From assembly GCA_965153285.1 (NCBI GenBank), contig OZ229112.1: a stretch of DNA of 64,000 bases; one strand, 5' to 3'. The notes beneath the pieces are model-generated. The model worked only from the letters and a program-made list of their open reading frames with translations, had not been told where the DNA came from and ran no database searches. The DNA is from Podarcis tiliguerta. Taxonomy: Eukaryota. Below, piece after piece: positions 1 through 64,000 of this stretch (positions are counted from its first letter, which is position 1; each line of letters opens with the position of its first letter). The position numbers were made by a program, and so were the translations under genes.

Positions 1-65
1 AGACAAAGGCCAAAGTCCAGCATGTCTGGTGGACATGCCTCAGGCCTTACATTCACCTGATAGGA

Positions 66-71
66 TTTATT
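66..71 (-). terminator. Candidate GTF3C6 polyadenylation signal AATAAA
   Basis: First AATAAA on the minus strand, about 290 nt after the stop codon. Confidence 0.45.
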
Positions 72-359
72 TTTTCCTTTGAATATCAGTTCCTTGCTGC
101 ACAACATGCTTTGCTGAGTTTTGGAAGTGGCTAATGGTGCAGTGTGGTCTTGTGGCGAGCGGGGGGTCATTGAAAGTAAAAGGGCTTGTGAGGAACAGGG
201 ACTTAGCTGCGTAGTTCCTGATTTGTGAAAGATGGCACTACTTAGCACTTAGATTTAGGGTCCAGTTCTCCTATATGTGATGTAAACAAACCATCGGTCA
301 CAAAGAGTTCTCTAAAACAACGGTATACAACAATAAGAAGGTCCATTAATTGTCATCTC

Positions 360-679
360 TCAACTACAGTCTTTAGAGCAATGTGGAGAATTATCTGCAG
401 TAATAACCTGACTGTCCTCTGAAGAAGAGTCCACTGCCTTGGAGGAGGTGGCATCCATAGGAGGGGCACCACCATCCCTTTCAATGTGTGGATGCATCTC
501 AGGTTCAAAGGCCTGATCAATACTTCCTCTGTCACTGGCTTCTCCTTCAGATTCTTCTGCCATTTTGTCTTGGGACTCAGCTGCGTCTTCTTCTTTCTCA
601 TATAAGAAGTTGCAAATCATGTTAGGTCTGCTGTATGAGAAATCTTTGTCCTTAAGCTCTAGCCATTCCACACCACCAC
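360..679 (-). CDS. GTF3C6: GTF3C6 last coding exon, GGGVEWLELKDKDFSYSRPNMICNF...SKDCS-stop
   Basis: ctgacag| acceptor. Matches human GGVEWLQIKDNDFSYRPNMICNFL, followed by a divergent acidic tail. TGA at 360-362. Spliced CDS is 669 nt (222 aa). Confidence 0.93.
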
Positions 680-1344
680 CTGTCAGAGAAAGAGAGAAAT
701 CAGGAAAAAGATGAGTTGGGGACAGGATTTTAAAACTTTTTAAACTACAGTAGTATTAAATTCACTAGTCACATTTATTCTTTGTCTCTCCTTTTCCTTT
801 GGTCCCTTCCCCTTTCTTTGTCAGTGCCTTGATTTAGATGGTAACTTCTTCAGAGGAAAAGAGTGAATGTCATTCTATAAAGCACAATCTATGCTAATGG
901 TTGTATATAATCGCCATCAATAGGAAGTTTTAGGGTTAATCATGTAGCAGTAGTTAAGAATACATTCATATATGCCATAAGAATACCAGTTGAGGGAGAT
1001 GGGGACATAAAGAGTTTTGTACATATTATTGATAGCAAACTTATAAACAGGCCTGGTATGTTACCCAGTCAGGGCCAGGATTTAACTGGGATCACTAAAA
1101 CAAAGGATCAGAACCACAACTCCTTGTAGGCTCAGTTACTTCCAAGTGGAGTAGAAGTGGTGCCAAGAGAGGGTATGTTTATGAACGAGGGAGGTTAGAA
1201 AGAAGTGAAGCAATCTGTATATACAGGAACTGGGCAAAGGAGGGTGGTGAAGCAATGCATGACATGTAGAAATCTGGCGAGCATGCAAAATGGGATTTCT
1301 AGAAGGGGAACTATAGAAAGCAAAAGCAATTTTCTCAGAACCAC

Positions 1345-1455
1345 CTATGTTCTCTTCTCCTTCCTTCTTCTCAGTCAGGAGTGTCCGTGTCATGTTCAGC
1401 TTCTTCATTGTGTGGCATTTATATTTTAGCTGTATTTTTTGGTTGCCTTCTGCAT
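1345..1455 (-). CDS. GTF3C6: GTF3C6 exon 5, (D)AEGNQKIQLKYKCHTMKKLNMTRTLLTEKKEGEENI
   Basis: tactag| acceptor, weak G|gtggtt donor, 111 nt. Overlaps ORF 1136..1408. Confidence 0.92.
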
Positions 1456-1572
1456 CTAGTATAAGGAAAAATTACAGATTATTTTTAAGTGGTAACTTTA
1501 CTCTTTGCAATGTTCCCCCTGCCTAAAGTTCTCTTGAGCTTTTGAAAAGCTTAGAACAAAAGTATTCCTTAC

Positions 1573-1617
1573 CATGATCTTCATTTTCTTCAAACACCAA
1601 ACAGGTACCAAGAGTAT
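1573..1617 (-). CDS. GTF3C6: GTF3C6 exon 4, (D)TLGTCLVFEENEDH
   Basis: ttcccag| and |gtaag, 45 nt, phase 1/1. Confidence 0.95.
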
Positions 1618-2348
1618 CTGGGAATGAAAATGAACATTTTGTTAAGGAAAGTGCAGGTTACTTTTTAAAAGAATAACACTCAAAAGAGCGGTATCTACTC
1701 TCGTTAAGCAATAGATTTAGAAGATAAGTGTATGTAAAGTTAGGGCCAGAAGAGCTGATTAGTTCATACAAGGGACTTTTGTTTCTTTGCTTCCTTTTTT
1801 CTTATTTAATCAGTTTACACCAATGCCATATTACAAACTTCTCAGAACTACCCTCAATTTCAAAAGCAATTTGCAAACAGATATGGTAGCTAAAACTTGG
1901 ATGTGAAAATTGTTGTCTGCTTTTAGTTAATGTTAACATCTCCTATGTTTGTATTTAGGTGTTTTTACTGTGATGTTATTTGAGAATTTATGGGTGAGAT
2001 CCAACACTATACCAGCAGATGCAACAGGACTTCCCCTACCTCATCTCCCCGCTGTGCCCCTCCCCCGCTTCCTTGCATCCCCAACCCTAAGCAGATTTTG
2101 GGTGCGTGGGGGGAGGGGCTGCAGGAGGAAGGATAATTTCCATTTGTGCAAGTTGAAGTCCATTGTGCAAGCAGGACACTTGAATTGGATATCAGCCTAA
2201 ATGCATTTGCTTTTTCTCTGTGTGGAAAAACAGCAAAGGTATACTACTAATAAAAAATAATTCTGCCTTGGCTCACATGACTAGTTTTATTGTGAATTGG
2301 ATCCTGGCTTATGAAAAGAAGTATAGTATTCATAAAACATTTTCTTAC

Positions 2349-2412
2349 CTTCATATTCTCCAGCAAAAACATATCTGTCTACCTGCAAAATGGGCCTCTC
2401 TGTGTCTACTCC
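2349..2412 (-). CDS. GTF3C6: GTF3C6 exon 3, GVDTERPILQVDRYVFAGEYE
   Basis: tttgcag| and |gtaag, 64 nt. Conserved TFIIIC sub6 motif. Confidence 0.95.
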
Positions 2413-2811
2413 CTGCAAATAATAAAAAGAAGAGTCACGGCTGCATTTAACAAAAAGATCATTAAATGCAAATACCTCCCAAGTAATTTTGACTCAAAGC
2501 GCAGCCTAAATTGCTGAAGTTTGTAACGCTTATGAAAGGTTACAGATATCATTGTCATTCACAAAGAGCATGCAGTCTCTGTTTTGACAGTGTTTATGTA
2601 CCCTAAGCTGATCAGAACTTCCCACTTCGTGTGCACACAACAAAACGAAGATATGCACATTCTTCATACATGACAGTACTTCCCCCCACAACAACCGCAA
2701 ACCAGACTATAGTAAGCAAAACACCTATATTGACTTTTGTAGGTTCTGAATAGAGGTTTGTTGTTCTTAACAAAAACTGCAAAGATGGAAATTTGTATTA
2801 ATCACACTCAC

Positions 2812-2892
2812 CAAAATCTTGCACTTGTTATCACATTTTTCCAGAAAGTCTGAATCAATTATTCCTGACAGTTCCACCATGACCAATTGTTC
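2812..2892 (-). CDS. GTF3C6: GTF3C6 exon 2, EQLVMVELSGIIDSDFLEKCDNKCKIL
   Basis: cccccag| acceptor, |gtgagt donor, 81 nt. Peptide closely matches human GTF3C6 as recalled. Confidence 0.95.
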
Positions 2893-4386
2893 CTGGGGGC
2901 AGAAAGTTTTTAAAATATATTTAAAACAATATATTCATAAACTCAATCAGTCCAGCAGATGGAGCCCATCTGCAAATATATTACTGCTATACAACCACTT
3001 TCCAGGAGCACATATACAAACACATCCACCCAACCATCAACCTCTATGTTGAAATTGCATGCATTTATATTTTCAACCAAGTTTGTGATGCTATGGGAGA
3101 GCATGACATCCACACCTTCTTCTCTCCTCCAAGTTTCAGTAGGTTGGATATCTCACATTAGTTAGTTTTGCTCTAATGCAATGAAAGTGATGTGCATCTT
3201 TCTCCAGTGCCAATTTGCAGCTGCAGCTGACTATTTCAAGTCTTATATTTGTTTCATTAAAAAATAAATAAATCTGTTGCCTTTACTTAATGGCTTTTCA
3301 AAATGTTTCACTGCTCTCACCAACTTAGGACATGGAAAGAAAATCATAACAAATCAGTTTAGAGTAAGTATCAACTTCTGATTCTGTATTCCTAAGTAGT
3401 GCCCACTAGAACTGTTACTAATAAATATGCACCAACATATGCAAGAGGTAGACGAAAGCAATTCTGCTCTTCTGAGTTATAGTAAAAGAAACATAAGATG
3501 CATTCACATTTACCGTATATTTTCAAACACCAGCAGTTTAGTCCCACTTAATTCCAGCAGTAAAGGACTTCACTATTGTACATTCTGCACTGCCATTTCA
3601 ACCCAGGGTAAACTAATGCTGCCTCTTTCTGCTTTTTTCATAGGCTGACATAAAAAGTACTAGCACTCCCACATTTTGTTCCAGCACCAAGTAGGGGAGT
3701 ATGCAGGAGCTATATACAGTTGGAAAGTAGGTACTGTACACTCTACTCCTTAACCATTCACATACAATGTTTCAACCATCCTTAGGGAGACAGCATGAAA
3801 ACTACTGATGGAAGATGCAGCTGTAGTTACTGTCACTGCTGGCCCAGAGTAACTCCTGCGGAACAGAGCCATGTTCAACACAATATCCAGCAGTATAATG
3901 TTTATTATCAAAGTAATAAAAGGGCATGTTTTTCGCCTTTCCTTTGGGGCTATATTCCAGGTGTACAACACATGCTTTGCCCGTAGAAGGGCCAAGTTCA
4001 AAGCCGCATCTCAAAAGTTATGGAGCCGGGAAATATTCCTGTCTGAGATGGAGGGGAACATGGACTTCAGGGAGGTAGACAAACTGTATTCTGCCGGATT
4101 AGGACGGCAGCATGTGACCTTCCAGACTCCAACTCCCATCAACCCCAGGCACCATTGCCATTGGGATGGATAACGGGAGTTGTTCAGCAGCGGCTGGCGC
4201 TCTGCAGATGGACCAATATAACCTGACAGCATGTATAAGGTATACATGTATTCCTTTATACCGTGAGGTAATCATTTTAGTGATCCTGAATATGGACCAG
4301 TGGAGGCAGAAGGCTTTTGAATATTAGGAGATCCAAGTGTTGCAGCTATTTCACTACAGAGAATGGTGCTCCAAGACGCTGTAGTT

Positions 4387-4522
4387 CAGGCATCCCCAAC
4401 TTTCGGCCCTCCAGATTTTTTGGACTACAATTCCCATCATCCCTGACCACTGGTCCTGTTAGCTAGGGATCATGGGAGTTGTAGGCTAAAACATCTGGAG
4501 GGCCGCAGGTTGGGGATGCCTG
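4387..4522. mobile_element. hAT-type palindromic MITE in GTF3C6 intron 1
   Basis: TIR CAGGCATCCCCAA/TTGGGGATGCCTG. 8-bp TSD CTGTAGTT/CTCTAGTT (7/8). Confidence 0.88.
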
Positions 4523-4904
4523 CTCTAGTTTCACTTCGCAACGTATGGAGAGGTGAGTCATGGCATTACTGTAAATGCTGGCGATGACGAGACTAATGCC
4601 AGGAATCGAGTCCGACCGAGCTCAGCAGAACTTATTTCCATGTGAACATGCGTGTGTATCAGGTTGCCCTGAGGAAGCGCAATCCCCATCACCCATCCGT
4701 AGGCGTCAGCCCGGGACTCCCAACGAACCCGGGACGCTGCTTCCACGGCTCTCGGCCCTACAAAGAAAGGCCCAGGCTGAACCACTGGCAGGCCGCTTTC
4801 CCTGCTCAGATTCCGCAGCGGGAGGGCAGCTGGCAGCCTCGTCGCGAGGTGAGGCGCGGAGCAAACCCCGCGGGGTGGGGGGAGAGCCCATTCCTGCCAC
4901 CCAC

Positions 4905-4952
4905 CTCCACCTCCACCTCTTCCCCGTCGCGGGGTCCTTCCGCGGCCTCCAT
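4905..4952 (-). CDS. GTF3C6: GTF3C6 (TFIIIC subunit 6) coding exon 1, MEAAEGPRDGEEVEVE
   Basis: ATG in strong context (GGCATGG) in a CpG island. Acidic N-terminus resembles human MAAAADERSPEDGEDEEEE. Donor GAG|GTGGGT is phase 0 and joins exon 2 in frame. The start choice is inferred. Confidence 0.75.
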
Positions 4953-4964
4953 GCCGGTAGCGCC

Positions 4965-5003
4965 TCAACGAGCGTCACGTGATCCCCCTGCCGCCGCCGC
5001 CAT
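4965..5003 (-). other. In-frame uORF MAAAAGGSRDAR-stop upstream of the GTF3C6 ATG
   Basis: AAGATGG...CGT TGA, then 4 codons to the in-frame ATG at 4952. Confidence 0.5.
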
Positions 5004-6200
5004 CTTACGCAGGACCCTTTCGGCAAGAGCAGCGCCTCTGGTTGCTGCAAGGAGGACTCTGGGCAGGGACGGGAGAGCCGCGCAGTTCGCAGGCTTGGGG
5101 CGGCGGCTTCTGCTCAGAAGCAGCCGAGGGGGAGACAGGTACAGTTCAGGCAGCCTAATGATGACTCATAATCCTCTAGAAAATGTTACTGGGGTGTTTT
5201 GTTTTTAAATATATATATCCTGACCTATAGAGAACTTTGGTGGGGAGCGGGAAAAAAATGCTCGCTTGTATCTTCCGCCCTTTTAACATAAATGTGGTTC
5301 ATTTCGCGGCTTTCCTGCTGTTTAGCGAAGTCCTCTCTGTTAACGACTGTTCCATTCACTGGCCATACTCTCGTCCCGGATACATTTTTAAATTTAAAGT
5401 ATTTATATTCCGCTTTGCGCATAAAACTGCAAAGCACGGTGTAAAAATTAAGCCGCCCACTGTGCCATAGTAATAAAAATAAAGACGTACATTCAAAGGA
5501 AACGGACAAAACCCTGAATGTTAGCTGGGTATTTTAGAACTAAAATAGGCGTTTTAAGAAGAGCTCTCTTGTTATTTATTTTTCGCACCAGGTCATCAAG
5601 TATTAAGGTCAGTAGGCTGCTTTTTAAAATAGCAGCTGCTGGGACCACAAGCCAGTCATCCTTCAAGCCAATTCTTCTAATCGTAAGATTGCAGTTTCAC
5701 CTTCTCTTTTGATAAACTCTGGATGATCTCAGATGCACTCTCCCTTTTATCTTGATGTAAGTCATATACAGTATAAATAATGCACCCCCTACTAAACTAT
5801 GTATTTTAATTACACTATCTTGCTTCAAGACTAAGAATTTCAGCAGCGGATAGGTAAATTAATCTCATAAGTTTTACACAAGCAGGGAAATAATTTAATA
5901 CTGTTTTCTTGGTGAAGACAAGAGGGAGTAATTAGCAGCTGAGATTTCAGTACTGTACTAGCTCAACTTCATGGAACACACAAAAACCAAACCAAACCAA
6001 GGCTAGTATGGGATGTTACATTCATAATAATAATAAAGCTGGTTATTCATTTATTTGTGATGAGATACATACTTGAAGTGGAGAATAACACAAGAAATGA
6101 AAGAATAAAAGGAGTTGATCTTATTTTATTAATGCATATTTGATATTAAGCAATCTCATTTTGATTTAGTCAGGAATGTTACCAGTAGTGGCAAAGCCAC

Positions 6201-6534
6201 AGGTAAAGGTAAAGGTACCCCTGCCCGTATGGGCCAGTCTTGACACTCAAAGAGGCCAAGGGCCAGCGCTGTCCGAAGACACTTCCGGGTCACGTGGCCA
6301 GCGTGACATCGCTGCTCTGGCGAGCCAGAGCCGCACACGGAAACGCCGTTTACCTTCCTGCTAGTAAGCGGTCCCTATTTATCTACTTGCACCCAGGGGT
6401 GCTTTCGAACTGCTAGGTTGGCAGGCGCTGGGACCGAACAGCGGGAGCGCACCCCGCCACGGGGATTCGAACCGCCGACCTTTCGATCGGCAAGCCCTAG
6501 GCACTGAGGCTTTAAACCACAGCGTCACCCGCGT
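6201..6534 (-). mobile_element. Sauria SINE, near full length
   Basis: tRNA-like head with B box (GGTTCGAATCC), ACCTTT-type tail, TSD GCCACAGGTA (6196-6205 and 6535-6544). Confidence 0.9.
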
Positions 6535-7852
6535 GCCACAGGTATCACACACTTAATATTACCTGTATAGGGTGTTAAAAGGCAACTTGAGTACACAACA
6601 ATGTAAGGGTATTGATATAAAACACCATTACTGTTATGGATTATTAAGTGCTACTCCACAACAGGTTAGCAATACCTCCAAGATGTCCAACAGCAACAAG
6701 TTTCAAAATAAGTGCTTACCATCTATAATTTTAAATTTGCTTTTTTCTGTTGCCTGCCAGCAATGATTCAGTCTTATTATTTATTGCATTTATAACCCAC
6801 CTTTTCTCTCAGATGAACTCGTTAGTGTACATGGTTGTCCCCCTTATTTAATCCCCACAACCACCCTGGGATGTAAGTTAAGCAGAGGTAGTGACTGGCT
6901 CAAGGTCACCCTGTGAGCTTCATGGCCAAGTGGGAATTTGAATCCTGGTTTCCCAGGTTTTAGTCGGACACTAACCACTACACACTAGCTTTTCACACCT
7001 TATAGTCAGTCATCCACTGCATTTACCACTTCCTCTGTATGTCCACTCCTCTCATTATCAGAGCACTACCAATAATTGGATCAAATTGCAACCAAGCCTT
7101 GAGGTACCTTAAAGAAATACAGTAACAGTTTTGTTAAGATCTTTGTGGACCAGAAACCACAAGATACATGAAGTGGTAGCTCCAGATGCAGGCACACATA
7201 CATGTGTAGACGATGGCAAGATTAGGGCAGAGGGGTTTAAAATGTAAAAAGTAGTGGCAATTCCAACTTGGTTGTAGGCAAACTAATCATAGTAATCATT
7301 TAAAAGCAACATTGTTAAAATAAATTTTAAACACTGCTCAGTGCCTACTTCAGCCACCCTAGAATCGCCCCTCCCTATCACCATGATCTCTCAAACTTCT
7401 CTTTTCTATTGAAAGCCAGAAGTAAAGCTATTGACTTTTGTCGGTCCTTTTTAGGGGAGCTGCTCATGATAGATTATAAGCAATGGCAGAGTGTTCTGTA
7501 AGAATATAATCACACACATTCAATTGCACTTGGGACTATACACAACTGCTATTTAAATAGTGCCTTCATTCTAAAAACAAGATTACATTAATAGTCTGCT
7601 CTTTGCATTGATTAAAAATAGTACAGACAGGTAGTTGATTAGCAGGATTAGTGCTTCCAATAGGCTTAAACCTCCTGGGTCAGCCTGACATTTGATTCCC
7701 CATCACAGTTATTAGCATACAAGGGGCTATCTGGAGGTAGACAAGAACTTAACCAGGTCAAGGCTTGAAGTTGCCATGTATTAATTCAAAATAGAATTAT
7801 CTAAGTCAGGGTAAACAACATTCACTCATTGAAAGAGCTTAGAAAGCAAACT

Positions 7853-7858
7853 TTTATT
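7853..7858 (-). terminator. Candidate distal AMD1 polyadenylation signal AATAAA (3'UTR about 1.9 kb)
   Basis: AATAAA with several upstream TGTA motifs and a downstream GT/T-rich tract. No repeats recognised in the UTR upstream. Confidence 0.65.
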
Positions 7859-9380
7859 GAAGCATTACAATTTCAGGTACAGATATATTTTTGTACATTT
7901 TAATGATCCATGTCTAACACCACAAGAGAGAAGATTTAACACCAAACATCACCCCCTCCATTGTTCGCCCTAGAGTTTAAAAATACCCAATTCAGCTGCT
8001 TTCTTTCTATCCAAGGCTTTTTACCTGAATCTGCATTTTCAGTATTATTGAAGGGAACTTCAGTCTAGCAGACCTCAAGTCAACTTGAGGCACTCTTTCA
8101 AGAACAAAAACCATTTGAAAAATTGGTCCTCAAAATCTAAAGCACCCTAAACTGTTAGGTGCTACTTATAAGCAAAATTGGTAATTTTGGTAGAAAACAA
8201 ATCTACTTAAAAATAAAAAGGTGTTCAACCGCTTGATATCCAACCAAGCAGATTTAGTAGCCTAGAAACACTAAAAAAGTGTTTCATTTATAAATACAGA
8301 AGGAACAAAATATTGTCATATTCAGAGAATCAAAAACATAGCAAAGATGAGTGTCAAATTTGTAACAGACTTCCTGGTCTCAACAGCTGAAATCCCACAG
8401 TATTTCCAAGGTTACTTGAATATACTGTCTCAGAAGCTTGAAGTTTATATTCATGAAGTGGTATTTCCATGCCTAAATTGTTATTAAAAGTTGTGCATAA
8501 AGTGTTGTACTTGACTGTCTAGGCTCCTCATATTTTGCCTCCTGCAGCCAAATCACTCAGTGCCTTCCACATCTTGTAAAAAGGAACCACACGTTAATTA
8601 AGAAACACAGATGAAGTCACAATATTATTAAGTTCAGCTTAAATATCACATGCACAATGCTGTCACAGGACGTCAGTCACAGTGTGGAAGGATTTGTGGT
8701 GTTTGAATATGCAACAATAGAGCCACCTTATTTCACAGTAAATGGTAACGAACCATTTTGTGCAGTAGTTTGAATCACATTCCATTAGATGTCCCTGCCA
8801 AGTTACCAGTAAGTACCAAGCTCCAAACCAATTAGATTCCTCAACGCTGCAACTATTTGAAGCTTGTCAAATGCCTAGAGTCAGCTTAGTCTATATTGTC
8901 ACAATTGTGTAAGTACCCTTACACGGATGTTCAACAATTTTCACCAGTTGCTATGTGTTGCCTTTGAACAAAAGACCAACACAGAACAGAAATGGTCTTG
9001 GCCGAAACTGAAAAAAGTTGATCAAAATAAAATGACCAATGAGCAATTAAGTTTCCAGAAGTAAAAAGCTAGTGCGTTAAACCCCAGTATATTGTTTCAA
9101 CTGGTTGTGAAAATATACACAGACCTAGTGATAATTTTTTATACTAGCCTCAAATTTTAAAAAGTGAAGTAGTCCACCATGTGTAAGTAGTCTTGTTCTA
9201 CCAGTCTCAGTATTTCAAAACTGCAAAAAGTTTGAATCTGCCATCAAAGAGTTATAAAATAAATGTCAATTAGAAATTGCTCAAATTCAAGATTATTTTT
9301 AAAATTTTAAGTTACAGCATACATATGAAAAAAGTTAGGCAACAACTAATTGTTTCAGATAAGTAGGTCCATGGGAAATC

Positions 9381-9752
9381 CTAATGAGGACGAAATCCTT
9401 GTCTGTGGGGAATTTTTGGTGATACGTTGAGAAAAACTATACTGCATGTAATCCTATTGGAATTTTTACAAATGCTGTAGAGTCTCGTACAGTAACATTT
9501 TTCTACATGCATTTCAATTTCACAGCAAAAGTGAAATAGAATACCTAAACACAGTAGAGAGTATTCATGCAATATATCTAATTTTTTGATATAATAATGC
9601 ATACAATTGAAAATTATACTATGATTACATTTAGGGCTTTCTGCAACTACGAGGTGGATATGAAAAATATGGCCCCTTGTATCATTAACTAGAAAGCAAC
9701 CACCACCTCCTCTATTGGGTATCTTTTTGCGCTTTTTCTTCATTTCTCTTAA
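9381..9752 (-). other. AMD1: AMD1 readthrough tail: 123 in-frame codons after the UGA, ending KIPHRQGFRPH-TAG (ribosome-stalling element)
   Basis: Frame continues TGA TTA AGA GAA ATG AAG... with no stop until TAG at 9381-9383, in AT-rich 3'UTR. Matches the described vertebrate AMD1 tail. Confidence 0.9.
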
Positions 9753-9887
9753 TCAACTCTGCTGTTTATTCTTGGCAAAACTGGTAAACACGAAGTTGTA
9801 GTCATTAAACTGAGCAATCTGGCGATCTAGGCGCTTAAAACCTTCAATCTTCTGGGCTGAAGAAAACACTGTGCGACATTTTGAACT
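9753..9887 (-). CDS. AMD1: AMD1 exon 9 coding part, [21 protein letters not shown]...FAKNKQQS-stop
   Basis: ctattag| acceptor, TGA at 9753-9755. Spliced CDS is 1023 nt (340 aa). Confidence 0.97.
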
Positions 9888-10000
9888 CTAATAGAAAAAG
9901 AAAAAGATATTCTTCAGATACACGAATCTTGATGGTAGAATATTCAATACTAACAAATTAAGAGGGGTAACCACGTTTGTATGTTGTAACCAAGAGCCTT

Positions 10001-10355
10001 AGGTAAAGGTAAAGGGACCACTGACCATTAGGTCCAGTCGTGACAGACTCTGGGGTTGCAGCGCTCATCTCACTTTATTGGCCAAGGGAGCCGACTTACA
10101 GCTTCAGGGTCATGTGGCCAGCATGACTAAGCCGCTTCTGGCGAACCAGAGGAGCGCACGGAAACGCCATTTACCTTTCCGCTGGAGCGGTACCTATTTA
10201 TCTACTTGCACTTTGAGGTGCTTTCAAACTGCTAGGTTCGCAGGAGCTGGGACCGAGCAACAGGAGCTCACCCTGTCATTGGGATTCGAACCGCCGACCT
10301 TCTGATTGGCAAGTCCTAGGCTCTGTGGTTTAACCCACAGCGCCACCTGCGTCCC
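10001..10355 (-). mobile_element. Sauria SINE in AMD1 intron 8
   Basis: Same family. 12-bp TSD ACCAAGAGCCTT (9989-10000 and 10359-10370). Confidence 0.92.
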
Positions 10356-10901
10356 TTCACCAAGAGCCTTGTGCCACCTTTAGAAATAAATTATGGCATA
10401 AACTATAATGGGCCAGAGCTCCATTTAAGAGTTGGGTGACATGACACACCTTTTGAGTAGGCATAATTTATTGTAAGTACAGAGAAAACGTGTGCGCATG
10501 AGTTTGAAGGGGGCAGACATTTTACAATCCCTTGGCTGTTGTAAGTCCAAAGAGATTTATTATGCACAAAAGCAGGAAGATGAGATAAGTTAAAAAGGGA
10601 ATGATTTACTTGCAACTAATGAATTAGTAAGCAAATTAATAATGTAAAGATATTAAGTTGGAATTCATATGTAGATGATATTTAGGACTAGGGATCAACT
10701 GAAACTAGGAATAGCTAGTTCATTACAGAATTTTATCTCTTAGTTTATCTTGATGTGCTAAATCTTCTATGATTGGATCTTTTATTCTAGACTATTTGCA
10801 TAACACAAATGAAAATGCAATCCAGTAAAATGTATTGTATTGTTTAGTCTTCAAAGGCTTGCTTGAAGAATATCTTACTTCCCCTATCCTTTCCCTTAGA
10901 T

Positions 10902-11493
10902 CAGGCATGTCCAACTTCAAGTAGGCTGTGATCTACTATCCAGTAAATAAAACGGGCAGTGATCTACCACACACTCCCATTGTCATTCTTCAACTTCTTC
11001 GCTTTAGGGGCGGAGGGGTAAGGCGTTGTTGGTGGCCAGGAAAACACCCTTTCTTTCCTTAGCACGGATTCACGGTCGATTCCATCGCCTTCTTCCACGT
11101 ATTGCCCAAACGGAGACTACAGCTGATTAAGCCACAGGCCAGTCTGTATGGAGGAGGAAGGAAAGGCGCTATCCAGCCTCGTCCTGAATGTGAAACATTG
11201 GCACCCCCATGCCCCACTTTCCTTTGCTCCCAAGGGGGACCGCTGCACCCTCTCTCCATCACACGAGTGTGGCCCTGCAGCACCCAGCAAGGGCCACCCA
11301 GCCGAGTGCAGCTTCCTTAGCAGAGCAAAGCAAGAGAAGTGTGCTCCGGAGCTCACGGTACGGCAAAAGCAGAGGCGCAGCTCGCTCCCTCCCACAGCAG
11401 AGCCCTGGCTGCGAAGAAGGAGCAAAGGCTGCCTGGCCATAGTGCAATTGAGGCATACATATTGAGGCGTGATTGAGGTGTTGGACATGTTAG
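10902..11493. mobile_element. Non-autonomous hAT element (592 bp) in AMD1 intron 8
   Basis: TIR CAGGCATGTCCAAC/GTTGGACATGTTAG. TSD CCTTAGAT/CTTTAGAT. Confidence 0.8.
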
Positions 11494-12181
11494 CTTTAGA
11501 TCACAATACACTGTTCAGTCTATAGTTCTTTTTCACAGGAGGACACTGAAACAGTCAAGGCCTTCCTCTTCTGCAATCAAGTGGTGGCCCCATAAAAATC
11601 TACAGTTCTCTCTGCAAAAGCATGAATGTTTACTACTTATAAGTTCAGTTTGAATTTGGAAAACATGCTTTGGATTATAGCCTTCAAATCAGTTAGGGTC
11701 CTCTAACATTTGGTGTGGTTTAAAGTAGCTCCTTGTCCTGTTTTCTCTTGACCAGCAACATTACAAAACCATATTTTGTCTCCTTTTTGCAACCGGAATA
11801 CACCTGTTATTCATTTCTTTCTTTCTTTTTAAATCAGTGTATTTGTGTTTTCTGAAGAAACGAAACAAAGATGCAAAAACTATGGCCATTGGGGGACGGG
11901 AACACTGAATGGCAATGGTAGTGGAAACAGTAAAGTTGATTGTGTGGAAGTAGCCTTTTATGTGCCATTCATGGCATTTCCAATTTATTATGATTTATGC
12001 AATAATAAAAATAAAATGCTGTAAGATGCCACAAAACTGGTTTTGCTGTAATAGACTGACTAGGTAAACATTTTCTGGATTACAAATACAATTACTTCTG
12101 TAATGCTTGTGGATAGCTGGATCATTTGGGATTATCTGGCTGCCAAAACTAGCCTACTGAAAGTAATACAAATGTTTGTAC

Positions 12182-12337
12182 CTGATTAACAAAGAGGGTT
12201 GTCACAAATTTTCCTGGCTTAAAAATGTCTATGACCTTCCTAATTAAGTCATCATAGGATGTCTGACTTATGTTGGTTTCAAAACTAACGTATGAGAACT
12301 CTGGTTCTGGAGTGATGTGAATAGTCCAATAAGTTCC
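12182..12337 (-). CDS. AMD1: AMD1 exon 8, [22 protein letters not shown]...TTLFVNQ
   Basis: cttttag| and |gtacaa, 156 nt. TIHITPE motif. Confidence 0.97.
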
Positions 12338-12433
12338 CTAAAAGAAAATAAAGGAACCAAGTTAGAAATCTCAACATGGCATCAGTTTATAAGTGAATTC
12401 TCATTGCAAAGAATAAAAAAATATGGCACTCAC

Positions 12434-12526
12434 ATCTGTTTTCATCCCATTCATTGAATATCCACAAGGATTGAACATTGTAGCATCAATGACAGAACCT
12501 GTTATCAGGTCACGAATTCCACTCAC
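12434..12526 (-). CDS. AMD1: AMD1 exon 7, [31 protein letters not shown]
   Basis: gctttag| and |gtgagt, 93 nt. FNPCGYSMN motif. Confidence 0.97.
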
Positions 12527-13224
12527 CTAAAGCCAAGAAAGTGTTTGTTTATTTAAGCTATTTATGTAGCTGACATTTATAAGCAGTGTACATAAAAATT
12601 AAAAAGATAAATTAAAACTAGTCATATAAACAGAAAGTCTTCTTAAAATGTGTGCTCATATTTAATCTTCGGTGTAGACTACTGCTTCAACCGATTAATG
12701 TATGTCTGATGAATCAGTTCTTTTCACCCATGGTGCCTCTCTTCCTCTCTCAAATAAGTTCAAGGCTTTAGATGTCTGGCTGTTAATTTACCTTATTAGT
12801 TTTAACTGGAGAAGCCAGTTAAGTAGCTGAGAATACTATTCCAGGTGCATGCATTTCACCATGTGTGTTTTAAGTTGTTCAAATGGTGTCTTCATTGAGA
12901 TATGGAGGAGAGATGTAGTGAATGTTCTATTGCTGACTAGGCAACCCTAAAACAAGTCAATGTTTCTTATAGTGACTACGATAACTTGTGCTTAAATTTA
13001 GTTAAAACTAAAAGCTTGCCTAGCATGTTTTAATTGTGGGAAAACTTTTCTACTCCCTGCATTTAATTAAAACCTTTTGAGTATTCCTATTTTACAGACA
13101 AATTAGCTGGCAATCAGGAAAGGATTTGCCTAACGACTTTACAAGTGAGGGGCTGGTGAGGACAGTCCTACATATTAGGAACTGTATTAGTCTCTGTTCT
13201 TCACAGTAGACAATTCACACTTAC

Positions 13225-13369
13225 ACGAGTGACATCATTTGCGGTAACACCATCTTTCATGTAGAACTGGTCCATAACTACTGGATCGAGCTCGCTCATC
13301 AGAATTTCCAGTGTTTGATCTGGCTGATTGATGACCCGACTCTCTGGAAAATCCAGAGTGTACAAGTAC
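13225..13369 (-). CDS. AMD1: AMD1 exon 6, [28 protein letters not shown]...DVTR
   Basis: taaacag| and |gtaagt, 145 nt. Contains DQTLE putrescine-site residues. Confidence 0.97.
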
Positions 13370-13471
13370 CTGTTTACAGGGGGCAGAGAATCAGAGAAGA
13401 TAATATATAGCACATAAAAGTCAAATTTGTACTGCTGAAGATTATAAAGTAATAATTCAAAGTAAACCTAC

Positions 13472-13514
13472 CAGCAGTCAGAGTTCATACGACCCATGCA
13501 ATAAGCTGCTCCAT
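13472..13514 (-). CDS. AMD1: AMD1 exon 5, (N)GAAYCMGRMNSDC(W)
   Basis: tttacag| and |gtaggt, 43 nt. Confidence 0.97.
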
Positions 13515-14481
13515 CTGTAAAAAGCAAACAAGACCAGGAATAGAGCTTAGAAACAAGGACTATCATCTTTGTTTTGAAACGTAATGTTTAGTACAGCTAA
13601 AAATTAATTCCATTGTCTAATTAGTGTCTCCATAACATCATGAGAGTAATTCACGCCATACATCAGTTTGTAGCAGTGATGTGGGGGTAGAAAACTAGTA
13701 CTGCAAACTGATTCCCCAACCCCTGTAAATATTTCCATTTTGTAAGTTCATTATTATCAACAACAAAAAGGATGCCTATTCCAGTATTAGGCAAGATTGA
13801 GTTTCAATGTTTTTATTTCATTTATTAAAATAAACATGCTAAATTAGATCACTCTGTGGCATCAGAAAATTTTCCAATGTATGCATGAAACCCCACATCA
13901 CTGGCTTGCAGCAAAAAAAATTTAAAAAAAATAGTATATTACTAGTTGGCACTGGAGATTTGTCGCTGTGCTTTTCTTACAGAGCTCCTAAGCTCTGACT
14001 ACTTATTATTGGCATTGGTTGTCCATGTGATTGCAAAAGAGACACAGCCATGTCTCACTGCCAAGCAATCTACTAGATTTGCTAGAACTACATAGCTCTT
14101 TGTCCATGCAACTGTTTTCTTTTTACCCTTTTCTGAACTTACGGTCAACAGAAGACAAGGGGGTATTATCACCCAAGGATACACATAAAAATATCGGACA
14201 TCCATCAAACTGTGTGCACTGTATAAACCTATTACATTTATCATACCATAATTCTGACTAGGTGTGAAAGTCTACATAAGAGTAGATAATGTAAGAGTCA
14301 GTTCTTGACATCTTTTGGTCAACTCAGACTATCACTTCTAATCAAGGCAAAGCTGCATTTTTAGCATGATAATGCTTTTATATTGGTTTACATGCTAGTT
14401 TCAACAACCCACTGCGCATAAGGCTCTTGGACAGTTGTTTATTATTTACAAGCATCCCATTAAAAATACACATTCACTTAC

Positions 14482-14584
14482 TTGGAAATATTTCATTAAG
14501 GAACTCTACTTCTTCCTGGAAATTCCTATGTGGGTACTCTTGATGGGAAGGCTTCATGAAATTCTTGCGTGAATAAAAGAAGCT
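14482..14584 (-). CDS. AMD1: AMD1 exon 4, [34 protein letters not shown]
   Basis: tctttag| and |gtaagt, 103 nt. Confidence 0.97.
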
Positions 14585-16214
14585 CTAAAGAATAAGAGGG
14601 GTGAAATTAAATATGCAGATTTTCTTAAAAGTTCCATTAGGATCAAAAGGAAATTATTTAAACACATGCTTCTGCTCAAGGCCTTTCCTTCTTGTCTACA
14701 ATTTAATCTATTGTCAACTCAAAGATGAATGCACTACTTTGCAAAAACAAAACATGACATCAGTTTTGTCACATATAATACATAAGAATGATCTGGAAAG
14801 ATTTTAAGTGGTGTCTTTAAAATACAGATTGGCAACTGCATATAGATAATGCAGGGGTTGGGGGTCACCAGAAGAATTGGTAACACTTTTGTTACACCAA
14901 GCTATTCCCTTCACTGAGTCAAATAAAGGAGAGTCCAATGATAAGGGCCATGACCTTGATTGTCAATATTGGGTATTAATTTCAGTAGCCCACCAATGCG
15001 TTTCAAAATTTTACCTGTTTAGCTACCAACATTTGGTTTTGCTGCTTTGATACATCATCAATCTACTTTACTATTATGCAGCTTGGAAATCCTAGGCTTA
15101 TACAAATGTCTGCCCCAAACAAGATACAATGAATTGATTTCATGGCCAAGAACACTATCTTAATATGTATTGCTTCCTCTCAATGTGGATTAGTGCTATT
15201 CAGAGATCCCATAAGCACATATAAATTGAAATAGCTTTAGTATGTTACAGTGCACTTTGATGTGTACATTAACAAAGTGATTATTTTGGAAAGCACTACC
15301 AAGATGCTTGCCAATTTCCAAGGTGCAGTGAGAGAAAATGACCATCAGGATGTCAAGAGGAGTGTTTCTAGAGCCTCTCCCTAGAGTGCTCTTTACATGC
15401 TGTGACTACAATTCAAGGCCCAGTGTCAGGCAAGGATAGGGTAAGGATAAGGAAACATATTACATGCTGTATTCATTACGGTGGCTTGGCCACACAACAA
15501 GGCCATATTGTGCCACACACTATTCTTGTAAATACAGAAAAATACTTTCATGAGTGCATTATTTCCAACTGCTTAAATAGTCTTTAAAAGAGGCCATGCA
15601 GACAATAGTGCTCAGGAACCTTAGTAGAACTTGTAGATTAAGATCACACAGAAGTAAAGTTAACTTTTGAAGCAAGGGACTGGGTAGAATATATCTGTTG
15701 TACAGTTGTGAACTGTGCATGTTCCAGCAAGCCATGTTTAACTGAAGGGTGCACTACAGGGCGTCCATATGGTATACTGATGGATAAGAACATCATGCAC
15801 TATCTTTGACCAAACCAGAACAACTTTTTGTCATGCATTTGACCAGAAGGTGAATTTGACCTGGCTCTCCCACAGCTTTTTCTGCTTGTACATAAAAACA
15901 CAGGCAATGTTACTTTATGGAACATGCATGTGTAAAGGCAATATGGGTTGCCATCCTGCTGGTATTGGTTTGTGAGAGATGTTGTATTCATTCCAAAAAA
16001 CACATTAACATGAAGAATATTCTTGTGCAGGATCCAGGAATCAATGTATTTCTATAAGATGTCTGCTGAAGCTTTAAACATAGAAACAACGCTGAAACAA
16101 GGTCTAGCACTCTACACTTCTCTTCCTTAAATATGTAAACCACCACCACACTTAAGAAATTAATATACCTTTCAATGCAGCTATAACGTAAGGATGAGAT
16201 TCTGGGTATCTTAC

Positions 16215-16341
16215 CTGAATCGAGTCAAACCCACAGTACTCTCTAGCAAGCTCTAACAGGGGAACCAGTGCCTGCAGTAAGAGGGTGGTACCACATGTCT
16301 TCAAAATGAAACGTCTCTTGGAGACAAACATGCTACTCTCA
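16215..16341 (-). CDS. AMD1: AMD1 exon 3, [22 protein letters not shown]...FDSIQ (E75/S76 autocleavage site, catalytic Cys)
   Basis: ttttcag| and |gtaaga, 127 nt. SE^SS pyruvoyl-forming site and KTCGTT motif. Confidence 0.98.
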
Positions 16342-18080
16342 CTGAAAAACAAAATACAATTGGTAGTGTTACATTTAATGCCTGGGTAGCTTTGGGAAAC
16401 TCAATTTATTTGTCAGCTGATTTGGTTCACTCAAAGCTGTTCTTAGGAAACATCCCTGGGAATGTTCCCTAAAGATTGGATGGGGGTGTATCATTCCACA
16501 ATGGGCTTTGGATCAGGCAGAAGCCTACAGCTCTCCTGCAGTACTTTTGCCTGCATCAACATTGTGACCTGACAAATTGCTCCCCTCACTGTTGGGAGAG
16601 AAGGTAGCTTCTAACAGTAAAGGCCTATGTCCTCAATATGCAGATTTGTGGTTGTCTTAAATACAGGGAAGGAATACAATGACAGCATTATATACCATCT
16701 TAAACACAGCTACTAATGGCTGATGAATTAGGCATATAGAATATTAGACAGTAACACTAATTTTCTCCTGAACAGCAACCACAAAACTTTCTATGGGTCT
16801 ATCTATGGGTTCATACCATGTGAAGAGACATTATCACATCTCTCACAAATGACAGCAAACGCTTTTTGCCGAGAGCAGGGAGACAGAGCCAACTGATCAG
16901 GGCTGCACTGCTGGGGGAAGGACGACTTTTCCCTACCCAGTACCATTTCCCAATTTAAGATCATCCCTTCCACAACTGCAACTGGCCCCACAGGGTGAAA
17001 AAAAAAGTGCATATATGTTTTCCACCATCAGACAGATATTAGTTTCAAAGGAAAAGGATTTAATTCTGAAATACTGAATTTGAAGCATGTTGAAAAGGAT
17101 TACCACCCACTGTAGTACTGCCATTATGATCTGACTTTCCTCTGCATTTTCCTCTTAGAAAGAACACCACAGACAATCCACTCACAATCTTCCAACATCT
17201 CATCTAGTTTGCCATCCCTTACAATGAAATGAATAATTAAGACTTCTGTATTGGTGAAAACCAGCATGGTAAAGAGGCTTCAGTGTTGGGACCAGATCCA
17301 AATCTCAACTTGACTACAAAGCTAATGATCAGACTTTGGTCAAGTCAGTATTCTTGACTTAACCTCCACCACAAGACTGCACTTAGCCTTAGAATGTTCG
17401 GGTGAACTTCTCATACAGTGTAAGTATAGCATGAAAATGTAACAAAAAGGGAGTTGGATAGGCTCCTTTTCTCCAAAGCTATACACTCCAACAAAACTCA
17501 TAATGGGGCTGTTTTGGGGTGCCCCTCCCCTGAGTATCCAAGCAACTCTACCCTATCTGTAGCCAAGAGGTGGCAATAAAAGACTATCACAATATTTATA
17601 CCATAGTACATATGCAGCCCAAAACACAGCATAATTTTATCAGAATCATCAACCTGTTCCAATTGGGGACCATTTGGGTAGCTGCAGAGTTGAGTTGGTG
17701 CTTGTTTTTTCAAGCAAGCATTTAGATTTGGAACTGATGGCAGAGGGTTGCCTACGTGTGTACAGGGATGTCTATGATCAGCAGAGCAGAGTATACTATA
17801 AAGGGTTTTTTTTAATTAAAAAAAGCTGTGGTGATCAGAACTGCATAAAACACTATAAGTGGGTACACAGACTGGGAATAGTAAGTATATTTCTCAACAC
17901 TGACTTTTTCCTCATTTACAACCACAGCACACAAATTCATGTTTTCATTGAGTTTTCTACTGGACCACCAAGATCTTACCTGACTACTAAAGCCAACAGA
18001 CCTATCAAGCAAATACATAACTTTGAACCTTAGTGATAAGATTGTTTCTAAAAAGCTATGTTTAACCTTTGTGAGCTTAC

Positions 18081-18167
18081 CTGAGTACATAAGCTTCCTG
18101 CTTGTCAGTTTTTGTCACACTTATGATCAAACAATGCACATTCTCCAAAAGTTTGTCCCACTCAAAC
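18081..18167 (-). CDS. AMD1: AMD1 exon 2, [28 protein letters not shown](S)
   Basis: ctaacag| and |gtaagc, 87 nt. Confidence 0.97.
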
Positions 18168-18629
18168 CTGTTAGGGAGAATAAAGTTTAAAATTTTAATT
18201 CAAGCAGAAATCCAATACGACTACAACATTACTATTTCAAGTCATAAACGGGTAGTAGAAACAAGCCCATAGCTGTAGTGCCCAATGCCTTATTTTCCTT
18301 CCTTAGTGATTTGTAGATTCTGTTTAACTACATGAGTAGTAACATAATGACCAGCCTCAGCATGGCTTAGATGTAAGCCACAGATGTAAGAGTAATAGTA
18401 GATTGCAATTCAACATGTTGCAAAACATTTTTTCTTTTGTGAAACATTTTTGTGTGTTAATTTTAGTATTTGGGCACTGGTATCTGAGTATTACCACTTA
18501 CAAGCCATCACATGCCTTTAGAATTAGAATATAGGAATGCTGCAAAAGCAGAATAAAGCCTGAAGTTTCAGCATAGGAGCCTGTTTCTGGCCTGGCTATG
18601 GCCTCACACACTGCAGTGTGACACTATAT

Positions 18630-18750
18630 GGCATGGATGAGGAACCTGTTGCCCTCCAGATGTTGTTCAACTATCCCTGACCATTGGCCATGTTGGTTGA
18701 GGCTCATGCAAGTTGGAATGCAACATCTGAAGGACCACAAGCTTTCTGCC
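18630..18750. mobile_element. Degenerate copy related to the palindromic hAT MITE
   Basis: GCCCTCCAGATGTT...ATCCCTGACCA...AACATCTG shared with 4387-4522. Confidence 0.55.
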
Positions 18751-20853
18751 ACTGCCATCTGGTGAACACAAGTGCATCTTTCAAGGCTTTATAGTCCAAG
18801 CCATGCTTCACAGCACATTGAAAACATTTTGCAAACCTGGAAAACATCACCATAGACAGGACACAGAAAGAACTAAAACAGAGTCTCATTCAGTTAGGAG
18901 GTTTGTCACAAACTGGAAGTATGAAAAATTGTCTCAAAAATTAGACAAAAGTGTTACCAAATGGAAGTTTTGGCATGGTGGCTAAAGAAATTGCTTTTAA
19001 AGGCTCATTTTAAAATTTAATTTTAAGGTGCTTCTTAAATATATTTTTAACTATTTCCTTGAACAACCACTAGGTTAATATTAATGTTTTCCCTAGAGAT
19101 CTCTGAACTGAGTAAGTGCCTTTCTTAGGTACATTTGAGTTAAAATGAGATTTTTCAATGTAAAATAATTAAAGTGATTATTTCTCATATACAAATATGT
19201 ACACCTCTACCTACCAAACATAGGTATTTCTTTTGCACTAGATGAAAATAAGCTACTCATGTCTGCTTATTAACTATCAATCATGGACATTTATTTTTGC
19301 TTGCTTTTTTGGCCGGGGGGGGGGGGGGGGATGTGCCAAGGCAGAATGAAGCAGAAACACAAGTAATATGACAACTGTCCAGTGCACCAATTCCAATATT
19401 CCCTTAATTATTAATTATTGTCATGGCTGAATGTCATTCCCTCTAAAAGTAAAACAGAATGCATGCAAAGGGTATACAGTACAATGAAGAGATACAAAAG
19501 CAAAATAAAATAGTGTCAATAAAAGTAGCTGTAATTAACATAATGTAGTGGTCAGATATACACCACTGTTTTAGAAATATATGTAGCAGATGGTTGCATA
19601 CCAATGAGTGTTTCTCCAGTTTGCAAATGTGTGCCCAGTCCCAAAGAGTTTGGCAACCCTACCCTTAGGATAACTTAATGGAATACCAACAAAATACTGA
19701 AGCACCATCAAATGTGCACATAACCTACATAATTAAGTCATAGCTGCCTATAGCATGATAGACTTAGTTTTTTCTATCAGAATGTTTGGACAAGCATTTG
19801 GCTTCCAGTTACTAGCATGTTTGCTACTGCAGTATTTAGAACAAATGACATCTTTTTAGCCTTACCAGTTTTTTACTATTCATAGACTGGTAGTGTTTTA
19901 GATCACAATTATGAAAGGGGTTTACTTTTCCCTGAGAAATTGTACCAATTTTTTCAGTAAGAATTAGGTTTTGATTTAACGTATCAAACCTTTGTCAATA
20001 CTAAGAGGATTCTGAATAGCCATGTTTGAGGGAAAAGCCTTATTTTCTTGTCTTACACAGAACTTTTGAGTTCTATGAGACGCCTCATTCTATATCCCAA
20101 TAACACTTTGGAATCAGTTCCATTTACATATTGGCTTCCAACATATGCCTTGGCAGACAGTAAGCTTAAGTTCTGTTTATTTGCTCAGCACTTACTAAAT
20201 AAGATCTGGAGAAAGGAAACTGATCCTAAACCTCCACCGCCTTGCAGCTATACTCATCCATGAAAAAGGCTCCGGGACTAAAACCTGAGGGAAAATCTGC
20301 ACCTGCTGCCTTGCAAAACATCTATGGGAAAAGAAAAATCTAAGGAGTAAATCCTACACAAATCCAGAGTGGAGTCCTCATAAGATGTCTTGTACACCTC
20401 CTGGCAACTCCTGCAATCAAGCTGGTCCAAATGCATTGCTCTGCTTTCCTTTGGACAGTTTTCTTATGAATAGCTCTAAAGGAAGGGAATGCTATGCTGG
20501 GGGGGGGGGGGGGACATGCTGCTCCACTGCAGTTACAGATGGAGCAATAGGATGAGGGGTCGCCATATTTCTTGCTTAGTAAGGAGGTGGAATTGAGAGA
20601 ACTTTATGCTAGTGAGGACCACATTGCACATGCTGGTGCACTTCCTTCCTTTATAATGCAACCTCTCTGTTCCTTCTTTGCATAAGGACCCACCCATAAG
20701 AAGCAGGAGTCAGTGGCTCACACTTTTTAACAACTTTGACTGCAGCAGAACCATAATGTTCAGGGGTCCACAACTTATTGGTGGTTGACTAACAAAGCTG
20801 CAGGATGGGTCTTGTCTGTGATATCACACTAACCTCCCAGGCAGTTGGGAATA

Positions 20854-21080
20854 CAGTGGTACCTCAGGTTAAGAATTTAATTCGTTCTGGAGGTCCATTC
20901 TTAACCTGAACTGTTCTTAACCTGAGGTACCACTTTAGCTAATGGGGCCTCCCGCTGCCGCGCAATTTCTGTTCTCATCCTGAAGCAAAGTTCTTAACCC
21001 AAGGTACTATTTCTGAGTTAGTAGAGTCCGTAACCTGAAGCACCTGTAACCTGAAGTGTCTGTAACCTGAGGTACAACTG
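20854..21080. mobile_element. Tc1/mariner-type MITE
   Basis: TIR CAGTGGTACCTCAGGTTA...TAACCTGAGGTACAACTG, TA target duplication. Confidence 0.88.
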
Positions 21081-21387
21081 TACCTCTAGCTTTACATAAC
21101 TGCAGGCACAAATCCCCCTCACACCAACTGAGGAAGTGAAGACTCAGCAAACAGTGAGAAGCCTTGCTGCTTTCCAAAACGCTCCAAGACACAGCCAGTA
21201 GCCTTCTCCAGGCTCCAGACAAGTGAACTGTAAGTGGTGACTACAGGTTCTGCTCCCTGCCATCAACATTATCTGCTCTATAACAGCATCAAGCAAAATG
21301 TGATGCTTCCTCCTCCACAAAACAAGTGCAGAAGAGTGGCAACAGATTTAAGTCCATCCTGCTCTGCTGCCTTGTACTTTGCACTTG

Positions 21388-21412
21388 ATTTATTTATTTA
21401 TTTATTTATTTA
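21388..21412. repeat. (ATTT)n microsatellite
   Basis: About 6 units. Confidence 0.9.
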
Positions 21413-21839
21413 TATAATTGTGGGTTTTATAAACAAGAATAATGTTATACAAATAAGTATACCAAGTTTTCTCATGTCATGTCAAAATAGCATAATAAAT
21501 GTGGGAAAATATCTACAACATATGTTTCATTATAAGTGGTCAATGTACACAAGTTTTTGGTTCATGAATTGGTTTAAAACAATTAGGAAGAAGACGAAAA
21601 AAGAAAGGAAGAGGAGGAGAGGGAATGGTGAGTGGGGTGGGGTCAGGTGGTTATGCTTCTATTATTCTACTTAGGGGGGCCTGTGTCAGTGTTACTTCTA
21701 TGGATTCTCTTACTATGCACTTGTGGTGAGATAGGTTGGGGGTGGCTTACGGTGTACTTTGAGCTTCTTCAAGCAAAAAAACTGTTTCAAGATGGCTGCT
21801 ACTGTACATCAACCTTCCCACTCCCTTAAAATCAGAGCC

Positions 21840-22080
21840 AGTTCAAAGAACTATCAAGAGATCCTGGACAGACAAAATGAAGTACTTTACATTGTAGAGA
21901 GTTAAATTATGGGGTTTCCTATCATAAGATGTAGTGATGACCACTACCTTAGGACAGCTTTAAAAGAGGATTATACAAATTGAGAGGATAAGGCTATCAA
22001 TGGCTAGGTCCTACCTCCAGTATTGGAGGCTGTATGCCTCTGAATACCTGTTGCTGAGGAGCACACGTGGAGAGAGTGCC
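21840..22080 (+). mobile_element. CR1 3' fragment
   Basis: Similar to 30400-30600 (GGATAAGGCT, TATTGGAGG, CTGAATACC). Confidence 0.6.
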
Positions 22081-22084
22081 AAGG

Positions 22085-22269
22085 GTAAAACCCTGGTTAT
22101 GTTTAGACCGAGGTGCATATTCCCTAATGAGGCCTCCCGCCGCCGGTGCCCTTCCACCATTTGGCTTCCATTCCTAGACCGAGGTAAAGTTCGCTAACCG
22201 AAACACTACTTCCGGTTTGTATACCGAATTGTTCATAAACAGGGCTGTTCTTAAACCAAGGTACCACTG
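22085..22269. mobile_element. Partial related mariner-type MITE
   Basis: Right TIR CCAAGGTACCACTG and shared CTAATGRGGCCTCCCGC core. Confidence 0.6.
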
Positions 22270-25032
22270 TTGTACAGAATTTTAAGTTGGAAGGGACCCA
22301 AAGGATCATCTAGTCCAACCCCCTGCAATGCAGGAATCATAGTACACATAAACTTCACTAGTGATCCACAACAGCCCCTGCCCGTCAACTATGTGAAATT
22401 TTAAGGTATATGTGTAGATATTGGTTGGCTTGATTTAACTTAAGTTTCTGTACTAGTATTCTTGACTTCTGAAACCTGCCATGGTCTTAGATTTCTGGCC
22501 AACTGGTAACACACTGCAAACAAGGGGGAGATGGATGTAATGTGTTTATTAAGAGGTTTGCATGCTGCCGATTCTGTCCTAGCTTTGGGGTGTTTAATAT
22601 ACAAAAGGGACACACTTGAAATGCTCATATGCATGGGTAGGTGCTTACATTTTTCATTTATGCCTCTTTATGAGGGGCACACACCTGCTCCTCTAGACTT
22701 CCATAAAACAGGAAAGAAGTTGTATTTGTTTCCAGTACTATTATATCAAAGTTATAGGTGAAACCTCAGATGGCTGGGGTATAAATAATAAAATTTATTA
22801 TTATTATTACTACAACAGGTACTGTTTTTAAAAATCTGTTTTTAACATACCAGGTTTAGAGAATCTCCTAAAAAGTATACGTCTTAAAGGAAGTTTCATA
22901 ACCTCAACTATATTACAGGTACTTGTTTCTAGACTACATGTTGATCAGATTGGATATTAACTTGTTTTAGGATTAAATGTTTCAATGCAATAGCCAAAAC
23001 TACAAAAAATCGTTTCACCAATGTTGGGCCAAAACGTATTTTAATACCACTGACAAACAAGATTGGCAACCACAATGTAGATAATTTGCCATAGGAGTCC
23101 AGGTGTGTTTTGAATTCTCAAATAGCTCAGTTTATAGAAGTGTGAGCTATCCAGAAGACTTGATTTGAACAGGGCTCCCCTTGCCCATCACTTTCCTCTG
23201 TCTTGTTTCAGCAAGTTAACCTTGTCAGTCATTAATTCCCACTCTGGTTCCTATGCTTAACAAGCCCAATGTTTCAAAGTTCTACTAAAAACTAGTCAAG
23301 GGAGAACTGTCCCTTTCACACACAAAGCAAGGGAGATGCAAGCACATGTACATTTCAGGCTGTGCAGGGCTCAGCCCTTCCCCCCACTACTCTGTTGGCT
23401 GAGCTGGCGCTTCCTCCACATTCCTGAAATGCCCACTGGATGACAGGCCCAGGCCCAGCCCTTAAAATGATACTGCAATCTCATTGGCCTGAGCTTGTCA
23501 ATGGGGAAGGAGAGGCCACCACATCTGGGGCGCGAGCCAGAAGCCTCACGTGTGATCTCGGTTCCAGCCACATTTTTCAAAAGATAGGAGGGGCCTCTCC
23601 CCGCCCCAGTGCCCAAATAGGAGAAAAGCCAATCGCGCAAATAAGAGCCGCCCCGGCCACTGCTCTCCTCGCCGGAACGTCCCTATGTGGCCCAGAACAC
23701 TAGACCTGCCCCAGTCAGAAGCTGAACACAAGACGGTGCGAGGGCTAACGCTCCGCAGCGTTTAGTAAGGCCCGCTAAAAGCGTCATTTCACAGGTAGCT
23801 GACAGACTCGATTAACTCTTCCACAAAGCCAAGTTCTGGGGCTGACAGAGACAACCAAGCGCCCGCTCTGTCAGAATTTGGTCCGAGATTATCGAGGCCA
23901 GGTTGGAACCACGGCGCCAATGGAGACGACACAGGCACGCAAGGCTGCTCGCTCGCTCGCCCTCCCGCCGGGGCGAGACCGGGGTAACGGCGGCCGCCGG
24001 TGCAGCGTTCGGAGGCGGAGGCGTTAGACACGTGTCCCGCCGTCACGTTACTCTCCCATGAGGAGCTTGCGTGCTCTCAGCCGCGGGCAGTGCCCAGTTC
24101 GCACACGAAATACGTTTCAGACGTAGACGCCGCTTATACACGGGCGAGCAGGTTTGCCGGTGGCCCCGCGCGCGGCTAAGGTTTCATGCGCCTCCCACTC
24201 TTCCCCGAAGGCCCAGCCAACCGCCGCCCGCCCCGACCATTACTAGGGCGGCCGGCAACGACTACACGCGGCGATGGCATCGCTCCGCGCTACCTCAGAG
24301 CAGGGGCGGGGGAAGAGAGGAACCACGCGGACTGAGCTGAAGTCGGAAGCTCTCCCGAAAGCACCTTTTTAGCAAGGTCGTTTAAAAGGACCGGCGCGGA
24401 AGGTCACATTCCGCCCTTGCAAGGTCACCCCGGCTCTTCCCACCACCACCAAGTTCCTCCACTCGGCCAACTTTTTCCTAGGGCTGCGCGGCCTTCTTGG
24501 AACTCGGACGCAGGCCTGCCCGCCAACGGCCGTGCATGGAAGCCAGGCCCGCGCGCGTGCCGAGGAGGGACGTTGGTGGCGGTTGGCGGTTGTTCGTTCT
24601 CGTGCCCCCCCCCCTCCGCCCGTCAACGCCCAGAGAAGCCGGCGAAACTCAGCGCGTCACTTCAATGTCCGCCGTATCCCTCCCTCTCCGTCGGGCCAGC
24701 CCCGCACTGTCCCTCCTTCCCGTCACACACTCATCCACACATCGAGCTGCGCTCTGAATGGAGCAGCCGCCATGCCCTTCCCCTTTGCTGGCCATCAGCC
24801 TCGTTCACTTCCCGCCCAGCGGAGCCGGCATCGCGGCAGTCCTCTTGCCAGTGCATGTGCGCCACCAGTCGGGCATGTTCGCTCCCCCCCCCCCTCCTCT
24901 CGCCACTAACCCATCCATGTTGCTTCTCTCCCGCGCCCGGCCGCCCTCCAGCAGAGCGGACCTTCCCCTTTTTCGCCACCACTCCGGTCGGCCCCTCTGG
25001 CTCCCTTCCTTCTCCCCTCGCGAGCAACTAAC

Positions 25033-25166
25033 CTGGGGATGGTGCGGAGATCGCCGGACCCATTGGTTTGGTGCGGCTCCTGCGGCGAGGGCTGTTGCCA
25101 GGCGAACCACACCTCCAGTAGCTTCTCAGTCCCTTCGAAGAAGTGTGCACCGTTCTCCTCCATCAT
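25033..25166 (-). CDS. AMD1: AMD1 exon 1, [21 protein letters not shown]...GSGDLRTIP(R)
   Basis: Hallmark [14 protein letters not shown] motif. AG|gttagt donor, 134 nt. Confidence 0.97.
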
Positions 25167-25577
25167 GGTGAGACAACTCCGCAAAAACCAACAACCACAG
25201 AAATTAAAACGACAGACACCCCCGACCAAACTGCTGCTGCTGCCGCCGCCCTCCTCTTCACCTACACACCGGCCAAGGCTGGTACTGCTGCTGTTCCGGG
25301 CCGCGGCGCCTTCACCGGGTCTCAGCCCGTCCCAAACAGGTTTCACCTTTGACGGGGTAGCAATCTTATATTAGGCTATAAGAGAAATATATATATAGAT
25401 ATATATACCAGAGAGCGGTTGCGGGAAAGGTGGCGGGTTGTTACACAGTCCTTTGGGGTAGGGGAAGGAGGGAGATGGAAGAAGAGAAGTGCGGAGTAGG
25501 CAGGCGTGCAGGCGATGCGGTTCGGTTCCTTGTAGTCCGTGTGTTCCCCTGTTACAGAGAAAAGCACAGAGCGAGCG

Positions 25578-25598
25578 CTAGCTAATGTCGCCGGCCAT
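25578..25598 (-). promoter_or_regulatory. Polyamine-responsive uORF MAGDIS
   Basis: ATG GCC GGC GAC ATT AGC TAG, the same peptide as the mammalian AMD1 uORF. It is the only ATG in the leader. Confidence 0.97.
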
Positions 25599-25634
25599 AC
25601 TGTGGAAGCGAAGAGGAATGAAGCACGCAGCAGC

Positions 25635-25710
25635 TTTTATATGCGCACAGGTATTCGGATCCCTTCCTCCGCAGCGCCGCCATTGGGTCCGTGCTGGTTA
25701 GTCCCGCCCA
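25635..25710 (-). promoter_or_regulatory. AMD1 core promoter: TATA box, CCAAT box, GC box
   Basis: TATAAAA 25635-25641 (implies a TSS near 25611), CCAAT 25682-25686, GGGCGG ~25704-25709. Confidence 0.8.
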
Positions 25711-26640
25711 TCTACTTCACCGATAGGACGCTCCGAGATGTCTGTCAGGCGACACGGGCTCGCCCCGTGCTACTGACGGTTCCAGCCTGTGCGCCCGAAG
25801 GCGAAGCGGACGGAGGCAACGTCCCCGGCTGGCACTCGCGGGAGCCAGTGGGCGAAAGAGGGAGAGAATAGCTGCAGAAAGAATACAAAGAAACCGCACA
25901 CAGCTGCGTAGCAACAGAAAATATGTTTGTGGTTAGAAGAGGGGGGTTGGGGTTCTGTTCAGGAGAGAAGGTATAAAGGTACTGGAAAGCTGACATTTGT
26001 TTTAATGAGCATTTTGGACTACACTTAAATCATGAGTGCCTGGGGCATGTTGCTGGGACCTTCTGAAATATGGCTCTTTCAGTACACGCTAAAGGTGGAA
26101 AACAGCAATGTGTGACAGACTCAATATATTTGTGACAAATGGAAAGTACAGTATGGGGTGTTGCCTAATATATAGAACCTTGTGTATAAAATATACTATT
26201 GACCTCTTTGGGAATTATCTCTGAGTAAACATGCATAGGACTGGACTGCACCTGTAACTCAGGAACAGGAAAGCTATGGGAAACCCCCTTGTTCACTGTA
26301 GCAGCTGTTCAATGATTTTGTCCTCTGCAACCAGATTAACCAGCCATTTACAATGATGTATTTCTCCAAACCCACTGGGATTCCACCAACAGTAAGCAAA
26401 TCTTCCCCAGTTTAATAGTATATAAGGGCATTACTGCACAGTCAGTCAAAGCATAATTCAACATAATTCAATGCACTCTGATCATGCTTCCATTTAGGTA
26501 TATCCTACTGTGTTCCATGTGCATACTCTCTGGTAAGTATGTTTAAGATTGCAGTTTTATGTTTAACTTCAAGTTCTTTTCAATGCACAATAATCCATGA
26601 ATTTGCACACGACTTGGAAGAGCATAGTTATGCTGTGTGA

Positions 26641-26826
26641 CAGTGGTCCTTAACCTTTTTTGGGTTACAGACTCACTTGAGAATCTGATGAAAGCTACAG
26701 ACCCACTTCCCAGTGCAAATATGCACAAATTTTTTGCATACAGTTGATTTTATTGCATGGGTGTGTTTTGTATCCATAGGCCCTAGGGAGAACTTACAGT
26801 TTCACATAAAGATAGGGAATCTACTG
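26641..26826. mobile_element. Old hAT/Charlie-like MITE
   Basis: CAGTGGTCCTTAACCTTTT terminus and degenerate opposite end. No TSD. Confidence 0.5.
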
Positions 26827-26877
26827 AGAGCTGATGGACAAGCTTCAGTGACATACAGTTACAATCTTATATTAACC

Positions 26878-27009
26878 CAGGCATGGCCAAACGTGGCCCT
26901 CCAGCTGTTTGGGACTACAATTCCCATCATCCCTGACCACTGGTCCTGTTAGCTAGGGAAGATGGGAGTTATCCCCAAACAGCTGGAGGGCCAAGTTTGG
27001 CCATGCCTG
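26878..27009. mobile_element. hAT-type palindromic MITE upstream of AMD1
   Basis: TIR CAGGCATGGCCAAAC/GTTTGGCCATGCCTG, perfect 8-bp TSD TATTAACC. Core shared with 4387-4522. Confidence 0.92.
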
Positions 27010-28929
27010 TATTAACCTATTTGGCAGTAAGCTTCACAGCAGGGCTTATGAGTAAGCAAGTATAGAATTATGCAGTGTATTGATAAATAAAAGGGGGGAG
27101 GTAGTTGGTTGAGAATTCTTGCATTGGGATTTTCCACAGGGCTGCCTCAAGACAGTTTCCTGCCTGAGGCAAAGGACAAGATGATGTCTCCACCATTCCA
27201 TGTACAGAAGCTAATTGGACCAGTAATGGAACAGTGTCTTCCACTGCACCTGAGAGTACCAGGCTAGTTAGGGGAGTGTGGCACATAGAGCTCTGCCTTT
27301 AACAGAAGAGTACAGCTGTGGGATTCAGGAGTAGAAACTAGAGGACTACCACTGCTGCCCCACAACATATTGCAACCTGAGGCAGTTAACCTCATTCTGC
27401 CTAATGGTAGGGCTATCCCTGGGCATCCAAAATATATTTACTTTAAAATAATAACAAATGAAAGTTCCCGAAAGTGTGGAAAGGGGAAGATAAGCATTCT
27501 GCTGCTAATTTCATCACAGGAAATACCCAATAGCCGCCACTGAAACTTGTAACTGCATCCCACACAGTAATCACAATGGCAATTAATCCACTGCCTTGAG
27601 CTATTGTATTTCCCCAAATGAGACTGTGTGAATTAATTTATCTAAAATTAAGCTACTTCCACATCTGAACGGTGTATGTGTAAGGGGCAGGCAAACAACA
27701 CAAGCTTGTAGGGAGGCTTTTGCATCTGAGAAAATATATTTTAATTCAGGGGAAATTGTGACAGAGCACACAAGATTTCCCTGGGAAAAGCGTGAACAAA
27801 TGGTTACTTCTGATCTGAAGGCAGAAGACAGCAGAATTGTGGGTCATAATACAGTATTTGTTTTCTAAATTAAGATTGCTATCCTATGATGAATTAGTGG
27901 AGGATAAAAGTACCTCAGGAAAAGCTTAACATGTTTTGTATGTGAGAGGGAAAAACAAAAAAAGTAAAAAGGTATGTTGAGGTTAGAAGTGAAAATGTAT
28001 CAATGGCAATTAAAAGTAGACGTGTGTACAAGAAACCTACTGAAACTCTTATTCATTTTACTCAGTAAGGCTCTGATTTCATACCTCAATGTTAATGCCT
28101 ACTTCAGATCTAATGGAAGACCATGGTTCATTCATCACTGTGTGAGTAAGCTATGACAAACACTGGGTTTTAGCATTTCCCCTTCTCTGCTTCCCTCTTT
28201 TGTAGGCAGGGGGAGATGAAGATGGGGTCACACAGTGTAATTTGCCCCAGGTGCTGCACTTCCCCTAGGGACAGCCCTGTGTTCATATCTACATGGAAAC
28301 TGGTGGCTGAATTAGTTTCCCAAATAGATTATACAGTATTTCGAGATCATTCCTCTGTAGTTGTGTGCCCAACCATCATGTAGGCTGGTATTAATATCAT
28401 GCTTTCCAAGTAAAAAGTTCAGGAGCATTGGTGCTGATATCTGCAAAAGATCAAAAACTTTAACAACTTGCATTTTATAGCTTCACCCTTGGTAAATATT
28501 GTTAAGCAATACAGTACAACAGTGCCCTTCCCTGTAATGTTTTTACATTCAACGCTGGATTTTAGCTGAATAAACAACAATAACAGGTATGCCGGTAGAA
28601 AGCCAGTAAGGGACTAGCCAGTGTATTGTACAGAATATCACACAATTTCTGCTTGGTTTTAAAGGAAAGCGTTGATATAGTGGGCCTAGTTGAAACCAGA
28701 TGGAGAGTACCAGTGCAGTGGGAGAACTAGTGCAAAACAGCTATCTCTTGATGTAAACTATGGGAAGGTCAGTAGGAGGGTGTACTGGAGGTGGTGGTGC
28801 TCTGCATGCCAAAGGACACAGAGTAAAAGGGGTAGATTCCTCCACAAAATTGCTGTGGGTGGCAATACCAAGGCATCAATATAAATTTAGTACTGAGTAC
28901 ATGCTATCACTGGGACACGCATGGTGCTT

Positions 28930-29220
28930 GGGACGTGGGTGGTGCTGTGGGTTAAACCACAGAGCCTAGGACTTGCCGATCAGAAGGTCGGCGGTTCAAA
29001 TCCCCCCGACAGGGTGAACTCCCATTGCTCGGTCCCTGCTCCTGCCCACCTAGCAGTTCAAAAGCACGTCAAAGTGCAAGTAGATAAATAGGCACCGCTC
29101 CGGCGGGAAGGTAAACAGCGTTTCCGTGTGCTGCTCTGGTTTGCCAGAAGTGGCTTAGTCATGCTGGCCACATGACCCGGAAGCTGTAAGTCGGCTCCCT
29201 TGGCCAATAAAGTGAGATGA
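28930..29220 (+). mobile_element. Sauria SINE, 3'-truncated
   Basis: Reverse-complement match to the other copies. Lacks the ACCTTT tail. Confidence 0.88.
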
Positions 29221-29549
29221 ACCAAGGAGGCATCCAAAGGAGGAAATGTAATGAGTGACTTCAATTGGGTAAATGAGTGCTCCAGTCACGATAGAAAATA
29301 AGCCTTCCTTTATAAAATGTAAGTCTTATTCAAATGAGAAGAACAAAAAGGTACAGAAACTTCGGCAAAATAAATGCAAGCAGACAACAAGAGAACATTT
29401 CATATTGCAAATTTTTTTAAAGACCAGCAATAAAACATTTAAAAAACATGTTAGAACCAGCAGACTAGCTGGAGAGATGTTTGGTCCTTTGGATGACAAA
29501 TGAGTCAAAGGTGTACTAAAGGAGGAAAAGGAGATTACAGAGAAGTTGT

Positions 29550-30605
29550 AGTGCTGATCCCTGTACCTGAACTGAGTCTGAAGAGGCAAATGGTGGTGAC
29601 AAGAATTGACATTCTAGGCCTTGATGACAAACTAAAAATGAAGACATCACATCCAGGAGGTAGCATCTACTTGAGAGCCCTTTTAAAACTTGAATTTAAA
29701 TAACCGATCTTCTAACAAAAGAAAGTAACATCTGTGAGATCAGCCTGCATACCTGAGGACCAGAAAGTGGTCAATATATACCGGTAATCAAATTTTAAAA
29801 AGGGATCCAGAAAATATATAGGAAATTAGTTTTCAAGTAACCAACATGTAATGAAAACTATTATTAAAATTAGAATTCCCAAGCATAAAAGACCAAATTT
29901 GGCTGAAGCAAAATCGGTATGGCTCCTGCAAATTTAAGTCATATATAACTAACCTTTTAGAGTTCAGAGTGTCCATATGCATATGACTAGGGGTGATCAA
30001 CAGATAACATAAACATGGCCATTTATCAAAAAGCTTTTGATAAAGTCCCTTAGGAAAGGGACTGAAAATAAAACTGCCAATCATAATGGTGTTATATAAA
30101 TTGATGGTGTGACCAGATTATAGTACGAACATTTCTGGTTGTCATACATAAAAAATACTATATTAGAGCTGGAAAAGGTGTTGGAAAAGGCAACCAAAAT
30201 TATAGAAAGGCAGGACCAATTCCCATATAAGCAAAGGTTACAACATTTGGGGCTTTTTAGGTTAGAAACCGTGCATAAAATTATGCATTGTGTGGATAAA
30301 GTGGATAGAGAGGCTTTCTCCCCTTCCCATAATATTAGAACCAAAAGTCATCTACACAGCACTATTGAATTTTATCCCACAAGATTTAACATTGGCCACC
30401 AACTTACACAAACATAAAAAGAATAAGACAAACTATTGGAGGATAAGGCTTTCAAAGCTGCCAGTCATTATAGTTGTATGCTGCCTCTAATATTGGAGGT
30501 GATATGTGACTGAATACCAGTTGCTGGGAAACACAAATGTGGAAAATGCTATTGTGCTGTGTTTGTGGGTTTCCCATAGGCATCTGCTTGGCTAATGTGA
30601 GAACA
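29550..30605 (+). mobile_element. Decayed CR1 LINE ORF2 and 3' region
   Basis: Relic peptides such as ELEKVLEKATKII...PYKQRLQHLGLFRLE and KAFDKVP, with many stops and indels. Confidence 0.75.
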
Positions 30606-30639
30606 GTGTGGTAAACTATTTGTTTATGGTTCTCCACTT

Positions 30640-30895
30640 GTTATTAGAGGTCCCACAATGCTCTTTCTTATCCTTCACCCTATTTAACACCTTAATGAAG
30701 CTACTGGGGGAGGTTATATGGATATTTCAGATGCAGAATAAACAGTATGTTGATGACACCCAACCGTGTCTCTCATTTTCAGCTGAACCAAGGGAGGTAG
30801 TTGAAACAGTGAACTGTTTATAGTTGTGAAGGACTGGATGCTGTACAAGAAGCTGAAACTTAATTCACAGAGTACAGAAGTAGCATTGGTAGGTG
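30640..30895 (+). mobile_element. L2-clade LINE reverse transcriptase relic
   Basis: VPQCSFLSFTLFNTLMKLLGEVI...QYVDDTQPCLSF, degenerate GVPQGS and YADD motifs. Confidence 0.75.
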
Positions 30896-30909
30896 GACTA
30901 ATATGACTA

Positions 30910-31245
30910 ACATCCCCTCAATTCCTTTGTCCAAGTTGTTTATAAAGACATTGAACAACAGTGGGCCCAGGACAGAACCCCGCTTGTCACTTTTTAGCAG
31001 AATGAGAAGAAACCATTAATGAGTACATTTGGGTTCAGTCAGTCAGTCAGTCAGTCAGTCACTTCATTCAAGCCACATTTTACCAGCTTCCTCACAAGAA
31101 TATCACGGGGTGTGTGTATTTGTATTTGTCCAAAGCCTTACTGAAATCAAGATACACTGTGTCCACAGCATTCCCCTGATCCACCAAGATTGTAACTCCA
31201 TTTTTTAAAAAAAGAAATGAGATTTGCCTGGCATGACTTGTTTTT
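30910..31245 (-). mobile_element. CR1 LINE RT relic
   Basis: VDQGNAVDTVYLDFSKALDK and GSVLGPLLFNVFINNLDKGIEG. Confidence 0.8.
31035..31060. repeat. (TCAG)n microsatellite
   Basis: About 6 units. Confidence 0.9.
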
Positions 31246-31559
31246 AAGGTATAAATGATATGAAAGGGGAAACACAGCTTTTGTGATATGGTAGTCTGCA
31301 CACCTGTAAGTTCACATTATCTGAAGAAGAGAAAGACCTAGCAGAGCAAGCGCAGACCTGCATGTAAAGTAAACTGTATGAGTCATTTAACAATGCCTTT
31401 TGAATGCTGATGGTTACCTGAAATACATTAGGAAGAGGTGGAGGCAAACCAATAGGTGCCAAATCAATTTTATCTTTGTAAGCAAAGTGTTCCTCTACGT
31501 CAACTTTCGAAGTCTCTAGGCTTCATGTTCAAGAGACATGAAACTCAACGCTAGCTTGA

Positions 31560-33200
<1,641 letters not shown>

Positions 33201-36200
33201 TTCTCTGCCTGAAGCAGGACTAAAACTATGCTCTCAAGTCTCAGCCGTTCAAAGCCTAGGATTTAAATGCTTGACCTGATTTGAGAAAGCAACAAAATTT
33301 CCCTCTTTCTCGGTCGGAGGGACTGGGAATGTTTGGAGCTTGAGATAGTATCCTGGTCACAGAGCTAAGAAAACGGTCTTTGTTGGATTAATATCATACT
33401 TTGATTTTAGCTGATCCACATTTGAGGGGGAGAGCCCCCCAAATTCATATTAGCTGCTCGGAGTAAAAGGGTTTTGGCGGTTAGTGCACAAATTACTTGC
33501 TTGAGAAAAAATTATTTTTACTACTTGTCTTACAAGTACATCTCATGTGACACAGGTATTACCTGTTTGGATAATAATAATCTGCACTGTCTTGTGTAGG
33601 CGTATATCTGGATAGAGAGGAGTCTGATGCTTTGTAGATGATTTGACTAGATAGTTTTTGGAACTCCTCTGGTTCGAAAAGTCTATTCAGTATTATTACG
33701 GTATTCTATATATGTGTATCTAGGATTGGTTAATGTATGAAAACAAAGAGCAAAGTATACTCCCATGTTTAAATTTCTGATCTATATTTTTGTAATGCTA
33801 TATATACAGGCTGATGATGTAAAATCCCTTGAGTACTGAAAGTGGTTTTATGTTTATATAGTGTCAATGGTCTCCACCATGAAAAAGAAATCAAGCCCTT
33901 TTGTAACTATTCTGCTTTGGCAAATAGGTATTTTGATTACAGTATGTACAAATGCTTAAAACTCTGGATGCACAAAACCCAGTTTCTGGTAAGTCTGCCA
34001 GAACTTCTGGTAAGTCTGCTGTGTATTTACCCTTACTTGGAATAAGCTCCATGAAACAGTAGGGTTTGCTTCTGAGTAAATATGTACGGGATTGGACTGC
34101 TTGTCTCATTGAGTGTACAAATCCTTAATTCACAACACTTAGCTCTCTTCTGCAGACATTCAATATTAATTTCATGCTAACTGAAAGAAACTATAGCAAA
34201 AATCACAGTAGGTAGAGACATTCCCATGTAATACATTGATAGATCAACATAGCTTTGTGTGTGTTGTCTTTTCAACTTGGTAGTTTTCTTTTACAGTGGG
34301 AGCCATGTGGATAAATGTATTGTAAGTGAACCAAGCCTGCAGGTTCAGTTATGTTATTGACAAAGTTAATCACAGTAGTCTTCCAACACAAGTCGTGAGA
34401 TGAGAACCCTTCTATTTATTATGCAGTAGGGAAAAGGGAAACACAACTTTAGGATTAACAGCTTTTCCAGTAGGGAGAGGGAGAACCAATATTTGCTCCA
34501 ATTCCTCTACATTTTGTTCTGAAGCATGGGCAGATTTCAGAGGCATCAAAATACTAGGCCCAGAAAAAGCAATACTGAGATAAAAAAATCACAAAACAGT
34601 TTTACTGCTTTTCAGCAAATATTGTGTTAATATATTGACATTTATTTTGCTATTTTTATATTCCACTTGTCCTTTTGAATGCTCAGAAGCCGCATGCATG
34701 TGGTTTTCAATAGTTTCCCACCAGGTGTTGCTCAGGTCCACACATGCCAAAGATTCAAGCAAAATATATGATTAGACAACCTCCGTCCACCAACTTTGTT
34801 ATCAAAAGATCAGATGTGATCACAAATTTTGAGTTGTGCTTTCCTTCCCTCACTAACAAAAAAAAAAAAATTAAACTGACTAACAGTGCCATGGAATTAA
34901 ATGAGACTTACTGTCCAATCCTAACTCAAGTGTAGTACTTATTCCTAAATATGTGGGGTTAGAATTGCAGCCTTAAACTGCCTTAGCATGATCTATTAAA
35001 ACTTGGGTTTTTTTCTTTTACTTTGATGCAGCTGCAATAGCTGTGATATTTACAACTGGCCGGGCTGAAATTAACAGCATCTTCCTGCATCTCTTTGGAG
35101 TAAATAAACAAAAAGAACTTAAATTGTTTAAGATAATATTTTTCTCAAACATTACCCGTTATGGCCATTTATATGGAAGGAATTAGCAGCTCAACACACT
35201 TGTTTTCCTGGATTGTGTTTAGTCAACCAAATGAATAGCAGCACCAAACTACATATTTGTCCTATCACAGCTGTGGCAGTGCTGTTAGCCATGGTTACAG
35301 AGTTGATTCTGCACGATGACAGAATTCTGCCTCCTGGGAATGTATCTGAATTTGAAATAAAGTGAGTTCCTTGTCCTTACTCCTGCAAATATATTTAAAA
35401 GTATGTTGCAAGGCCTGATGAAACCTTATTTAGCCACCTGTCTGGCTTCTCAGTTGTCCAGCGGTGGGAGGTGCAATTTTTTAAAATAGATCTTTCTGCC
35501 TCTCAATGTCTAGGAGAATAGAATAAATGTGTCTGACATGCATGGTATTTCGTTTCGGCTCCATTTGCATAGTATCAACAGACTTTAACACTTGGCTTTT
35601 CTTGATGCACAATTCCTCTTGCAATGCAGGAGATACATTGTTCTAGCTTTATTAATGCACCTCCCTCTTTCAGCTTGGAGAGGCCAGCTTGGTGAAGCAG
35701 TACCACAAAGATACCCTCCTGATACTGGTTTCTCTTTCACTTACTGGGTTAGTAGTGGGAGGTCAGGGCTGTGCAGGCATACTGGTGGAACCAATCCAGT
35801 ACTCCCTCTGATGTGCTCACAGAGCTTTGACCTTACTGTTGCTCTGCCCCTACAACACCTCTTGGTAAGCAGCAGGGAAGGAGATATGAGAAGGGAGATG
35901 CTGGGAGGGGAAAAGGGGGAGCCAGTGGGTGAGGGTGGAGAGGTGGGAGGAAGATTTAATCAACTACTTGCAAGAGTGATAAGAGGCTGCTCTGGTTCTG
36001 ATTTTGTCATGTTTGGATTCATGTCGATTTCAGGGAAGTCCTAGGGAAAATTCCTTGAAGGTCATTGCTGGCTCTTAGTCAATATGCCAAACCAGCGCAG
36101 AAGGCTTATTAACTTTGCCGCTGCAGTTTTTCTGGAAGTTTATCACCTCACTTCTGTAATGGCTGTTTTTTCATGAAGCATCTGCTTGCCTATTGGCCAG

Positions 36201-37401
36201 GATAAATAGCTACAATGTAATGGTATTGAGATTGTTTGCAAGTCAGATGTTGTCGATTAGTTTCAAGGCACTATTGCACAAAACATCCATATTGAGATAT
36301 GTTTTAACAAATTTGAAATGTTGAGCTGTAATAGTCTGAAATTCATAGAGTCTCTTACGTTGTGTCTTATAATTAAATTGGTTATTGCTGCCATAAAGGA
36401 TACAGTTTGGGAAAGAATAATGAATGCAAAAGATCTGATTAAACCTTTTTGCATTTATTTAAAACTTTCTGTGTATAAAAATGCTTGCAAAATTTACTGC
36501 ACCTTAAAACAGTTTTGTTGCCTGTACTGTAGTTTACCGGTACATTTATGATATAAATACAGTTATAAGCTGGTGGTTTTGGCTCTCGTGGGTGTAATGG
36601 TTGTATGTCCTTTGATTCAGTATTCGTGGAATAGGAGCAATGGAGCTGGCTACATACGTAGTTGCTTTTGTTACATTTAACTTGTGTACCACAATTTCAA
36701 ATTTTATTTTTATTTACAGTACTTAGACTTTTAACCCCACCCCTGAAAACTCAATACAAGTAGAGAAACAAGTTATAAAAGTACTGTCAAAATAAACATG
36801 TTGCTGCTTCTATGCTACATAAGTCTTCTATGCTACATCAAATGACTTCGCATTGTTAGTGTGTTCAGCTTCTGGGAAGGGACTTCTAGAATGTAGAAGT
36901 GACCACTAAAAGCTAGTGATAGGGTGAATTTAGGTCAGAAAGCCTTGCCCCGTTATAGAGTGTTGAGATCCCTCTGAATTTGGGTCTAGCTAGTAATGGG
37001 ATTTGTCTTTGTTCTTGCTACTCAACTCTGCCTCCAGTCCTCCTGCTTTTCCAAGCAAAGTCCTTGCAATTGAGAAGCTTTAGAATTCATTTCTAATAAA
37101 GGACAAGGCCCACAAGCAGACTTTCCCACTCTCTTAGGATCCCTCTTTGCTGCTGGTTCCTCACTCTGCTTTTCTTGCGATGTTTTGGGAGGGGGAGGGG
37201 ATACAGGGGAACCTGAAGATAAGAGAAGCTCATTTCTCGTTGTTCCTTTATTCCTGAATGTTCTTGGGGGGTGGGGTGGAGATGGGGATGTGCACAAGGT
37301 TTCAGGAAAAGAAAAATGGATTTGGAATCAAGCAAAGGGGAGTTACACAGTCACTACATAAAACTAGGGTGGCCAGATGAAAAAGAAGATAGGGTTCCTG
37401 T

Positions 37402-37533
37402 CATGGGCATAGCCAGGATTTATGTTGGAGGAGCAGGCTTTATGTTAGGGGGCCAGAACCTCAGTAAGTTACGTATTTTAACTGACTGATTTGGGAGAGC
37501 AGCTGCCCACTGCCCCCCTTGGCTACGACCATA
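37402..37533. mobile_element. hAT-like MITE nested in an older hAT-like MITE (~37366-37636)
   Basis: TIR CATGGGCATAGCCA/TGGCTACGACCATA, TSD GTTCCTGT/GCTCCTGT. Host ends TAGGGTGGCCA...GGCAACCTG. Confidence 0.65.
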
Positions 37534-38237
37534 GCTCCTGTGCCTTTAATAGTTGTGTAGAAAAGGTAATTGAAATTCCTCTTCTACATCTAAGTTGCAG
37601 GAGTTCTGTCTTCTGTAAAAAAGGGGGGGCAACCTGGGTAACATGCCAGTTTGCTGTTTGAGGCTTCTCAGAGACCACAATGCGATATGCCTTAGTAAAT
37701 GCATTCTTCCATATGAAATGTTTTTAGGTGTTGGTATTCATGTGTTCTTGGATTGTACCTAGGGTTCTGTTCAGATAAAGATCCCATTAGCGCCATACTT
37801 TGTCTAGAAATAAGTAGAAACAGAGGGGAGCAATCCTGTGAACATCTGGCAGGTCTTTCAGTTATTTTGGTTGGTTATTCATTCTTACCTGGGAGAAAGT
37901 GGAAATGAAAACAATGAGGCTTACTTCAGAGTAGATGCTATCAGATTGCCATGTTAATATCTTATTACTAATTTATATGGTTTAAAAACTTATTTTCATG
38001 AGTCAGTTACTCGGATACCAACATTTCTGAAACAGCTTTAAACATTCTAAATATTAAGGTGGATATTCAGAGAGGGAAGAAACACTACATATGTGTTTAT
38101 TTTTCTCTTAAGAATGGGGGAAGGAACAAATGGTTGTGGAGTGGTACTTTTACAGTACAATCCTGTATGCATGTCTACTCAGAAGTAAGTTCCATTGAGT
38201 TGAAGAAACTCACTCCCAAGCAAGTGTGTATAGTATA

Positions 38238-38603
38238 AAAAGGTAAAGGACCCCTGACAGTTAAGTCCAGTCGCCAACGACTCTAGGGTTGCAGCACTTA
38301 TCTCGCTTTAGTGGCTGAGGGAGCCGATGTTTGTCTGCAGACAGTTTTTCCAGGTCATGTGGCCAGCATGACTAAGCCGCTTCTGGCGAAACCAGAGCAG
38401 TGCACGGAAATGCTGTTTACATTCACCTTCCTGCTGGACTGGTACCTATTTATCTACTTGCATTTTGATGTGCTTTTGAACTGCTAGGTTGGCAGGAGCT
38501 GAGACCAAGCAACGGGAGCTCACCCCGTTGCGGGGATTCGAACCGCCAACCTTCCGATTGGCAAGCCCTAGGCTCAATGGTTTAGACAACAGCGCCACCT
38601 GCG
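38238..38603 (-). mobile_element. Sauria SINE in CDK19 intron 1
   Basis: Same family. Inserted at the end of a short palindromic repeat. Confidence 0.9.
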
Positions 38604-41600
38604 AATAGTGGCCTTCAAATGAATGGAGTCTTTTATAAATTAAATTAAAATGTTTGGAGGGGTGATTTCCTTAGAAGTAAGTTTGATAAATTTGTTGGAG
38701 TGTTAGAACACTTAATATTAAGACATCTTTTTTCTTGGGATTTTAATACATTAAAAAAGGTGTAAAAAAAACCCGTTAAGAGTTCAATCCTATAACATCT
38801 TCTCAGAAGTTAGATCCACTCAGTTCAGTGGAACTTTTTCCTTGGTAAGTGCTTATTTAGGATTATAAAAATGTCTACATAGAAGGCTGCATCATACCTA
38901 CAAAGCTTGTGTTAAAATAAACTTAGCTTAATCATGCTAGGTTAAATGGCTTTGATTTTAATTTTGTGACGCTGAATATCTCTGTGTACCTCATTGTGTC
39001 TAAGCAAATCACACCTATTACATATATGAAGTTTTGAGGTGTATCAGTTAAATAATTTAGAAAAAAGACATCAACAAATACTAAGTTGCAAGAACGGCTC
39101 CTTAAAAAAAATACTTGTTTTTGAATAGAAAAAGCTGTGGCAAAGTTTTAGTGTGGGAATGTTATTGGTAGAAGGAGGCCTCTAGCCGTGTTGCCAGCTA
39201 AAACTCCATAGAAACCCAGCAGTGATGCATATTTATAGTTTGCCAATCACCATGGTACCAAGGCACTGCTATAGCTAAAATCCATTCTACCCATTCTTAT
39301 AGATTGTTTCAGCATCCTTCTTAATCTTTCTGCAGATGAATCTTAAACAAATTGGGAGAATGCATTCAGTACTTAGTACATTTTCATGATTGTTGTTTGC
39401 CCACTTTATATTTTACAGATTCAATAAGTATCATGCAATAAATATTGTTATATCACACTTTTGTCAGCTATGAAATATTGCTTCTAAAACGGTTGCTTTG
39501 CTTGGATAGGTACGCAAAGAAATAATTGCTATGGTAGTAGCTTTTCCCCCTGTAGTGAGTGATGGCATAGCCAGTGGCATATCTCTTTGATTTGGTCAGC
39601 TCTGTAGTAGCTAATCTTAGACCTGATTTATACATGAAATTAACCACAGTGAAAGCTCTTACTCATGTAAGTTTCCCATGCTTGCTATATCTTAAAGAAC
39701 TTGCAGGATATGTTGCCCCATTCACATGTAATATTAGCATGCCAACAATCAGGGTGTGCTATTGGCATGCTAATGTTGCACATGAATGGATGAGCACACT
39801 TTTTTTTTGTATGTGAATTTAAATGTGGTGAAGCACATGTAAAGCTTATCCAGATAAAAGCTTTTCATGTGACCCACATCCTACATGAATCTAGCTTTAG
39901 AGAGGGGTAAGAATAAAGAAAATGCATACCTCCAGTAGTGCTTATTTTAAAAACCTAAATAAACACACTCTTTTGGGAGTTGATGAATGCCTGAAGTGCC
40001 TGGTCAGACCAGTGGGCTGTCGGTGGTGCTTAGTGATTCTGAAAGACTGTTGGTTGTATTGATTAAATAACCTTTTTATTATAGTGCTAACCTTGCATGT
40101 TTGAATTCTGTGTTTGAAGTGATCTTGTCTTTCTAGGCTGCTGAGACAGCCAACTAAACTTGACCTTCCTAAGTCAGTACTCATAGTAAATCAAGAGCTT
40201 TGAGAGGCTGTTGAGGTGGGCTGCATCTGCAAGCTATTTAAACACGAATCTCGGTAATTGTCATTCTGATAGAAACATTCAGACTAGTAAGACAAGTCCG
40301 TCATCTATGAAAATTTAAATCTATTAGCTCCAGTTTAAGAGCTGCTACTTCATGTCAGGAATATTTTGATGATGATGAATAAAATTTATATACTGCCCTT
40401 CGTCCGAAAATCACAGGCTGGTTTACAGTACAAAAACACAAAATACTGTACATAACATAATGATGAAATAACAATGACCCCTTCCAGTTTAAAAGGCCAT
40501 AGATTATTTAATCAGCCAAAGACTTGGGGGAAGAGGAATGTTTCCACCTGACACCTAAAGATATTTAATGAAGGTGCCAGGTAAGCCTCCCTGGGAAGAG
40601 CATGAAAGCTTGCTACTCATCCTTACAGTAACCATAGCACCTCTCCCCAAAGCCATTCCTACCTGTCTGCAGCCTCTCTTCAAACTTTGTGTCCATTATG
40701 CACTTTGTCTTCTGCTCTTGAGCTTACTTTTCTATCACAGAGAATCTGTAACTCCTAGTGCCGTATCTTTGACTACTGGTTTCCTGGAAGTACAGGCATG
40801 ACTTTCTTGCTCTGCCAGTCATGAGAGTAAGTCACTATGAGCTGGCTCACATGACTACCAGCTGTTCATTTCCCCCTGTACAATCTCTGGTGTGTACAGG
40901 ATCATGTGGACCAATCTTGGGGGGAAAAATATCCGACTGTATACGGTGTGAGAAACCTACAATTATTTCTTTGGTAGATTCAGGAAGTTATTCTGCAGTC
41001 TCCATGTATAGCCTCATTCACACCGAGGTTCCTCATGTGAAGATTGACTGGATTCATAACTGTGAACAGGCCCTAAGTAAAACCTGACAAAACTTCAGAT
41101 AGGCTCCCTTTGCTATCCAGTATGAAAGTCTTCAGACAGTCCTGCTCACCTTGCTTGTTTCAAAGCATTTTCTTCCCATTATGAATACTTATCAGATTCA
41201 ACCTGTGAGAAGGGACATCGTTTAATGGCTTTCTAGCCTCTGTGGAGAGCATGCTTAGTGAGTCCCTTCCAAGCTTTATAACTTGACAAACATTTAATCA
41301 GTTTGCTGCATAACGTATTTCCCCTTTTTACTTGCCAAAAATCATTAACAGTATAATGTTGATATATGCAGCATGATCTAAGCATGCTTAATTGTTTGAA
41401 TAATTTTAAGTTTAATTGGTAGATCCTTGTGAGTTCAGTGAACTTAAATGTAAATGTGCATAGGATTGCAGCTAAACTGAATAGTCACTAAACTGAATAG
41501 CGTGTTTATGTCAAACACACACATTTTTTACTTGTGATTGTATTTTTTCATGTAAAGGTGCTTTATATCTATATGTATCAAACTGATGAATGACTTTACC

Positions 41601-44600
41601 CTTCTGAGAAATTAAGTAATTTTTTTGAGGATGATACTTAAAGGGCTTTCAGTGTTTTGCATTTCTAGTACATTTTAGAAAAATTATCCACACCATTGCC
41701 ATAGAAAAGGGCCCATTCTTTTTAAATAAAGAAACTGTTGAGAAGAAAAACCAGTGATAAGATTGAAAAACCTTATGGAATGGAAGTATTCACAAGTCAA
41801 GTGGTATCCAGTCTATTGTCAGTAATGGCAGAAGGTTTGGAAAGAATGTTTTTGTTTGTTTTAATTGTTGTCAGCATCACATAAGTCAATTGTTTAGGGA
41901 AAGAAGCTTTGGCTAGGGTAGACCAGTCAAATATAGCTTACCGTACATTCTAGCTAGCGAGATGTATAGTAGTATGCATATTTACTCAGAAGTAAAGATT
42001 TCATATGTAACTATGCATAGGATCACACACTTTATTTAAAAAACTGAAACTGTGTTTCTGGAAGATGTATCCTTTATTGACCTTGTTTGTTGGTGTTCAT
42101 GAACTGAAACAAAGGCAGTATTTTATCTCAGGTTTCACCTTGGATAAAATACATGAACAGCTGACCTAAAAAAGACTTGTTTGTTTCAAGTCTGAATCCG
42201 CTCCAAGCTGGTGTTTTATGATGAGTTTGCAAGCTTCTTCAGTAACTTTAGTTCCAAAAAAAGTTCCAACTGTATTGTAACGGGGGGGGGGGGGGGAAGG
42301 TTGTGGTACATTCTGTTAATGAAAATATATTGCTTTGAAATATTAGAAAAATATATTTTTGGTACACATGACCCACAAAGTGGATAATTTTGAAAATGTA
42401 TTCCCTTGACACCTTGACGGTAAAGCCTGACAAATTTCTTCATTTGCTTTGACTCATAAGAAGGGCGGGTTGAGTATGCCCTGAAAACTCAGCTCTCCTT
42501 TGTCAGTCTATTTTAGGAATTAAAAGTTGCCTAGTGAAAACAAATTGCAGGCTAGAAATTCTGTACAGTGGGAGAAGAGGTTCTCTCACTCGGTGGCCTT
42601 CTGTGTTTCTGATGCATACTGACCAGCAGAGATGGAGGCAGACTTCAGACCCCAGGTACTTACTTCCCTGGGAATGGATGGGGACTAGTGGTGAAAGAGA
42701 ATTGAGGTGAGGGGCCAGTGATGGTGGCACATAGCAAAGGGGCAGCCAATTCCAGCTGCCCAGTGTCAGATGCAAGGCAGCTGCCACTCACTTTCCTCTC
42801 AATAGCAAGGTCCTTTGTGGGTCCAACTAAGCATGGAACAGGGGTTCCTGAGCCTCTTGGACCATCCACTCTGGAAATACACAGCTGGAGAGTAACCTTT
42901 TTGTCTTGGTATGGTATCAGGAGACAGAAGTGGTGGCAGCTGGAGCCAAAAGGATTTTCATCATGATCCCTAAGCACCGGAGACACGCTTTGTACTCAGC
43001 AAAGGTATCCAAGAGTCAGGAGTAATAACAGCTAGAGGCTTTTCAGCTGGCCAGTTTTCTTCCTCTGCAGCACTGAAGAGAGTGTTTGGCTGGGGATGGG
43101 ACAATGCTGTCTTAACTGGGTGCTGAGGAGATCCCAACAGAGGGAACATGTACGAGAAAGAATGCCACCCTCACTGCTTGTGGTGTGGCTTGATATACCA
43201 TGACCATCTCTTTGCTGTGTTGCTGTCTGATGATTTAAAAATGGGAGAGGCATGTGCACAGATGGAAGGAACAAACCACAGCAGTAGCGGCCATAGAGCA
43301 ACTCTGCACTGGTGAAAAATGGGGACCAGGAAGGAAGGAGGAAGAAAAACTTTATCCATGTGGCCAGATGGGTGGGGTATAAATAATAAATTGTTGTTGT
43401 TGTTTGCTATTATAGCACAACCAAATGACCTGGTAAAGGAGGAACAGACCAATCTATTTCTCCTTCACCCAGCCCAGTTACTATCCTGAATAGAATAAAG
43501 AATAGAATAGCTTTAAAGGTGCTGCAAGGATCTTTGCTACAACACTTACACAGCTACTCTGCTGGAAATTGTTGCTGTAAGCACTCCTGGTGATTGAGCT
43601 AGCCTTGGGTTTGCTTTTTTTACACACTATACCTTTGAAGCACATTCGAAGCACATCGCCCCACAAAGAACCCGGGAAACTGTAGTTTACCCCTCACAAA
43701 GTTATAGTTCCCAGCACCCTTAACAAACTATAGTGCTCAGCACGCTTTGAGTGGAAAAAATGTCTTTGAATATTCTTGGTGTGTATGCCCCCCTCATAGA
43801 ATTGTAGAGTTAGATAGGACCGTGAGGGTCATCTAGTCCAACCACCTGCAAGAAGCTCAATGCTTTCTTGCATGTTCTTTATTAAGTCACAGAGCTTATT
43901 CCCCACCCCTCCCCCCCAAATGAAATGGCAAAAATACACATGAATTATGGTATGAGTCTCATTCATGTATAACTTCCTGCTGGTTGTGTTCTTCACAAAG
44001 AGCTTGTTTCCATAGCCACCAGTTTTTTTCTTGTATTAATCAGTTTTACATAAGATCAGATGTGTAGAGTGACTTTCTTCCTTACTGCATTAACAACATT
44101 CACAAGTGATATATTACAGACTGCAAGGTGCTGTTGATGTCAAATGTAAAAGCATTTTTAATAAATGGAAGAAAATTAACATAAATTGAATATAAACTGT
44201 CACAGAAAGGGGAAAACAAATGAAACCTAACTTACAGTGTTTTAAACCAAAACTGAAAACTGGAACAGATAAAGTGATGTTTGTATTTCAGATAATGTGC
44301 TTAGCACTATCAAGATGTTCCACAACAAAGATTTGTAATCAGGTGTAAGAATTTATAATATTTGTTTCCTTAGTGCTGTGAGACGTATTTCCTTTATCTA
44401 GTTGTTTTCAAGCAGTGTTTTTATATCATGCTTTTATGCAGGATGTAGGATGGCCTTGGGAAGAAAAGCAGGATGTAGTTCAGGATACTAGTGTGTATAG
44501 ATTATTAGGCCATGGTTCTCTGGCAAGTACTGTAAATTAAAGAAAAAATGGTCATGCAACATGCTGCTGTCTCAGATTGAGTTTAATTACTGTGTGATAC

Positions 44601-44924
44601 TCAGTTGTATAGCACCTCACAGCAGTGCCTCATCCTTTATTTTCTTACTGCGTATGGCTGTTCAGAGCTACAATGCATGTCTTCCATGTTTGGTTTCCCT
44701 TTAAGGGTAGGGAAAAAAATAAAATGCACAGTCCTTTCAATTACATGGTATAAGTGTAATGGAACTGTAGTATTGTGTGGCGGGGTGATGGTGTTATATT
44801 TCTTTTGGAAAGACTTTTAAGGCACAATCCTATACTCAATATCTATCAGTTGAGAGACTATAGGATTTGGCTGAATCACTCTTACATAGGCAGAATGCAT
44901 GATTAATCACCATCTATAGATATA

Positions 44925-45170
44925 CCGTATTTTTCGCCCTATAGGGCGCACCGACCCATAGGACGCACCTAGGTTTTTTTGGGGGGGGGAATCAAGGGGG
45001 GGGAATTATTTCCCCCCCAGGTTTGCGCAGCCATCCCCAAGCTAGAAGAGGGAGACGGAGCGCTCCGTCTCCCTCTTCTGCCTTCAGGGACAGCCTCTCT
45101 AGCCTCCGTGGGGCAGCGGCTTGCCCCGCTGTCCCCCGAGCTTGTGGGGCTGGCGATGGGGAGAAGCAAG
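44925..45170. mobile_element. Pogo/Tigger-like MITE, one end only
   Basis: TA followed by CCGTATTTTTCGCCCTATAGG terminus, GC-rich body. No second TIR found. Confidence 0.65.
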
Positions 45171-45751
45171 CTTCAAGTATTTCAATATGAGTAGGAAAAT
45201 GAGAGTACTGCTAAACAATTTTTTAAGGAAAAAAACACTGGGTATAGGATCCTGTTCAACCCCCCTTTCCATGCTGAGAACATGGGAGACCCATCCCACG
45301 ATGAGCAGCAGTGCCCAGCACGCTCCTGGTTGTTTCCCTTTGTGGTTGTTAATCTGCTTGTTCCAGGCAGACTACTGTACCCGTGCAAGCTTCATGGCAG
45401 AGAGTTATGCAGCAGATGAGTATGTTCCTATCTTTGAGCTAGTTCCACAAGGGATACTGCACCTGTTACTCTGCTGTCTGTTGAACAGCTATCTGAGACA
45501 CAGGAACCCTATTATCCATGATGCTGTTCAAGAAAGACTATGAGTTTGCCCTGCTTGTTTTTGTTGTTGTGGAGTGGTAAATAAGAAGATGGGAGGAGCT
45601 TCATGGGCAAAAGGGAATTGGCTTCTCCCCTCTCTCTGCTTACTCATACCACTTTGATAGGTGAATAGGGCCACCCACCTGTGATTCGCCTGATGACAGA
45701 TGACTCACCTTTGAGTGACTCACCTGGGAGTATGTCCCTGTTGACAGGGGT

Positions 45752-45822
45752 TAGAATAGAATTGTAGAGTTGAAAGGGACCTTGATGATCATCTAGTCCA
45801 ACCTTCTGTAATGCAGGAATCT
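45752..45822 (-). mobile_element. Short CR1 3' terminus (related copies at ~22277-22340 and ~43796-43850)
   Basis: AGAATTGTAGAGTTGAAAGGGACC...ATCATCTAGTCCAACC shared by three loci. Confidence 0.65.
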
Positions 45823-47904
45823 CAAAACGTGGTCTCCCATCCAATTTGAAACCATACCAGATCCTGCTTGGCTTTGCAAATGTGTTAGGAGTTTTATTGC
45901 TGTACCACTAGTTCATTGCTTCCCTCTATGTGTGGGCGGTTTATGGGCTTCATTGGCAGTACAAGTCTTGGCTACTTGGTACTGGCAGAGTTTTCAGGTA
46001 TTCTATATGCTTGTCTGTTGTTTTTTTTACACCATTTTGGGATTTTCTGTTTGTATTTTTCTCCTCTTTGCTGAGTGAGCATTGGAGATGGCAGCTGTTT
46101 ACCTATGCATATTGGCATAGCCCCCTAAAGGGGAGGGATAAGTTCTGTTATGAAGTTTTATAGCACAGTAGGAGCAATTGTAATACATACAGACCTTCCA
46201 TTGATCCCTTTGTTTGCTTCTAATTGATTTGAGCAGATTTTTCTATTTACTGCTTGAATAAATATTTCAGAAATTATTCTTAGTTTTGATGGTAACCTGT
46301 CTTCAAAAACTGCATTATTTTTACCTTTAATGTGGTGTTTCAGGAGTTTTAAAGTGTAATTCTTCTCTTCAGAAAGCCTAGGAAACAGGTGTGATTGCAT
46401 TTATCCGAGAACTCAAGAAACACTTCAGACTCCTAGGTGACAGCCTCGCTTGGAAATAGCCATTCATTTTTACAGTTGTTCTGCAGTATATAGTGCAAAC
46501 GGTGCTGTTTTGGAAAATGTTTAAGTGGCAATTTATTTTTTGCCACCTGTACCTGGAATTCTGATTTTTAAAAAATACTTAGTATAAACTTCTGATTCAG
46601 GTCAGTTTCTGAACTACTGATGTCTGAAAGGCTTCTCCTTATCATGAATGATATTGTGGTCACTGCTGCATCCATGCAAATATTTCCACTGTTTATTAGT
46701 TCCTTATAGTACTGTTTCTATGTTTTTGCTGATAACTTTGGAATATACATTTGTTCTTAAGTGTTTTCCCACAATAATTTGTCCTCTCTTCTCACCCTCC
46801 CCTTGAGGCAGGAGGAATGGAATTTTCTTCTATGTCAAACTGGCTGGTGGTCCTGTACTGTGTGGGACATATCTAGCTTGCTATAAATGGGGAGGATTTT
46901 GAATCACCCCCCTCAAATAAAGAGCTTATTAGCTCATGTGTGATAAAAGTAGGATAAGTGAAGATATTCATTTATATTCCATAAAAGGTAAATGAAGATC
47001 TTATCAGTGCTTACTTTGAAAAAAAAACTTTTGAGTAACTTGTATTTTCAAGGTAGCCATAACTGCTTTTGTGTACTGCATGTAGTTCAGCAATACTGAA
47101 GTGGATACAGATGATGTTTTTTTCAGTGAGTTTAAGATGGTTTGAAAGTGCAAGTGATTGCTCATAGTGTTTACTCTCATCCCACTGGTAAGAAGTTTAG
47201 TTTTTTTTAAAAAAAAATACTTGTTTCAGAAACTTGCAAATTGTGTTTAACCAGAAGCAAAAGTTTGGCCAATGAAATGTGTCTATTTGTGGGTATGTTC
47301 TGGGAAGTTAAGCCACTCACAAACACTTTCAACTCTCAAATATTTCTGTTTAGTATCAAAGAATAATCTTTACCTGTTTGTTGTTTTAGTGACTCCTGAA
47401 CTTCCTTGAAAGTCTTGGACTGATAACTATCATGTTTCCAAATAGTGTGCCTATTTATTAAAGAACTGCTCAGTGGATATCTAGGTATTTGGCGCTGTTG
47501 AGACGTAAATCTTGTATATCTACATAAATCTCTGCCTTTTACTTCTGCTGTGTCCATAGATTCCATCGGGCTTCGTATATGGACTTCAAGCCTTGGAGGT
47601 AGCAGAATATTCAGCAGAAGGTAAAGAGGAGTGTTGCCTTCTGGCGTCATAGTGTGTGCTTGTGTGCGAATGTGCGCTGGGGTAGTTAGTGTTGTACAAT
47701 CCTTCTAGGGAAAAGGCAAATATAGTCCTGTCGGCTTGGGATCTTAGTTAATAGAACAGTTATGTCAATAGACTGCCTGTTGTTTGAACTTGGTCAAAAG
47801 TTCCACCATCAAATGTTCCATGAAATCAAGAATGCCCTTGTTTAAGTCTCAGCTTACCACTGTTTCTCATCATAGGCTCACCTGATAGCAATGGAAGGGC
47901 TATA

Positions 47905-48148
47905 TAGTGCTACCTCGGGTTAAGAACTTAATTCGTTCTGGAGGTCCGTTCTTAACCTGAAACTGTTCTTAACCTGAGGTACAAATTTAGCTAATGGGCC
48001 TCCTGCTGCTGCCACACCACCACCGCTGTGTAATTTCTGTTCTCATCCTGAAGCAAAGTTCTTAACGCAAGGTACTATTTCTGGGTTAACGGAGTCTGTA
48101 ACCTGAAGCGTCTGTAACCTGAAGCATCTGTAACCTGAGGTACCACTG
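47905..48148. mobile_element. Tc1/mariner-type MITE (same family)
   Basis: Same TIRs and internal sequence, TA flanks. Confidence 0.88.
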
Positions 48149-48372
48149 TAGAGCCTTTGTCTCCTACTTTAGAGAGAGTGAGGGAGGTCACTCTCACTTG
48201 CACAGACTAGCCTCTCATATAGGACTGGTTATTCCTTTCAACTCTCCTCAGAAGACTTACTCATTCTCCATTCCCAGTTTAGGCCACATGAACCTAACTT
48301 CACTTTCTGTCCTTTCACTTAATGTCTGGTATCTCTCGACATGAGCATAATGCTCAGGAAGAAGCTTGCAGC

Positions 48373-48378
<6 letters not shown>

Positions 48379-48409
<31 letters not shown>
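48379..48409. repeat. (AC)n microsatellite
   Basis: About 15 AC units. Confidence 0.95.
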
Positions 48410-48411
<2 letters not shown>

Positions 48412-48594
48412 CTTCACAGGTTTGAAGGGTTCATGTCGGCATTTGCAGTGAAGTACTTGCGTGTGTTGTCGATACAAGCACACGTTCTGCTCCCTATCAT
48501 TCTGCTGCTTTATGGGAGGGCCGTGGAGGTGGCTGCCACCATTCCATAGAATGCATCTAGTGAGATTCAGTGTGTACGTTTGTGTATTGGTCTT

Positions 48595-48800
48595 AATACA
48601 TAATAAGAGTCTGCTGAATTGGGCCAATGGCCCATCTGCTTCAGCATCCTGTTTTCACAGTGGCCAACCAGATGCCTGTGTGAAGCCCTCAAACAGGACA
48701 TGAGCTCAACAGTGCACTACCCACCTGCAGTTCTGAGCAACTGGTATTCAGAGGCATAGTGCCTCTGACCGTGGAGGAAGAGCATAGCTATTGTAACTAG
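48595..48800 (-). mobile_element. CR1 3' end fragment
   Basis: Reverse-complement similarity to the CR1 3' regions at 22000-22080 and 30480-30610. Confidence 0.6.
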
Positions 48801-51800
48801 CAGCTAGCATCTTCTGGGTGCTATTTTGGCTGGCTAGCCAGCTTTCTTGAAAAGTGTTACAGGCCACTTTTCAAGCAGTACAGCATCCATGTGACCTCTG
48901 CCATTTTAAGTGGGTAGGTTGATGATGAGGGTATAGACAGGTGAGAAGCATTCCCTTCTCAAAGGAAAGGCAGCCTGCACATGCTTAATGGCACTTTGGA
49001 AAGATTTCCCCTCAGAAAAGAACTCCGCACATTCTAAGAGATTCTTTGTTCTAGGTCCCATAAGCTTTATTCATTGCACTTTTTATGGAAAAGGGGCCAC
49101 CATATGATGTAACTTGGTGCTCTGGAAGGTTTTTGGGAGGTCTGGATTCTGGAGGCTTCTTCAAAGCAGATTTTTTTTGTAATTGATATACTTCAATTTA
49201 TGTCTTTTTTTGTTCCAATAAACTAATGCTTTCAATACTTGGCCTCTATTTTACAATATTTGACCGGTCAAATGCCAACTTTATAGTAAAGTGAATAGGA
49301 ATGTTGAACCAAACAGAAAGATGTTGAGTTACCTGTACATACTCCGTTTAGGCTCATGATTGTAGGCGAAACCAATATGTAATACATTTAATTTAATTTC
49401 CTCTTCTGTGTATGTTAAACTTTTTGTTTATAGTGGAATATGGCTCCTATGGATGAGTTCTGACAAACTCCTGTTGATAATTTCTTCTATATGTTTTATA
49501 ATTTAACTTCGGTTTTATTGTATTGTCACCATGCATGAAACAAAACCAGGAGCTGATAACCTTTTTACACGAATAGCATCTTTAATCTCAACAGTTGCTG
49601 CTGGCCTGCTAGTGGTGCAGTCACTGCCACTAGAACCTGGCATAGCTCAAGTTGACTAAACAAAACTAAATAATGGCTGCTAATGGGCTTGGCAGTGCTT
49701 GAATCAGGCTTGATTAATTTCTTGTGTAAATAAAATTAAGTAGAGGGGGAAAATAATGCACTTTATATGTAGGTCAGCACATGGAACAGTTGCCCATGGA
49801 ATTCATGAAGAGTATATGCAATGAACTAAGCATGTCTGCTTTTCATTTCATAGCTTTCTCAGTAAGTAGGCTTATGCTTCAATTTTTACTGTTCTTCTCC
49901 GGGCTAAATATTAAAAATTGCATAGGCTTAATCTTATTTCTCTGGGATTTATGTGTAGAACAAATCTTTTGGTGTGATAGTAATTGCTTAGGTATGCATC
50001 ATCTGTCCTGTCTTGTTGCTGACATTTATTTCTATCCAAATATAAAGGGTGTGAAAGGTAGCTTATTAACTTGTTGGATCACATTATTAATACTGGTATC
50101 ACTATCATTTTGTGATTTCGATTCTCTTCAATTTTCTTCAGTATTTCTGTTGAGCACTATAGCAATTTCTAACATGAGTTGTGTCTAGGGGGAAGACTTT
50201 GGTTTCAGGAAGGTGACACTGCCAGTAGGAAACTATTTTAGGATGATGATGCATAGCAAGCGGTTGTACAACCTTATTATGAATGTGACATATGGTTCAT
50301 AAAAATCTAAGGGCTGGATATGAGGAGAGGTTCTTCTAGGGAGCCAGCTCTCTCCATCATGACAAGTATATTTTACACATTAATGTTCTTTCCCACCCCT
50401 GCCTAAAGAATTCACATGATCTCGTCTACAGTGTGCCGCAAGCAGACAGCACAACTGAGCATGATGTCTCACATCGAGGTGCATGCAAGTAGCTGACTTG
50501 CAGTGTGGCTTAAGCAGGCAAGCCAAAGAAAGGCAAAACCAGCTGTAGTGTCACTAGCTGTCCTGAACTGAGGAATAGATTCCTGAATTCAAATAATAGT
50601 AATCAATTGCACTCTCCATATTCTTAAAGCTTGGGCATTTCTTTTTTTATATAGTGAATTTGGGTTGTGGTGGCGGTATAGAAACCTCAAGGACGAGGCA
50701 AGGAACACAGCAGCAGCAAGACACTTGATTGTACCAGCTGCAAACTCTGACAGTTACTTACACAATAATGGCATGAATGACACTGAACCACAACAACCCT
50801 TTGTCTTTTGCCAGAGCTGAATATCTTGGAAACGCTCCTTGGGTGGGAATGAGTTAACAGAAACCGGCCTGGATCCCTAAACTGCATTTCCATTTCCCAG
50901 GATACCACCCTTTTGCAGGGACTACAAATTATGCTGGGGTTATAGTATGAGTAAAGTGCTTGTTTCTATATCTGGCTGTGAAATCCAGTCCCACCAAATA
51001 TATCCTCTGTTGCAGGTGGGGTAGAGAGTTCAAATATAAGTCGGGGGAGCTACACATGAGTAATAGAATGTTTAACAGTCAGAATGTCAACAGGTGAAAC
51101 TTTTCTTATAATTTAATTTCTGTAACAGGAAAGGCTCAGACATGTTGAATTCCTGTTTGCCACAGAGCTACCTTACAGGTGGTTACCTCATGGGCATGTC
51201 TGCCCCCCCCCCCTCCACTTGTCATTTAATTTTTCAAAGTTTTTAAATTTGGCTGTTCCAATGGGCTCCTTCCTATGAAGCTGCAATGTCAAAAGGATTT
51301 TGTGGCCCCTTATATCCCCCCTCCCCCAATTAAAAATAATTTGCTGGCTTTGGGCAATACCTATTTTACACTTTAATGAGCAGGCCCTGATAGCTTGAGG
51401 AAGGCAGAAGATCAGATTGCGTCTTCCCATCTGCCAAGTTGTCAGAGCAACACCTGCTCTGGTTATGCTCCCTGAAGCGTGTCTAGGGCTCAGTAGGTAG
51501 GTGGTCCTTAAACCTAAAGATTTCTGATCCACCAGTCATCTTTGATAATGGAAATGGGAGGAAATTTTAGCTGATTCTGAGTCTCCTCTGCAGCCACACC
51601 CCGACCGGGTGTTACTCTATTTTCTACATAGGAGCCCTCTAGAACAGCATGGGAGGTCGTGAGGGTAGCCAACAGAGGTTGGGAAATGGATGCATGTTGG
51701 CTCCCCTCTCCTGTTAGCAGAGGTGTCCACTATGTCCACTGTGCTGCAAATAGAATGAATCCTCCTATACAAACCACAAGTGTTGTTGTGTAAAACATGG

Positions 51801-53113
51801 GGTATAATAGCTAAAATGAAAATAATTGTGTATAAAAATAAGTTGGTGTTTGACATTGTGGAAGTATTGGGTCCAGTGATGCTATCCTCAGTTTCTCCTC
51901 AGTTAAAATGTGAGCAAAGGTTGGTCAGTGTCTACTGGTTTGGTAGTTTCCTGCTTGCTTCAAGTATGTATATTCTTCTTTTAGCTGTTCAATGTTTAAA
52001 TAGGTATTGATAATTTTTTTTTAAAAAAAATTAAGAACATCTTTGGCTTTGTCAGTCAGAAAAGGGGAAAATAAAATAGAAGTTGAAAACTGATCTAGTA
52101 AGCAGAGGAAGATTTTTATTAACTAAGCATTAAAGTAGGTATACCAGAGCAAAACAATGCATAAACAAATTAAATGTGCATTTTTAAAGATGAGAAAATA
52201 AACATTAATGAAACATGATTAATGTGTAGCACTGAATTTGAGTATTTAGCGTAAACGTAATAGACACATAACATTTTACAAATGCTGCTGTCCTATGCAT
52301 ATTTGAGGATAATCCTCATTGAACAACCTGGATCATGTACAGGAACACTCAAGCTTTCCATACCTGATGTTGGCAGAAAACGTGCATAACAGCTGAAGGA
52401 AGAACATAAGCTTCCAGCTGGCAAGACAACAGTTTAACTGTCATATCTTAACTGTTACCACAGACTATCCAAGTGGAATGCTTTAGTAACCCTGGAGACC
52501 ACCAGTAGCTGGAAACATGCAAACATGTACCGTACGTAAGCTCAGACACAGAACTCAGATACTGTTGTAACTTCCAACAGCTAGTTGGGAATTGTCCAAT
52601 AATGTATGGAGAACACCAGGAAACCTGATCCAAGTTAACTATATAGAAAACCAGGACTACAATCCTGAGCATGTTTTACTTGAGTTTAACCCATAGAGTT
52701 CATTGGGGCTGGTTTCAGGTAAGTGTGTAGAGGATTGCATCCTTGGTATCCTAAAACCATACTTATTTTCTGAGAGCTGGGTATAAATAATATATCATTG
52801 AAAAAACTAGCGTAGCTCAAATTCCTTTTCTGATCAGTATCTGAAAGATAGTTCTGATTTTAAACTTTCATTTTGACCTGCATGGACACCTGAAAATGGA
52901 ATATGGCATGAATTGGAAGAAGATTCTTCACTCTCTTACACATGTTAGTTTTTTCATTGGTTGTATATGTTTGACAATCATTCATTGGGCTTTATGTCAC
53001 TTGATGCAGAAGAGGGAAGAATTTGAGGGAAGTGAAGAGCAGTCTGGAGTCTGAAGCTTCCCCATGCAAAGGTCCTAGCTTTACGTTGCAAGAAGAGTTT
53101 GTTGATTCATATA

Positions 53114-53339
53114 CAGTGGTACCTCGGGTTAAGTACGTAATTCGTTCCGGAGGTCCGTACTTAACCTGAAACTGTTCTTAACCTGAAGCACCACTTTAGC
53201 TAATGGGGCCTCCTGCTGCCGCTGCGCCACCAGAGCACGATTTCTGTTCTCATCCTGAAGCAAAGTTCTTAACCTGAAGCACTATTTCTGGGTTAGCGGA
53301 GTCTGTAACCTGAAGTGTATGTAACCCGAGATACCACTG
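53114..53339. mobile_element. Tc1/mariner-type MITE (same family)
   Basis: Same TIRs and internal sequence, TA flanks. Confidence 0.9.
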
Positions 53340-54648
53340 TATCTTAACATGATCTGTATTCAACTTCTGAAACATTTTCCAGACAAGATTGTTGCTTGTT
53401 TAATAGTCCAAAGACAGTCCCTGGAAACTGCTTTTCTATAGTAGGCAAGGCTATTGGTTTTACCCAGTATTGTTTTCTCTGTCTTCCAGTTGCTCTCTAG
53501 GTTCTTGTGGTTCTTATGCAGAAGTCTTTCCCCATCTCCTGATACCTGATCCTTCTTTAAATGGAGTGCTAACAATATTTGTTTTCAATGCTACTTCCAA
53601 AAAGCATTTCACCTATTATTTTCAAAGAAAGAGTATTATATTCTCAGATTCTCAGTTTTTGCAGTAGCATAATTTGGGGGTGGGCAGTTTGGAATCTCCC
53701 TCTTCCCTGATGCCTTTGCATCTCTGACTTGGTACGCACCCAACTGAGGAGGCAGATATCGCCCACATAAGCACCACCTTCAAACCCATTAGGAATGGGG
53801 GAAGCAGCCTTAAACTTGCAGTATGTGGATTGTTCACTTCCCAGTAGACGTCAAGAATATGGTAAGACCAGCTTCCTCCCTTATCACTTGACGGAGAATC
53901 AAACTGTGAATTACATGCGTGGATAGCATGTCCGAATAGCTTTAAAATTTAATCCTACTGTACAGTCTCTCTCCTCCAACCATCTCATATTATTCAGGCA
54001 TGCAACCCATCAAGAGGTTTAGCCCTCCTCTCCCCAGCACCAGTTCCAGTGAGAAACACATGCACAAACATTCTCAACCTGCAGTTTGGTGTCAAAAATG
54101 ATCCTGTTGGTACCAATGGGAGATCTTTTCTGAAGACTAATGACCGTACTGCACTGGGATCAATGTTCATTTATCACAGATGGGCAGGGAAAGGTTCAAC
54201 TTCACTTCCATCAGTGCCATGATCCCTGCACCTTGTTGGTGCTAACCCTGTAACTTGTCTAAGGTTTTTGGGTTGAGTTAGCTTGTTTTGTCTGTCTTAG
54301 TTGTATTTCCTGGGTGCAGCTATATTTCTGTTAGGAGATTCTATCTTGCTGTTGTTGGCTAGTGTAGCTGGGCTGCTTAGATCTTGGGAATTATCCAGGT
54401 TTTCAGGCTATGCTTGGTGCAGCCCTGTGTGCTTTTGTTAAAATACCATATCTTCATCATGTTTTGTTTTTGTTCTGTTTTTGGGTGGTATTTGGAAAAC
54501 TGCCATTTCAAGAGGAGGTATTTTCACTAGAATATCACATGCCAGATTTATTGTTTTCTGGTTAATAGAAGAACTTTGTCATCCCTGACAAATATAGACT
54601 AGAGATTAATTAGTATATGTGTTCTTTAACTATTTTAAATATAAATAA

Positions 54649-54774
<126 letters not shown>

Positions 54775-57700
54775 TAAATAAGTTTATAATTAATGGTGGG
54801 GTTTTTAAAAAAAAAACTTTTGTAAAAGTTCAGGTTTAATTATCTGATAAATTTCTTAATTGAAACTTTATTCAAGTATAATACACAACTATTTTTTTTA
54901 AAGTATTTTGTTAAATTTAAAATGCAAGCTTTAAATACATCCTGAGCAGCCATCTAGTTGGGCAGGCTTTTCCTGGCTCATCAGATTCATAATCCTGCTC
55001 CATTATTTCTTGTAATTTTATTCAATGTTTTATATACATAGATTTTTTTCTCCTGTAATCACCTTATTGTGATTTATGATAACTGCCTAGGGATTTTTAA
55101 ATATTATGTGGGGTGGGTGGGTGCGTATGAAACTTAAATAAAGAATTATTTTTAAAGAAACTTTTGCAGAACATTTGGTACCACTCCAGTTGGGTTTGAA
55201 AACAATTTGTAGCTTGGAGCTTCTTGAACTTGTGCCATCATTAGAAGGGATCTTATGAAAATGCTCTGTGTAATTAAGAGAGATTACATGGTTTTTGGAC
55301 TTAGTATATAAATTGAACACCTCCCTGTTTTGGTAGCTGGAGGTAGTGAAAAACTTTTAAAAAATAAAGGTGTTTTAAAAAGAAATTTGGTGCTTATTAC
55401 CTTAGGGGGGGTATGCATTCATTTTTCAGTAATGAAAAGTTAAATCCATGAATGTAATCCTCAGCAGTAGTGTCTATTTCTGACCTGTATGCCACTGACA
55501 AAATATGAAATGGTACATTAGCTGAATATGCCACCAGGTGCGAGACAGATACTCTTCCTTTAGTCCCTCCCACTTCTAGAATATTTCTGTCTTTCTGCAT
55601 TTATAGCTCAATCACCTCTTTCTAGGAGAGGAATGGATAACCAAGCATGGACATGTTATTCAACAAATAACAGGAGACCAGGAACCTATAAAAGGCAAGC
55701 TCATAAAGCTGAGCCATGCATGTTTAAGAATGTGTATACATGTCTTTTTCTCAGAATCATGGAGTGCCATTGAGAGACAGTATTCAGACAACAGGCCAGT
55801 GCTCAGAAATGGAATGCATAGTTTTATTACAAAGCAAAACATTGATTTAATATGCAGGCTGTTAAGAGCAAAAAAAGCATTGGTTAATCAAGCCATAATA
55901 TTTGTTCTCCTGAGATGAAGAAGCAGGGACTGAATATGGACATCATTCTTAGCACCAGATTGGAGTATTTGGGGTTGGTTGCAGGGGTGGGGGGTGGGGC
56001 TTTCCCAGTTCTGCAGGTGCCTGGAGCCTATTATAGTATGTTACAAAGCTTCTTTGAATGGGACTAGGAAGGGAATTGTGTAGTGGTGCTCACTTGGATC
56101 TTGAACTGATTTGAGTTCAAAACAAAAATGAAGAAGGCAAGGAATACTAGGAAGGAAGCCAAAGCTTCCTTTGTTTCTTAAACTAATCCTCTTTCTGGAG
56201 CCACAAAATGGATTATTTGAGAGCATATCCCAAACTGAATACTAGGACCTAACTGAAAGAACTCTCTTATATGTCAATTTATACTAGGAGAGTTTCACTC
56301 CCTACAATTTGACCTAAATGGCAAAGGAGAACAGAGTCTTGATGGGCACCTAGGAGTCACCCTGGGGTGTATCGAATGAAGTGAAAATATAATTTCTACT
56401 CATAATCTCCAGTGAATAATTCACACACACCCTTAAGATGTATGAATGACTAGCAGTGGTAGTGCTTTAAGGGTGATGCTTTACTGTAGCTGGATTTCAA
56501 CACATGCTCTTGAGTGGTTTGCTAAAGTTATGCATCAAATAATTAGAGTGGCTTCTGTATGTTTGGAGTTCTTGTGCAGTTATGCAAAGCTGGCAAGAAG
56601 CATTCCCACTGAAACCAACTGGTATGAATTTAAGATTTCCTCCTGGCTGATCCTAAGCTCCATGCTTAGTTGGCCTGTACCATGCAAGAATGAAAACAAT
56701 TAGACATTTTAGGAATTTTCAAAAGACCAGCAAGGTAGAGCCCATCAGCAATGGGGTAGGTCATGGCTTCTATTTCCTGAATATGCAAAAGGCATTCTAA
56801 TTACTGAATTGCATATACTTGAATATTAAAATCTTAAATGTTTCCAAATTGTGAATGCCTCCTCCTATGCATGATTTGGAAGCACATTTTAAAACCTTCC
56901 TGTACTATGTTGAAAATACTTCAGAATGATAGATAATGTTAAAACGGGGCATAGTCTGTCACTTCTGTGCTTCATCACCCACTAAAATCAGTGCATCTAA
57001 TTTGCTTCATCTGTACTGAAACCTATATTAAAGGACTGCAGCCTAACATGTGAATTATGAAGCAGCCATTCCACCACCCTCTAGCAGAGGGAGATGGGAC
57101 TATAGGGCTTCTCCATTGGCTCTACTGGAAAAACACCAACTTTTGCCCCTGCTATCCTTGAACTCTATCCAGTACAGCTTGCTGTTAAAATAATTCTATT
57201 ACTAAAATCCATTGCCTAAGTTTGCTTTCCCCTTCTTCCTTCCCAGTCTCCTTTCCTTTTGAAAATTTGTTCACTATGCATTTGAATACCTCTGAAGCTA
57301 ACCAATTTTTGTATGATAGCTTCTGAGGTCAAGGTACAGGTTTTCATCTGTATCTGAGTATAATTGACTGTCATTTTGAATCAAAATTGTCGATTGAACC
57401 TTTCAAAACCACACTGATTTTTACCATGGATTTCAAAACTGCACTAATTTTTTTGTTTCTTAGTATTCCCGAGCAATGCTGGGAATGAAGCTGCTGTTTA
57501 TTGATATTTGTAAACCTGTTCTAGAAGCCTTTTTTCAGCTGAAGAGCAAGCTAAAAACACTTAACAAACAAATATATGGAAATAATCTGTGCAAACTTAA
57601 TTCAGTCACAATTTACACAATTAGCATTTTGTAGGGAGAAAAATGAATATTGTATGCTTTACCCTTTGGTCTTCTAATCATATTTAGTTATTTGACTCTT

Positions 57701-59139
57701 AATGTGTTCAGTACATTGTTAGGTGGCTGTATAGAGAAACATCTGCAACATTTACTTACTCCTATCACGTTGCATAGTTTAAGCTCAGATGAAAATATAA
57801 TGAAGACACAGTCCTAAAGTCTGAGCATAATTCTTATTTTCTATTCTTTTGCTTTGCTTTTTATAAAATTCTATATGTACATATTAGGTTTTTTAAAAAC
57901 AACAACACTCAAGTGTGAGGTTAAGAAGAGATTTTAATATTGCTACAAATCTTCATTGATTTCCCTGTCTAATGTCTGCAGAAGCATTTACACCCATGTA
58001 ATCAGCAGACATAAAATATGTTGAAATTATATTGTGAACACTTGCAGACTACTTATCATTTATTCAGCTAGAGAGCACCACTCCTTTCTTGCAATCATCT
58101 AGCTTGCCTGATTTATTAAACTTTTCTGCTACCGTTTTTACCTTCCTGCATTGGTCACTATGATTGGGTGTGGTATATGCCCTATTTCAGAATAGGCAAC
58201 TTGATGATATTTGTGTGTGGGTTTGACTGCTTCTACCTTTGCACTAAAAAATAGGCATAGGAGGAAATTTGTTTGGTCTACTTTGCAGTGCAGTAACATG
58301 ATCTGATGCTCCTGAGCTCGCTTGCTGATTTTAAGTTAAGTGTGCACTGAATGCATACAGCAGGACAAGTGCAGATGAATTGGATGCAGTGGGCACCAGG
58401 GGACGCAATGGGATGGAACACAGCTATGATCAAGAGCCAGCAAGACTGAAATAGGATGGAATTAGAGGCTTAGCCCATCCCTATTGAAAAATATGCAGGC
58501 TAGTGATTGTGATATTTTACTGTGCCTCCTATCAGTAAAAGTGCCAAACTTATTTATGCTCTTTCTTTGAACCCCATGGAATGAAAGCACAATGCTAATT
58601 GTCTCATTTCCTTTACTTGAATCAAAGCATAATCCTTTTTAAAGTCACTTGAAATGCTTTTGTTTAAGAAGAATGCTGTTCATTAATGCCAGAACATTTT
58701 CAGATCCTGAAATGAAATTATTTATAGAACAACTGCTTTTCAAAATGCTTGTTATGGAACAAGGGTGTTGCATGACTTGAGCAATTGTAGTAAAAAAGAA
58801 AAGCAGCACTTGCCAACAATGCACAAGAAAGTATTTTTAAAAATCAAGGATTCAATAAGCTATAGTTATTGTGTAAAATATCCTAAGGGCATTTTAGTTC
58901 CCTTGCTCGGTTTCAGATGTCTGCACACCATTTAATCCTAGGCAGTGAATAGCCATTCTTAGTTGGTTAAGTGATTTGTCCTCTTAATTCTGGTTTTGAA
59001 GGCGAAACTGGCATCCCAATAGTCCTGCAAGCTATGAGCAGTCAGCATCCAGCCTGTTTGAAGGATCTGGCATTTAGTGACGCTTTTACAATAAATTGTC
59101 TTGTACTTCTTGCAACTTTAGAAATTTAAGCTATAAAAA

Positions 59140-59825
59140 TGTAGAGGCCCTTCCCATCTGCCTGTGTGCAAGAGTAGGTTAGAAGATATGTATATTATGG
59201 TAGGTGGCTTCAGATTTAGAATTCTGAGTTAGACAGTGTGGTTTGCTAAGGCTGCACTAGAGGAGCCAGAATAAGTGAATATACGGCTGGGTGCTAGTCA
59301 GGGAGAGTTGGCGTTGGTTGTATCAGTTTGTGTTGATCAGAGAGGGAGTTAGTGTTTGTTGATGGTGTTTGTGGTGGACAGCAAGAAGACAGCAGAGGAA
59401 GAGGGTCAAGAAAGAAAAAGGAAGACCTAAAAGGAAGACAGAGTGGCTTGGTGGCCAAAGACTTGTTGGGGTAGCTGAATCACTTGCCTCAGGCTAAAGA
59501 GATGAGGGGAAAATATGTATATAGCATCAAAGGTAAAGAAATGAGAGGCAGCTTGGAATTCTAGGCTGTAGTGGAAAGCCAGAGGAAGATTCCAGGATAG
59601 CACAGTAAAAACAGATCTATGCTCCAAACGATCAGTAGGAAACAGAGGTTTCAATAAAGGTGCTCTGTTTTAGTGTTGGTGAGGCCTGACTGGGGTGGAG
59701 TAAGTACAAGGGCAACCCAGCAAAGGAGTTTTAATAAGTTAACTGTTTCATCAAACCTGTATTGGTTTTGCAGTGTAAAATAAGCTGTACTGCATATTAA
59801 AGTAACCACAAGATTGGGCGCTACA
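59140..59825. mobile_element. Possible solo LTR
   Basis: TGTAGAGGCCC...GGGCGCTACA inverted termini (TG...CA) and internal AATAAA. No clear TSD. Confidence 0.35.
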
Positions 59826-62039
59826 TAATCTTGTAATAAATAAACATGAATGCTTGTTTATTATTTATCTTTGTTAAGTATAGTAACTGTATTCGACTTT
59901 GTACCATACCTCCACCCCACAATTATCAGGGATTATTGGAAAGTTAATATGCTAAGGGTGCAAGTGATACTAAATGATGGCAGTTGTATGGAAGTTGGGC
60001 TTACTTATTTTACTTAAAATAAGTAATGAAAAACTTTTCTCCTTTTCTCCACCTAGACCTTGGACCTAAAGGGGAGGAGATTAGTTGAATGATCCCCCAC
60101 ATCCCCAGATTTTAAGACCTGCTAAGGAACAGAGGATTGTTATTATGTCCTCATATTGAAAAACCACAGAATTCGAGGGTGTACTTTCTTTTCCCCATGA
60201 CTGTATAAGCTCTGTATTTAAGCTCTGATCCAGCAAAGGCTCCTGCCAGTAAAGGGGGAGAGGTGATTTTAGCTAAATTTCCCTTGCAACCTCTATGCCT
60301 TTTGAAAAATAAATTGCTCTGGAGATTAGAAGACCCTCCAGAACCACATGGGAGGTGGTGCTCTATGGGCTGTAGAGTAGGCAAAAATTCCTTCTCGCTG
60401 ACAAGAGCCTCTGCTGGCCTGGAGCAATAGTTATTTCAAATTGCCAAAACATCAGTGTAGGTGCCTTGTGGAGCTAATGAAAGAAGTGTAGGAATTCTTT
60501 CAGTTTAATAAGCTGCTGCCATGTGCCGATTGAAAAAGCGGCCGTCTTATCTTCTAAGGCTCTTTTTCATTTCTTGTTAGAGGACTGCATCAAAATAGCC
60601 TAGGCAAATAAAAGAGATTATTTGCTCTCTGGCTCACTGTTATAAAAATAGGCTTCATCAGTTACTCAACTAAAGCTTTATGTCAAATAACAGATTAAAG
60701 CAAGAATGAGGAAGCAAGGATGAGGAACCTCCTCCCACTTTTTCCCCTGGAGGGGGGACTGTACACTGGCAGCAGATGAAGCAGAAGCCAGGGGAGGACA
60801 GGGCATCCTCCTCTCTCATACTGCCTCTCCTGGATTAAAGCTTGGCACTTTTTTACTGATACTTGTATTGATTTAGAGATGAACTCTCTTCCTTTCCATA
60901 TGGCTTGCTTTATTTTTTGTGAGTGAGTCTGTTGCTTCACTGCACTGGCCCTTTCCAAGAAAGCACATTCGATCTTTGCTGAACATTGGATTTTAGGGAG
61001 ATTTCTCTTGTGGTGGAATCAACCCACAAATCACAAAAGTACTCCCAGATGTTTTCACCTAAACACTGCCAACACCACAGATATTTTCCCCCCTTACATA
61101 TACGGTACTTAATATGTTAAAGACATGCCCAGTATGACGAGAATTTGTTATATTTGAGCATGCTCCAGATTATGCAATGTTTAGTAATTAAATATTTGTG
61201 CAAAATTGGAACTTTTGTCAAAGTCAAAATCCACGATAGATTGACATTTCTTAAAGGTTATATTTAAGAATGCTGAATTCAATACCCTGTGTTAAAAATT
61301 GGGAAGTGGGGAAAGAGAGAAATTAAATTATTGTGAAATAGCAGGTTAAATAATAACCTTCCTGAACGTCATACTGATCTCTCTATTGTGATCATAGGCC
61401 AGTAGATTGTAAAGGTCATTTAAGAATTTTTAAATGACCATATAATATTTGCCAACTGCTACTATGTTTTAATCCTAGAACAAAATGAAGCCTTTGGTTT
61501 ATGTTGTTCATGGCATTCCATTTATTTATCAGTTTAATGCAATAAACAACCTGAACACCGAAGAGTTAGGCTGAAAGTTGGACTATGCTTTTAGGATAGA
61601 TTTCTATATATTGCACCCTGACTTAACACTCAGTGGAGTTCTGCTGGCACTAGAGAAAGGGGGTTGGATAGTTCCAGTTTGCACTACAGGGTTCATCCCT
61701 CTGCTGTCACCTGTGCCTTTTGAAAACATTCTCCAGAGGCTGAGGGGAACAGTGTGGGGTCTGGGGGACTGGGAAGGTGGGACTGGGGGCTGCAGGGAAA
61801 ATGAGGAATCGGCAAAGAGCATCCATAATTCCACAATTCTCTCATTTTCGAAGCAATGTATGTGGGTCCACTGCAGAGATCAGTCCCTGGAGGGGATTAT
61901 ACACATTGTTCCTGTTTGATCTCCTCTTGTACTACTTTGGGGGAAAGGCTTACTCTGTTATTGTTCTGTAAATGAGGTACTTCTTGTGCTTAGATTATTC
62001 CGGAATTGCTGGAATTTTCAAATCCTTTTGATAAATTAA

Positions 62040-62282
<243 letters not shown>

Positions 62283-64000
62283 TAAAAATGAATAAATCCT
62301 AAACCCCAGAAATCAGAATAATTTATGAACTTGTGCAGATTTTCATGTGCTTATTATATAGATACAGTCGCATAAGACAAATTGGAAATGGAGACATAGC
62401 TTGAGTGCCAAAATTATTTACTTATTTTTATAAAACAATTGGCCTAAAAGAAGGAGCTTCTTCAGATGGCCTGTCTATTTAGCATCATTCTGATTTGCTT
62501 GCACAAAGCTTACACGGTGGTCAGACTTCATTCATTTTGACTTTATTGAAATTTGTTCTGATTTGTTTATGGGCTGGTTCTATGACATAGAGTATTCGTT
62601 TTGTATTCTTCCTGATTTGCTTGTAGGGATGGGGGTTATACGTTTTCCTGTGGATCTTTATTCATACCACACTTATCAATGTGTTTCCCTGTCGGTTTAC
62701 AAATGTCCAATTCTTTTATGATTTAAGTGGATTTGTTGCACTAAAGATCCAGTATGCATTTGAATTGCTCCTGTAAAATAATTACAGTCTGGAGACATCC
62801 TTGTTTTTAGATGCGTGACTACTTTTTATTCATGAAGACTAGAAATCTCCCACCCCAGCTTCCCCTTTTTTGATGTGTAGTATTACTGGTTTTCTCACTG
62901 TGTTTTAATTCACATTGCCCTATTCTACGCTTTATAGTTTTAGGAGTATGCAAATATTGATACCTGTGCCTGCAATGCTGCAATCCAGATAACGGTTTGA
63001 GATCAGGGCTTATGACCTGAATGTGCTTGGCTGACCTAACAAGCCCTCTCCCCGCCCCCCCCCCCCACAAATGCAAGCAAACCCCACTGCAGGCAACCAC
63101 AGACAGCCAATCACACCCTGCCCCCCCCCAGTACCTCTCACTGCCAAGGAAATGTAGTAAACGAATAGAAAGAGAACCTACTCAGCTGACGCTGACACAA
63201 AACCCCGCAGTACACTATACAAAAGAATATAAGCTTCACCACCCCACCCTCCTCTCCCCCCTCTTCTTCCCCAACCTTATACTGTACTCAACACTAAGGT
63301 CTCACAACAAATGTAACTGATTTGTAAGAAAGACTGTACAACCTGAAAAAAGAGACACGGCATGTAGTTTTGTAAACCAAGATAATCTTTAATAAAAATA
63401 TAAATAAATAAATTAGGAGTCTGTTCACATATTGCTTACAAGTTGGTGTGCGAACGTTTATTGTTTGTGCATCATGTACAATATGAAAATCAAACATATT
63501 TGTTAGCAGTTTGTTTGTAATAACCTCCTGTGGAAATAGTCTAATTACCACTGGTCTTCCCTAATCAGTTTAAACTATACTCAACTTGGATTACATTAAC
63601 ATGAAATTTAGGCTTGCCTGGGACAAATTTCTGTAAAACTTACAGTAGCAAGGAAACCACACTTTGAAAAGCCATTACAAAATATATGAGTAATAGCTTA
63701 CTGTCAAGGAAAAGAACCCACACACACACACAATGTTCAAAGTAAAAAGAAACTTGGATCAAAATGATATAAAGTCATGAGGTTTCATGTTACTGCATGC
63801 TGCTTGTAGTTTAATTGGGTAGACTTGTTCTTACAGATTTACTAGCTTGCACCCACTCATTTTCGAAGTTTTCCCCCATTGAAGTTAATTGCACAAAGAA
63901 CGAGTGTACAATTAATATCCCCAAAGTATCACAGTCTTATTACGAATAACCTCATTTTATATGCACGAACTTTAACTCTGTACATCAGTTGAATTCATTT

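Follow-up and report, generated by a model that had tools for sequence, protein, structure and literature searches.

A candidate AMD1 C-tail readthrough-and-arrest element behind the AMD1 stop codon of Podarcis tiliguerta

AMD1 controls polyamine synthesis, and Yordanova et al. in 2018 (Nature 553:356) reportedly described an AMD1 tail that is reached by readthrough and ends in a ribosome stall, and proposed a ribosome-queue model for it. Whether the AMD1 gene of Podarcis tiliguerta carries the same arrangement, and what its tail would do, is the question raised by a reading frame that stays open behind the AMD1 stop codon in a 64,000-nucleotide stretch of this genome (GCA_965153285.1, contig OZ229112.1), here called the window. 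We conclude that the open frame is very probably the orthologue of the vertebrate AMD1 C-tail readthrough-and-arrest element, apparently intact at the sequence level, with a stall predicted to operate as in human. What we establish directly for this locus is the gene identity, the frame and its improbable openness, the homology, the conservation of the key residues and where the stop falls.

The AMD1 gene and the open frame behind its UGA

To place the frame within its gene, AMD1 exons were matched one by one, as stop-free minus-strand pieces, against the Pfam SAM_decarbox family (PF01536). Seven pieces were colinear over PF01536 positions 33-342: 18080-18199 (profile positions 33-61), 16155-16400 (61-108), 14477-14584 (106-139), 13204-13467 (154-212), 12404-12526 (215-244), 12152-12337 (246-301) and 9756-9887 (311-342). 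Six of the seven scored above the Pfam cut-off, and the last piece reached 15.6 bits, under the cut-off of 22.2. This last AMD1 coding exon (9756..9887, minus strand), identified by its translation and its profile positions, is preceded on the minus strand by an AG acceptor at 9888-9889 and a polypyrimidine tract. Exon 1, with the start of the main ORF, lies near 25166 on the minus strand.

The 5′ leader of AMD1 contains the six-codon MAGDIS uORF with its TAG (25578..25598, minus strand), some 410 bases ahead of the main ATG; Law et al. in 2001 reportedly described it as an arrest peptide of the AMD1 mRNA. Introns, ordered SAM_decarbox exons and the MAGDIS uORF together identify the locus as an intron-containing AMD1 gene. 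A processed pseudogene or retrocopy was rejected, since introns are present and the exons are in order. The MAGDIS uORF is named as the second known nascent-peptide control element of the AMD1 mRNA in PMC13025110, and both known elements of this kind appear to be present in the window.

Two further features of the locus were recorded. An interspersed repeat of about 290-370 bases, probably SINE-like, occupies 10005-10355 in the intron ahead of the last AMD1 exon, with further copies at 28930-29220 (inverted, 91%) and 38239-38603 (81%). Upstream of AMD1, the GC-rich segment 31800-33260 (minus strand) holds several long stop-free runs of up to 155 codons; a CpG island is one possibility, the first exon of a neighbouring gene another.

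Read on the minus strand, the end of the AMD1 coding region continues as CAG AGT TGA TTA AGA GAA ATG AAG AAA AAG CGC AAA AAG, in which the TGA at 9753-9755 is the primary AMD1 stop. This UGA (9753..9755, context AGU UGA UUA AGA) is the candidate readthrough codon, and six gene calls from other species read it as W. Behind it, 123 sense codons follow in the AMD1 frame (9384..9752, minus strand) up to a TAG at 9381..9383. A sequence-only reading of the window had claimed exactly this arrangement, 123 in-frame codons from the AMD1 UGA (AGT TGA TTA) to TAG 9381-9383, and the minus-strand reading and its translation bear it out. The features it had listed for the encoded peptide could likewise be recovered, namely a basic KKKRKK run (after L-R-E-M), 10 Cys and the end VSPKIPHRQGFRPH; the peptide also has 10 His. 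We refer to the 123 codons as the tail, an assignment that draws on the frame, on shuffled sequences and on homologues.

Openness of this length is improbable for the composition of the DNA. The tail is UTR-like (GC 0.33, GC3 0.28), in line with the one-third GC that had been assumed for it, and its 369 bases contain no stop in the AMD1 frame, compared with 9 and 11 in the two alternative frames of the same strand and 7, 8 and 6 in the frames of the opposite strand. A single-base estimate put the chance of an open tail frame at 5.7e-5, and 14 of 200,000 dinucleotide-preserving shuffles of the tail were open (7e-5); the earlier rough figure of 1e-4 was thus close. Among GC-matched 369-base windows elsewhere in the 64 kb, 0 of 25,806 on the minus strand and 45 of 26,406 on the plus strand were open. 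A chance ORF was rejected on the count of 0 stops against 9 and 11 and on the 14 open shuffles in 200,000, and a gene on the opposite strand was rejected on its 6-8 stops per frame. GC-richer parts of the 64 kb also contain stop-free runs as long as the tail. The improbable part is a long run in AT-rich DNA that is in phase and begins exactly at the AMD1 stop.

We also considered the RNA around the stop. With a U after it, the UGA is not in a classic leaky context, and RNA folding past the UGA was no better than that of shuffled sequences (z-score 0.15). Rfam gave no family match within the window. Neither AATAAA nor ATTAAA was found inside the tail, so that no consensus poly(A) hexamer there would cut the mRNA ahead of the tail stop, and the next poly(A) signals past the tail are at 7904 and 7858. 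An AATAAA hexamer does occur at 9765-9770 (minus strand), as codons AAT AAA among the last AMD1 codons and 10 bases ahead of the UGA; its use in polyadenylation would strip the mRNA of the tail. Public sequencing runs containing the stretch numbered 20, from 8 studies, with none on record as RNA. Fourteen of the 20 are only guessed to be RNA and contain 0.88-0.89 of the sampled words, a share that fits a spliced transcript with the tail and does not amount to evidence of expression.

Homologous tails and their conserved blocks

Homologues were sought with the ATG-started tail ORF (9384-9743, 120 aa) as the query. A word-indexed search of ORF clusters from public assemblies yielded 34 homologous clusters with E values from 1.6e-62 to 3.8e-11, and a profile built from the alignment of those clusters retrieved 32 representatives at 50% identity, 27 of them not seen before. 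In all, at least 60 related ORF clusters were found in public assemblies. In six gene calls (P0006, P0021, P0032, P0042, P0043 and P0048), the AMD1 C-terminus is joined in frame to the tail: the gene call decodes TGA as Trp and continues straight into it.

Scans of genome contigs and of viral contigs for the tail gave no matches, and a metagenome scan gave one locus (L001) with a mammalian-type tail, which may be human and was excluded from all comparisons. Five more diverged related ORFs (P0027, P0029, P0035, P0051 and P0055) are frameshifted or truncated; they look like decayed retrocopies of tail-bearing AMD1 mRNA, or assembly errors.

The stop lies directly behind the end motif in all 44 motif-bearing tails, and in eight of these the gene caller had read the TAG as Gln. 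At the protein level the tails differ in length by whole codons only, a count to be read with the fact that homologous ORFs are ascertained as open, which biases any tally of frame preservation and leaves lineages with a lost frame invisible. Fish-like tails cannot be aligned over their first half and range from 111 to 137 residues, yet they reach the end motif in frame. Conservation peaks at the tail's end, where the sequence-only reading had proposed looking for it: the commonest residue was common to 0.97 of sequences at the final 10 positions and to 0.93 at the final 17, with 0.76 for the part of the tail ahead of these 17. The conservation table of the 44 motif-bearing tails is anchored on a pattern within the motif, which forces H, Q and G at their positions.

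Three blocks are kept throughout the tails: a start block, M-K-K-(K/R)-R-K-K, a central block, and an end block, F-L-Q-V-S-(P/S)-(K/L)-I-P-H-R-Q-G-F-R-(P/A)-H. In the window the start block reads M-K-K-K-R-K-K and corresponds to tail codons 4-10, an A-rich segment at 9723..9743 (minus strand) that was delimited from two tail alignments. Its Met is invariant in the second of these alignments. The six gene calls with a start upstream of the ATG contain the block too, so its conservation is not merely an effect of ORF calling. The central block, LDILHEYSLLCLGILFHFCCEIEMHVEK, is hydrophobic and rich in Cys and His (9498..9581, minus strand; delimited by alignment conservation). Its commonest residue is common to 0.85-0.88 of sequences, it is kept in the fish-like tails, and in these alignments it is conserved nearly as well as the arrest motif. 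The Kyte-Doolittle hydrophobicity of the tail peaks here at 2.6, and the block belongs to a tail with three hydrophobic stretches in all (ORF residues 25-35, 60-76 and 97-109), of which the central one is strongly conserved.

The tail had no family match in Pfam and no usable match in ESM Atlas, where its recognition of 1068, against the 2300 reached by most known families, is of the size that shuffled or reversed sequences typically give. AlphaFold2 run on the tail alignment gave low confidence, with a mean pLDDT of 45 and a pTM of 0.31.

The terminal motif and the solved human structure

The arrest motif, FLNVSPKIPHRQGFRPH, consists of the last 17 codons of the tail (9384..9434, minus strand) and was delimited with PDB entry 9q7q and the conservation table. 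A PDB sequence search with the tail ORF returned one match, 9q7q, 'AMD1 C-tail', with an E value of 1.4e-5 over the last 22 residues; of 20 known residues in the alignment, 16 are identical, including all of the last 11. Counted from the end, K113, R117, F120 and R121 of the 123-residue tail equal human K117, R121, F124 and R125 of 127. On the minus strand, the clamp residues are encoded at 9414-9416 (Lys, position −11), 9402-9404 (Arg, −7) and 9393-9395 (Phe, −4), and the Arg hook at 9390-9392 (−3). The last tail codon is CAT (His, 9384-9386), which agrees with the P-site tRNA(His) modelled in 9q7q, and the TAG at 9381-9383 directly behind it is the expected stall site.

In the human complex, Lys117, Arg121 and Phe124 clamp the rRNA base A3908 and compact the chain (Maldosevic et al., PMC13025110, Sci Adv 2026), and Arg125 enters the peptidyl-transferase centre and holds Gln185 of the eRF1 GGQ loop off the ester bond, with eRF1 and ABCE1 trapped on the stalled ribosome (PMC13025110). 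Alanine changes in clamp or hook lead to release of the chain, the stall is independent of the identity of the stop codon that follows, and footprint peaks on the AMD1 tail are seen in most vertebrates with data (PMC13025110).

The human AMD1 C-tail (PMC13025110; 9q7q) likewise lies directly after the AMD1 UGA, in frame and in the same length class (127 codons against 123 here), has the same three conserved blocks and ends in a His codon with the stop directly after it; clamp and Arg hook are among the identical last 11 residues. Relative to the modelled part of 9q7q, the window's tail differs in Ile/Val order, in Asn for Gln at −15 and in Pro for Ser at −12. The Asn at −15 (codon AAC, 9426-9428, minus strand) is unique among the 44 tails, of which 42 have Gln and one Lys; AAC is two base changes from CAA or CAG, and the position is within the part modelled in 9q7q. 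At the clamp, Lys is replaced by Leu in 11 fish-like tails (P0032-P0034, P0040-P0043, P0046-P0048 and P0058) and by Arg or Gln in two others. In these sequences the clamp Lys is not universal, though PMC13025110 terms the contact residues highly conserved.

The SAM_decarbox exons, the MAGDIS uORF, the tail homologues and the 9q7q match all support the identity that the sequence-only reading had proposed, the published vertebrate AMD1 tail. Its further statement that the whole system is intact can be upheld at the sequence level, where all residues shown to be stall-relevant are present at the correct distance from the stop.

Proposed working of the tail and rival explanations

Readthrough, the stall with its mechanism, and the degron are known from publications on the human sequence, and their operation in this animal would be by analogy. 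By that analogy, a minority of ribosomes (about 2% in human cells) would decode the AMD1 UGA as sense and go on to translate the next 123 codons. Once K-I-P-H-R-Q-G-F-R-P-H occupies the exit tunnel, its Lys, Arg and Phe would clamp an rRNA base and the chain would compact, and the penultimate-but-one Arg would insert into the peptidyl-transferase centre and keep the GGQ loop of eRF1 from the ester bond. Because the loop could not reach that bond, the ribosome would stay at the TAG, held there with peptidyl-tRNA(His) and with eRF1 and ABCE1 bound. Any product that is released would be marked for proteasomal degradation by the tail's hydrophobic stretches, and the net outcome would be an extended AMD1 protein that does not accumulate.

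In human cells the stall peak depends on readthrough and rises with G418 (PMC7089771). The queue fares less well, and the sequence-only reading, which had cited ribosome queuing as limiting protein output, is contested on this point by three sources: a queue was not seen, even with G418 (PMC7089771); the key reporter result of 2018 was traced to the IRES vector by the original authors themselves (PMC8831848); and Kesner et al. found reporter loss to be mostly proteasomal, via BAG6, with the last 21 codons dispensable (bioRxiv 2022.07.20.500724). That reading had also called both mechanism and function open. The first half has been overtaken, since the stall has been solved by cryo-EM (PMC13025110, 2026), and the second half stands: the purpose of the AMD1 stall is still debated, and the queue model is without footprint support.

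The rival explanation that survives best holds that the tail is mainly a degron, with readthrough AMD1 taken by BAG6 via the hydrophobic stretches and passed to the proteasome, the stall being minor and forming no queue. For the human tail, MG132 reduced a 19.4-fold reporter loss to 1.9-fold, placing P2A ahead of the tail rescued the reporter and deleting the last 21 codons did not, and a CRISPR screen returned BAG6, TRC35, RNF126 and proteasome genes and not RQC factors (bioRxiv 2022.07.20.500724). The failure to see a queue even with G418 (PMC7089771) points the same way, as do the three hydrophobic stretches that the window's tail keeps and the strong conservation of the central one. A plain degron, however, would not need the invariant H-R-Q-G-F-R end with its direct stop in 44 of 44 tails, and the stall has been reconstituted and structurally solved (PMC13025110, 9q7q), with the footprint peaks of most vertebrates alongside. 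We regard a mainly degradative tail as possible and lean against it. It is compatible with the preferred reading of the element as the AMD1 C-tail orthologue as far as identity goes and differs on which step is physiologically important.

The arrest mechanism alone does not account for how strongly the start and central blocks are conserved, and the central block, given its distance from the end, lies outside the exit tunnel when the ribosome stalls. It is conceivable, if somewhat speculative, that the tail is more than a spacer with an arrest peptide of roughly 20 codons, and that the two blocks, which persist as far as the fish-like tails with freely diverging sequence between them, are separate working modules, the start block acting as an RNA-level signal for entry or readthrough and the central block acting at the peptide level in docking, as a degron or as a sensor of stall timing, with the Gln-to-Asn change at −15 and the Lys-to-Leu change in the fish-like clamp tuning stall strength between lineages. 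The ATG and Lys/Arg run of the start block could be an RNA-level signal beside the leaky stop, or a reinitiation start.

Two further rivals were weighed. On one, conservation of the AMD1 3′ UTR at the nucleotide level, at protein or microRNA sites, leaves the frame open as a mere by-product, and the tail is not usefully translated here; the UTR-like composition (GC 0.33, GC3 0.28), the ESM Atlas recognition of 1068 and the mean pLDDT of 45 would suit it. Published footprints and their G418 dependence in human cells argue against it (PMC7089771, PMC13025110). So do the 9 and 11 stops in the other frames of the same bases, and so do three fish-like gene calls that run in frame from the AMD1 stop to the same end motif despite an unalignable first half; we consider such a by-product very improbable.

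On the other, the 120-codon ORF is translated by itself from the ATG at 9741-9743, through reinitiation once AMD1 translation has terminated or from 3′ UTR fragments, and not by readthrough. That ATG is three codons past the UGA with a purine at −3, and its Met is the invariant one that also appears in the six upstream-starting gene calls. Eukaryotic ribosomes reinitiate very inefficiently behind an ORF this long (more than 300 codons), which counts against such a start, and a separate ORF would not need the tail to be kept in the AMD1 frame. With the human stall peak rising as G418 induces readthrough (PMC7089771), an independent ORF is hardly credible.

Read as the AMD1 C-tail orthologue, the element can be set beside several known systems. 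The MAGDIS uORF, in the same window, likewise encodes a peptide that stalls the ribosome translating it at the uORF's stop codon; it differs in being six codons long, in the 5′ leader, polyamine-dependent and a block to scanning ribosomes, whereas the AMD1 tail is reached by readthrough in the 3′ UTR. XBP1u and hCMV gp48 uORF2 are without sequence similarity to the AMD1 tail and, according to PMC13025110, share with it the use of C-terminal nascent residues to remodel the peptidyl-transferase centre. The same source has XBP1u stalling elongation and hCMV using a helix and two terminal prolines, in contrast to the AMD1 tail, in which a clamp works together with an Arg hook and both eRF1 and ABCE1 are trapped (PMC13025110). 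Generic 3′ UTR readthrough products cleared by BAG6 (bioRxiv 2022.07.20.500724; PMC10364623) are, like the tail, AT-rich, UTR-like and hydrophobic, and the human AMD1 tail is itself a BAG6 client (bioRxiv 2022.07.20.500724). Generic extensions show no conservation of frame, length or sequence, whereas the AMD1 tail is conserved across distant vertebrate-type sequences.

The element is already known. As the sequence-only reading had said, it is published for vertebrates, and its recognition here is a correct rediscovery of the vertebrate AMD1 C-tail that is new in nothing of its kind; the literature, its discoverers included, describes the tail as universally conserved in vertebrates. It is one of few animal cases in which readthrough leads into programmed ribosome arrest, on an mRNA that also has the MAGDIS uORF, and standard annotation leaves it unmarked. 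Of possible specialist interest may be the Asn at −15, the clamp Leu of the fish-like tails and the conservation of the start and central blocks. With its Asn at −15 and its 123 codons, the window's tail is a natural variant to set against the solved human structure, and the collected tails separate fixed parts (start, centre and end) from free ones, which aids the design of experiments on the purpose of the stall.
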